From NCBI RefSeq assembly GCF_001194135.2, contig NC_069007.1, positions 1,662,126-1,726,125 on the forward strand: 64,000 bases of DNA, read 5' to 3'. The notes beneath the pieces were generated by a model that worked only from the letters and a program-made list of their open reading frames with translations, was not told the DNA's origin and did not search any database. Position numbers and translations under genes: made by a program. This DNA comes from Octopus bimaculoides. Lineage: Eukaryota. Below are positions 1 through 64,000 of the stretch, piece after piece; position 1 is the stretch's first letter, and each line of letters starts with the position of its first letter.

Positions 1-504
1 TACTCATTATATTGTTGAAACAAGCCGTAGTGACTCGAAGCTCTGGCACGTTGTCTTTTGTAGTATTCACCTTTGTGTCACAACGCAGCACCTAGTCCCC
101 TACATAACATCTTGGGCCACTCCGTAACTCCGCAGCCAGTTTCCGGTATCTCAATACATGAGAGAGCCAGACTCTCGTGTAAACGCAGGGGACTTCGTAA
201 AATCACGCTCGAAATGATTGCACTGATGGGTCGATCTGAACCCATCTTTCTTGTGTTATTCTGTCCATCCCATGACCTCAATACATTAAGCTCTGCTTTA
301 TCCTTAACTACTGCCCTTCTTTTTTATCCAGCTACTCTTTCTTTTTTCCTTCTATTTTGCTTCTCCGTATCTTACACGATATTTAATCCGCAGAAACACA
401 CATATGTAAGCATACAGAAACACGCATGCACGCACGCACACACACATACACTCACATATACAGGTTCAAAACGACAGTGAAGTTGTAATTGAAGATGAGA
501 AAGA

Positions 505-750
505 AACGAATGCTTCTTTGGTTTGACGTCATATTTATAATGGAGATGATATTTACCCTCGTTATTGATAACATAATCTCATCTTTTTGTCAAATAGTTT
601 ATCCTTTAAGTGTAAATATCTTCACGTTTCCAAGCAAAGGGACACTTCATATCTTCTTTTATAGCGTCACAGATGATAAACTTCTTTTCTCTCTAAATAA
701 TGTTTCATCGATTTGCAAAACTGATAGTGAGATGCTTCAAGGTCAGGAAG
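505..750 (-). pseudogene. Possible decayed Merlin/ISXO2-like DDE transposase fragment
   Basis: Minus-strand translation gives *P*SI..VLQIDETLFREKR(S, frameshift)YHL*R (664-745), and further on I*RQTKEAFV (505-535). This resembles the Merlin motif GPGxxVQIDESLFxxKRKYxRGR followed by GxxRxTKxCF. Stops and a frameshift are present, and the family call is from memory. Confidence 0.4.
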
Positions 751-1689
751 CTATGATGGATGAGTAAAAACTTTATATATTTAGGGCTATGATTTTTTCT
801 TCAGTGATCTGGGTATTATGGCGTCATGTAATGAGGAGCAAGTTCTTTTTATGACTGACCAACGGTGACCGCTTTTTTTTTCTTTTTGTAATTTTTTTCT
901 GTAATTCTTCCAACTGATGACAATCTTTCTTCACATGAACTGTTTTTAACACTTCATGAGAGACGATACCTTCATATACAACCAAATCCGGAAATAACAT
1001 AGTTTTGGATGTAGTCCTGTTGTGGCGGATGGGCATTCCTCTTTCAATAGGTGCCAATAACTGAGATGCTCGTTGGATATGCTTATAGAAAAACACTTTT
1101 CGTTGCTTCTGGAGATCCGACCCAGGAAATATACGATAGGAAATCTGCTCATCAATGACAAGCATTGAACAACTCATTGATTAAGAGGAAACCACTCAGA
1201 GAATGAGGGCCCTAGTTACCAAACTAAGATATCCCCTTAGATCAATAAATCGTTTTATAATTGAAGTGTATATTATACCTTCAACGTGCCACATTAATTT
1301 TCTCTGGACAAATTACCCCCTACTGCTCCCACTGCGCACGGTTCTCACTCCCGTACACAATATTTCGATGAGATGATCGTAATAATTCTTTTGTTTTTTG
1401 GCCAAAAAGATAACCAGAATTCACGACTCTAGAGTATTCTGAGAAGTCTTCCAGCAGACATGTTGACGGGAGTAATAACAACTGGCTATCTTTTCCATAT
1501 ATACATACACGTGCGTGCACACACAGACACACACACACACACAAGCATACATATATAGAAAGGGACAGAAATGGAGAGAGGTAGATAGATAGATAGATAG
1601 ATAGAGAGAGAGGCGTTTATGTATGTGTATAGGATTTTCAACATATATATGTAAATCTCTTGACTACATTTTTATAACATTTGTGAGGG

Positions 1690-1880
1690 GAAAGCGGTGG
1701 GCGGACAAACATTTTAGCGATATTCCGTACGTTTTCACGTTCTGCGTTCAAATTCCACCGAGGTCGACTTTGCCTTTCACCATTTCAAAATCGATAAAAT
1801 CAGTACAGTTCAGCGTTGTGACGATGCAATCGATTCCCCACCTTCACAAACTCGCTGGCCTTTCCCCACAATTTGAAAAA
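1690..1880 (+). mobile_element. tRNA-derived SINE, family A (Deu/Nin-like central domain), decayed
   Basis: Contains GTTCAAATTCCACCGAGGTCGACTTTGCCTTTCA..TCGATAAAAT, collinear with the better-preserved copy at 18116-18338. Confidence 0.8.
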
Positions 1881-3374
1881 AAAAGTTATGAAGAAAGCCA
1901 GATGAATTTCTGAACTTTCAAATGTTCTGCTCAGTACTTATGAATACTTCATCTGCAAATCCTTATTTAAACTATGCCGCTAAAACACTCCTTAGATACC
2001 ACATGCATTATAACACTTCTACAACTGTACAGCTCCTTTATACATTGTCGGAAATAAATGTTATCTATCTCACAAACCACCACAAAAAGCTAAACTGTCT
2101 CATGACCTTTTTGCGAAAGTTCTTTACCAACCTCGTGTATTTCCTTCTCCGCTAGATTTATTCTGAGGTTTCTCTAAGAGCAACTAACGTATATTTATAT
2201 TAAAAAATAAAATTCCTTTATGGTGTTCCAAAGTAACTGTATGTTAGCTTTTTATTTTAGTAAATTTACCATTTATTTGTATGTTTAGAGAGAGTTGTAC
2301 ATTTGTACATTTGCGTTTATTTTCTTTTTTCTCTTGCGATAAGTAGACTCTCTGGCATTCCATTTTAAATACAGACTTTCTGCGAAATATTTGGATTCTT
2401 GACAAATTTAATGGAGAAGAACCAAATCAACAATAACTATTAATAACAAAATACCTATCAACAGCATACGAAATAAATATAACATTAAACAAGAATTAGA
2501 ATCCAGCGTCTAACTTAAAATGGCTCTTAAAACCGTTAGGGTTTCATTCAAATTTTACGCGTTGCAGCCATTAGCAGTCATTTGAGAAGACGCAATTTAA
2601 CAAGCTTTTTGCGATTCAATACAGGTTGTAAAAGCTATCATTTTATCAACACTACCATTAATAATCAGCACATTGATAGCTGTATGGCAATCCTTTTCCT
2701 TCCAATTTCAAATCACCATTGTCAGTTTCATGATTGCATCTATGCTTATAAATGAGGTGGTATTTTTCTTAAACGGTATAGGTTCAGATTGAAAGCAATA
2801 TCTAACAATATATATATATACTGAGTTCGAATCCCATCGGGGTTTATGTTTATCTGTTGATTTTTATTATTTTGTCCTGATCAAATCTGATGAATTAATC
2901 AATACTAATATAGAATATGTTTCAGTTATGAGCGTCTCATTAATTTTTATAGGTGAACTAAGACTATATTTCTAATAGATTTTCTTATTCAATCGTTTTC
3001 TGATAAGGATTATTTTAAGGGAGATATTGTTTCTATGTCTGCATGATTTCTAGGTCAGTCAAACTGCTCAAAACCTTTGAAAAGTCTCCTGTAATAGTGT
3101 CGACAGTCGACAGTAGAATTTGGTCGATGGAATACGAGTGGATATTCCGTCGGCGAAATTCAAAAGGACAGACTCAATCCCTTTGAGACCATTCAGTGCT
3201 GTAAACCTTACGTCTTTGGCAAAGTCTTCGATTTCCTGACTTCCGACTCAGCGTTTGATTAAATAATGAATTTTCCCCACCGTTCTAAGAAATATAGTTA
3301 AGAGCCTATGCCATGCTGTACTGCTGAAATCTACAAACTTTTTTCATTCTCTCGTTGTTTATATTCTCTTATTC

Positions 3375-3498
3375 CTTTCTGTTGAAGAACGTAGGCTCGA
3401 AACGTAAAAGAATTTTTCAGTTTCCCGAGCGTCAAACTAATACACATGACTGTTGTTCATACACCTTCCCTCGTCTTTTGTTTTCCTATAAATTTAAA
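3375..3498 (+). mobile_element. Penelope-like 3' tail fragment, family E, with hammerhead-like motif at 3375-3410
   Basis: CTTT-CTGTTGA-A-GAAC-GTAG-GCTC-GAA-ACGT-A-AAAG followed by TTTCCCGAGCGTCAAACTAATACA...ACACC. Homologous to the minus-strand copies at 21590-21702 and 18050-18420, and ends in (TA)n. Confidence 0.65.
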
Positions 3499-4254
3499 CT
3501 ATATATATATATATAGTCCTCGGTCAGCATTTCCTATAAATATCAGTAATGTTATGAGGTTGATATGGTTAAGTTTAGAAGGGCTTAATAAAACTTATTT
3601 AGTTTCAATCCAGATGAAGTAAAATTAGAATATTTGGAACGCTTCAACTGGGCGCAGGTTATGTTGTGGCTTACGTCAATCTATTTACAACTGTTGCAAT
3701 ATAAAAGGATAATATCTTTTGTGTTCATTCTCGTGATGTTCCGATTTAGATCACGGCCATCGACACAGTCAGGAGAATAAAATCATTGTTCGCTACCGTT
3801 TTCGTGGTTACAACTGATATATATATATATATAAAGAAAGAAAGAGAGAGAAAACCGAAAGAGAAAAAAAGAAGGGCGATAGATAGAAAATCATACAGTG
3901 AGAGAGAGAGAGATGGAGAGATTGATTTAAATACATAAATACACACGTTCCTTCTTAGAGAGAGAGAGAGAGATCTGTATGTAAGTATATATGCGTGTGT
4001 GAGTGTGGTTTATAGGTGAGTTGAATAAGAAAACGGTGAGCCAGTTTTGTCATTTCCATTGAGTTTTTCCATTGTGCGACAATATTTCCACACAATGTCG
4101 TGATTTATTTCGGAAGTAGTTAGCTTGTAGTGACTATCGCTTCCATTTTTATTTGGTAGGGACAGTTATATCGGTACGGTTGTTAATGCTGAAATTATCA
4201 TAATCCTGTCACGCTTCACGAAACAACTCCATTCGACTTATAATAACAGACCAT

Positions 4255-4354
4255 TTTAAGGTCGATAAATCAAATACCAGTTGCGTACTGCGGTCGAACT
4301 AATCGACTGGACCCCTCCCCTAAAATTTCGGTGCTTGTGCCTAGAGTACAAAAG
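4255..4354 (+). mobile_element. 5'-truncated family A SINE with 13-bp target-site duplication
   Basis: 3' half of family A (GGTCGATAAAT..ACCAGTTG..AAAATTTCG..CTTGTGCCTAGAGTA), flanked by the exact direct repeat AATAACAGACCAT at 4242-4254 and 4355-4367. Confidence 0.8.
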
Positions 4355-4421
4355 AATAACAGACCATCTTGTTCGTAATTTTATTCAATAGAGACACATA
4401 TTATTTAATTCTAACAATCGG

Positions 4422-5528
4422 TTCAAATTTTAGCACAACGCCAGCAATCTTGAAGGGACGGGTAGTTAATAGCATCTAACAGTGTGCGTGCGTAATACTT
4501 ATTTTTAATGTACATGAAAAAATAAATGGTAAAATCGACCTCGGTGGAATTTAATCTCAGAACGAAAAAGCCGGAAGAAATACCGCCAAGAATTTTTGTC
4601 CGAGGCACTAACCATCCTGCTAGCTCTGCACCCATTCTTTAGTAATTGTTTCAACATTTCCCCAGCAATTATCAGGTCAGATTGCGAATCGATTATACAG
4701 ACCTGAATCTTAACTGGTAATTATTTGATTGAATCTGAAAGGACGAATGAAAAGACTACTTCGACAGAATTTGAACCCAGAACGTGAAGAGCCGGAGAAA
4801 AGCTGCTGAACAATTGTGTCCGACGTACTAGGAATGCGTCCGACTCACCGATTTTTTTTTATTCCTGATAATCTTTTCCACTTCAAACACAAGGCCCGAA
4901 ATTTTGAAATAAGAGAAAAAACTGGGGGAAATTGTGAGGTACGGGAAAAACTGGGTACTTAATAGACCCAGAAAGGATGAAAGCAAAGTTGACTACGGGG
5001 AAATTTGAACACCGAACGTAAAGACAGACGAGATGCCGCTAAAATGTTGCCCGTCATGCTAACAGTTCTGCGAACAGACCACCGTATAATATGTACGAAA
5101 TACTGGCTCCAAATTTTGGCACTAGACTAACAATAGCGGCAGACGGTTAAATCGATTACATTGGCTCAAATAGTATTTATATCATTGTTCTTGAAACAAG
5201 GAAAATCAAAGTCAGCTTTAGCGGAATTTGAACTCAAAACCTAAAAACGGATGAAATGCTCTTAAATATTTTGTCCGGTGTGTTAACGATTCTCCTTCCC
5301 CTGCCTTATTTTTAAGTTTAATAATCTTTTCTACTCTAAGCACAAGGCCAGAAATTTTGGGAGTGGAGAAAATTTTGGATGAGGGTATTTAATTTATTGA
5401 CTCCGAAAGCATAATAGGCGAAGTCAACCTTGGCGGAATTTGAACACTGAACTCAGAACGTTAAGACAGACGAAATATCGCTAAGTATTTCACCCAGCGT
5501 GGTAACGTTTGTGCCAGCTCGCCGCCTT
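4422..5528 (-). mobile_element. Cluster of five co-oriented, mutually diverged family A SINE copies (about 4422-4633, 4725-4850, 4872-5085, 5108-5308, 5322-5528)
   Basis: Each unit shows a variant of AAAGTCGACCTCGGCGGAATTTGAACTCAGAACG (reverse complement of the family A core) and a head remnant at its right end. Confidence 0.8.
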
Positions 5529-6209
5529 CTATAAGTTAAATAATGTAAGATATAAAAAAAAAAAGCTCTCCGAAATTCTATCAATATTTCCCTGTAAAAT
5601 TTGGGAAGCGATTTATAAACGAGTGAGTTCTCGACGCAAGTAAAATACTCTCTCTATATCTCGAACAAGTTTTATTAACTGTTTAACCCATCATATTAAC
5701 CAATTTTTAAGATGCCGCTGGTAATCAGTTGTGCAATTACAGAAGATACGCCAGTCTCTAAATATTCATATTTCAGAATAAATATTGCAAATTTGTTAAT
5801 TTATTTGACGTGGAGACAAATAGAAACTGTAGCTTGGTTACTCTAGAACTTTTACATGTTTTTGTCAGCCATTTTTCTCGTTTATTTCTTCTATTTATTC
5901 CTCTCCTTCTCTTTCTCACTCTCCATTTATCCAGCTCTCTGTACCTATCTTGCTCTCCTCACTTTCTCTCTCCCGGAAATTGAAAATTCGTTTGTAAATA
6001 TTTCTATGAGTTGTCTAGTAACATGTTATTGTTTTATTGATATCAACGTAGTCAGAGTTGTAGGTGTCGCTGTTGTTATACTTGTGAATTCCATTCTGTT
6101 GTTGTTTTCCTAGTTATTGTCACCATCGGCGCCTTGTGGTCATTTCTATTGTCTTATTTTGTTACTGCCCATAGTGTTATTCAAATGGTAGTTGTTAAGA
6201 TAAACTTTA

Positions 6210-6715
6210 CCTTGTGTGAGTGTGAGATTGTGTAAGTGTCTGAGTATGTGTACGGCTAGGTGTGTATGTGAGTGCGTGTGTGTGCTTACGTTCGTGCGCG
6301 TGTGTGATTGTGTACGTGTGTGAGTATGTATACGGCTGTGTGTGTTTGTGTGAGTGCGTGTATGTGCGTAAATTCGTGCGTGTCTGTGATCCTGTACGTG
6401 TGTGAGTATATGTACGGCGGTGTGTGTGTGTGTGTGAGTGCGTGTGCATGATTGTGTAAGTATGTGGAAGGCTACGTGTGTATGTGTGAGTGCGAGTGTG
6501 TGCTTACGTTCGTGAGCGTCTGTGATTGTGTACGTGTATATATATGTTAGGTTGTGTGTGTATGTGTATGTACGTGTCTGTGCATACGTTGGTGCGCGTG
6601 TGTGATCGTGTACGTGTTTAAGTATGTGTACGGCTGTGTGTACGTGTGTGTGAGTGATTGTATATGTGTAGACGGTTGAGTGTATGTCTGTGAAAAAGGT
6701 GAATGTATCTCTGAT
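6210..6715. repeat. GT-derived complex minisatellite, about 80-bp unit
   Basis: The unit start GAGTATGTGTACGGCT recurs in variant form at 6242, 6322 and 6404 (spacing 80 and 82), with further degenerate units near 6458 and 6620. Internal motifs CTTACGTTCGTG and GATTGTGTACGTG also repeat. Confidence 0.75.
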
Positions 6716-7898
6716 TTGCTCTGTTATATAAATGTGTGTGTGTACGTGTGTGTGTGTACGTTCTTTACTTTCTCTCTTTCCCTGAAGTAGAATTAGTAGT
6801 AGTGGTAGCGACAGCAGCCGCAGTAGTAGTAGTAGATGGTGATTATGATGATGAAAAATAAAAGAAGAGGGTCTAAACTAAAACAATTATTTGACGAGTA
6901 AATAACCTGATTAATTAGCGTAAGTCTGTTACCTGAGGAAGAAATAGAAGAACGATAATGTTAATATGAATGATAATAATACGTCTACTGCCAAAAATCG
7001 ATAAGTCAACCTGTATTTAAAATGACAGTGAGAAGGTCGGTGCGACGAACAAAATGGAGAATTTGCAGTGAATTTTGTACTGGAGTATATTTTGGTTAAC
7101 ATCGTGACTTGGTTTTATTTTTCAGTCTAAATCCACGATTCACATCTCAGTGAACGCATCATCGCTTGAAAAAGATTATGGGATTAACTTGTAGTGAAAT
7201 ATCTAGCGAATACTTCTCTTTCTGTAACAGCCGTTACATTAGGATCTGTCAAGGACATCTGCTTTTTGAAAATCCGAATTTATCAAAATTTTTGTTGTTA
7301 ACGGAGTTTCGCCCCAAATCAGCCAGGATCGAATAAATATATTTCCAACCGAATTCAAGAGAAAAAAATGTGCGCGTGTGTGTGTGTAAGAGAGAGAGAG
7401 GAGGGCAAAGTAAAAGAATGAGAGAGAGAGAGAGAGAGAAAGAGAGACAGAGGAGGGCAAAGTGAAAGAATGAGAGAGATATAGACGGAGAGACAGAGAG
7501 TACATAAGACCTCAGTAAGGGAAGGAAAATATATTTATTAACTTCGAAGAAATTGAAGATAAATTTAACCGCCAGAAAGGATACTGCCAGGCCTATACAG
7601 TCTTTTCGTTTGGTGCCTTCAAACGGTAGGCAGATTATTTCGACACTTTTTGTTGATTAGGTCCCAGTTTATAGGTTATTTATTTATTTTTTCTTTTATA
7701 TAGTGTTTCTAATGTACCAGCTGATTTACTGTGTGACAGCTGATGTCGCCTTCTCACTGAAGGAGTAAGAAACAATTGGTTCAGGAGCTAGATGGTAAAT
7801 GTTTTTATTTTTCATCCCTAACAGTGGTTTGGAACTTAGCTGTTCTTTTTAGCGTGCAAGGAATCCTATGAGGGATACCTCTTATGTGTTTAAATGTA

Positions 7899-7952
<54 letters not shown>

Positions 7953-7953
<1 letters not shown>

Positions 7954-8091
7954 TTTCGAAATTTCACCAAGACACCTGAAGAAGGCTGGTGGTTATATCA
8001 GCCGAAACGTTGTTAACAACAAACAAGATCAGGACAAATATCCGTTGAATGTAAGTAATGAACATAATTCCTCATCTCTTAAATATAGAAC
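7953..8091 (+). mobile_element. 5'-truncated family D element (Penelope-like tail with hammerhead motif at 7971-8013)
   Basis: GACAC-CTGAAGA-A-GGCTG-gtggttatat-CAGCC-GAA-ACGT-T-GTT, then ACAAACAAGATCAGGACAAATATCCG...ATTCCTCATCTCTTAAATATAGAACT. Matches the copies at 12565-12692 and 12830-12958. Confidence 0.75.
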
Positions 8092-8787
8092 TACAATGTG
8101 TTATATTATACTGATGACGGTAAAGAGATTTACATCTCTAAATTAGAAATTGGTTTATGGTTAAAACGTTTCTTTTTTTTAATCTTCTTTGTTCACTTCT
8201 TTCGCTTTAAACCTGTGATAATGGGGTAAATATTGTAGTTCTTAGAGCCATTTGACGTCTATATCTAGCATGTGGCACTACTCACGTGTTGATTTTTTTT
8301 ATATTAACCACACGGGGTCGGAACACAGGAGACAGCACTAGGACAGACAAACGAAAAGGTGGAATGACGACTACTCAAACCCCACACTCCAGTTAACATC
8401 ATTGAACGTTTTTAGAAAAAAAATTTAACACGTGTTATTTTATTTTTGTCTCTTTCTCTTTGCTGTGTGTGGCTTGTGTTATATACTCAGTCGACAACAG
8501 ACATGCGTGAAGTGGCCAGTGTCAATACGAAATTTTATTTTCATTTCCATTGAAACAATACACGTTTACTGTTCTATTACGAGTTAATAATTATCGCAGC
8601 AGTTGCAAGGTAAAATATAAAATTCTTTGTCTCTCTGTAATAATTATTGTGGTATTTACCGTTAAATTAGCAGTTCCATACATGTGCTATTTCGTTCATT
8701 TGCTTATATTTCGTTAATTTACACTGCATACAAAAATACGGACATACTACATACATACAACTGCTTACAAAAATAGAGATTAATGTA

Positions 8788-8817
8788 TTGGGTTGTCCGG
8801 AAAGTTTGTGCCGATTT
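8788..8817 (+). mobile_element. Solo mariner-type terminal inverted repeat
   Basis: TA|TTGGGTTGTCCGGAAAGTTTGTGCCGATTT resembles mariner TIRs that follow a TA target. No partner TIR seen in the window. Confidence 0.45.
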
Positions 8818-9105
8818 ATAGTAGCTTTTGGAAAAATATGTTTATTTCTTGGACTAAGTAAATAAATAAATAATGAATATGAATGGGGATCTCTCCCTCT
8901 CTTATCTATCTGTCTAACTGTCTGACTATTTATCTATCAGCCTATCTACCTACCTAAATTTCCATGTATCTATCTTCATTGTCAATAGTACCTCACCCCC
9001 CAAAACAAAAACGATGTTCGCTTTTTCTAAATACCCCCAACTCAAAAACTGTTATATCGCAATACTACACAGTGGCTGTGTGAGCTACGAAATCCTCGTC
9101 GCCAC

Positions 9106-9185
9106 TGTTATATCGCACGTTCGGATGACAACTAAAGTATTAACAAACAATACTCATAGAGGTCATCCGAACGTGCGAAATGACA
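9106..9185 (+). other. Long hairpin (perfect 17-bp core stem, about 32 bp total)
   Basis: TCGCACGTTCGGATGAC (9113-9129) is the exact reverse complement of 9162-9178. The stem extends inward (CTA/TAG, AGTATT/AATACT, 7-nt loop) and outward (TGTTA/TGACA with one G-U). Confidence 0.8.
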
Positions 9186-9598
9186 AAAACACATTTGTTT
9201 TATATAGACGAACAAGCTGTTCGTACATTCAAAAAATTTGATTTTACAATTCGAGAAACGAAAGAAAGCACTAATAATAATGAAGAAATAAACAGATTTT
9301 TTCCCAGCTCTCACCGTTTGTTTTTACTGTCTTGTTCTCACGGTTCCGTTCTTGTTAACGCTTTTACCCTCCGCAAAAATCCCAAATTTTATTTAATTTG
9401 CTTTGCAGGAAGGACTGTTTCAACGAAGTTGCCTATTGTCCTTACCTTTCAAACGCGAAGTAGATGAAACAGGGACAACTGACGAAGGGGCATATTGCAT
9501 GTCTCGTTTGTGTCGTTTGGTTGTTTCGTTGTTGGAAAAAATTTCGTTTTCTATGTTTTCGTTTCTCATTGTGTTTATGGTTTTTTTTTTTGATGTCC

Positions 9599-9635
<37 letters not shown>

Positions 9636-10454
9636 ATGTACATATATGCATGTATATATGCATATATTTGTATTATATATATTTATATATATANNNNNNN
9701 NNNNNNNNNNNNNNNNNNNNNNNNNNNNNNNNNNNNNNNNNNNNNNNNNNNNNNNNNNNNNNNNNNNNNNNNNNNNNNNNNNNNNNNNNNNNNNNNNNNN
9801 NNNNNNNNNNNNNNNNNNNNNNNNNNNNNNNNNNNNNNNNNNNNNNNNNNNNNNNNNNNNNNNNNNNNNNNNNNNNNNNNNNNNNNNNNNNNNNNNNNNN
9901 NNNNNNNNNNNNNNNNNNNNNNNNNNNNNNNNNNNNNNNNNNNNNNNNNNNNNNNNNNNNNNNNNNNNNNNNNNNNNNNNNNNNNNNNNNNNNNNNNNNN
10001 NNNNNNNNNNNNNNNNNNNNNNNNNNNNNNNNNNNNNNNNNNNNNNNNNNNNNNNNNNNNNNNNNNNNNNNNNNNNNNNNNNNNNNNNNNNNNNNNNNNN
10101 NNNNNNNNNNNNNNNNNNNNNNNNNNNNNNNNNNNNNNNNNNNNNNNNNNNNNNNNNNNNNNNNNNNNNNNNNNNNNNNNNNNNNNNNNNNNNNNNNNNN
10201 NNNNNNNNNNNNNNNNNNNNNNNNNNNNNNNNNNNNNNNNNNNNNNNNNNNNNNNNNNNNNNNNNNNNNNNNNNNNNNNNNNNNNNNNNNNNNNNNNNNN
10301 NNNNNNNNTATATATATATATATACATTGCGTGTGTGTATGTGTGTTGGATTATGTACATAAGTGCAGTTTGGACTCCATTGATGCAGATAATCCAACAA
10401 CGATTTAGAATGACTCGTCATATTTGACACGAGTCGAAAATTTTCGTACCGTGT

Positions 10455-10785
10455 ATTATTTCTTACCGCGGCCACGCTGGGGCGCCGACATTGAGGGACT
10501 CTTTAATCGAACAAATTGAGCTCAAGACTCCTTTTTTATTCTATCGATATCTTTTACGTGGAGGTAAAGGGACCATCACTGATGGTAGAGCGGTGGTAAG
10601 GGGAGATGCACAAACATATACAAATACAACGGGCTTCTTTCAGTTTCCGTTAATCAAATCTACTCACAAGGATTTGGTCGGCCTGCGGGTTTAGCAGAAA
10701 ACACCTACCTGCCCATATGTGCCCCACAATGGGACTCAACCCGGAACAATATGATTGGGAAGCACACATAGCCACGCGTGCGCCT
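10455..10785 (-). mobile_element. tRNA-derived SINE, family B (CORE-like), decayed
   Basis: Reverse complement of the family B body (CTTCTTTCAGTTTCCG...AAATCTACTCACAAGG) and of the tail (CCGCGGCCACGCTGGGGCGCCG). Collinear with 44135-44465. Confidence 0.75.
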
Positions 10786-10898
10786 ATATATATATATATA
10801 TTGTATAAAGGATCATGGGTAAGGCCAGAACAATGCGAAGTAAATGCAAGGTAAATCACAAGAAAACAAATATGTTAATTAATGTAGACTTACCTTGT

Positions 10899-10936
10899 AG
10901 TCAATATTTCGGGGTTATGGCCCCATTTTCAAGAAA
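10899..10936 (-). ncRNA. Degenerate hammerhead-like motif in a third Penelope-like tail
   Basis: Minus strand TTC-TTGAAAA-T-GGGG-ccataa-CCCC-GAA-ATAT-T-GAC. Helix II and a palindromic helix III are present, but the core is mutated and helix I is weak. Confidence 0.3.
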
Positions 10937-12564
10937 TAAATGAATGTTGCTGATTTGCGTGTGTGTGTGTGTGTTTGTGTATATATGCATGCATGTGTGT
11001 GTGTGTTTGTATACACAACCATACACATAGACAGATATACACACAGACATAATAATGCTGACCTATATCTTCAAAACTCAATTATATCTAGAACGATGTT
11101 GATCAAAGCTAACTTCCAACGAAGCAGGATAATTATAATTCCCCTCTTCCTCCTCCTCCTCATCATCATCATCATCATCATCACCACCACCACCACCAGC
11201 AGTATCGTCATCATCATCGCATCCTCATTAGCGTCACCATCATCATTATCGAAGGCAGGAGCAGCAAAACTAAAATACAACCACGCCACATGTTGCTGTT
11301 GAATAAGAGTCACATAAGAATGGCCAACCCGGGAGGATCTTAATTTAGTGCTTAAATCACGTGGCTGATTAAGTGCTAGACATAGTAGGCAAATATTCCT
11401 CACATCGCCTGGACCACTGAAGATAGGCGCATTCTTCGTAAATATGTTTGAATTAAAGGTTTGACAAGAATGAAAAAAACGTGGCATTCTCGTTTGGAAC
11501 GTTCTTCAACACAGGTCGCTTTCTCCGATAAGGGACAAATTAAGGGATAAAATACAACAGCAACGGCAAGAAGAATTAGCAATAAATCAATAAATAACAT
11601 TAACAAAACCAACAAAGACATAATGAGATCTACTCCCACACCACCAAACCCCCTGACCAATACCAACTACATCACCACCAGTACTACTACCATCACCATC
11701 AACCTCTAAGTCATTGCTTCTTGACCGAAACTGATAATGATTCATACATTTCTGCAATAAATTGCCACGCTCAGCAATAAGTAATCAAACTACGACTAGA
11801 ATGAATATTTGGCAAGTAATTATTTGGCTTCAAGTCAAATATTTATTTAATGATTTAATGTCTCGATGAGAATGGCCTACTTAGTTTTAAGTTGTCCTTT
11901 TCTCTCTATCCCCCCCTCTCTCTCAAACCATATGACTTTCATTGAACTAATTCTTTGATCAAATTTCATCTGATGGGTTTTTCTTCAAGACGTCTTACTT
12001 TAATCTTGCTTCTTCGCTTTGATCTTAATAGACTATAATATTTGATCTAACACTAAAACGCGCTGTGTCTAAACAATTAATTATATGTTCATATTCTGCG
12101 TAGTTAGTCTACTAACTACAGAAAAATGTTAGGCGCAGCTTCTTTATATGATATTTAACATACGATATTTATATTTCTATAGCCCGGGGTCACATATCCA
12201 GTGAAAACATTCGACCCCAAGTTAACGAGTTTTACATTGTATGGTCGGACGTCGTTGGGACGAGGGGCAAACTACAATATGAGATTTCGTATAACTCTTT
12301 ATTTTATGTGTTCAAATCCCACCCAAATTTAATTTTCCATTTGTTTCCGGGATCCGATCGACAAAATCTACACTACATTCGCCACTCAAATTTCCGTATA
12401 CCGGAAATTCTCTTTATTTCATCGTCTGTCGAATATTCCTGTAAATATTCTGGTGTTTATAAGATAAAGGACTTTACTGATACAGTGTTTCAACACTTCG
12501 ACGATTTCTCCTTATCAACCTTATTGATACATCCATCAATATTTTACAATGATAACACTGTAGA

Positions 12565-12692
12565 GTTCTATATTCAAGAGATGAGGAATTATTTATATTA
12601 TTTACAGTATTTACATTTGACGGATATTTTGTCCTCATCTTCTTTGTTACTAACACATCGTTTCGGCTGATATACCCTCCAGCCTTCAGGTG
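12565..12692 (-). mobile_element. Inverted, 5'-truncated family D tail abutting the full copy
   Basis: Reverse complement reads GCACCTGAAGGCTGGAGGGTATATCAGCCGAAACGATGTGTT...GATGAGGACAAAATATCCGTCAAATG...AATTCCTCATCTCTTGAATATAGAACT. Confidence 0.8.
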
Positions 12693-12958
12693 CCCACGGG
12701 CATATGGCGTAGTGGTTATGAGCGCATGCTATTTGCCCCAAGATTCAGAGTTCGATCCCAGGCAGTTACCTGAATGATGATGATGATGATAATAATAAAA
12801 TTGAAAAATACCTTAAGAATGAGAACCCAGGATCGAAATTTCCCCCAAGACACCTGATGAAGGCTGGAAGGTATATGAGCGGAAACTTTGTTCCAACAAC
12901 AAACAAGATGAGGACAAATATCCGTCAAATATAAATAACGTAAATAATGTAAATAACA
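12693..12958 (+). mobile_element. Family D element: tRNA-like head, (GAT/AAT)n linker and hammerhead-bearing Penelope-like tail
   Basis: A box TGGCGTAGTGG (12705-12715), B box GTTCGATCC (12750-12758), microsatellite linker, then GACAC-CTGATGA-A-GGCTG...GAGCG-GAA-ACTT-T-GTT (12849-12892) and the shared tail. Confidence 0.75.
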
Positions 12959-13364
12959 CTGTGTTACAAAACTTTTTATTGTATATTTATTTCTGTCTTT
13001 GGTCAGTATTTCCTGTTTTCTTCTATCTAGAAATCAAAAGGAATGTTTACTATTCTCTCCAAATTTTGCTTTTGTGACCACTTGATCATGTCCCTTTGTG
13101 GCTGACAATATGTGCATCGCTGATCATGAGCAAGAGTAGTGGTGGGATGCACCATAACTGGGTATTGACAGAAATCCTTTGTGGTTTCAATAAATATCGT
13201 AAGAAAGCAAGGTTTGAAGGAAACTCTTGCTATTTTTCATACTTTCAAGAGTAAGCAAGTATGAAATAACAGTTGCTACCTGAAAACATAAGTCGTAACC
13301 CATTATACATTCGTATTGAATTTTGCTGTTGATGCTGTTTGAATCCAAACGAATCGTGACTGCA

Positions 13365-13400
<36 letters not shown>

Positions 13401-13659
13401 NNNNNNNNNNNNNNNNNNNNNNNNNNNNNNNNNNNNNNNNNNNNNNNNNNNNNNNNNNNNNNNNATATATATAAGAGAGAGAGAGAGAGAGAGAGAGTAA
13501 CAGCAATAGCATATTTGTATCGTCTTTTTTTCTGTTTAGGGTACCTATGATTACATTATATAAAGAATTCCTTATAGGTCATTAAGATTTGAAAAATGAT
13601 AGATATGAAACGTCGGATCAGTTGAAATATGTATGTGCATATCTAAATGCTGGTTTCCA

Positions 13660-14090
13660 TTTTGGTAGAAAGCCACCGACTGTGGAATAAGGTGCAAGTG
13701 GTTTCCATAGATCTCAATGCTAAACTGGATCTTATCGATCCAGAAAGAATGAACAGCAAAGTGGACCACGGAAGCATTTGATCTCAGAACGTAGACCCAC
13801 AAGAAATGCCGTTATGCCTTTTTTCCAGTGGGTAATGATTATGCCAGCTGGCATCTTTATCAAATCGAAATATTGATATAAAATTTGTGCAGAAGGCCAG
13901 CAATTTCCAGGGACTGGTTAAGTCGATCAAATTGATGCCAGTTCTCAACAGGTACTTAGCTTTTCAACACTTCGGGGCGAATAATATAAGTCGAGACCCC
14001 GGTGTCATTTGAACTCAGAAAGAAAAAATTCGTCAGGAATATGTTGAACCACTTTTTGGTGACGTGGTAACTATTCTGCCAGTTCGCCAC
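13660..14090 (-). mobile_element. Two co-oriented decayed family A SINEs (about 13660-13855 and 13880-14090)
   Basis: Both carry degenerate ATTTGAACTCAGAACG cores and head remnants (TGCCAGCTGGC / CTGCCAGTTCGCC). Confidence 0.65.
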
Positions 14091-14397
14091 TTTATCATAT
14101 CTAAACATGGTTAATATCCGCAGACAGCTTAGTCTGCGAACCGGGAACGTTAAATTTCGAGAGTCAGAAAGTGATATCTAATGAGCGTAGGATATTTCGT
14201 AAAGTTAACTTAAGATAATTACCCGATCGTTTAAATCTAACTTACTTTAGCCTATATCCCCGAAATCTATCAAAACCGTACTGCCATTGTCCAGGCAAAC
14301 GTCTTCCACGTCGGTTCTAGATAGGTGACGATAGATAAGCAAGTAAACTTTGATTTTCGCTCCTAAATCTATTATGTAATGTTCTACAACATTTTAG

Positions 14398-14680
14398 CGA
14401 GCTTGTACAAACGCCAGAGTTGAGCTCTGAATAGAAATTATTCTTGTTGTGGCCGAAGGCTATCGTCTGTTAATAAGAGATATCTCAACTCTAATCTTGT
14501 AGCAATTTCATTATTTCTTGTTTCATACACATAACATACGAAAATACAGCGAATTTTATAGTATATATAATAAAATGTTTAATGTTATTAATAAACATTG
14601 TTGAAGATAATTTAATCTTCTGAACTTGTTATTTCTATATATTAGATATTTTAATCATAATATAACCGCAAAACTAGTGA
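14398..14680 (+). repeat. Old dispersed repeat or duplication, copy 1 (copy 2 at about 17358-17640)
   Basis: Collinear blocks with exact matches CATAACATACGAAAATACA (14530-14548 / 17483-17501) and TGTTATTAATAAACATT (14583-14599 / 17541-17557). Confidence 0.7.
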
Positions 14681-16378
14681 CCTCCGATCTAAACCACAAA
14701 ATAAAGACCTCAGACTAAACTAAAACAGAGGCACAGAACTAGAATACTGGGTAACATGTAAGCGAACTATTTAGCCTCTACCTGAACGACGACAGCGAAA
14801 GGGTAAACCTAAGCAATAGATTATATAACAAATGAATGAGAACTAGCTGGCAGCATACAGGGCGCATAGAATAAGGGCGCAACATGCAAGACAGCCTAAG
14901 GATACCCGACACCAGCATCATTAAATTGTTGATGTCCGATATGAAACATAAAATAGAAAACGAACTGAAAACTACTTGACAAACCGTGCTTAAATGAATA
15001 GAATTGGTAAGGCCCAATAAAGAGCGATGAAGATTATGAAGTCCTACCTGCTGTAGTTACACTCTCAAGATGAAATATTTAAAGGTTCTAACTGTTATTT
15101 CTAGCGGTTCTTTCAATTCTTAACATATTCCTCTTTTATTCTCGTACCTAATATATTTCTCGTTGAAATCGCACGTTGCTTTTTTTCTTTTAAATTTAGT
15201 CGCAGATTCCAATCGCTTTCTTTATTCTATTCGGTGAAATTGTGCCACATAAAAGGATTATTGATACCGGAAAAATATGAAAGTCGGATGTGGACAAAAA
15301 CCTGACCAGTGACTCACGTTAAGAGGCACGAAATCAATATTAATTTGTGCCAAATATAGCATATAATGACAAAGAGCAATACGGTATTCGAACCTAAAGC
15401 TTCAAATAATAAACCAGTAGGGCGTCATGTCACCTCTAAAGCCCCAACAATGTTTAGAAATTCAACTTTCTATACACTTCTCCGTTTTGCAGCTGCAGTG
15501 TTGATTATGAACTGTTTTTCTCACCAGGTTTACAGTCTCTAATTCCAGAGACAATAATTTTACTATTGTAAAGATTGACACACGTAGTGATCGTCATGAA
15601 AACAAGACCTAACCATCGTTTTACCCCAACTTTCGTTCCACTGCACAAACTAAGCTAATCCGCTATGCCCGTGCACATTTATCATATGAACGGGTTCAAT
15701 TTAAAATATACACCACATTCAAGATAACAAATTGTCATTCTCCTTTCCCTATTTATAACAATTTAAATAACCCTTACATGTCTCCTAAAAAGTATGTTTT
15801 TCCTATTGAAACATCAAATATTTGATTGACATAAACAGAAATACTATTAAAACGAATTGAAATCATTTTCTCTGTGCTAACGTTACAAATGTAAACTACC
15901 ATTCTATCTTCACTTCGATGAACATAACAACAGTGAACAAACAGAAATCTGCACTTCATCATCTCTCCAACGAGCAGGTTTACTTCATTTTCAGAGCGAA
16001 ACGCGGAGAATGGGTTTTTCCTCATTGTTATTCTTAAATTATCACACCTACCTGAAATTCGTCTCAAGCCAGTAGTTTAATTTACAAATCCACTTCTATT
16101 ATACACGTCATTGTATGGTCACGATGGAAGTAGTTTCTATGAACTTTGCAAGTCAATTCAGTATAACCTGTCAGATTGTCCAACCCCTACCTCCATCATT
16201 TTCTTTCCTCTTCACTCATCGAATATGCAGCAAACTCGACCCATGGATTTCTTTCGAAAAGTGGCGTATCTGATGCATATTAGTTATTTTTTCGTAGTTC
16301 ACGGACTTTCACCCGATTACAGACAAAATTATTTCACCAGATATACCACAAAAAAAATTTCTACTTATACGTTGATAA

Positions 16379-16935
16379 CACTGCAACAAATTTCAGATAC
16401 AAAAAAAAAAGACAAGTTAAGAAAGACTTGTTTCTGGGTCAAAAAATTGTCCTGATTCTGATTTTTACCTTTATTTCTCCAGATTAAGCACTGTCTTCCT
16501 GTACCATGAACAATATGTTTTATAATATACTGCATAATATTGCGTATTGAACACAACATTGCAAATACTGAAAGTTACAAAAAACAAAATAAATATTTAG
16601 TTGGTATAACAAAACATATATTGGTTATGAATTAAAAACACACCTGTCAACTTAAACAACTTTTGTCCTTCTAAGCCACTAGTGCGGAGTGTGATCTTTT
16701 TTAAACCCCAGCAGTAGTCTGCCAACATACCAAGGTTCCATTTTCCTTTGAATCGTCGCTCCATCACTGAAATATCCTGATGGAATCTTTCACCATGTTC
16801 ATCACTCACATCACCAAGATTTTCCGCAAACAAATCCAAATGACAGTGAAGCACATGAACTTTTAGAGACCTGTTACATGCCATATCATGAAAATGACTC
16901 ATCAGCTTCAATTCACATCGCCTGCTTTTTGCCAT
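16379..16935 (-). mobile_element. 3' end of a Chapaev3-like (CMC superfamily) DNA transposon with C-terminal transposase relic
   Basis: ORF 16597-16935 contains ACNRSLKVHVLHCHLDLFAENLGDVSDEHGERFHQDISVMERRFKGKWNLGMLADYCW, the MSLKxHFLHSHLDFFPENLGxVSDEHGERFHQDI..ADYCW signature I associate with Chapaev3. A terminus TAA|CACTGCAACAAATTTC at 16376-16394 fits the CACTG TIR start and TWA target. Confidence 0.75.
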
Positions 16936-17357
16936 ATATCATTGCACTCATTGCAAATAATATCATTACAAATATAAACACATACACATGTTCTAGCTCC
17001 TTCATATCGTCAATTTATCTTGAAACAAAATAACTAAAAAATGGTTATTGAAGCAGGTTATATTCCCCGAATTATAACCAGGAATGTTTAATTTTAAATA
17101 TGAAATCTGCTGGTGGAAATTTGCCTGTGTTTATATTTGTTTATATTAATCAGAGAAAATTACAAAAAGGAATTATCTGTGGACAACATTAACAAATCTA
17201 GAAGAATTCTAGATTCCGTAATGTTCACCAGTTATTCTTTACGATATACGACATTGTAATTCCAGCTGATATATCTTCAGTTTTTGATATACAATAGACA
17301 AAAAGAAATGTTAAATATTCACTCCGACAGTCTAACAGAATAGTCTATAACATTTAT

Positions 17358-17640
17358 CGAGCTTACAAAACCTTGATTTTCCAACCTATAGAAATTCTGG
17401 TTGTGATCGAAAGCTTTGACCTACATAAATTATAAAGTAATTTCTCAACTTTCAGTAATTTCATTGTTTCGTAATTCACCTCCATAACATACGAAAATAC
17501 AACAAATTGTACATTGTATATATATATAGGAAAATGCTTCTGTTATTAATAAACATTATTAGAGATAAGTCTTTCTTCTCAACTTGTTACTCGCATTGAT
17601 TATTCAACATAATAATCATAACACAGCTACAGACTGAATA
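17358..17640 (+). repeat. Old dispersed repeat or duplication, copy 2
   Basis: See 14398-14680. Confidence 0.7.
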
Positions 17641-18049
17641 GATAAAGTTATTACTCCAGAATATTATAATCTCATTAGTATGCACTATTGATTTTGAAAT
17701 GTTATTTTGAATGTAGTTAAGAGAGGAATAAGTTATAATGGAATGAGATAATTCAGATAGAGTATATAGGTTTCAATGGAGGATATTCTTGGCGTATTAG
17801 GAGAGCAATGTGCACTCGCCAAAGACGTTAAATTTTTAATATTTCTGATCTTGCAGGTTTATAATGTAATAGAGTTGTAATTTATTTTCACAATCTAATA
17901 ATAGACACCCAGAATCGAAGTTTAAATGAAGCTGAATTTGTTCAACGCACACACATGCGCCCACTTCACTATCATCCACGAACGCGCACTTGTATACACA
18001 CGCACGCACGCACGCATGCATGCATACATACATACATACATATATAGGG

Positions 18050-18420
18050 AGACTTCACAAAAAAACAGCAGACGAAGACAGGTGGTGTAGAAAGCTAACA
18101 GATGTATTAGTATAAAACGTGGTGAGCTGGCAGACTAGTTAGCACGCCGGGTAAAATACTTAACGGTATTTCGTCTGCCGCTACGTTCTGAGTTCAAATT
18201 CCGCCGAGGTCGACTTTGCCTTTCATCCTTTCGGGGTCGATAAATTCAGTTCCAGTTACGCACTGGGGGTCGATGTAATCGACTTAATCCCTTTGTCGGT
18301 CCTTGTTTGTTTAGCCCCTAGTGGGGAATAAAGAAATAAGATGTGTTAGTATAACGCTCGGGAATTGAAAAAGTCTTGAACGGTTTGAGCCTACGCCCCT
18401 CCGCATAAACAACATATGTA
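18050..18420 (-). mobile_element. Family E Penelope-like tail interrupted by a family A SINE
   Basis: Left part (GAAGACAGGTGGTGTA...GATGTATTAGTATAA) and right part (CGCTCGGGAATTGAAAAAGTC...GAGCCTACG) join to match the uninterrupted copy at 21590-21702. Confidence 0.7.
18116..18338 (+). mobile_element. Near full-length family A SINE (tRNA head plus Deu/Nin-like domain) with 16-bp TSD
   Basis: Head GGTGAGCTGGCAGACTAGTTAG, B-box-like GAGTTCAAATTCC, core GTCGACTTTGCCTTTCATCCTTTCGGGGTCGATAAA. Flanked by AGATGTATTAGTATAA (18100-18115) and AGATGTGTTAGTATAA (18339-18354), 1 mismatch. Confidence 0.9.
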
Positions 18421-19269
18421 TACGTAAATATATATATGAATGTATATCTTTTACNNNNNNNNNNNNNNNNNNNNNNNNNNNNNNNNNNNNNNNNNNNNNN
18501 NNNNNNNNNNNNNNNNNNNNNNNNNNNNNNNNNNNNNNNNNNNNNNNNNNNNNNNNNNNNNNNNNNNNNNNNNNNNNNNNNNNNNNNNNNNNNNNNNNNN
18601 NNNNNNNNNNNNNNNNNNNNNNNNNNNNNNNNNNNNNNNNNNNNNNNNNNNNNNNNNNNNNNNNNNNNNNNNNNNNNNNNNNNNNNNNNNNNNNNNNNNN
18701 NNNNNNNNNNNNNNTATATGTGTGTTGTTGTACTTGGGGACGGTCATATTGCCAGTTTAGCCAATAAAAACACACGCACTGTATATTTGGTGTTAATTTG
18801 CTTCAGCTTTATATTACATTAATCTTAATCTTATTTCGGCCAGAGTTCTTTCGTCACACTTCTGTGACCTCATCAGTGGTCCTTTGTTTCCTTCCTTGTT
18901 ATGTGTGTCTCACCTTGCTAACTATCAGCCATTATATATATATATATATATATGTATGTATATATGTATGTATGTATGTATGTAACCATCACTAAAATTG
19001 ACCAAAGCTGCAGAAAGAATCCGCACTGCAAGAAATAAGTCATAGACACTTTAACCAGAGAAATTGTACGTTCTATTCAAATAGAACTTGTGTTTTCTAC
19101 GGTTGAAGAGTATGTGACTGTTATTTCTAGCAATGCTGGAGCTCCGTGCATCCTTGCTCACTTTTTGGTTCGAAATTGTGTCCAGCCACCTTAATTATTA
19201 CACATACGCACACGCACATATTTACACACACCCACACACACCGATATATATACATATATATATATATAT

Positions 19270-19310
<41 letters not shown>

Positions 19311-19374
19311 CATCTATAGATTTAGATAGATAGGTAGATGGATGGATATATGCATATGTGTGTATGTGTGTATG

Positions 19375-19570
19375 ACCATATGATTGTGTTTGTCAAGCAC
19401 CACAGCCTGGTTGTGTTTATCTCCCTGTAATCTAGCGGCTTAGCAAAATAAAAATATAATATGCACGAAAGCTAGAAAATATTATTGTAGAGGATTTGTT
19501 CGATAATCCTAATCCAGGCGGTGCTCCAGTATGGTTGCATTCCAGCGGCTGAAACACATAAAAGATAAGC
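19375..19570 (+). mobile_element. 3' half of a family B SINE
   Basis: Tail GGCGGTGCTCCAGTATGG...GGCTGAAACACATAAAAGATAAG, preceded by degenerate body TCCCTGTAATCTAGCGG. Confidence 0.65.
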
Positions 19571-20364
19571 ATAACTTGTATAAATCTGGCGAATATCCTT
19601 TTGGAGAGTGACTTACTTCAGTGACTGTAATAAAAGAATTCTTGGTCACAGGTGAGATAAGAATGATTATAAGTCTTCCTATGAAAGCACACTCGCGGTT
19701 AAACAACAGCAACAACAAAAGCAACAGCTAAATCCAAAGTAACAACTACAGAAACCAAACCAACAACAACAACAACTATTCTTACTGCACACAAACGCAC
19801 ATACGCACCATTAATGGTGTGTTAGTACGAAAATGTTGAATACTGTTTATTAGCAAAGACAGTAATTTTCACTTATTTTCATGTTCTTTTCTCTGTTACG
19901 TATCATTGATGTCATGTACAACATTTCCAATCTGGCATCTACGATATCGGCTGCACATTCTACAAGGGATTGCACGGCACCGTTCGATACGGACAGATAT
20001 TTAGACTTGCATGCATAAATTGCTAATCGGAAACATAAAACATGTTCGATAAAGTTTCTAACACAAATCACTGCTGCAAAACATAAAGTAGTTTTTATTA
20101 TTATTAATAGCATCATTATTATTATTATAATTATTATTATTATTATTATTATGGTTGTTGTTTTTCCTATTAAAACATGGGCATGATGGAAAGATATTAT
20201 TCATATATATTTCGTTTTATATATACATGTGTGTGTGTGTGTGTGTGTATGGGTAATATGTATGTTCCTATAATATATATATATAGACATTTTACGCCCA
20301 CACAAATATATAGTGCATAATAATAATGATAATATATTTTATTAACCATATGTATTTAATATGT

Positions 20365-20395
<31 letters not shown>

Positions 20396-20489
20396 GAATA
20401 TGTGTGTGTGTCTGTGGGCGTGTGTATATTTTATAATTTGAGTATTTTTCTTACAGATTATCACAACTACTATCATTATTGCCACTACT

Positions 20490-20515
20490 AATACTACTCC
20501 TCCTCCTCCTACTAT

Positions 20516-20560
<45 letters not shown>
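20490..20560. repeat. (TAC)n/(TCC)n microsatellite
   Basis: Direct reading. Confidence 0.9.
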
Positions 20561-20975
20561 ATATGTTCAAGTTTCTGTATCATGTGCTTAATGCTTAAAA
20601 AAACCCATTACCGATATTATAGTATACTTACGTTTTTGTAAATATAGAGACGTACACACGATCGCATGCGTTTTTGATTAAATTTATTTCCCCTCTTTAT
20701 CATAATTTCAGCATAAGTAAATAATCGTTATCTGATAGGATTTTTGGCTTTCGCTTTCTTTTATTTCGGCATTAAGACAGATTTGTTTCCATAATCTATC
20801 TAAGATATTCTTTATCTTACAACCTCGAGCTCACCTGTACTTTCGTGGCTTCTATCATAACGCGTGGTACAAACATGCTAAACATTATATCGATATTCTT
20901 TCCTGATGTTTGGCTTTAATTTTGCTATCAATAGCAATGCTTAGATAATTTTTATACTCTGTTTATATGTGTGAC

Positions 20976-21007
<32 letters not shown>

Positions 21008-21256
21008 AAGAGAGAGAGTGAGAGTGACAAAGATAGGTAGGTATATATAAATATAGATAGATTGATATACATATATCCTTAAAAATACACATCACACACA
21101 TATAAACACCAACATGCATGTATATATATATATATATATACATATACAAGTACATATTTGTGTTTGGATGTGTGTCAGTATGTATTTACATATATACGTA
21201 TCTTTTCATAACTTTTATATATGCGTATATCTCTCAAGTTATGTACGCGTACCTCT

Positions 21257-21257
<1 letters not shown>

Positions 21258-21341
<84 letters not shown>
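21258..21341. repeat. (CA)n microsatellite
   Basis: Perfect CA run of about 84 bp. Confidence 0.95.
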
Positions 21342-21343
<2 letters not shown>

Positions 21344-21495
21344 TGTATATAGTCAAATATATAATGGAATGATGAAAATATATAGCTCTAAATACTAAAT
21401 TCATCAATCGCAGATGAACATCAGTTTAGAAACAAACATAGAGTACATATTTGAATGTGGGTGTGTATATGTGTGTGAATGTGTATTTTTATGCA

Positions 21496-21526
<31 letters not shown>

Positions 21527-21531
21527 ATATA

Positions 21532-21573
<42 letters not shown>

Positions 21574-21589
21574 GGAGAATATACAAATA

Positions 21590-21702
21590 ATAACCACAGA
21601 CAAGGACAGGTGGTGTAAATAACAAAAGTATATATTAGTATGACGCTCGGGAATACGGAAAGTCTTTGACGTTTCGAGCTACGCTCTTCAACAGAAAAAC
21701 AC
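21590..21702 (-). mobile_element. Family E Penelope-like tail, uninterrupted
   Basis: Homologous to 3375-3498 and 18050-18420. Confidence 0.7.
21662..21700 (-). ncRNA. Minimal type I hammerhead ribozyme-like motif with variant core CUGUUGA
   Basis: Minus strand GUUUUU-CUGUUGA-A-GAGC-gua-GCUC-GAA-ACGU-C-AAAGAC. Helix I is 6 bp (one G-U), helix II is 4 bp, helix III is the palindrome ACGU, and the cleavage triplet is GUC. Confidence 0.6.
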
Positions 21703-21742
21703 GGAGAAAAAAAATTGAATAGTGTTCAGTCAACGGTCAATC

Positions 21743-21778
<36 letters not shown>

Positions 21779-22159
21779 CAAAAAAAGCAACACGGACTTT
21801 GAAGTTTATTGCAGTACGCACCTTTCATATTACTAATTTATTTTAAGTAATGCAAGCATTACTTTAAATACAAAATGCAGACCGATTTTCAGCTGCACAA
21901 GGATATAGAAAATTACAGCAGAATGGATATATTACTATTGTGGCAGCATTTAAAATCTAAGTGAGAAGAAGAATACCTAAATATCCATCTTGACATACCC
22001 AAGACTAGCAGGCTAGTAATTAATTCTAGGTAGAGTTCTAACTGTCTCTGATTTTATCTAGTGGTTTAAAGTATAAGGGAGCAGTATATGGGTACAGGAC
22101 GTCATAAGACCCATATATGCATATATATATACATACATGTATGTATGTATGTATATATG

Positions 22160-22200
<41 letters not shown>

Positions 22201-22246
22201 ATCTGTCTATGTATCTTCTATCTGTCTATCTATCTCTCTCTCTCTC

Positions 22247-22283
<37 letters not shown>

Positions 22284-23327
22284 NNNNNNNNNNNNNNNNN
22301 NNNNNNNNNNNNNNNNNNNNNNNNNNNNNNNNNNNNNNNNNNNNNNNNNNNNNNNNNNNNNNNNNNNNNNNNNNNNNNNNNNNNNNNNNNNNNNNNNNNN
22401 NNNNNNNNNNNNNNNNNNNNNNNNNNNNNNNNNNNNNNNNNTATATATACTATAGAAACATTATAAGATTTGGAAGCCTTAACAAGGGATAATCGTGCAA
22501 GACCCCATGGACTGCAACACCAATTTTGGAAGAATTCTGTCATATATTACGACTCAATTTGTACGAAAAAAACATCTTCTTCCTCTCCCTCTTTTTCTTC
22601 TTTATTCCTCCCAACCTTGTTTTCATAGAACTCAATATGGTTCCACTTTCAATGATATACATTTGTTTATGATCTTCAACGAGCATATAAACTTATGTCA
22701 ATCTGTGCAAATCTCATTTAAATTTTTGCAAACATTTGAATATTTCGTTGCTTAAACATGTTTTTTTTCCAAAGTTTACCTTGAAAATTTAAACTCTCCT
22801 AAATACTTATCTAATCCTTTTTACTGTTGTTAAGCAAAAAATTGTTGAAAGAGGTTTGATATTTGAATAAATCTATTACAAAATTTTCCTATACTTTTCC
22901 TGTATGGGGATACACTTTTTCTCTCCAAACACACGGACGCGTATGCGCAGATATATATATAGTGTGTGTGTGTGTGTGTGTGCCTGACATACAACTACCG
23001 AAACTGGGAAATGCGAAAGTTGTTTGTCAATGAGGAGAGTAGAAGTGGCTAAAAAAGATTGGTACAGCTGTAAGCGTAGAATGCCTACAAAAAAAGCATC
23101 GCTCGAAACTACACAATTCTTCGCAGGGTTCCTGAAGCATTACCAGTAAACAAGTGTCACGTTAGTCTGCTGACAGCTGACTCATTCCATCATATGCAAC
23201 AAAATAACTTGAGTGTTTTCATCAAAAAATAACAATGATAATAATAACATTATATATGTACATATGCATAAAATTGCACCTACACACACATACGCACACA
23301 CACATTTATATAGATATACACGTAAGT

Positions 23328-23622
23328 GCCACTTTGTCGCTTATAACGACGAGGGTTCCTGTTGAACCGATGAACGGAAGAGCCGACACATGATATTAAC
23401 ATACAAAAGACTGAGTGGTCCTTAAACCAGCGTACCATTTCTCCTAGTTCCCAGGGTAATTCAGCCTGGCACAAACTGTGAGAAGGCTGATAGTTTGAAA
23501 TACAGATACAACTCATTTTGCCCTCTGAGTCAACTGAAGCAACGTGAAATAAAGAGCCTTGCTTTAAAACACGACGCACCGCTGTGAATCGAACATTATG
23601 ATCGTGAGCCGGTTACCCTAAA

Positions 23623-23626
<4 letters not shown>
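23328..23626 (-). mobile_element. Decayed tRNA-headed SINE related to family C
   Basis: Shares the block GTTCC(T/A)GTTGA(A/T)CCGAT..ACGGAA...AAGGCTGA...TTTGAAATACAG with 29625-29995, with a head remnant at the right end. Confidence 0.65.
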
Positions 23627-23650
<24 letters not shown>

Positions 23651-23655
<5 letters not shown>

Positions 23656-23919
23656 AAATTAAGAGTAATGACCACCAAAAGTGGACTCCTATATGCTAGA
23701 AATAGATGCCAAATCACCTAACCACGAAGAGTTACAAGAATTTTTTCCTTGAGAAAATATTCTTCGTGGTTAGGTGATTTGGCATCTATTTCTAGCATAT
23801 AGGAGTCCACTTTTGGTGGTCATCCCTCTTAATTTTGTATGTAATATAATTTTAATCTTCGGATGTTTTTAAATATGCTAGGCCACTGGTTTTAATTGAT
23901 TAATATCAATTTCTACCCT
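23651..23919 (+). mobile_element. Asymmetric palindromic element, copy 1
   Basis: 80-bp arms (23651-23730 / 23761-23840; 2 mismatches, 63 bp contiguous perfect), 30-nt spacer, and a one-sided 79-bp tail ending in the hairpin AATTGAT-taat-ATCAATT plus TCTACCCT. Confidence 0.85.
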
Positions 23920-24355
23920 CATTATCAAGCTCAAGGTTGAATAAGCAAAAGCAGAGACCTGGTTTGTGGATATCCGTAATTGCATAATATTTTTATTTGT
24001 GTTGTTAAATGTTTTAATTCGGTCTGTTTTCCTCGCATACTGTTTTTCTCTGTTATATTGGTGCGCTACGGTGGATTATTTAAGACTTGGCTCTTATTTC
24101 TAGCAGGTAGATGCTCATTAAGCATCATTACGATATTTCATAGCTCGATAAAGCTATCTTAACTGCGTTCCACCAATGCTACTACTGGTGGTATCATCAA
24201 ATTATGAATTTATCCACAGATTATATGAACAGTAGTGACATCTAACTTCAAATCTCAGTGTTTGAATATTTCATTTAAATATATATATATATATATATAA
24301 TACAACTTATATAAGGGCATTACTATACAGTAATGCCTCACGCTTAGAGGGATTT

Positions 24356-24392
<37 letters not shown>

Positions 24393-25415
24393 TCTTATAT
24401 GTAATATATCTAGATAAACAGACAATCAGATATATAGACAGATACTCAGATTGATAGATAGATATATAAATAGAAAGATATATTTGTTTGGATCTTCACG
24501 TTGTTCTTACTTTATTATAAAATATAAATCTGTTCGTGTGTTCTTACATTCCTGTCGTTTCATTATCGATAGGTTACGTTTAATTTTCTGGGGTTTTTTC
24601 CCGGATTCTCTACCTCGTAATTCAGCAACTTATACGGCGTCGGATTCACCTATTTCTACTGTCAATGCTTGTTTGCTCAAGTTCAAAGATTTTTTCTTTC
24701 TTTTGTTTTTAATCAGATTTTGTTTCCTCTGTCTATTTTCTTGCAGTGAAAATAAACTTGTAGAATCAGTCCTGTTCTCTTTCTTACAAAATGTACTCAC
24801 AAAATAATGAGAATTGCAAAAAACGAAAACAAACCACCAGAACCCGTATTGAAACATAAATAATACAAACTAACCGTTCTTAACTTTTTAATGGCGTATA
24901 TGTCGGATGCGTATAAAATTTCGCATACATTCCAAAGGAGACATTGTCACGGAAAGAGGCGTGATTTCCAATGATAAATGTAAATGAATATTTGCCTCAC
25001 ACTTGACCGAAAACAAGGTAATGGCTGTATCATATTGCAGTATAATCTGGAAAACTTATTGAAGAGACAATGCTTGGAATATGTTAATATTTTCCCAGTC
25101 AGCCTGTTCAAATATTTCTGTTTGCTTCGATATTATTTTGCTATTTGCAAGCCAAGCTTTTACAAATGTCTGCTATCGTGTTTCACAAACCATTTCCGCT
25201 CCCAGCTTACGTTTCATGAATTTGCTGTCCGTGGTATGAATTTCGACGATCAACAGGAGTAAATAATGAAAATAAGGACAATAATAACAACGACAGCAAC
25301 AACGCAAGCAACCGCACCGATAATAAAACACAAACGACAACGAAAACAAACACAACTACAACAAAATGGCGGAAACGATAAAAACAAGAACGAGAACAGC
25401 AGTAATGGCAAAAAG

Positions 25416-25500
25416 CGACGACGACGATGATGACGACGACGATGATGATGAGCAGGAGGTGGAAGTGGGGGGAGCACGACGACGACGACTACGATGATGA
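25416..25500. repeat. (GAC)/(GAT) trinucleotide microsatellite
   Basis: Direct reading. Confidence 0.8.
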
Positions 25501-25510
25501 CACTATTTCG

Positions 25511-25665
25511 CACAAGGATAGAAATTTTGATGGATTTTGACAGAGATTTTGATTACGTAGACTTCGGTCCTGAATACCAATATTTAATTTTATCGCACAC
25601 ATTTTGATGAAACGCAAAGTTGACCTATGCTAAGCAATTCATATACTCCAAAGCATTATCGAGTG
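25511..25665 (-). mobile_element. Highly decayed family A SINE
   Basis: GCACAAGG..GAAATTTTG ... TTTTATCG...GATGAAACGCAAAGTTGACCT matches the reverse complement of family A. Confidence 0.5.
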
Positions 25666-25869
25666 CAACTCTATTATTATGTATTCTCGAAATGAGGGGT
25701 AGATAGACAGCCAACAACTGATGAAGGGTCCTTTTTCTTTGTTTATTTCTCCTGTTTTCCACGTTTCATCGTTGTTTACGTATTTCATGTTATTTGCACT
25801 GTTGGTGACGTTCTGTGACCATATATGCAGGTATATATATATATATATATGGGGTTGTGGGTGTGCCTA

Positions 25870-25967
25870 TATATATATATATATATATATAGATATATAT
25901 AGATATATGTATATAGATATATGTGTATATATATATATATATATAGATATATATAGATATATATAGA

Positions 25968-26000
<33 letters not shown>

Positions 26001-26470
26001 GCGAGTAAAAATAAATACAAAAAAAGGTGGATTTTTTTGTATGATTGTGTATAGAGGAATATATTATTTTGCTTAAAAGAGTTCCAACACTGTCTGTTTT
26101 TTATGTTTTATTTATATTCCTGCAGAACTAATGTGGGGTATAGAATATGGAATATACAATATATAATATAATATACAATATATAATATAAAATAAAATAA
26201 AAATGGATGGCACCATGAAATAAAGTATTGAATGTAGATGAAATATTGAGTGTTCAATATAAAGGATCAAATATATAAATATATAAATATAAATATATAT
26301 ATATAAAGGCGACTCGAGTTTCAGGGCTATTTCCCTTCGTCATGGCCGGTATGACAGTCTTTAACAGTCTTTATAGATATATGTATATATATATAGATAT
26401 ATGTATATATATATAGATATATGTATATATATATAGATATATGTATATATATATAGATATATATATATAG
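25870..26470. repeat. Two tracts of (TA)n-derived periodic repeat with recurrent TAGATATATGT (about 25870-26000 and 26372-26470)
   Basis: The second tract shows a regular unit of about 20 bp, ATATATATAGATATATGTAT. Confidence 0.75.
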
Positions 26471-26487
26471 GTGGGTGTATAGTATGG

Positions 26488-26828
26488 TCGCAGGCGTGGC
26501 TCGAACACATGGTTCCAGATTCATATCTGTCAAATGTCTTGTTCTATGGTTTCTGCCAACCAATGTCTTCTGAGTGGATTATGTAAATGGAAACGGAAAC
26601 AAGAATCTCGTTTATGTGTATGTTTGTGTATGTCTTTGTCATATTGCAATGCTTGGAAAGCGGTGTTGGTGTGTTTACGTTCCCGTAACGTAGTGGTTCA
26701 GCTAAAGAGCGATAAAATGATTATTATCTTAAACACTGGTACTGATTCGTTGAAATAAAATACATCAAAGCAGTACCTGAGCATGGCCGCAGGGCCGCAG
26801 TCCAATGACTGAAAAAAGGAAGAGATAA
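26488..26828 (+). mobile_element. Family B SINE, decayed
   Basis: Head GCAGGCGTGGCT, body GAGTGGATT..GGAAAC, mid GGTGTGTTTACGTTCCCGTAAC, tail GAGCATGGCCGCAG...ATGACTGAAA. Confidence 0.75.
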
Positions 26829-26856
26829 CAGATACATATACGTATATAAATACGCA

Positions 26857-26970
<114 letters not shown>

Positions 26971-27942
26971 CATATATATACACAATGTATGTATATATTG
27001 TATGTGTGTGTGTATAAATATACATAAATTGAATATATATACATGCGTATGTGTGTGTGCTTTTTGCATATATATATATATGTGTGCGTGTGTGTGTGCA
27101 TATATATATATATATACATATATATCTATATACATATAATGAGAGAGAGAGACATACAGAGACGGACAAAGAGAGGAAGAGAGAGAGGAGAGAATATACT
27201 TTTATCCGTTGTATATTGTTTGTTCTTCATTCCTTATATATACACAAATACACACCAAAAATACACACCAAACATGCATGCGCGCGCACGCAAATAAAAC
27301 ACAAGAAAAACAAACACACGATGGCTGATATAAAAATTTAAATTTAACGTTCATTTTCGAAAATTAATTTCGTTCCTTGGCAATTTAGAATTTCCCTTCT
27401 GCTTTACCAAAGGGAAACATTATAAAAGAGTCTAAAGTCATTTAAGTCTATAACTTTCTGTGATGGATCTCATTTTCCAAAATCTTCTTCATATTTTGTG
27501 GTTTATATAAAACTATGAACACTATCTCAGAATACGGAAAGAGTGCATAGTTAAAATGACAATGGACGCACATCAGGAAAGCATTAATATGTAAACTGCA
27601 TAGAAAAATGCTATTAAAAAATGCAATTGATTATTCTGAAATCACCATGGGTAATATAATAACGATGTGAGCTAGATCTTTAGAAAAAGGCCATATAACA
27701 TACAAAAAAAAATGTAAAATGTGTATAAATGCACAAATAAGTTTATATACAATATAATCCTCAGCATTTTATTTAAGTATATATGTAGAATATTGCGTAT
27801 ATTATAGCCACACAGTTTATATTCCATAATTTCTCATATGCATACACATATACATAAACGTATATATACATACACTTACAAGCGGCCAATATCACCACAT
27901 GCAAAAGACACACTCAAACTCACGTACGTGTGTGTGTGTGTG

Positions 27943-27982
<40 letters not shown>

Positions 27983-28443
27983 GTATATATATCCATGCAT
28001 ACATACACAGACATATATGCTTAACTATTTATATACAATTATATTTACATATTTGTATGTGTATATATATGTATCAAAATACACATGTATGTAGTATGTA
28101 TATATATANNNNNNNNNNNNNNNNNNNNNNNNNNNNNNNNNNNNNNNNNNNNNNNNNNNNNNNNNNNNNNNNNNNNNNNNNNNNNNNNNNNNNNNATATA
28201 TATATATATATATATGCCTGATAGTATTTCTGATAATATTTGCGTGCATGTGTAGGATGAAAAGACGGTAGTTATTAATACGAAGTAATTTGAATATTAA
28301 ATTGTATAGCACCAAAGGCTGTATAAACATTCCAATAAAGAACGACTAAAGCTACTTTATTATAAACACAAGCACACACAAAGACACACAAAAATCAACA
28401 CCTATACATATATATTCATATATATATATATATACATATATGC

Positions 28444-28475
<32 letters not shown>

Positions 28476-29062
28476 AAGTCTGTGTGTGTGTTTGTATACA
28501 GATTGAGAAATATACATAGGATGGGAGAGATTATGTACATATATATACGCACACATAGGTATATTTATAAAAGCATGTATTTGTGTGAAGACGTATAACA
28601 TGAGAAACACATGAGAACAATAGCATAATACAAAGGTGTCTTAATATTTCTTGCGGTCTTTATATGATATGATATGATATTATATTATATTATATTATAT
28701 TATATTATATTGCATTGTATTATTTGTATATATTATATTACTTTATTTAGTCATTTATAGCCAAAGCGAGGAATCTTTTGTTTGAAATTTCTTGTTTATT
28801 TTATCCCATGTTTTGACGAATAAAAGCAAAAAAAAAAACAAAAACTGTGTATAACACTCTTGATAATATCGCCATCATAATCGTCATCGTCGTCGTAACC
28901 ATCATCATAATCTGTTGAATATACAGACGCCCATATGAATGCACATACATAGTTCAACATACAATAAATACATATACATGTTATACACACAAACACACAC
29001 AAATATACACAAATGTTCTTACATAGGTATATCTCTTTTCCCCTCTCGCCAATTATACATGC

Positions 29063-29101
<39 letters not shown>

Positions 29102-29111
29102 NNNNNNNNNN

Positions 29112-29145
<34 letters not shown>

Positions 29146-29624
29146 GCATGCATACACATATGTATATATACATAAACACATACATATATACGCACACACG
29201 TATATATATGCATGTGTGTGTCGGTGTACGGAGTGACATCCTAATAGATGTGTATCTATACATGGCGGTTTATGTATAAATATGCATACATCCTCCGAGG
29301 TATATGTCAGTAGCCATATACATTCTTTTGAACCTCCCCCCAATTTGCGTTAGTTTTAATACAGATAATTTTAGCTATGATTATAATTTTTTACCTTGGG
29401 TTCATACTTATTCAAACAGGAGTTATTTCTACACGTGCTTTCGTGTAGACCAAGAAATGCATTCTCAGATATATGTGTTACTTTTTATATTTGTATGTGA
29501 GGTTATGATGTATGGGTGTATTATTACAGGCACACGTAAATACTTACGAGTGGGTTGATAAACGAAAGAGAAAAGGGACTCAACACATTTAGTAGACATT
29601 ACATGTATTATTATTTTTTAAATA

Positions 29625-29995
29625 GTTTAATTCCGACGTCGAGAGTTCCAGTTGATCCGATCAACGGAACAGCCTGCTCGTGAAATTAACGTGCAAGTGG
29701 CTGAGCACTCCACAGACACGTGTACCCTTAACGTAGTTCTCGGGGAGATTCAGCGTGACACAGTGTGACAAGGCTGACCCTTTGAAATACAGGTATAACA
29801 GAAAGAGGAAGAAAGAGTGAGAGAAAGTTGTGGTGGAAGAGTACAGCAGGGTTCGCCACCACCCCCTGCCTGAGCCTCGTGGATCTTTAGATGTTTTCGC
29901 TCCATAAACACTCACAGCGCCTGGTCTGGGAATCGAATCCGCTATCCTATCACCGCGAGTCCGTTGCCTTAACCACTGGGCCATTACACCTCCAC
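29625..29995 (-). mobile_element. tRNA-headed SINE, family C, well preserved
   Basis: Minus-strand A box TGGCCCAGTGG (29973-29983) and B-box-like GGATTCGATTCC (29929-29940). The 3' block GTGCAAGTGGCTGAGCACTCCACAGACACGTGTACCC is related to 23328-23626. Confidence 0.8.
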
Positions 29996-30759
29996 ACCAC
30001 TACGGTAATGAGTAAGTAAATAAATAAATAATGTAATTAATAAACGTACGTATTTCTAATATATGAGACCCCTCAAATTTATATTGAGTAGATCAAATGA
30101 AAAATTAAAGCATAAACAAAAATCCATTGGTCAAAATTTTCAGATAACCGCGTTCTATGGAGTACGCCTCGGTGATGGAAATACAACAACCTAGTGTAGA
30201 GGGAAATGGCGAGGGGGGGGGGGGGGTGAAGAGGAAAATAATTTAGGTGAAAACTATAAACTAAGGAGGGAGTACATCAAAGATCTCAACTAAAGGCATG
30301 GAAAAGGACCAATAAAAGTAATTATTAGTAAATTCTGACATTGTGACCCTCCCTCCTTATTTTATAACTTTCACTTCATTTATTTTCCTCTTCACCACAC
30401 TCTCGTCACTTCTCTCCTTATATTAATTAATTTCTAACGTATTGAATCGAAACACCTGTCAGAGATGATGTTCAATCTTTTGTAATTAATAAATAACTAT
30501 GTATTTAATTATAAATATTTTCTTAAAATATATTTAAACCCCGGTTTATCCAATTACCTTGCAGTTGAATATTAATTGTAATATTCAACACCTTCTTGTA
30601 ATAGCTAATAAACCAGTATATTCGTTGGATTTTATTATCCTTCAATGAGGCTTTTAACTTTTAATTGAACTTATATATATACAGAGAGAGAGAGGGCGAG
30701 AATGAAATATATATATGTATACATGTATGTACATACATATATGTATATATTTGCATGCA

Positions 30760-30803
<44 letters not shown>

Positions 30804-31450
30804 CATACAGAGAGAGAGAGAGAATGCCAACGTAGAATATTATTGTGAGCCATTCAAGAACACAAAAAAAAACGTTTGTGTCACTTCAACATTCAATTTT
30901 CATTTGTATCCAAATATGTTCATCGTTTTGGAACCGCGACCTTTTCACTGACAAATCTTGGCGGTGCACCTGGGAGAGTAACAGTTAGTTCATGATATAT
31001 ATGGATTGATGTATGTATGCATACATATACGTATGTATGTATGTATGTATGTATGTATGGGAGCATTTCGTATGTAAGTGTAGACGTGTCTGCGTGTGTA
31101 TATAGGTGTATGTACATCCAAATGTGTGCTTATGTACTGTAATGTATGTGTGTTCAAGTTATATATATAACTGTTACTCCGTCGAAGTTTGTATGTATAT
31201 AATTTCCTTTCACCACCGTCTAAGGGTAAATACATACAATGTCTTAGATACATACATGCAAATATAAACATACCACTATTTATGTAGAAGCACACACCAT
31301 CACATAAACACGTATACACACATGTATACGTGTAAGATTATACGTATGTGTGTGCATACGTGTTTATGTGATTGTGTGTGCTTGTACATAAGTGCAGGTG
31401 TGTTTAAATTTGCATGTATGCATCTAAGGCGTATCTATTCAACCTTAGAT

Positions 31451-31530
<80 letters not shown>

Positions 31531-31753
31531 TATATAATAATATTAGGGACAAAATCCAAAATTACAGGTAAAAAAACTCAATTTTTATGTGTATGTATAT
31601 GTGTATATAATATGTATATATATATATACACACTCGAGAAACAGTTATATATACAACATTCACAAGTACATACATATACACACGACTACACACATAACTG
31701 AAGACTCTCATACATTGATAAACACATACCACACCCGTATGTGCGTATACCTA

Positions 31754-31982
<229 letters not shown>

Positions 31983-34900
31983 TATTATTACGTTTCTATT
32001 GACCAAACGCACGCAGCGACTTTTCACAGTTTCGCTGCATATTTACTACAAGTAATTGCCATACACTACGCACGGAAAATACAACGACGCGGAAGAGAGA
32101 AAATGATAAAAGTCAATCTATCCATTCACAATGAATTTACCATAAAAATGACAGTTAGTTATATAGAAACTATGAAATCAAAATTCTATCACAATGCCGA
32201 ATATAAACGTACAAAATACATAATTTCTTTGCAAACACTAAAAATGCGGGATTGACGTCGTAGAGATATAACAAGCAAATTCCGTGCCGGATCACGAAAA
32301 ATGCTAAATGTTAAATTCCGAGGGGATAAGTAGCAAAACTATGTCATCCACTACGAAACAAACAACATCAACGCTTAATATATTGAAGATGAGGGTTATA
32401 CAGGCTGGAAATGCTAAGGAAATAAATTTAGGGAATGTAAGTGAAAAGGATAGAAAAAGGATAGAAGGATACTATTTAAGCTTAAATTCATTTCTAATAT
32501 AACATCTAAAAGTAAGTTACTTCCATACGCATACATACATACATACACTCACACAATGTATATATGTACGTATGCATAATTCTTAAACAAAAATGTTGAT
32601 AGTAGGTTTGTAGTTACGGCCAGTTAAGCAATATGTTTCCACTCGATGAAATATCTATTAGAAATTTGTAGCCGGACAATGGCTGAACAGGCCAAAACGC
32701 AGAAATCACTATCGACAAAATTGTTATTTAAGAAAGACAACTTTCTACAATACAGAAACATAGAGTAACGCATCAGGTTTACGTAAAATTGTTTTTATCA
32801 TAACTGAACGCAAAAACAAACATTAACACACAAGCACATGCACATGCACAAACTTATTGATGCATGTATGTGTGTGTGTGCATGTGTGTGTGCATGTGTG
32901 TGTGCATGTGTGTGTGCGTGAGTTCATGTAGGTATGTGCTGAAGCAGGGAAAGAGATGGGAAGTGAGACAGAGAGATAGAAGGAAAGAGATGGGGAGGGA
33001 AGTCGCATAATAAATATTTGTTGATTTTATTTTGAAGCAGGAACATTGCAAGTTGAAAGTTTAACACTCTCGATTCTCATACAAATGCGAAAATATGACA
33101 GCATGTCAATTAACCTAATATAACGAAAGATCGAAATGCCAAATTGATAGTGTTAAGTTCCGGAAATTCAGTTTAGAAATTTAACAGAATTTGATGTGTT
33201 AGCGCTTATAGAATTCCATGTAAGAAATAACGCATACATACCATCGACATTTCTGTAACACGTGGGGTGCAGTGATCCACCCAACTTCCATTTTTTAAAA
33301 AATTGTTGTTAATACGTGAAACTATTGGTAGTGTCCATTTCTGTTTAAAACTCACTATGAAGTAATCATTATCATTCTTCAAGAATATTCATTTTCTTCA
33401 CTTTTTTTCTCTTCTATAGCAGGATACAAATTCATATACATACACCGATACTTAGGTTCGTATATACAAGATGTATAGGAAGAAAAACATTTACATACTC
33501 ATATGCAGGCATACAAACACCCATTCCGTGTATATACGCATGCGTGTGTCCGTGAGACAATGTCTGTAAGAATGTTTCAAATGCATCGCAAACAATGTTC
33601 TTTGCGAAGTCTATGAAAAATGTCTCAACAGATCTGGTTAAGATTTGAGTGATAATATAAAAGTTTATGCAAACATGTAGAGGCATACACACTATCAATC
33701 AAGCAAGTACGTTTATATTCAGAGGCACACACGAACGACAGACAGACAGATAGACACCCAATATACATACATAGGATCATAAGCGTATTTAATATATATA
33801 TATATATANNNNNNNNNNNNNNNNNNNNNNNNNNNNNNNNNNNNNNNNNNNNNNNNNNNNNNNNNNNNNNNNNNNNNNNNNNNNNNNNNNNNNNNNNNNN
33901 NNNNNNNNNNNNNNNNNNNNNNNNNNNNNNNNNNNNNNNNNNNNNNNNNNNNNNNNNNNNNNNNNNNNNNNNNNNNNNNNNNNNNNNNNNNNNNNNNNNN
34001 NNNNNNNNNNNNNNNNNNNNNNNNNNNNNNNNNNNNNNNNNNNNNNNNNNNNNNNNNNNNNNNNNNNNNNNNNNNNNNNNNNNNNNNNNNNNNNNNNNNN
34101 NNNNNNNNNNNNNNNNNNNNNNNNNNNNNNNNNNNNNNNNNNNNNNNNNNNNNNNNNNNNNNNNNNNNNNNNNNNNNNNNNNNNNNNNNNNNNNNNNNNN
34201 NNNNNNNNNNNNNNNNNNNNNNNNNNNNNNNNNNNNNNNNNNNNNNNNNNNNNNNNNNNNNNNNNNNNNNNNNNNNNNNNNNNNNNNNNNNNNNNNNNNN
34301 NNNNNNNNNNNNNNNNNNNNNNNNNNNNNNNNNNNNNNNNNNNNNNNNNNNNNNNNNNNNNNNNNNNNNNNNNNNNNNNNNNNNNNNNNNNNNNNNNNNN
34401 NNNNNNNNNNNNNNNNNNNNNNNNNNNNNNNNNNNNNNNNNNNNNNNNNNNNNNNNNNNNNNNNNNNNNNNNNNNNNNNNNNNNNNNNNNNNNNNNNNNN
34501 NNNNNNNNNNNNNNNNNNNNNNNNNNNNNNNNNNNNNNNNNNNNNNNNNNNNNNNNNNNNNNNNNNNNNNNNNNNNNNNNNNNNNNNNNNNNNNNNNNNN
34601 NNNNNNNNNNNNNNNNNNNNNNNNNNNNNNNNNNNNNGATGCGTGCATACACAGATCATGTAATGTCTGTTTTGTTTCCAATTCTTCAGTTCACTTTTGG
34701 TTAAAAAAAAAAAAACGTTTGTTAAAGATAAGAAAATATATTCGAATATTTTTTTTTCCCCTTTTTACACGTCTTTAATTAGTTTTCTTGCCGTCGCTCT
34801 TTCTATATTGAAGCAACAATACTTCACATCAAGTAGATGGTATGAGATAGCATCCACCTTAGAATCACGTACTAGACTCACTTCCAATTGCAGTCTAGTT

Positions 34901-35291
34901 TTATTGAATTTTTATTGAATTCAAGTTTTGTATCATTATGATCGTCTTGTTAATGACAGATCAACCATCGTTTTGTACGATCAGCTTTCGGTTTTTGAAC
35001 TACGTATACTTTTAATTCTTTTACTGAATTATTGAGCACATAGTTGAGTATACTGAAGACATGTGTAAAATTCACAGTAAAACTAAATGCATGTGACAAT
35101 AGACAGGATTTTCGTACTACAGGTAGGTTTCATCGGACAGTTTTACCCCATTCTTTCTATCTCTCCACATTTCCCAAATATAGGCGCAGGCTTCCGAAAC
35201 ACATAGATGTCTGTTTAGTGCCACTGCATGACTAATTGAGCAAGTGTCTTCTACTATAATGTTGGGGCGTCCAAAGCCTTTATATACACAC

Positions 35292-35560
35292 ACAAAAATA
35301 GGAGGAATGACCAGCAAAAGTGGACTCCTATATGCTAAAAATAGATGCCGAATCATCTAACCTCGAAAAATATGTTCTCAGTAAAAACTTAGCGACACGT
35401 ATTTTTCGTGGTTAGATGATTCGGCATCTATTTCTAGCAAAAAGGAGTCCACTTTTGCTGGTCATTCCTCTTATTTTTGTATGTAATATCATTTTAATCT
35501 TCGGATTTTTTTAATATGCTAGACAACTGGTTTTAATTGATTAATATCAATTTCTACCCT
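35292..35560 (+). mobile_element. Asymmetric palindromic element, copy 2
   Basis: 81-bp arms (35292-35372 / 35400-35480, 5 mismatches) plus the same one-sided tail as copy 1, ending ATCAATTTCTACCCT. Confidence 0.85.
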
Positions 35561-35561
35561 T

Positions 35562-35598
<37 letters not shown>

Positions 35599-35790
35599 TC
35601 TTTTATTCTCTTATTTCACCGCGGTCATGCTGGAACACCGCCTTTAGTTGCACAAATCTACCCCAGGACTTATTCTTTGTAGGCCTGGTACTTATTTTAT
35701 TGGTGTCTTTTGCCGGACCGCTAATTTACGGGGACGTAAACACAACGACATCGCTTGTCAAGCGATGGACAAACACAAACGCTCAAGCAT
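35599..35790 (-). mobile_element. 3' half of a family B SINE
   Basis: TTCTTTTATTCTCTTATTTCACCGCGGTCATGCTGGAACACCGCCTTT is the reverse complement of the family B tail, followed by the body block CCGCTAATTTACGGGGACGTAAAC. Confidence 0.75.
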
Positions 35791-36271
35791 ATCCTTCTCT
35801 ATGTATGTATATAGAGAATAATTACTGGAGTCCAGCCATTCCACTAAAAGTTCTTCAATATGGTGCCCCAGGGTGGCGCTAGTCTAACGACCGAAACAAG
35901 TAACAACATACGTAAATACCCACCTTTATTGATCTACCTAAAATATGAAAACCTTTCTCGGGAGGACGCCATCATATGAGGATTTCGGCAACAACTCTCT
36001 AATTACGCATTTATATCTGCTGGATATTTCCAACATAGCTTATATCAAACATTAACTGATAAATGCTTTTATCATTATTATTATTACAAGTTACATTGCA
36101 ATGAACTGCCGCGCCTGGGCGCACACTCACTACCATGCTTGGATTATCGGAATTTAGTAACTTCAAATGGAAATAAATTTTCGGTAACAGCAGAACTCGA
36201 ATGAAATGAAGCGACAAATAAATATTGTGTGTAAAATAATGGGTAATATAACAAAAAAAAAAAATTCCACG

Positions 36272-36529
36272 ATCGGGAGAGCGTGATTTCAATTCCTACA
36301 CCGGGTAGTGTGTTGTGTTCTTGAGCAAAACACTTCATCTGGAATTGCTCTGCAATCAGTTCGACAAATGACGCCTGGTACACCTGTGCAGACAATGTCG
36401 TTTGGACGGAGAGGGTACGCCAATGTGTGGCACGAACATTTCGCCACTAAAAACAAGAAATCATTTGTGCAGGTCCTACGGCAAAAAGCTGAACCTAAAA
36501 TACCGTCCCGCCCTCGACGGGTTTGTCCG

Positions 36530-36530
<1 letters not shown>
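36272..36530 (+). mobile_element. tRNA-headed SINE-like element with CORE/V-like block
   Basis: Decayed B box (GATTTCAATTCC) followed by GTGTTCTTGAGCAAAACACTTCAT..TTGCTC. Family not resolved. Confidence 0.5.
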
Positions 36531-36571
<41 letters not shown>

Positions 36572-36589
36572 TGTTGTCTAAATCAATAA

Positions 36590-36828
36590 TATTCTTTTCT
36601 ACTCAAGGTACAAGGTCCGAAATTTTGGGGGAGGGGCCAGTCGATTAGATTGACCTCAGTAAGCAACTAGTATTTAATTTATCGACCCCGGAAAAATGAA
36701 ACACAAAGTCGACCCGGCGGAATTTGAACTCTGAACGAAATGGCAGGCGAAANNNNNNNNNNNNNNNNNNNNNNNNNNNNNNNNNNNNNNNNNNNNNNNN
36801 NNNNNNNNNATGCCAACTCGCTGCCTTC
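36590..36828 (-). mobile_element. Family A SINE spanning a 57-N gap
   Basis: TTTATCGACCCCGG..ATGAAACACAAAGTCGACCCGGCGGAATTTGAACTC, with the head remnant GCCAACTCGCTGCC after the gap. Confidence 0.8.
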
Positions 36829-36875
36829 TAATTCAAAATATTGTCACAATGATATTCATGTTGGCACTCGCGCGC

Positions 36876-36934
<59 letters not shown>

Positions 36935-37361
36935 CACAATAGCATTCAGGACTATACTGTTTATGCTGTTTTAATGGCAGTGGAAGAACGTTATTGTCGG
37001 ATTAGAACTCATCTGTTTTTGATTCCGTTGTGAAATTCGTAAAAAAACAAAAAAAACACATGCATACGCATCCCATTCTAGTTCGCTTCGAACTCAAATT
37101 TACACACATGGCCTCTCAACTTTCCGTTGATGAGTTTTATAGCACGTATGCGTTTCCATACTGTGAAATCAATAGACATCATATTTCCGTAACGTCTTTC
37201 TTCAAATTCTATGAGACATAATCGAATTTTACAATGCTTAATATTATTCACTACGTTTTCTGATGATAAGATAAAATATTCTAATGCAATATCAATGTTT
37301 TCCTCATATTTTATTGTACCTTTACATTGTAGTTTTATTCCCATATAATTTAATATAATAT

Positions 37362-37392
<31 letters not shown>

Positions 37393-37557
37393 GGAATATG
37401 GATATAATAATATTAATAATAATAATGTGTAATTACCTCATTTCATTTCTCCATCTATTACTTTTTCTTTCGTTTTCATCTTTACTTTCTGGCAAATTCG
37501 GTCTCCATTAAACTGTATGTATATAATTTCACTGAATGTTCTTGCTAAGGAATTACG

Positions 37558-37596
37558 TCTCTCTCTCTCTCTCTCTTTCTCTTTCTCTCTCTCTCT

Positions 37597-37683
<87 letters not shown>

Positions 37684-37972
37684 ATTTGACATCACCACCG
37701 TCCTCTTTTTGGTTTTTTGGTTTCCTTGGTGCCGTTGTTACTTCTTCTCCTCCGTATCCTCAGTTTCCTCCTTCGCCTCCTTTTCCTCTTCCTCCCTCTC
37801 CTCCTTCTCCTCCCCATCACCATCAAAACTGCCATCATTCTCCTCATTTTCATCGCCATCATCACCACTAAAATCATGATTCTCCGTTTCCTCCTCTTAC
37901 GCCTCTCACCATCTCTCCACCCCATTATCATCATCACCATCAACATCATTTTCGACGTCTTCATCATCATCG

Positions 37973-38017
<45 letters not shown>
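37558..38017. repeat. (CT)n run (37558-37681) followed by TCC/CAT low-complexity sequence and (TTA)n
   Basis: Direct reading. Explains the spurious poly-SL, RE and RM ORFs. Confidence 0.9.
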
Positions 38018-39565
38018 CTCCTTGCGCAGTTGACGTTCAGCAGGTATGAGCTGCAACTGCGAAATTTTCACATCTTTTTCTTTTTTTGTTGGATGGCATG
38101 GTTGATTACCGTTTGTCAGACGCGTCCTTTACTTCTTCCACAAGTTTAATTTTTGCTAATACAGAGCATAGCATATGACATGTAGAATGTCACCAAGCCC
38201 TCACAGCACTTTACCAATTGTTCAAATATGTAAGTGGTGAGGTTTCCAATTGACATTCCATAGATGGTTACTGATGGGTAAAATGAAAACTTTCTCGGGA
38301 AAGCACTGGGTTTTGATGAAAATAAATCGGATGAGCCTCAGACCGGGGACCATCAATAATTAGGAATAGTCCCTGACACTACAATTAAAGGAATGATATC
38401 GCTGGATCCCGAAATATTCCAAAGATACCGAACTGGAATCAACGAAGTTGGTGTAACATGCGTGTAGATCGACGAGACTGTTTGGTACACAATTGTCTAA
38501 GACTCGTACATATTTGAAGTGTATATATGTGTCGAAGGGATGTTCACGAGTGTAGAAGAGGTTTAGATACGAGCTGAGTCCATTATGAAGTTTGTCCCCG
38601 TGCCTTCCTTCGGTTAGGAAGGGTAGCGAATTGATTGTTTCTCTGATGGACTAAGCACCTCCACCCAGCTTGTCTCCCCCTTGTAAACATAAGGACATAG
38701 GAATTGTGTGAAGGCCGACAGGAAACGGTGCAGCTTCCTAGGTCTAACTAACAGTATTATTATTCTATTGAGGGGACTATCACATTAAGTTGACAGCATA
38801 CAACTACTTCGTCATATCACTACTGCATAAATCTCTTTGAGAGATTTAGAAATGTATTATTTCTAAAAATGCAGTTGTTAATTCGGCTTTGAAATATGGC
38901 CGTTATTTGCGCGTTGTCCTCTTAACAAAGTCATTTTATTTAGAGATACTCCAGTGTACAAAGAATAAGAACCAGCTAGGTACTAGATGAGTGTGAAGTT
39001 CAAATACCGGGCACTCAGCTAAATAATGAGTAATAGATACGGGATGAAGGCACCACTTCCTCCTTCCAATTCGGTTACCTAAACAACGAACGAAAGCAGG
39101 GTTTAGTTAGCGAAACTTTACTCTCATTTAAGTAACAGCCACCTACACGTCCAATGTTTATAACAATGCACTGTGTTAAATAACATAACACATCCTGTGA
39201 GAATAGCGAGCAATGGCATTAATGAGCAATTACATTCCAAAACACAACCCACCGCCTTTTTGAGGAAACGTGAATCCAAGATCATACATCTAATGGATTT
39301 CTTATGTATACCCATAGTTGCATATGCATGAATAGATCTTGGAGAATGTTTTCTTATCCATCTTAACATGTATAATGTCACGCATCTGAATACAAGTTAA
39401 CTTGAAAGGGGGCGAGCTGCTGGTAGAACCGTTACTATGCTGGGCAAAACGCTTAGCAATATATATATATATATATATCTCCTGGCCTCTTGAAACGCTT
39501 CTACTCCAACCCACACTTTTCTTCGCCATCCAGCTCGATCCTTATGCCATCCTTAAACCTTTTTC

Positions 39566-39760
39566 GTTGGGCTCAAATCTCATTTGTGAACCCATGGAAA
39601 ACGAACGTCCAACAACTATTCTGCCTATATGTCCGTCCACACCGTTCAATGCAATGTATGCCAGAAGGTTTGCAAATCTAACGGATCCCTCAAAAGACAT
39701 TTTTAAGATCCACAAAGATCAGAACTTTTCTGCAGTTCTTGGTGGTCCAAATCAGAGGTG
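39566..39760 (+). pseudogene. Decayed double C2H2-like zinc-finger coding relic (RTE-type LINE C-terminus or ZNF pseudo-exon)
   Basis: One frame reads VGLKSHL*THGKR...QCNVCQKVCKSNGSLKRH, then a 1-base frameshift gives FKIHK. CxxC-x12-HxxxH spacing is restored by that shift. No TGEKP linker. Confidence 0.55.
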
Positions 39761-40301
39761 AAATTTATGTGGGTGTCTTTTCAAAACATTATGTAGTTTA
39801 AAAAGCCACATCAGATGCCATTATTATTCTAAGGTGTAGGTACAGAAAGCGGTCAACAAACTCTGAATGAGGAGTAGCCAACCACCATATATATATATAT
39901 ATATATATANNNNNNNNNNNNNNNNNNNNNNNNNNNNNNNNNNNNNNNNNNNNNNNNNNNNNNNNNNNNNNNNNNNNNNNNNNNNNNNNNNNNNNNNNNN
40001 NNNNNNNNNNNNNNNNNNNNNNNNNNNNNNNNNNNNNNNNNNNNNNNNNNNNNNNNNNNNNNNNNNNNNNNNNNNNNNNNNNNNNNNNNNNNNNNNNNNN
40101 NNNNNNNNNNNNNNNNNNNNNNNNNNNNNNNNNNNNNNNNNNNNNNNNNNNNNNNNNNNNNNNNNNNNNNNNNNNNNNNNNNNNNNNNNNNNNNNNNNNN
40201 NNNNNNNNNNNNNNNNNNNNNNNNNNNNNNNNNNNNNNNNNNNNNNNNNNNNNNNNNNNNNNNNNNNNNNNNNNNNNNNNNNNNNNNNNNNNNNNNNNNN
40301 N

Positions 40302-40343
<42 letters not shown>

Positions 40344-42510
40344 GTTATTTTTATTTATTCTTCCCACGTAGATGTTCATAAAGTATGAATGGAGTTTTCT
40401 GAGGGTTTAGTATCGAATAACGTATTTCTCATTATACAACTTGTGCCTAAAATCACTGTCAGATCAAATACAGACACATGCAGCGTCAGAATTTCTTGTC
40501 TCGGTTCAAATAAGGGAAGCGGTATCTATCACTGAGGAGATACAATTAAGATGAAACACCGTTTCTGCACGTCTGTTGCATGTCATTTGGAGCTGAGTGT
40601 GTTTTTACATATAATAACATTATACAAAAATATATTCCTAACAAAATCCTGAAGTGAATACCATTCAGGTTCTCGTGTACATAAATGTGATAAAATTTAC
40701 GCAGACATCATTATTTGGGATCCGTGGTGCATCGCAGAGCTATAATGAATGTATGTATTTATGTGCTTACTCACACACACTCATACACACACGCACATAT
40801 TCATCCAACTCTGATAACCCTAGTGTAATTTGTCAGCGAGATTTTAGTTGTTTCTATACCAAGTTAATCAACCACGAAGACACTCTTGCGATATCGCAGT
40901 GTAAGTTGCAATAAAGCTTGAGCGAGATTTTAATGGTTTTACCTTTCCTCCGTGTATGTGGCTTTTGTCTGGTTTGGAAATAATTGGTATATATTACTTA
41001 TGTACACGTGCAGCTAATAACGACGGCAAATATGTTTATCTAACACAATTATATTAAACATGATAATAAAATAGACTTAAAAATATAGAAAACTGTTTAG
41101 TTTGAAATACAGAAATTTAAATATTCAAATAACCCTCGCATTAAGCAATCTTGAAATATTTGCGTTCAACAATATTGGAATATTTGCTTTAATGTTTGCA
41201 CGAATTGAAAATTTATCTATATATTTGCTGTGTAAACAAAGACATAATTCTGTTAAGTCTTGAGTTACGCCCCTTTACCTGATATAAACTACGTAGACAT
41301 TTAACATTTACTATAAGAGTGATTGATGACTGTGAATGGCAAAATGTGTGAGTGACAATGTCATTCATTCATTATTTTCAGTGTATTAATACTGTTTTCA
41401 ATTTTCACTGGAGTAATCGTATTTTACTCTTCTGGAGTTAATAGAACAAAAGGATTCTGATAATATTACCTTAGAAACTTAGATAGGTCTAACAGTATTA
41501 TATAAAAGTGATGTTTATACAATTATGCTGGCATTAACTGGTTGCGTGATAATTCTCTTGCGGATCTTTCAAGTTTTATCTATTTAATCCAGTATAATTC
41601 TCAATTGGAAATTTATATATATGACCTCCTAGAAATTGCCGTCTCAAATCACTAAAACTAAGAGAGTACAAACCTCCGCCAAGGCACCACCAATGTCCTC
41701 TCAACGATTAGGCGGAGATGAATTTTAAAATGAGAATATCTGAAATAAATCGACTGCTCTCACAAACGAAAATATTAAAAATGAACCCGACCGCTCTCAA
41801 AAGTTAACTAAAAAAAAAGATAGAATAATCCTGAATTCTTATATATATATATATGTAACATAAAGGAAATATATTCTATCGTCACTAATAATATATATAA
41901 AATGTATGTACCCACACACAGGGCGTCTTTGACTTTTCGGCTACCAAATCCAGCAACAAGGTCTTATTTGATCGGGTGGTGGGGCAGAGTAAAAACTTTC
42001 GCCATTTTCCACACAAAAAAAGAGAAAACACACTGCTAGGAATCAAGTTTCTAAACCATGCGACGACATTAGAGGTGATTACCATTTTTTTTTTCTTTTA
42101 CATGTCCAAGAAATTGCTACTACTGAAAATGTATATGGAATTCAAATTATTTTGTCATTTCATTAATAATAAATGGTTGCAAAAAATGGCACTGATATCG
42201 GTGTGGGTGAGATGGTGTCGGTACGTTTTTTTTGTCTGAGAATCGCTATTCTCAGACAAGTTCTGTTTTGAAAAATGGGATGGAGCGCTTCTAATCACAG
42301 GTATGCTTCATCAGCGTTAACCTTACGCTGCTAACAACTGCTACTTGTTCTGTATGTATGTATGTGTGTATGTATGTATGTATGTGTGTGTGTGTGTATT
42401 CGTATAAATAATTACATATGCATATGTATGTAATATATATGCACACAATTAAATTTGTGTATTGATACATTTTTTATACACTAACATACAAACACACGTG
42501 TGTGTGTGTG

Positions 42511-42548
<38 letters not shown>

Positions 42549-42576
42549 TATATATATATATATCTATATATAAAAG

Positions 42577-42608
<32 letters not shown>

Positions 42609-43205
42609 TATATATATATATATATATATATTCCATTTATATTGTATAGTCTTTTTTGTTCCTTAACATCGATTTCTATTTCGAATCTTTTGTATTATTT
42701 ATGGCTGAAATTTATTTTTATGTTTTCCTTTTATTGTTATTTACTAAATTCATCGCTTCATGAAATAATGAAATAATGCGTTGCAAGTTTTATTTTAAAA
42801 GATTATCAAATTATGAGAAGTAAAAAAAATAAAATAAATATACATACATATATTTTAAAATTTTGACAATTCTATATTTCTCATGAAAGAAAATATAAAA
42901 TAAAAAGCAACAACAAAAGAAATAAGAGAATCACACATTTACGCGTAGGAAGAACATTTTTTCACACACATACGCAGATACATGCATAGTCTCCAGACAC
43001 ACACACAAATTATTATTATCCAGCTATATATTTTTTACTCACACATTGTATTAAACACACAGGAGTATATGAAACTATGTAGGAGAGAGCAGAGAGAGGT
43101 GTTTCAAAATGAATGTGTAATTTTGTTAAAAGTATGTTATTATTGAAAATACAGTTAAATACCTTACGCATAATTCTTTATTTTCTAAATCATGCACCTA
43201 TATAA

Positions 43206-43261
<56 letters not shown>

Positions 43262-43957
43262 ACATACATGTCTGTTTGTGTGTACGTGAATGTGTTTGAT
43301 ACACTTGTATGTCGCCGCATGCTAACAGTTTGCGTGGATTTTGTATCTAAATATGTTAGCAAGTGTATAAATTTCAAACTGATAAATATAAATAAAATAC
43401 AACAGGCTCAGCATTTTTATAGAAAGATGGTAAGATAACGTAGTAATTTCTGATGTAATAAAGCTGAGACATAAAATATTGTATTACAATGAAAGGCAAT
43501 AAGAAACGAGAGCTATAATATATACATAGCACATTAACAGGTAAAAATAGTGTAGACAATAACTTATAGAGTGGTATATCTATAGATAGCAAGCGATGAG
43601 TACAATGGCAGGATAAACGTGGGCTTCTGTGAATGTGTTTCGCTTAAAACCACATACATATAGGGACGAACAAATAGTTACATAGAGACAAATACAGATC
43701 GATAGATCGATAGATAGATAGATAGGTAGATGTAATAGCGTTAAGGCTTTCGCATGTGATGTATTAAATTCTGTTTCCTCTGCAGTTATTTGGTTTCTGA
43801 GTATTGATCTTACATTAATGATCTTACGTTCAAGGTGGACGTTGTATTATATTTATCTCCAATAATATTCTAAGCGAAGTAAAATTATGTAGTGAATTAT
43901 GTAAGGTTGGTGAGCCCGCAAAAATTAAATATCTTGATATTATTGACGTTATGGGTG

Positions 43958-44050
<93 letters not shown>

Positions 44051-44134
44051 ATGGTATTATACAAATAACGTCACGAGCGACAAGCGAGATATATAGATAA
44101 AGAAATACGTATACATATTTCTTTTCTGTATATA

Positions 44135-44465
44135 GGCGTAGGAGCGGCTGTTTGGTAAGTAGCTTGCTCACCAACCACATGTTTCCAGTTCATTCCCACT
44201 GCGTGGAACCTTGAGCATGTGTCTTCTACTATAGCCTCGGGTCGACCAAAGTCTTGTGAGTGGATTTGGTAGACGGAAACTGAAAGAAGCTCGTTGTATA
44301 TATGTATATGTATGTCTGCGTTTGTCCCCCCAACATCGCTTGACGACCGATAGAATAAGTACTAGGCTTACGAAGAATAAGTCCTGGGGTCGATTTATTG
44401 GACTAAAGGCGGTACTCCAGCATGGACAGAGTCAAATGAGTGAAGCAAATAAAAGAGCAAAGAGA
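44135..44465 (+). mobile_element. Near full-length family B (CORE-like) SINE
   Basis: tRNA-like head GGCGTAGGAGCGGCTGTTTGGTAAG, CORE-like ACCTTGAGCATGTGTCTTCTACTATAGCCTCGGG, body GGATTTGGTAGACGGAAACTGAAAGAAG, tail GGCGGTACTCCAGCATGG. Confidence 0.85.
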
Positions 44466-44480
44466 GAAAAGAGAGATTCA

Positions 44481-45047
44481 GGATCTTTTTTAAAACGGGG
44501 GCCACATTTTTCATTAACGAAACATTTTGAAACTTGGAACACTGGTAGAATGTGTCATATAAAACATCTTTTTCTCTTAGTCTTCTTAAAAAAAAAAAGA
44601 AATCCATAAATTATTCCATGTTAAAGTTGTCGTATTTCTGTAATTTCAACCAATCACTGACGTCCATTCAGCCGATATACATTAAGTGCCGACTACATAA
44701 ACAAACGATTCTGAAACAATTAACCCTAACCCTAGGGTTAGAGTTAGGGTTAGGCTTAGGCTTAGGGTTAGGGTTAAAGCAAATTTAAAATGAAAAAAGC
44801 AAATAAAACGAAGAATCGTTTGTTTATGTAGTCGGCACTTAATGTATATCGGCTGAGTGGACGTCAGTGATTGGTTGAAATTATCGAAATAAGACAATTT
44901 TTTACATGAAATAAATTCGAATACAAAAATATTTTTCTGTTCTATAACACAAAATAGATAAGTATACGAAGATTGAAAGTCTTTCGGTACCAAAAACACT
45001 ACGTAAAACATTAATGAAAAATGTGGCCCCCGTTTTAAAAAAGATCC
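44481..45047. mobile_element. 567-bp non-autonomous TIR element (possibly Merlin-type MITE) with internal inverted repeats and telomeric core
   Basis: Perfect 37-bp TIRs (44481-44517 / 45011-45047) starting GG, an 8-bp TSD GAGATTCA (44473-44480 / 45048-45055), and 72-bp inner inverted repeats with 1 mismatch (44641-44712 / 44812-44883). Confidence 0.9.
44721..44776. repeat. Interstitial telomere-like tract, (CCCTAA)2 then (TTAGGG)n with TTAGAG and TTAGGC variants
   Basis: TAACCCTAACCCTAGGGTTAGAGTTAGGGTTAGGCTTAGGCTTAGGGTTAGGGTTA. Confidence 0.9.
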
Positions 45048-45991
45048 GAGATTCATACCTACAGAAATAGCGGCTTCTTAATATTGTTACGTTAGAGTAA
45101 GCTCCAACCTACGCCAACACTCACAGAGTATTCGCATCTTCAACATCCAAAACCAAAGAAAAGAATCCTTTTCTGCATATTCATGACTTTAATGTTCTTC
45201 TCGATGAAATAACGTTGAGATCAAACTTGTTTACGTATCATAGAATGGAAACAAAAAAATAAATTCGTTCAGATTTTATATTTACACTCGCTACAGCCTG
45301 AAGAAAGTTCTCTGCTTATATTATCATAGCAACACAACACATACATTCACATCCTTTCCTCAGACTATGCTGAATGTCAACGTTCTTGAAATGGCCGACA
45401 TTGACAAAACAATAAAATAGGCAATTTTTTTTTTTTTCCATTTCTGTCATATATTTTATTAATTTATATTTTTGTTTAACTCCGAGAAGGTAAATACCAT
45501 TAGGAATGATTAAAATATTATAAAAGACACAATTCATATCAAAATGGTGCATAAAATAATTATTTCAAATATTTATAATTCCTATAAATGTGTCACATTT
45601 TTTTTTTAGGAAGCTTACCTTATGTTTATTCTTACTTCCTTTAGTAATACATTCCGAGTTGAACACACTCGTAGCGAGCTGCAAACTGATGCGTATACAA
45701 TCTTTTGTAGGAGTGGAATACACACGCTGTACATGCACGTACGCACGCACCCCCCCACACACACACAGAGAAGCAAACAAAAAAACAGTCACACATATGT
45801 ATATACATATGAGCTGATAATTCTGCTCGTATTTATGCAGTGATTCCTGTTCTATGCCATCTTCCTGAAGTCAAAATATGAACGCTGAGGTCTTGGTTTT
45901 GAATTTCAGAAATATATGCAAAGTGTCCAGTGTAGATTTATTGTATGGTTTTTATGATAAACGTTTTTATGATAAAATTGATAAAAGAGTC

Positions 45992-46110
45992 GACGATTTA
46001 GAGTTTGCTGATGATCTACCGGTTCCTTGTGGAAGTAAATGACTTGTGTCGCGAGCTTACATAATTCACTAATTACAGTGAAAATGTAGGGAACAATTAA
46101 TGCTGTCGGA
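45992..46110 (+). pseudogene. Possible tiny non-LTR reverse transcriptase relic (FADD motif)
   Basis: DDLEFADDL at 45992-46018, with a weak downstream ENVG..IN match. Very short. Confidence 0.3.
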
Positions 46111-46898
46111 TATTTCTGGCTATTATAAGCAATGATAGTTGAGAATGGGATCCACCGTTCGCAGAGGCGCGGTCATTTTGCAGGAAACACAAATTATATC
46201 TCTGATTTATTTCATTACAATGTGAATTTTGGGAGAATGTTCCAGAATATACGATTATCACTGTAGATTACCTGGGATTTCACTTTAAAATACTCGATCT
46301 TTTAACATGTGTTGCTCTTATAATATTATCTAAATATACGACATAGTTTAATATTTGCCAATAAGCAAACGCGCCACTGTCAGAATTTTAGGTAATAATT
46401 AATCTTGTTCGAAGTCTTAAGACATCTTAAACTGTCTAAAAGAAGTAATGTGCGGAAAAGAAAAGAACATTGCCTTTTCTTGTGAGAACGATATCATTTT
46501 GTTTCCATACACATTGGTAAAAGAATTTTTGATTTGAAGTTATCAGATTGTTATGTATATCATGATTTTTAACTAATGTTCTTCTAATCATATTTAGTTG
46601 CCCTCGGTACGTTAGCAGTTGTTATATGTTATCTATCTTTCTCCTTTGGTCTACCAACCTTGTAAAACGCCCTTAAGGGTGAAGATTGTGAAGATACTTG
46701 AAACATATTCTGAGTAAGGAAATGAAGGGTTACAATAAACTCATGAAGATTGGCTATTTGAGATGCGGTATTATACAAGTTGTACCGATGATTCTCATAT
46801 ATCTCATTGACGATCTTATAATTTCTGTACTAAGGTAAAATATGGAAATATTCATTAATCGGATATATTTAACTACTTGAATGCTATGTTGTAGATTT

Positions 46899-47101
46899 AA
46901 GGCGGTGAGGTGACTGAATCAATAGCCCTTTGAACAAAATACTTCATGGCATTTCGTCCGTCTGTACGTCCTCATTTGAAATTGAAGTTTGCTTCTTATC
47001 ATTTTGGGGCCGATAAAATAATTACTAGTTGATCAGTGAAATGGATGAAAACGAATTACCTTTCCTCCAAACTCATTGGCGTTTGACCAAAATTTCAAAC
47101 C
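46899..47101 (+). mobile_element. Decayed family A SINE
   Basis: Head AAGGCGGTGAG, GGCATTTCGTCCGTC, core TTATCATTTTGGGGCCGATAAAATAA. Confidence 0.7.
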
Positions 47102-49383
47102 ATTTGGTTCTGTATATTTAAAACCGTTAGAACTACGTTTGCAGTTGACATGCGTTTGATGGAAGCTCCGTGGGAGACAGTAACCTTACTCTCTCTAAGA
47201 ATTGATACGTCAACAGCTCTCATATTTGTTCGTTGCCTTTAGAAGTCATTAACAGAGTCGAGGTTGTTGCAGGTATTTGAAATTGATAAATGATGTAAAC
47301 GAAAAGTTATCGTTTCACTCCATCAGACACAGAGACCCGGAACAGGTGATGGGTACAGCTACATCTTCTCTAAGAAAATTAAAAAAATTAAAAGACAGAC
47401 AAATGGTTCGATTCATGTAAACGGTAGTGAATGATAATCAGATCACGCAGTATTTGACTAAGTTACATATTGTTTATCCATGATACCATGAAATACTTCT
47501 GATACAAATTTGCGTGTAGCGTTTACATTGTTGATTTAATAATACGCAAGCATGAAAACTTATGCAGCACACAACAGAGGACGTTATATCAATTTGCATT
47601 GCCTATGTTGTCTTAATTTAATTTACTTGGCAAATTTACCATGATAGTGATTCCTACTAACATAAGCAAAATCTGCCATTTTATTACAAACGCTTCGAGA
47701 CGATATTTCGAGTATTATTTGACGTACAAACGTTAGATGCATGATAACGAAATTTAAAATAAAGTTCCCATGGGAAACATATACCTTGTTCATGGAAAGC
47801 GTCCCGCTATAGTGACGCATGCATATATGCATACCTTGACACAGGCAAATTAAATGCACATACACACACGCTTTAGATAGATAGATAGATAAATGAAATC
47901 AGCTAGCGAACCAAATATTTTAAAGTGAATTCCCGGGTAATCTACAATGACGACCGAATATGGTGGAGCATCTACAGAAATTTACATTTTTATGCAAGAA
48001 TTCAGAAATGAAAGTTGTATATCATCCAAAATCGCAACGCGTCGGCAACATAACATATACATCACCCGAACACAATTATAACATTGGGATACGAATGCAG
48101 GCAATGAACAACTATTTCTGCTAAGGAATCTACCAGCGGATACAATTCGTATCTATCATTGTTTTATAATAACCAGTTTATTTCATTTGTTAGCGATGCT
48201 AATTTCACCAGTAGCTCGTACATTTTTATGCAGGATAATGAACAAATACGTTTTATTTTCTCTTTATTACATTTCGAGAGTGTTTAGCATCTTAACCGTA
48301 AACAAAACGAATCGAATTTATAGATTTTTTTTTTTTCTGGCCATGGATTTCACAAATTTAGATAACGTTACACTAATAAACATTTTGCGTTTATAGACAT
48401 TTATCTACGCAGAAAAGTGTCCACTTGTCAACAATTGATGTCAACTTACCACCTTTCTCCTTCACGCTGCGTTTTCGTCACTCCACTTTGTCCCTCTTCA
48501 TGGGCGTTTTAAAAGCTGCTTATGTGTATGTGCACGTGTGTGTGTGTCTGTGTGTATTTACGAAATCTATACAGCACCGCATTTTCATCGCTATTGTCGA
48601 TTTCGAGCGTTATTCTCCACTTTTTGACCTCACATATTTGTAATTTCCTCATTTTTTTTTCTACTGAACCATATTTCAAATTTTGTAACTCAAAATGTAG
48701 CCGAGGAGGCGACCAATCAAAAAACGTATAGACATCATCAAATTTATATATATCATCAAACTTTGTACGAATCTATACCTCGTAGAATTCAAGCTGTAAC
48801 TACTGGCTGCCAAAGACGGTCCTACCCTATATCAAAATAAGTTTGTTTGAAATTTTAAGGTCTTGGCATCTTTTTGTTCAACCCCTCTTTNNNNNNNNNN
48901 NNNNNNNNNNNNNNNNNNNNNNNNNNNNNNNNNNNNNNNNNNNNNNNNNNNNNNNNNNNNNNNNNNNNNNNNNNNNNNNNNNNNNNNNNNNNNNNNNNNN
49001 NNNNNNNNNNNNNNNNNNNNNNNNNNNNNNNNNNNNNNNNNNNNNNNNNNNNNNNNNNNNNNNNNNNNNNNNNNNNNNNNNNNNNNNNNNNNNNNNNNNN
49101 NNNNNNNNNNNNNNNNNNNNNNNNNNNNNNNNNNNNNNNNNNNNNNNNNNNNNNNNNNNNNNNNNNNNNNNNNNNNNNNNNNNNNNNNNNNNNNNNNNNN
49201 NNNNNNNNNNNNNNNNNNNNNNNNNNNNNNNNNNNNNNNNNNNNNNNNNNNNNNNNNNNNNNNNNNNNNNNNNNNNNNNNNNNNNNNNNNNNNNNNNNNN
49301 NNNNNNNNNNNNNNNNNNNNNNNNNNNNNNNNNNNNNNNNNNNNNNNNNNNNNNNNNNNNNNNNNNNNNNNNNNNNNNNNNNN

Positions 49384-49428
<45 letters not shown>

Positions 49429-49448
49429 AGATATATTCCATACATACA

Positions 49449-49489
<41 letters not shown>

Positions 49490-49862
49490 TATATATATGG
49501 GAATATATAGACACACAGATATATACACCTACCCATATGGTTTAGAGGCACACTTGCACTCTTAGAAGAAAAGTAGTCACATGATTATAAAATACAGCCC
49601 TACTCCACCTGGTACACAACACCTATTTGAATACCTGATAACTCAATTAGGTGTTATAAATCACGACGCCTGTCTTTCTTTAATACCGTTTGGAATAAAG
49701 AAAACTAACACCATTCACTCAATAGGATAACGTGTATCTCGTAAATATAGAATATTGTCCTATGAGTTTTTAGTTTCATTTAATTTTCCAGCTATATCTT
49801 GCTCAGTTCACGTACTATCTCTTCATCTGCCTCTTTTCCACACTATCTCTGACTCTGTCGTA

Positions 49863-49903
<41 letters not shown>

Positions 49904-49913
49904 NNNNNNNNNN

Positions 49914-49954
<41 letters not shown>

Positions 49955-50479
49955 ATCTGTCTCCACCCCTCCTTCTCTTCTTTGCTCTTTTCTATATATG
50001 CTTCATCAATATATTCTAAATCTGACTTGTCATTTTTTGACATGTTTATATCAAGAGTTATTCTATATTTCATGCTATAAACTCAACGAAAATGCAATAC
50101 AAAACAAAAAACAACGAAGATTACAAAGAAGAGAACAAAGAAAAGAGGCAGAAAAAACGATGACGACAACAAGAATGATGGAATTTCTGATAGGGCACGA
50201 ACAAAGCATTTTCGAAGGGATAATCGATTACATTATACCTAGCCTTTCAATGGATTTCGTTTTATTAGACTTGAAGTAATGAAGGGCAAACTGAACGCGA
50301 TATAATTTGAACATGGAAACTAATGAGCCGTAACATCAAGAGGATGATTTTAATGATACTGATTATGATGCTGATCATGATCATGATGACGATGTATAAT
50401 GTTGATGATAATAATAATTCTTATCTAATTACTTAGATAAGAACTACCAGGCTAACGTTCTTTTGAAACGGTTCTTCTT

Positions 50480-50731
50480 CCTAAATGCTGATTCTGCGAC
50501 ACATTTGACGAAACAATAGACCATCTTGTCTCACGATGTCCTGTACTGGCAGCAAACGAATACAAATTTCGCCACGACAGGGTAGGACAGTATTTACAAT
50601 GGAAAATATGTAAGCACTACAAAATCAGCACTCCTGCTTACTGGTATGAAGATCATCCCAAGCCTGTCATTGAAGGTAAACATGTCACTATAATCTGGGA
50701 TTTTCAAGTCAACACCGACAGAACAACCTAA
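50480..50731 (+). pseudogene. R4/Dong-like non-LTR retrotransposon ORF fragment (CCHC knuckle and start of RLE endonuclease region)
   Basis: PKC*FCDTFDETIDHLVSRCPVLAANEYKFRHDRVGQYLQWKICKHYKISTPAYWYEDHPKPVIEGKHVTIIWDFQVNTDRTT*, matching CxxC..ETIDHxxSGC..LA..EY..RHD...IHW..C...WY.H.P..V.E....TILWD..I.TDR. One internal TGA. Confidence 0.85.
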
Positions 50732-51562
50732 TGTCTAAGAGAAATGCAAAAAATTGTGCAGTGTTTATCCTTCGTAAACCCTATTTATTTAAATGCCTGT
50801 GCTGTATTAAATGAAAACATCTCGCTACTGCCTCTCCCACTTGCGCTCTCCAATATCCAAACATTGTCAACAATATCCAAACATTGGATCAGTGTGTCTA
50901 GAACATATTCCACTTTTCATATCTGAAAACTTTATCACCAACCGCATATGCCCTTTCGTAACACTTCCATGCCAGGGTCGTTTGTTTGAACGATTGTTTT
51001 ATTTTTTCCCTTCCGAATGCGTTACGTATTCTATTGATATACATCGCTCGTACAGTACATACACACGCATAGAATCACTTACAGACACATTCCAGTCTCT
51101 GACTCAAATGCGTCTTCTCTCTTCTTCCCAACTGTTCAGCTTCTGCATTAATTATATCTGCTCTTCAGAGATGTACAATACAATGGCAACTCAATCTGGT
51201 CCGTAGGCTACACATTCGCCCTTCCACCTCCAATTATTCATTTGGTTTTCTACACAAAACACTCCGCGTTAAATATTGCGGTCAGTCCTTCCGCCCTTCC
51301 TGCTCGACCATTATTCTCCTGCAGCTGTTTACAAGTGTTTAAGAGTAGCATTAAATGCATCATTTACACTGCTCTAGCAGAGCCAGCAGACGTCAGGACC
51401 AATAATGTAACGTATGTATCAACACGCGTGCGCCTGTGCACGATAGATTACTGTACAATTGTTTTAGAAAAGAGAATTAATAGGAAATACCTGGAAAACA
51501 TCATATTATATACATATTTGTATACATACCAGCACAAATACATACATTCATTATTAAAACAC

Positions 51563-51608
<46 letters not shown>

Positions 51609-53117
51609 TTTGTACTTTATATCGGTCTTCGTATTTTTGTATAAATGGTGTTCCGCGTACTTTAGATGAAAATGATCTTTTGAGTTTATATTTCGGTTTA
51701 AAAACCAAAAAGCATAAACTTATTGCTTCAAGTATTNNNNNNNNNNNNNNNNNNNNNNNNNNNNNNNNNNNNNNNNNNNNNNNNNNNNNNNNNNNNNNNN
51801 NNNNNNNNNNNNNNNNNNNNNNNNNNNNNNNNNNNNNNNNNNNNNNNNNNNNNNNNNNNNNNNNNNNNNNNNNNNNNNNNNNNNNNNNNNNNNNNNNNNN
51901 NNNNNNNNNNNNNNNNNNNNNNNNNNNNNNNNNNNNNNNNNNNNNNNNNNNNNNNNNNNNNNNNNNNNNNNNNNNNNNNNNNNNNNNNNNNNNNNNNNNN
52001 NNNNNNNNNNNNNNNNNNNNNNNNNNNNNNNNNNNNNNNNNNNNNNNNNNNNNNNNNNNNNNNNNNNNNNNNNNNNNNNNNNNNNNNNNNNNNNNNNNNN
52101 NNNNNNNNNNNNNNNNNNNNNNNNNNNNNNNNNNNNNNNNNNNNNNNNNNNNNNNNNNNNNNNNNNNNNNNNNNNNNNNNNNNNNNNNNNNNNNNNNNNN
52201 NNNNNNNNNNNNNNNNNNNNNNNNNNNNNNNNNNNNNNNNNNNNNNNNNNNNNNNNNNNNNNNNNNNNNNNNNNNNNNNNNNNNNNNNNNNNNNNNNNNN
52301 NNNNNNNNNNNNNNNNNNNNNNNNNNNNNNNNNNNNNNNNNNNNNNNNNNNNNNNNNNNNNNNNNNNNNNNNNNNNNNNNNNNNNNNNNNNNNNNNNNNN
52401 NATATATACCATAAATACATACACATATTTATATATACATACGTATAGATGTATATATATATATATATACATACGTATAGATGTATATATATATATATAT
52501 GCATACACATATATGTATATATATATACATACATATATATATATATATATATGTACAATCCTGATTTATGTATTGAAGCTTATATAAACATACTTTTGAT
52601 GTGTCGATGAATCGATGTGTCCGTTTTCCTCAAACATTACTATGTCAATGTGTGTGTGTATGTGTGAATGTTAGGACATTCACTAAGATACACATTCTGA
52701 GCTGTTATGAAAAACTCGAATACAGCAGCCTCATAACCGCCACATTGAGATATTTCCACCAATTTAGAATTTCAGGTTTTCTTTTGAAAGTCTCGAAAGA
52801 GTCTTTCGCAATGTTCTATCTTTGATAGAAAAAGACTTCAAAAATAGCATTTTGGAAGAAACCACTAATTATTCTATTGAATTATGCCATCAAATCACGA
52901 TAAAGGAATTACAACAATAAATAGTTTTAGAAAATCATATTTAGCTTCAATAGAAAAATGGAAGTTCTTCATTGGATTTAACACCGAAATATCTTCAATT
53001 TATTTATTATTTATTTTATTTCATTTCATTTCCTCCTTGTGAAATAGGTGTAGCCTCCGTCTATCTCCGCCAGTTTCTCTCTCTCGCCCCATCACTCTCT
53101 CTGTCTCTCTCGCTGTC

Positions 53118-53152
<35 letters not shown>

Positions 53153-53154
53153 AC

Positions 53155-53218
<64 letters not shown>

Positions 53219-53803
53219 GTATATACATATATCATTTTCATTATTATTATCGTCTCATTATATCCCTCTTATCCATCTTATTCTTATTATTCTTATTATT
53301 AACATCAATAATAATAATAATGATAATAATAATAATAATAATAGCAATAATAATATTAATATGAACACTGAGGTAGTAAATATGGTGGATTGTCGAATTC
53401 CGTTGAGTGTCAAAGTAACTTGAACGGTATATAATTAGGTGTATTTACGCGTAGAGTACGAATCACTGTCGCTGGGGTTTGAGGAAGTGGGAGACAGTGA
53501 TCGATAACAGAATTTCCCTCGAATTGGAATAAAATATTTCTTTGATTAGATCGATTTATTCGACAACAATTCAAAAAATGTAGGTTGTAGGTAATTCAAT
53601 TAGTGGGTAAACTATTCAGTTGATTCCTATTTCACCAACGATAGTCTTTTCGAGAGAGAAAAAAAAACATCCTCACCTACATGCTTACCTACTTTTCTAC
53701 ACTCGCATGTACACACAGGTACGTACAACGACACTGACACGCACTAGACACACATACACATACAGACACATATACACACGTCTCACTCTCTCTCTTTCTA
53801 TCA

Positions 53804-53835
<32 letters not shown>

Positions 53836-53856
53836 GTATATATATATTTATATATA

Positions 53857-54112
53857 CAGGGTGATAAATTGAATATTAATTCAATTTAAAACCAAGTGGC
53901 CTAGCATATAAAATAATCTGAAAATTCAGAAAAAAATTGTATTACACGTATATAAGGGATGACCACTAGGTGGACATCCAATATGCTAGAAAGAGGTCAT
54001 CAACGACTCAACCACAAAGAAAAAAGATTTTTCTTTGTGGTTGGGTCGTTGATGACCTCTTTCTAGCATATTGGCTGTCTACCTAGTGGTTATCACTTAT
54101 ACACGTGTAATA
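53857..54112 (-). mobile_element. Asymmetric palindromic element, copy 3 (opposite orientation, diverged)
   Basis: Tail TA|CAGGGTGATAAATTGAATATTAATTCAATTT...GGCCTAGCATAT on the left, then 85-bp arms (53940-54024 / 54028-54112, 6 mismatches) with a 3-nt loop. Confidence 0.8.
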
Positions 54113-54165
54113 AATAAATATATATATCTGTGTGTGTAGGCATATATGTCTGTATAAATTTATAA

Positions 54166-54282
54166 AGACCGCAAGCTGGCAGAAACGTTAGAACGCCGGG
54201 TGAAATGCTTAGTGGTATTTCGTCTGCCGTTATGTTCTGAGTTCAAATTCCGCCCAGGTCGACTTTGCCTTTCATCCTTCCG
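54166..54282 (+). mobile_element. 5' half of a family A SINE
   Basis: AAGCTGGCAGAAACGTTAGAACGCCGGG...GAGTTCAAATTCCGCCCAGGTCGACTTTGCCTTTCATCCTTCCG. Confidence 0.85.
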
Positions 54283-55022
54283 TAAGCAGCCTTTAATGCA
54301 CCAACCTAATGATCAGCATACTTCTCCAAGTCGCTTTGGACATAGATGAGGCGTAGAAGAAAGGAAGTATCTGGCCCAGGATAGGTTTGGTATCATGAAT
54401 ATGATATATACAAACACTGTACACGGAGCAGGATATGAAGGTTGTTTCTAACTCTTCATGTCGACTTTAAAGTCTGATCTAAGTGTCTTAACTTCTTTAT
54501 CATTTGTTGTGTTTCCTAAAGTGTATGTTGTATTAAAGCATAAGACGGTATATTATAATACGTATATTGTAACTTCGTTCGGTTTGTGCGAACCGCCAAA
54601 TTACGGGGGACGTAAATAAACAAATCGAGGTTGTCAAGCGTTGATGGGGAACAAATATATACGCAAAGCTACACGTGATTGGCTATGTCATGTCATGTCA
54701 ATCATCTGACTGGAATCCATATCAGAACACCGTTCTGTGGGTTAAGCTTGGTGAAACACGTATCTATTAACTTGGATTCCAATTTACCTCAACCCATACA
54801 TCATGGTGACTTCTATTACAGTAATATATATTCAGCGATAGCACGCCAAACGTCACACTTCGCCCAAATACACCGATTTAATTTGTTTCCCGATGAAACA
54901 GTTAATGACGTTATAAATAGGTACGACTTTTAGTCAAGTCTATTTACTGGTGTTAGCAGTGAAACTATCAGTGATTTCAGAACAAACAGTTCATTAGTTT
55001 TAGTAGTCATTTCTCACCCTAT

Positions 55023-55025
55023 CAC

Positions 55026-55080
<55 letters not shown>

Positions 55081-55375
55081 TATTTACTGTTATTATTATT
55101 ATTATTATTATTTATTTATTTACTGTTATTATTATTATTATTATTATTTATTTATTTACTGTTATTATTATTATTATTATTATTATTTATTTATTTACTG
55201 TTATTGTTATTATTATTATTATTTATTTATTTACTGTTATTGTTATTATTATTATTAATTTATTTACTGTTATTATTATTATTATTATTATTATTTATTT
55301 ATTTACTGTTATTATTATTACTATTATTATTATTATTTATTACTATTATCAGTATTTCTTCTTATTATTATTATA
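55023..55375. repeat. (TTA)n-based minisatellite with 7 TTTACTG interruptions
   Basis: TTTACTG at 55083, 55119, 55155, 55194, 55230, 55263 and 55302 (spacings 36, 36, 39, 36, 33, 39). Confidence 0.9.
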
Positions 55376-58300
55376 ATCTTCCGTGGTATCTTCGTAATCA
55401 ACATCATCAATATCATCGTCACCATTGCGTTAATAACACAATCCTCATCCTTGCCACCACCATCATCATCATCATCATCATCATTATTCTCATTGTTTTC
55501 ATCACCGCCGTCGCCGCCACCATATCCGTCTTTATCATAATATCATTCATTAATGCTAATTAGGAACGCTATTGATTTGTATTCGATATGCAACGTGTTA
55601 ACACTTTGAACTAAAGCATGCACGTCAGGTCTCCAATAGCACGCGATATGAGCCAATTAGGTAACTGCTAGTTGCTAGTTCCACCAGTCAGAAATAGTAC
55701 CAAAACTCACCAAAACCTACAGATTCAGCATTATCGAAAATCAGACTCATTCAACATTGTGTTCCAAAATCGTTTCTGTCGAGCTAAAAAGTGTATGAAC
55801 AGAATTGGAATATATTTGGCCCTATATGTGTCCTTCCTTTTACGAAGAGATTCTGACGGAGATTTAACTTCAGTTTTTTAGAAAATTGAACCCATCTCAC
55901 AAGTATTTCTTTGTTAGTGCAAATGATAGATTTTGTTTCATTTCCGAATCATTAAAGGTGATTCTTCTTTTAAAACTTGCTTAATTTAATGGGGCTTCTA
56001 TACTTTGGGGATTCGGATTACGAAACTATTCGTCATCAGTTTAGTATCTTTATGCATTCTACAGTTTAGTATTTATTACAATGAACACAGATGATGGATT
56101 GCAAAATTGGTACATATTATCTATTTATCCTTCTATCTGTCTATCTATCTAATTATCTATCTATCTATCTACAAACAGACACAGACCCACACATATATAA
56201 AATGTTGAATGGAAAGATGTTTCTTTCATAGAGATGTATTTTAGCCGAGCGTACACCGGTTTAGCTCTATACCGATTCATATACTTTGGATTTCATTAAT
56301 TTGTGTTAGTATTAATGTTAATACTTATGAAGTTTCAGTTGTCGTTGTAGATGTTTTCATCCAAGAATTTTAATAATATAACATACGGAAAATGGAAAGT
56401 TTGAACACACAAAAACTCAATTTATTTGTATAATAATAAATATTATATCACCTACGTACGTTTCAATTTCTTTTCTTCATTCATATTTTGCAATTAAAAT
56501 TGCATTATACAATTAAAATGTAAAAATCTCTTTAGGGCAAAAATTGGCACATATTCGGTCACATCGTAATAGATGAAGAGTTGCTTACAGACTGAGATAG
56601 CACCATGCTTTTTTGTGCTTGTCTTTTGGATTCCTTTCTAAAAATAGTTTGAGTTTACACTACGACCTCAGTGGACAAATGTAGATTTTAAAACGGCTGG
56701 CTACCAATCCTGTCTCTACTCACTTCTGAAAAGAATACAAAATAGAATATATATATATTAGCAAGAATCCAAATGAATATATTTATATGAGTTCTATTTA
56801 TTTTTTTGTTAGTTTCAATTGTTATTAAATTCTTTTATTCATTTAGATGTATTGGTCGTACTTATTTATAGGTAAGGTTATTATATACATTTTAAGTTTA
56901 ATTTTTATATGCATTTTACATTTAATAATGAAGGGGGTATGATTCACTGTGTATCGCATGAGAGAGGTGGAGATATAGGGTTAGAGAGAGAGTGAGAAAG
57001 AAAGAGAGAGAGAGACCGCCAGGGAGAGAGATAAAGATAGACAGAGAGAGACAGAGAGCATTCTAGTGCAAAAAGAATGAAAGTGGTTTGTGTGTATAGC
57101 TAAAGAAATATATATTCGAAATTAAATACGAAGCGAAACTAGGGGTTTGGCAGTGTAACTATGAAGTAAGAGCGAACTACCTGAAGCAATCATAACACAA
57201 GAATTTATAATCTAAAATGTTGCTGTCCGTAGAGAAGTGTATATGCAGACATAAGATGAAGAATTGATGACGTAGAATAATCGGTAGAGAATTAAGAATA
57301 TATCGAATCGACTGAAATGAATAAAATCAACCTTGTTTTTATTCATGCTCGCATACACTCATGCTCGCACACACAAATACATATAGGGGCAGAAGCACTT
57401 ATGTATAGTATAATGCATGCATATATACACAATGTTATATTATATGCATCATACAAACAGCTAAATAGATACACACTTAAAGGCACACACACACACACAC
57501 ACATGTATATATGATGTATATTGGTGCTTACATCAAATGCTATGCTAGTGAAACTCAGACTGAATAGGTTAACAGATAACCAAAAATAAAGAAGATATTT
57601 TAAAAAATAAAATGAAAGAAGCGCGAATGGTTGAAATATAATCATGCATTGGTAAAGATGTTGGAATTGTATTCTAGCAGAAATAAAAAACAGAAACGAA
57701 ATAGTAATAATAATAATAATAATTTACTGCAATGAAAATAACGAGCTTTCTTAAATCGGACTTAGTATGATGTAAGGTTAGTAGAAAAGTAAGCTTTTTT
57801 TTTGCTATTTATCTATGTATCCTTTTTTTTTCTTTTGAGAAATTTTAACCTAGTCTTCAGAAGTGAAGATCTATTTTCAAATTACTTATGTATTTTGTTT
57901 TTAAGTATCATTGACTTAAATCGTCTTTTGATTAAAATCAGCGAAAGGAGTCTATTTTATTCATTTTCTTTCTTTTCACTGACTTCTAGTATGTTATGCC
58001 ACTAGAAATAAGAGATTTACCTCTGTGTATGTATATATAGATGCGCGTGTGTATGTATTTGCTTGTGTCAGCGTGCGAGTTCTTTACATTCAACCCTGTC
58101 TGCAGTTACTCATTTATAAACACACACGTGTGCACACACAGCATTCACATGTACACACATACGCAGAAATACACACACATTTAATTTCCGTCTATTCGTT
58201 GATTTTTTTTTTTTTTCAATAATGTCCCTACATCAAAGCTAAGAGATAATTTTTTCTTCAAATGAAAGGTGTATGAGACACATCGAGACATGTCTACACG

Positions 58301-58755
58301 GTGGATAACTGTGAACCAAATGGTTGTTGTCACACGTTCATCTGTTGGAGGTATTTCTGGAGTCAGAGAGAAGCTGCAGGCGATCGCCTCCTCACCACAG
58401 GAGATTAGCCAACATTGATTACTTAAAAATATTGCTACTAAAGTATGGATTTGTTCTAAAACGGCTCTCTATCTCAAAACATAATTGCGTGCCGCATTCT
58501 TATCACTTTGGAACTGGTACCGGCTGTGACGACTCAGTAGATCTCATGTTACGTTCTCGGTTTATGAATATCTCATGGTTACACAAAGGAAAATGAAGTG
58601 CATACAGCGGAGTCCTACCTCTTTACCTGCTTCATATTAATAGCCATTTATATGCCCAGGACTAATGTAGAAAATGCAAAATAGATGCACGAATACTTAT
58701 ATGAGAAGCACTATAATACCTTCTAAGAAGAAATATTGTCTGAAACAGTGCTTAA

Positions 58756-58880
58756 AGAACGAATTATCAATTAATAATCGAGACTTTCAGAAAGATTAAT
58801 ACATTTGATATTGTGTTGTTGGATTACAATAAGTCGTATGATAAAGTCTTAATCTCGTGAATCAAGTCATGCCGAGAATC
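58756..58880 (+). pseudogene. Non-LTR reverse transcriptase motif relic
   Basis: RTNYQLIIETFRKINTFDIVLLDYNKSYDKVLIS*IKSC resembles the RT LDxxKAFDxV..W/L motif. Clade not resolvable. Confidence 0.5.
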
Positions 58881-59864
58881 GTGAAACCGGAAAATGTTAG
58901 GGAACCATTAGAAAAGACGATAAGACATAATAAAGTAATGTGAATATTGTGAAGGCGAAAATTTAACAGATACATGAAGACTCTGTTTCCTGTTTGGGTT
59001 TTCGTTTCAGTGATCTCTTGTTGATGTTACCGAGTAAATCTAGCGAAAGTTGTCTCCGGGAAAATAGACAATTTCTGAATGATTTTCAGTTTTGTGTTAC
59101 CGCCTCAACTCCCTTTGTTGAGCACAACCTTCGTATTTCCAACTTCAAAACGCAATAGTTGTTTTTTTTTCTTTTTTCCTTTTTGCTATCTGATCCTGTT
59201 GTCGCCGGTATGCTATGTCGATTATCATGCATGCTTCTTTGTTTAATATTAATTATTATTGTTATTATTATTATTATTAGTAGTAGTAGTATTAATATTA
59301 TTATTATTAACATTATAAGAATTCTTTTGTGTCTATATCAGTATATTTCTACAACATCCCAAACCACCAAGCATGAAGGACTTTGGAAATTTGAGACTGT
59401 TGTTTGTGAGACGAGAAATATATTCTGAAAGATTCCAAATAGAACGGAGACATTGTGACAGACGTTACAAGGTGATGGCTTCTACGCTAACTCCCTACAC
59501 ACAGATGAGATGAGTAGATTAAATAACGATAAGTATGAATAGGAATTATTGTCGGAACATAAAACGATTTGGATCAGAGAAGCACCGTATACACTTTGGT
59601 ATTAGGTAATGCGTCTTTTGCAAATAAGCAGGGTGATGGAGTAAATCTGTCTTTTCAGAACTCTAAACAAGTATTAAGTTCTTCTGCACTAAAAGTTAAA
59701 ACGAAATAAAAAGAAATGCAAAGAATTTGTTAATTCAAGCAACGCTGCCACAGTTTATAGTAAATAGAAGTGCATTTTCTCTCAGAATATATTTGTATGC
59801 GTGTGTGGATGTGTGTCTGTGTGAGTGGTAGGTGTGTGTATGCAGGAATGTATATCTATACATA

Positions 59865-60285
59865 CGCGTGGGTATTAAAACATTCGAGGACTACTTTTCT
59901 AGCGCTCCAAATGACAGCAGCACATGGTTGCGTGCACAGTGAGTGCTGGCAGAGAAATTCATGAGTCTGCAGAGTGACATCGCTGTGATCACTTCGCAGT
60001 TTGTAAAATTTGTGCATTTGTGATCACGTGTATTCTGTAATGTACGATTTAGGGCATGAACAGAAAGTCGGAACAAAGAGCAAACGTGAAATTTTCTGTA
60101 AAAATTAGGGAGGCTGCTATAAAGATTTTAAGCATACATCGGCAAGATTACGGCGACGGGGCAATGTGTCGTACGAAATGTTTCAAGTGGTTCGGGTGCG
60201 CGATAAAGCTGCATCTAAATTAAGAACATTCTCATCAATTTTTTCGGCATCCGGGGTATTGTGCATCGAAAACTGCCCCCACCAC
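59865..60285 (+). mobile_element. Internally deleted mariner element (5' TIR, N-terminal HTH and a catalytic-domain fragment)
   Basis: TA|CGCGTGGGTATTAAAACATTCGAGGACT TIR-like start. 60056-60193 reads MNRKSEQRANVKFSVKIREAAIKILSIHRQDYGDGAMCRTKCFKWF (EQRANIKFCVKLGKS...AYG..AMSR..CFEW type). 60222-60275 reads KNILINFFGIRGIVHRKL (KTMLITFFDIRGIVHREF type). Confidence 0.8.
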
Positions 60286-60296
60286 CACATATATAT

Positions 60297-60790
60297 ACTA
60301 GCAGCTAAGCCTGGTTTCACCCGGTCGGTTTGGATGAAGTGGCTGTAAAACCTGCTCTGTATAAGCATTCGACTTGTTTGGGCACACTTGCGTTAAAAAA
60401 GAATTTTAGAATGACTTTTTTTTCTGTCAAAACGCTAAAAATAGCTGACAAACAAAATAAAAACCAAGCAACCAAGATTCAATCAAATCAAAAAATAAAC
60501 CCAAATACTAAGCGAACAAAGATAAACCATCCAACTTTCATTGCGAGCACACACACACACAAACACATTCGCATACCCCGCTTTTACATACACACACATA
60601 TTCATAAACACAAATGTATTATTGGAGTAGATTATCTCGGTAACCATGGAAGCTATGAAAAAAATACAAAGCCCAGCATCACCACCGAATCATTCTACAC
60701 ATCTGTGTAACTTTTCGCGCAATTCCACCCCGCCGTTTGACCGTGAATCCCAAGACAAGAATCGCCCATGTCAAATTTATATTGATAGAT
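60297..60790 (+). mobile_element. Possible non-autonomous Helitron/Helentron-associated element
   Basis: Starts ACTAGCAGCTAAGCCTGGTTTCACCCGG and ends ...CCGTTTGACCGTGAATCCC...AAATTTATATTGATAGAT, with an internal CA-rich tract. Resembles DINE-1/Lep1-type ends from memory. Confidence 0.45.
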
Positions 60791-61797
60791 AGATAGATAG
60801 ATAGATACACAGTGGTATTTATCCATTTATTTATTGAGTGGAACAAGTATGGAAGACTTACTTTTAGGAAACTTAATCTCTGTACCAAAAATTCTAAAGC
60901 ATGTGGAAACATTAGTCATGTTACTCGCAATTATCTCCCTTGTATACGAGACACATATCCGGATGAATTAACCATTGGCGAAGCTAATCTTCTCGCAAGC
61001 GCGCAAAGATTTCTGTTTAGCTTTCCTGATGCTATTTCCTTGAAATGCATTAATTTTAATTTAAATATTGCATGTAAATATGCTGGAATATTTATATTGA
61101 AACTCTTTGGGGAGTCACATATTTTAGAACTTGTGATTCAATGTGTTGAATAAGATATACTGGCCTTTTCATTTTATTTACTGCATGAATAATCTCCCGT
61201 TTATTTATATTCCATGTTTTTTTTAAATATTTAGTGAAGGCTTTAATATTCAGCAAAATCTTCTTAATATAGTAAATTATTGTGCGTGTGTATAAGCGAG
61301 ATGAAACAAACATTTTCACATAATCTAAACAAAAAATATAAGTAAGTTCATGTTATTGAACGAAGTGTTTTTAAAGAATATATTAAAATTTTATTTATTA
61401 TGTTCTTTATAAGACATGCTGATTCATGAGCAATATTTGATGCATAGTTTCCAGTTATAATGTTTCCCTCTGCGCAGCCGATTCATATAGTCACATCTTT
61501 ATGCATTTTCTGGATTAATTTAACTTTTGAATGTTCGAAATAATGAATATTTTTCTAAAATATATGTATTTCATACAGCTAAAATAGTGATACATAAATT
61601 TGTATATTCTTAAATTTGACTGGGGCTGAGATTTGTTTAACGTTGGAAGAACAAGATCCGCGAACATAGCTTATTACAGTATCTTTACGACATTACCTTG
61701 TTTCGAATCACGAATTCCCAGACATGAAAATACATATTTAGATTTCTGTGAAGAATACAAAAACTATCTTGCCACCATTCAGAATCCGTAAAGTAGA

Positions 61798-61838
<41 letters not shown>

Positions 61839-61990
61839 NNNNNNNNNNATATATTTAAATTTTTCAATCTAACGATTGCCACTTTCATGGAACCTCACCC
61901 CCAAAAACAAAAAGAATGATCTCCTCCCCTAAACAAAATCCTAAAGAAATATGTATTTTATTTTACCAAAATTCTGGCGAACTTCTTTCT

Positions 61991-62033
<43 letters not shown>

Positions 62034-62070
62034 TATGTATGTATGTATGTATGTATGTATATATACACAC

Positions 62071-62420
62071 TTTAACGGTTTCAGCTAATTCTGTGGCCAT
62101 GCTGGGCACCGCCGTTTTGCTATACTGTTATTACTGAGAGTCTCTTCTGGCACGTGACATTTATTGAATTTCCGAGTTTGATGTCGCTGCCCATATTTGA
62201 ACCTCCAGCCGTGAGGTAGGTTCATCGGGGACTCTCGACAGGATGAGATACAGTTTTGTATTGAAAACACCTACATCTGCTTTGTGTAAGTCCCTCGGGC
62301 TCTTTGGGAGAATATTAAAAAAATTGGGGACCCTTGAAACTTAGGCTGTGGCAGGAAGTGGTCCTGAAGTGCGACGGCATTGTTGGGATATTTGGCGCTG
62401 TGCGGTGGCGACCCGTTCTG
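62071..62420 (-). mobile_element. 3' end of a CR1-like LINE (ORF2 C-terminus and 3' UTR)
   Basis: GRHRTAPNIPTMPSHFRTTSCHSLSFKGPQ(frameshift)FNILPKSPRDLHKADVGVFNTKLYLILSRVPDEPTSRLEVQIWAATSNSEIQ* (stop at 62161-62163). The UTR ends GGCGGTGCCCAGCATGGCCACAG..GCTGAAAC. Confidence 0.75.
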
Positions 62421-62819
62421 TCATTTGTATAAGAATACATACATACAATATATATATAAATATAAAGTACACAACCTATTGAATAAATAAATAAATAAAA
62501 GTTATTGCGGATATGGTTTGAAATACCTAATATATTTGGAAAACGATCTGAAATATATTTCAACTATTGAACATTTCAGATGATTACTAGCGATGCACAC
62601 ACCAATACTTGTATGAATTAAAAAGAAGTAAACTTATAACATATTTCAGCAAGTATTATTGCTCAAGGAATATACACTCCGTTATTTGAAGCAGATTAAA
62701 ATTTGCATAGTTTATTATTTATTGCATAAAATGGTGGAATTGAATCAAGCGTCGTATAACTAGATATCGGAAGGAATGATATTTTGCCACAAAAAGAAGC
62801 AAAACAAAAACAACGACAA

Positions 62820-62842
62820 TAATGATAATAATGATGATGATG

Positions 62843-62899
<57 letters not shown>
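62820..62899. repeat. (TAA)n/(TGA)n microsatellite
   Basis: Direct reading. Confidence 0.95.
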
Positions 62900-63342
62900 G
62901 CGAAGAAAAAAATGGAAAATTCAATTTCAATATAATTCTGAAGAGATATTAAATAATACTAAAATATAACAAATATGATTAATATTGCGGCGAAATATTC
63001 ATGGAGTTTGATATTTAATGATATATAAAATCGTTACATATATACTCGAAATTCATGTTGAAATTAAAATGTACCACTAGAAAATTGCGGACGACCATTA
63101 AAGAAATCAACGAAGAATAATGTAAGGGTAAAAGAAAATAAAAGACAAATAAAAGAAAATATTTAAATATATTGTTTCAAGTATCACACAAAGAAATAAA
63201 GAGGAAATAAGAGAAAAAGACAGGTCATTTATCTTTCGAATTATATATTTATCCCTATTTAGCTGATCGCATGACAGCTTAGTGGACACATACATACAAA
63301 CATACATACGGACGTACATACATGCACTTATACATGTATGTG

Positions 63343-63380
<38 letters not shown>

Positions 63381-63487
63381 GTCAGAGATAGAAAGAGAGA
63401 GATAGGTATATATATATATATATATATTTACATATTGATATATGTATGTGCATATACATACATTTATATATATATATATATATACAC

Positions 63488-63526
<39 letters not shown>

Positions 63527-63966
63527 TATACAGAGATTTATATATATATATATATGTGTGTGTACACACATACCCACATAAATATACATGTTTATTTTGA
63601 ATTTTATCTCTACATATTTTCTATAGAATACCGTGTTCCTATATGTGTGTGTATGTATGTACATGTATGAATGTACATGTATGTACGTTGCGATGTATGT
63701 GCATGTGTACACACATGTCTATATATTTGTATGTGTGCATGTGCCCCGTGTGTTTGTTTATAACATATAAACGTGTATACATTTTCCAATCGGGTTTCTG
63801 TGAATGTTTAGACATTTAAAAAAAAATGGGCGCACTTAAATGAAATAATGAGAAATTTGTTGCAGGGGACAGAATAAAAGTGGAGATCATTTATATGAAA
63901 ACGGAGAAGTATGAACTTGCACGCGAGGCAAAAATTACATACAGTCACACATGCATACACACTCAC

Positions 63967-64000
<34 letters not shown>

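What the first reader, a model, noticed from the sequence alone, without database searches (positions are those of the whole stretch)
23651..23919. Three-copy asymmetric palindromic element whose two arms change together (also 35292-35560 and 53857-54112)
Seen: each copy is an 80-85-bp-arm hairpin with a tail of about 80 bp on one side only; the other side abuts TA/CA-rich sequence at nearly the same point in all three. Between copies 1 and 2, five substitutions are mirrored in both arms (CACC>CAGC, GCCAA>GCCGA, TCACC>TCATC, GAAGA>GAAAA, AAATT>AAAAT). Copy 3 is far more diverged, yet its arms still pair at 79 of 85 positions. A small subterminal hairpin is also compensated: AATTGAT-taat-ATCAATT in copies 1 and 2, AAATTGAAT-atta-ATTCAATTT in copy 3. 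The motif ATATGCTAG occurs in both arms and in the tail. Inference: this is either a Tc1/mariner-type MITE (copy 3 begins TA|CAGGGTG) that repeatedly lacks one outer end, or an intrinsically one-ended element whose arm is copied by fold-back, or one using hairpin-dependent rolling-circle-like transposition. A plain MITE model explains the covariation but not the 3/3 asymmetry.
Basis: partly seen in the sequence, partly recalled or inferred. Interest (0 to 1): 0.75.

Follow-up and report, generated by a model that had tools for sequence, protein, structure and literature searches.

The report
One-tailed hairpin transposon family
These are three copies of a very abundant small non-coding mobile element, a long perfect hairpin with a short structured tail on one side, whose two arms have changed in lock-step; the pattern is real and says something about how the element copies itself, but it is a variant of known transposon types.

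Summary
Three copies have inverted arms of 83, 88 and 85 nt (96, 92 and 93% complementary) and a 76-83 nt tail on one side only. Arm differences between copies are mirrored at 5 (copies 1/2), 23 and 28 sites (copy 3 against 1 and 2).

Reads from public runs show a family of thousands to about 20,000 copies, shared by four related species. Fourteen of the 16 arm mismatches inside the window copies are private: the family's majority letter restores pairing, so each subfamily consensus is a perfect palindrome. Mirroring is therefore tied to amplification.

Most members have longer arms; the window copies are independent central deletions. Tail depth is roughly half the summed arm depth (0.28-0.9 by run), so one tail is the usual form, though this is not proven. 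Ends sit next to TA runs (P=1.6e-4). The tail diverges less than the arms and holds two small hairpins, both kept with changed sequence.

My best reading (0.4) is a non-autonomous element that amplifies through a self-folding single strand, with Helentron/HINE-like layout. A TA-targeting Tc1/mariner-type palindromic MITE carrying a captured tail is nearly as likely. No empty site or autonomous partner was found. RNA editing is not supported.

The parts
23626..23653 (.). (TA)14 run abutting the tail-less end of copy 1
   Evidence: TRF; family reads also run into (TA)n at this end (loose ends at 35281).
23648..23730 (+). Copy 1, far arm (the arm away from the tail). The palindrome begins TA|CAAAATT.
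23731..23760 (+). Copy 1, centre. It keeps part of the family's inner arm extension on the near-arm side only, so it is a remnant of a central deletion.
   Evidence: 26 of 31 positions match the reverse complement of the extension.
23761..23843 (+). Copy 1, near arm (next to the tail)
23844..23919 (+). Copy 1, tail. It holds small hairpin A (23854-23864), motif ATATGCTAG (23873-23881), hairpin B (23894-23911) and the end TCTACCCT.
   Evidence: About 80% of family depth stops at the homologous ...CTACCCT in copy 2.
35288..35398 (+). Copy 2, far arm. It pairs up to 35375; 35376-35398 is the inner arm extension kept on this side only.
   Evidence: 36 of 38 positions match the family extension.
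35397..35484 (+). Copy 2, near arm
35485..35560 (+). Copy 2, tail. It holds hairpin A (35496-35507), ATATGCTAG (35514-35522) and hairpin B (35535-35552), and ends CTACCCT.
35561..35600 (.). TATTAATAAATT followed by (TA)15, next to the tail end of copy 2. About 20% of family members share the first part.
   Evidence: Depth falls from 853k to 146k word depth across 35555-35578.
53819..53856 (.). TA-rich run abutting the tail end of copy 3 (TA|CAGGGTG)
53857..53939 (-). Copy 3, tail. It holds hairpin B (53866-53887), ATATGCTAG (53901-53909, - strand) and hairpin A (53917-53930).
53940..54024 (-). Copy 3, near arm
54028..54112 (-). Copy 3, far arm. The palindrome ends CACGTG|TA and is followed by AAATAAA(TA)4.

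Best explanation
The three loci are old, centrally deleted copies of a high-copy (10^3-10^4 or more), non-coding, mobile DNA family. Shown: the unit that amplifies is 5'-[far arm]-[centre]-[near arm]-[tail]-3'. The arms are perfectly complementary in the consensus of each subfamily. The single tail of about 80 nt is better conserved than the arms and holds two small stem-loops and a conserved ATATGCTAG motif. New copies land in or beside TA runs. After insertion the arms decay independently.

Inferred: because the source lineages stay perfect palindromes while their sequence drifts by about 30%, one arm must be corrected against, or resynthesised from, the other during amplification. The simplest way is an intermediate in which one strand folds on itself, such as single-stranded DNA, with mismatches in the stem repaired or copied across. 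The layout is an inverted repeat at the 5' end, its partner subterminal at the 3' end, then a spacer and a stem-loop 8 nt from the 3' end, with microsatellites alongside. This is the layout of non-autonomous Helentron/HLE2 rolling-circle elements (HINE, DINE-1). I therefore propose mobilisation in trans by a Rep/helicase-type enzyme. In that model the tail would be the recognised 3' end, and the long hairpin a structural element of the single-stranded intermediate.
For: Family size and spread: word depth in the tail is 0.69-0.90 million against 32-40 for single-copy flanks in run X1. Three other species give the same picture and the same majority letters, at 4-5% single-copy divergence.

Perfect-palindrome consensus: the majority letter restores pairing at 2 of 3, 6 of 7 and 6 of 6 mismatches in copies 1, 2 and 3. 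Mirrored differences number 5, 23 and 28. Copy 1's mirrored states are shared by 9-21% of family reads, so they mark a subfamily and are not private to the locus.

Tail conservation: the tail is 83% alike between subfamilies, against 55-68% for the arms. Both tail hairpins are kept with changed sequence.

One tail per element: the ratio of tail depth to summed arm depth is about 0.5 in most runs, and all 3 window copies have one tail.

HINE/HLE2 layout: taken from PMC4067079, PMC11417382 and PMC7492417. One published annotation counts 43,735 small 'RC/Helitron' copies in an octopus genome (PMC6279123). This bears on the case only if my guess of the organism is right.
Against: HLE2 inverted repeats are 11-18 nt, whereas these are 83-88 nt and longer in most family members. 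HLE2 elements insert between T and T, whereas these ends lie in TA runs. No autonomous partner, empty site or circle junction was found. The palindrome is bounded TA|CA...TG|TA, as in Tc1/mariner elements. Mirrored changes could arise by template switching during ordinary replication of a palindrome, with no special transposition intermediate. Tail:arm depth ratios range from 0.28 to 0.9, so the claim that one tail is the rule remains uncertain. Reads from the two arms cannot be placed unambiguously, so per-arm variant frequencies are approximate.
Confidence: 0.4

Rival explanations
1. A Tc1/mariner-type, TA-targeting palindromic MITE, bounded TA|CA...TG|TA. Early in its history it acquired the adjoining tail and now moves as palindrome plus tail, using a second end-like site at the tail end. 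The arms stay perfect through template switching or gene conversion in the palindrome during replication of the source copies.
For: The palindrome is bounded TA|CA...TG|TA in both subfamilies. Copy 3's tail end reads TA|CAGGGTG. The ends are enriched next to TA runs, P=1.6e-4. From my own knowledge, Sleeping Beauty-type transposases prefer ATATATAT targets. TcMar-Tc1 elements are reported as abundant in cephalopods (PMC8967140). The raw-read depth ratio of 0.28-0.48 leaves room for tail-less copies.
Against: The outer ends of the arm-to-tail unit are not inverted repeats of each other: tail versus arm alignment gives P=0.45 and 0.07. A passively captured tail should not be better conserved than the arms along its whole length, nor keep two hairpins. 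The main family's tail end lacks the CA terminus. Cut-and-paste transposition offers no reason for the mirroring to be tied to amplification.
Confidence: 0.3
2. The basic mobile unit is one-armed (arm plus tail), and the second arm is newly synthesised by fold-back copying at or around each transposition. This is a one-ended, rolling-hairpin-like mechanism and is the reader's second option.
For: Each subfamily consensus is a perfect palindrome despite about 30% drift. The position of the turn varies between copies, shown by 'opposite strands' joints at 35366-35370/35402-35406 and. The neighbouring repeat at 23925-24262 is one-armed and aligns weakly but collinearly with long arm plus tail (score 82 versus 51+-7 for shuffles).
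Against: The similarity to the one-armed repeat is weak: random window segments reach a score of 100. Simple fold-back of an arm-plus-tail strand would copy the tail too and give two tails. No one-armed member of the family itself was seen.
Confidence: 0.15
3. An ordinary two-tailed long-TIR MITE that has lost one tail independently at these three loci, for example by recombination or expansion in the TA-rich arm/tail junction.
For: The start of the tail (TATGTAATATAAT) is itself a degenerate TA run. Unitig depth in run X1 gives a tail:arm ratio of up to 0.9.
Against: All 3 copies lack the same tail at the same point, in two subfamilies. Most runs give a ratio near 0.5 and raw reads give 0.28-0.48. 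Many family contigs end at the arm end and run into (TA)n.
Confidence: 0.1
4. A retroposed, SINE-like element or a host hairpin-RNA (miRNA/siRNA) gene family whose stem is kept by selection on RNA structure.
For: The family is transcribed at a low level on both strands. Some members end in TTTT followed by a TA run.
Against: The window has no tRNA-like head and no Rfam family. Depth shows no gradient of the kind 5' truncation would produce. Selection cannot hold 85 consecutive pairs perfect. RNA reads show no editing signature.
Confidence: 0.05

Closest known systems
HINE / DINE-1: non-autonomous Helentrons (HLE2 rolling-circle elements)
   Same: Both are non-coding and high in copy number. 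Both have an inverted repeat at the 5' end whose partner is subterminal at the 3' end, followed by a spacer and a short stem-loop near the 3' end. Both are associated with microsatellites, and their ends are asymmetric (PMC4067079, PMC11417382, PMC7492417).
   Different: The inverted repeats here are 83-88 nt or more, not 11-18 nt, and fill almost the whole element. The flanks are TA runs, not T-T. The microsatellite lies outside the hairpin, not inside. No Rep/helicase partner is known.
Palindromic Tc1/mariner MITEs (Stowaway-like; human MADE1, from my own knowledge)
   Same: Both are short, non-coding and almost wholly palindromic. The palindrome here is bounded TA|CA...TG|TA, and the target is TA-rich.
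   Different: This unit carries a conserved, structured 80-nt tail on one side, so its two outer ends are not inverted repeats. The arms drift fast yet stay perfectly paired.
Foldback (FB) elements of Drosophila and relatives
   Same: Both have long inverted arms that evolve in concert, variable centres and a tendency to central deletion.
   Different: FB arms are built of tandem subrepeats and are much longer. No tandem subrepeats occur here, and FB elements have no one-sided tail.
Canonical Helitrons (HLE1)
   Same: Both have a short hairpin about 11 nt upstream of a CTAG. Here this arrangement occurs inside the tail and inside the far arm. The A|T-rich target is also shared.
   Different: The unit does not start with TC or end with CTRR, and the family sequence continues well past the CTAG.

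Membership tests
HLE2 / Helentron non-autonomous (HINE) | Inverted repeat at the 5' end with its partner subterminal at the 3' end | tested here: met
   The far arm starts at the element's end. The near arm ends 76-83 nt before the other end.
HLE2 / Helentron non-autonomous (HINE) | Short palindrome (stem-loop) downstream of the right repeat, 8-35 bp from the 3' end | tested here: met
   Hairpin B has a 7-9 bp stem and a 4-nt loop, lies 8 nt from ...CCCT, and is compensated between subfamilies.
HLE2 / Helentron non-autonomous (HINE) | Inverted repeats are short (11-18 nt) | tested here: not met
   They are 83-88 nt in the window copies and longer in most members.
HLE2 / Helentron non-autonomous (HINE) | Insertion between T and T, with no target-site duplication | tested here: inconclusive
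   The flanks are TA runs. About 20% of members end AAATTTT. No empty site was recovered.
HLE2 / Helentron non-autonomous (HINE) | An autonomous Rep/helicase element shares the termini | not testable with these tools
   The genome cannot be searched here. Nothing of this kind is in the window.
Tc1/mariner MITE | TA target-site duplication | tested here: inconclusive
   TA flanks the palindrome on both sides, but TA is also part of the palindrome and of the surrounding TA runs. Copy 1's tail end is followed by CATTATC.
Tc1/mariner MITE | Terminal inverted repeats at the two outer ends of the mobile unit | tested here: not met
   The arm end and the tail end are not significantly alike. The feature is met only if the palindrome alone is taken as the unit.
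Tc1/mariner MITE | A DDE transposase partner shares the ends | not testable with these tools
   No genome search is available.
Canonical Helitron (HLE1) | 5' TC and 3' CTRR ends, with a hairpin about 11 bp from the 3' end | tested here: not met
   The ends are CAAAAAT... and ...CTACCCT. The hairpin-11 nt-CTAG arrangement is internal only.
Foldback elements | Long arms made of tandem subrepeats | tested here: not met
   TRF finds only the flanking microsatellites.
SINE / retroposon | Pol III promoter head (tRNA, 7SL or 5S), 3' tail, and 5'-truncated copies | tested here: not met
   No tRNA-like sequence or Rfam hit was found. Depth is flat from arms to tail.

The most novel reading that the evidence does not exclude
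The element is mobilised by a mechanism in which only the tail end is specifically recognised and the second arm is rebuilt from the first at every round, by fold-back or rolling-hairpin copying of a single strand. That would be a mode of transposition not described for animal elements. It would explain in one step the perfect-palindrome consensuses, the fast drift of the arms and the single tail.
Probability: 0.15. Interest if true: 0.85.

Novelty: new variant of a known kind. Interest (0 to 1): 0.5.

Why it matters
Non-coding palindromic elements are usually filed as MITEs and assumed to move by cut and paste. In this family two subfamilies about 30-45% apart in their arms each keep a perfect palindrome. 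Resting copies decay arm by arm, and a single structured tail is the best-conserved part. This is sequence-level evidence that the hairpin is re-made or proof-read during amplification. It therefore offers a way to test for single-strand (rolling-circle or fold-back) transposition in an animal with a very repeat-rich genome.

With thousands of copies beside TA microsatellites, the family is also a likely source of long double-stranded RNA, of palindrome-driven breakage and of assembly gaps.

Tried and rejected
1. A palindrome seen after the arm end and the tail end in runs X21-23 (A+GGTTCGTCCATCGATCGATGGACGAACC+T) first looked like a common target or partner element. It is absent from the window. 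It also appears at arbitrary places in an unrelated repeat in the same runs. I take it to be a T-overhang linker of that library. No paper holds the sequence.

2. A-to-I editing: the RNA-enriched T>C sites at 35336 and 35358 pair with A>G at 35436 and 35414, so they are mirrored genomic variants. Copy 3 showed no skew.

3. Fetching more genomic copies failed in several ways.
   - Peptides read through the element found nothing in the protein collection.
   - Exact-pattern scans of metagenome and prokaryote genome contigs found nothing.
   - Contigs reached through a transposon-relic ORF at 16597-16935 came from other organisms.
   - No PacBio runs were listed.

4. Orthologous empty sites: contigs of species B and C reach 35282 and then stop aligning, with 59-62 unaligned letters that the tool does not show. 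The copy 1 locus is too repetitive to follow.

5. The tail as a degenerate third copy of the arm: the similarity is not significant.

6. Rfam, tRNA and Pfam scans gave no hits.

7. Raw-read depth implies only hundreds to about 1,200 copies if the genome is about 2.7 Gb. I discounted this. Three copies in 60 kb would then be wildly improbable, and that library looks depleted for this AT-rich family relative to the SINEs.

Full report
**What is there**

The window is eukaryotic DNA, with N gaps, tRNA-derived SINEs and a very high load of microsatellites. There are 133 TA runs of 8 nt or more, covering 4% of the bases. From my own recognition of the SINE sequences I think it comes from an octopus. 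The organism is coded in the tools and I did not test this.

- The inverted arms are 83, 88 and 85 nt long and 96, 92 and 93% complementary.
- A tail of 76-83 nt lies on one side only.
- Copy 3 lies on the opposite strand.
- The window holds no further copy or fragment.
- As single strands, copies 1 and 3 fold at -96 and -90 kcal/mol, with z-scores of -22.

**Covariation**

I aligned the six arms, each near arm reverse-complemented.
- The two arms of one copy are 92-96% alike.
- Arms of copy 3 are only 55-68% like those of copies 1 and 2.
- Copies 1 and 2 differ at 5 mirrored sites. Copy 3 differs from them at 23 and 28 mirrored sites, against 8-13 columns of any other kind.

The tail is 83% alike between copy 3 and copy 1, so it diverges less than the arms. 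Both small hairpins of the tail are kept with changed sequence: AATTGAT/ATCAATT versus AAATTGAAT/ATTCAATTT, and AATC-TTCG-GATT versus CTGAA..TTCAG. The 9-mer ATATGCTAG occurs seven times in the window, only in these copies (0.75 expected), in the order + - + along the element.

**The family**

I laid public reads and contigs on the copies at 80% likeness.
- In run X1 the single-copy flanks have a word depth of 32-40, while the tail has 0.69-0.90 million and the arms 0.1-1.0 million. That implies about 2x10^4 copies.
- Raw reads of runs X21-23 give far less. Those libraries look depleted for this AT-rich family relative to the neighbouring SINE, and three copies in 60 kb fit the higher figure.
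- Three other species hold the family with the same majority letters and at similar relative depth. Their single-copy DNA differs from the window by 4-5%.

**Private versus inherited changes**

Of the 16 arm mismatches inside the three copies, the majority letter in family reads restores the pair at 14.
- Copy 1: 2 of 3 (23666 T>G, 23824 C>T).
- Copy 2: 6 of 7 (35291, 35301, 35338, 35363, 35440, 35442).
- Copy 3: 6 of 6 (53950, 54008, 54075, 54080, 54091, 54095).

So the consensus of the main family and that of the copy-3 subfamily are both perfect palindromes, and the mismatches arose after insertion. Conversely, the mirrored states that set copy 1 apart are shared by 9-21% of family reads, so they mark a subfamily. 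RNA reads reveal further mirrored pairs at 35336/35436 and 35358/35414.

Mirroring therefore happens in the lineages that amplify, while resting copies decay arm by arm. One caveat applies: short reads cannot always be assigned to the right arm, so per-arm frequencies are approximate.

**Longer form**

At 35398, 64-72% of the DNA reads leave copy 2 and continue AACAGACTGTAAAAGGGCAAGAC(A/G)AATGAA.... The same stretch is also seen inverted. Most members therefore have arms of about 150 nt or more.

Copy 2 keeps the start of this extension on the far-arm side only, and copy 1 keeps it on the near-arm side only. Reads show the hairpin turn at various positions ('opposite strands' joints). The window copies are thus independent central deletions, as expected for long palindromes.

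**One tail or two**

Tail depth divided by the summed depth of both arms should be 0.5 for one tail and 1.0 for two.

| Run | Ratio |
|---|---|
| X2 | 0.4-0.55 |
| X14 | 0.5-0.7 |
| X18 | 0.52 |
| X19 | 0.65 |
| X1 | 0.66-0.9 |
| Raw reads X21-23 | 0.28-0.48 |

Tails of diverged subfamilies probably cross-map better than their arms do, which inflates the contig figures. Many contigs end at the arm end and run into (TA)n. Together with 3 of 3 copies in the window, one tail is most likely the usual form, but this is not proven.

**Ends and target**

About 80% of the family depth stops at ...CTACCCT. About 20% shares a further YATTAATAAATTTT. At the other end the majority sequence is (TA)n directly followed by CAAAAATAAGAGG. 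The palindrome itself reads TA|CA...TG|TA in both subfamilies. Four of the six ends lie within 12 nt of a TA run (P=1.6e-4).

I could not obtain an empty site, so whether a TA is duplicated on insertion remains unknown.

**Interpretation**

Selection cannot hold 85 consecutive pairs perfect while a third of the positions change. One arm must be corrected against, or copied from, the other, and this happens in the amplifying lineages. The better-conserved, structured tail looks like the part that is specifically recognised.

The layout matches non-autonomous Helentron/HLE2 elements (PMC4067079, PMC11417382, PMC7492417). It has a repeat at the 5' end, its partner subterminal at the 3' end, then a spacer and a stem-loop 8 nt from the end, with microsatellites alongside. 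These elements move through single-stranded DNA, which would let the arms pair and be repaired. That is my preferred reading (0.4).

It fails two defining features of HLE2: the repeats are not short, and the target is not shown to be T-T. I therefore say it works like an HLE2 element and do not file it as a member.

The near rival (0.3) is a TA-targeting Tc1/mariner-type palindromic MITE that captured the tail and keeps its arms perfect by template switching in the palindrome. A fold-back, one-ended mechanism (0.15) is the most novel reading that the evidence leaves open.

**Dead ends and artefacts**

The palindrome GGTTCGTCCATCGATCGATGGACGAACC seen after the element ends in runs X21-23 is a library linker. 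Editing is not supported. Several routes to more genomic copies failed.

Noticed in passing
Not in the window; runs X21-X23 laid on 35255-35585 and 23925-24262: Many reads of these 'GENOMIC OTHER' libraries carry A+GGTTCGTCCATCGATCGATGGACGAACC+T at fragment ends, both on the hairpin family and on an unrelated repeat. This looks like a self-complementary T-overhang bridge linker of a proximity-ligation library. It could be mistaken for a genomic palindrome.
   Followed up: yes
window 23925-24262: A repeat of about 10^3 copies lies next to the tail of copy 1. It is not palindromic. It aligns weakly but collinearly with 'long near arm plus tail' of the hairpin family: score 82, against 51+-7 for dinucleotide shuffles and a maximum of 100 for random window segments. 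It may be a distant one-armed relative.
   Followed up: partly
window 23450-23625 (-), 35207-35280 (+), 35601-35770 (-), 54166-54300 (+): Each hairpin copy lies within about 50 nt of a very high-copy SINE, with tRNA-like heads in two cases, and is separated from it by a TA/CA microsatellite. TA runs seem to be shared landing sites for several repeat families.
   Followed up: partly
window 16597-16935 (-): A 112-aa ORF (..NLGDVSDEHGERFHQDISVMERRFKGKW..MLADYCW) is a relic of a protein found in many eukaryotic contigs at 60-90% identity. One relative is annotated with a Tc1-like transposase domain. The ORF has no Pfam hit of its own.
   Followed up: partly
whole window: The microsatellite load is extreme: 133 TA runs of 8 nt or more (4% of bases) and 121 dinucleotide repeats of 12 nt or more. 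Thirteen N gaps mostly sit beside such runs.
   Followed up: partly
window 23671-23699, 23854-23881 and homologous places in copies 2 and 3: Both the far arm and the tail carry a small hairpin, then 11-12 nt, then CTAG (within ATATGCTAG), all on the same strand. This arrangement is typical of the 3' end of a canonical Helitron, but here it is internal. It may be coincidence or a trace of ancestry.
   Followed up: no
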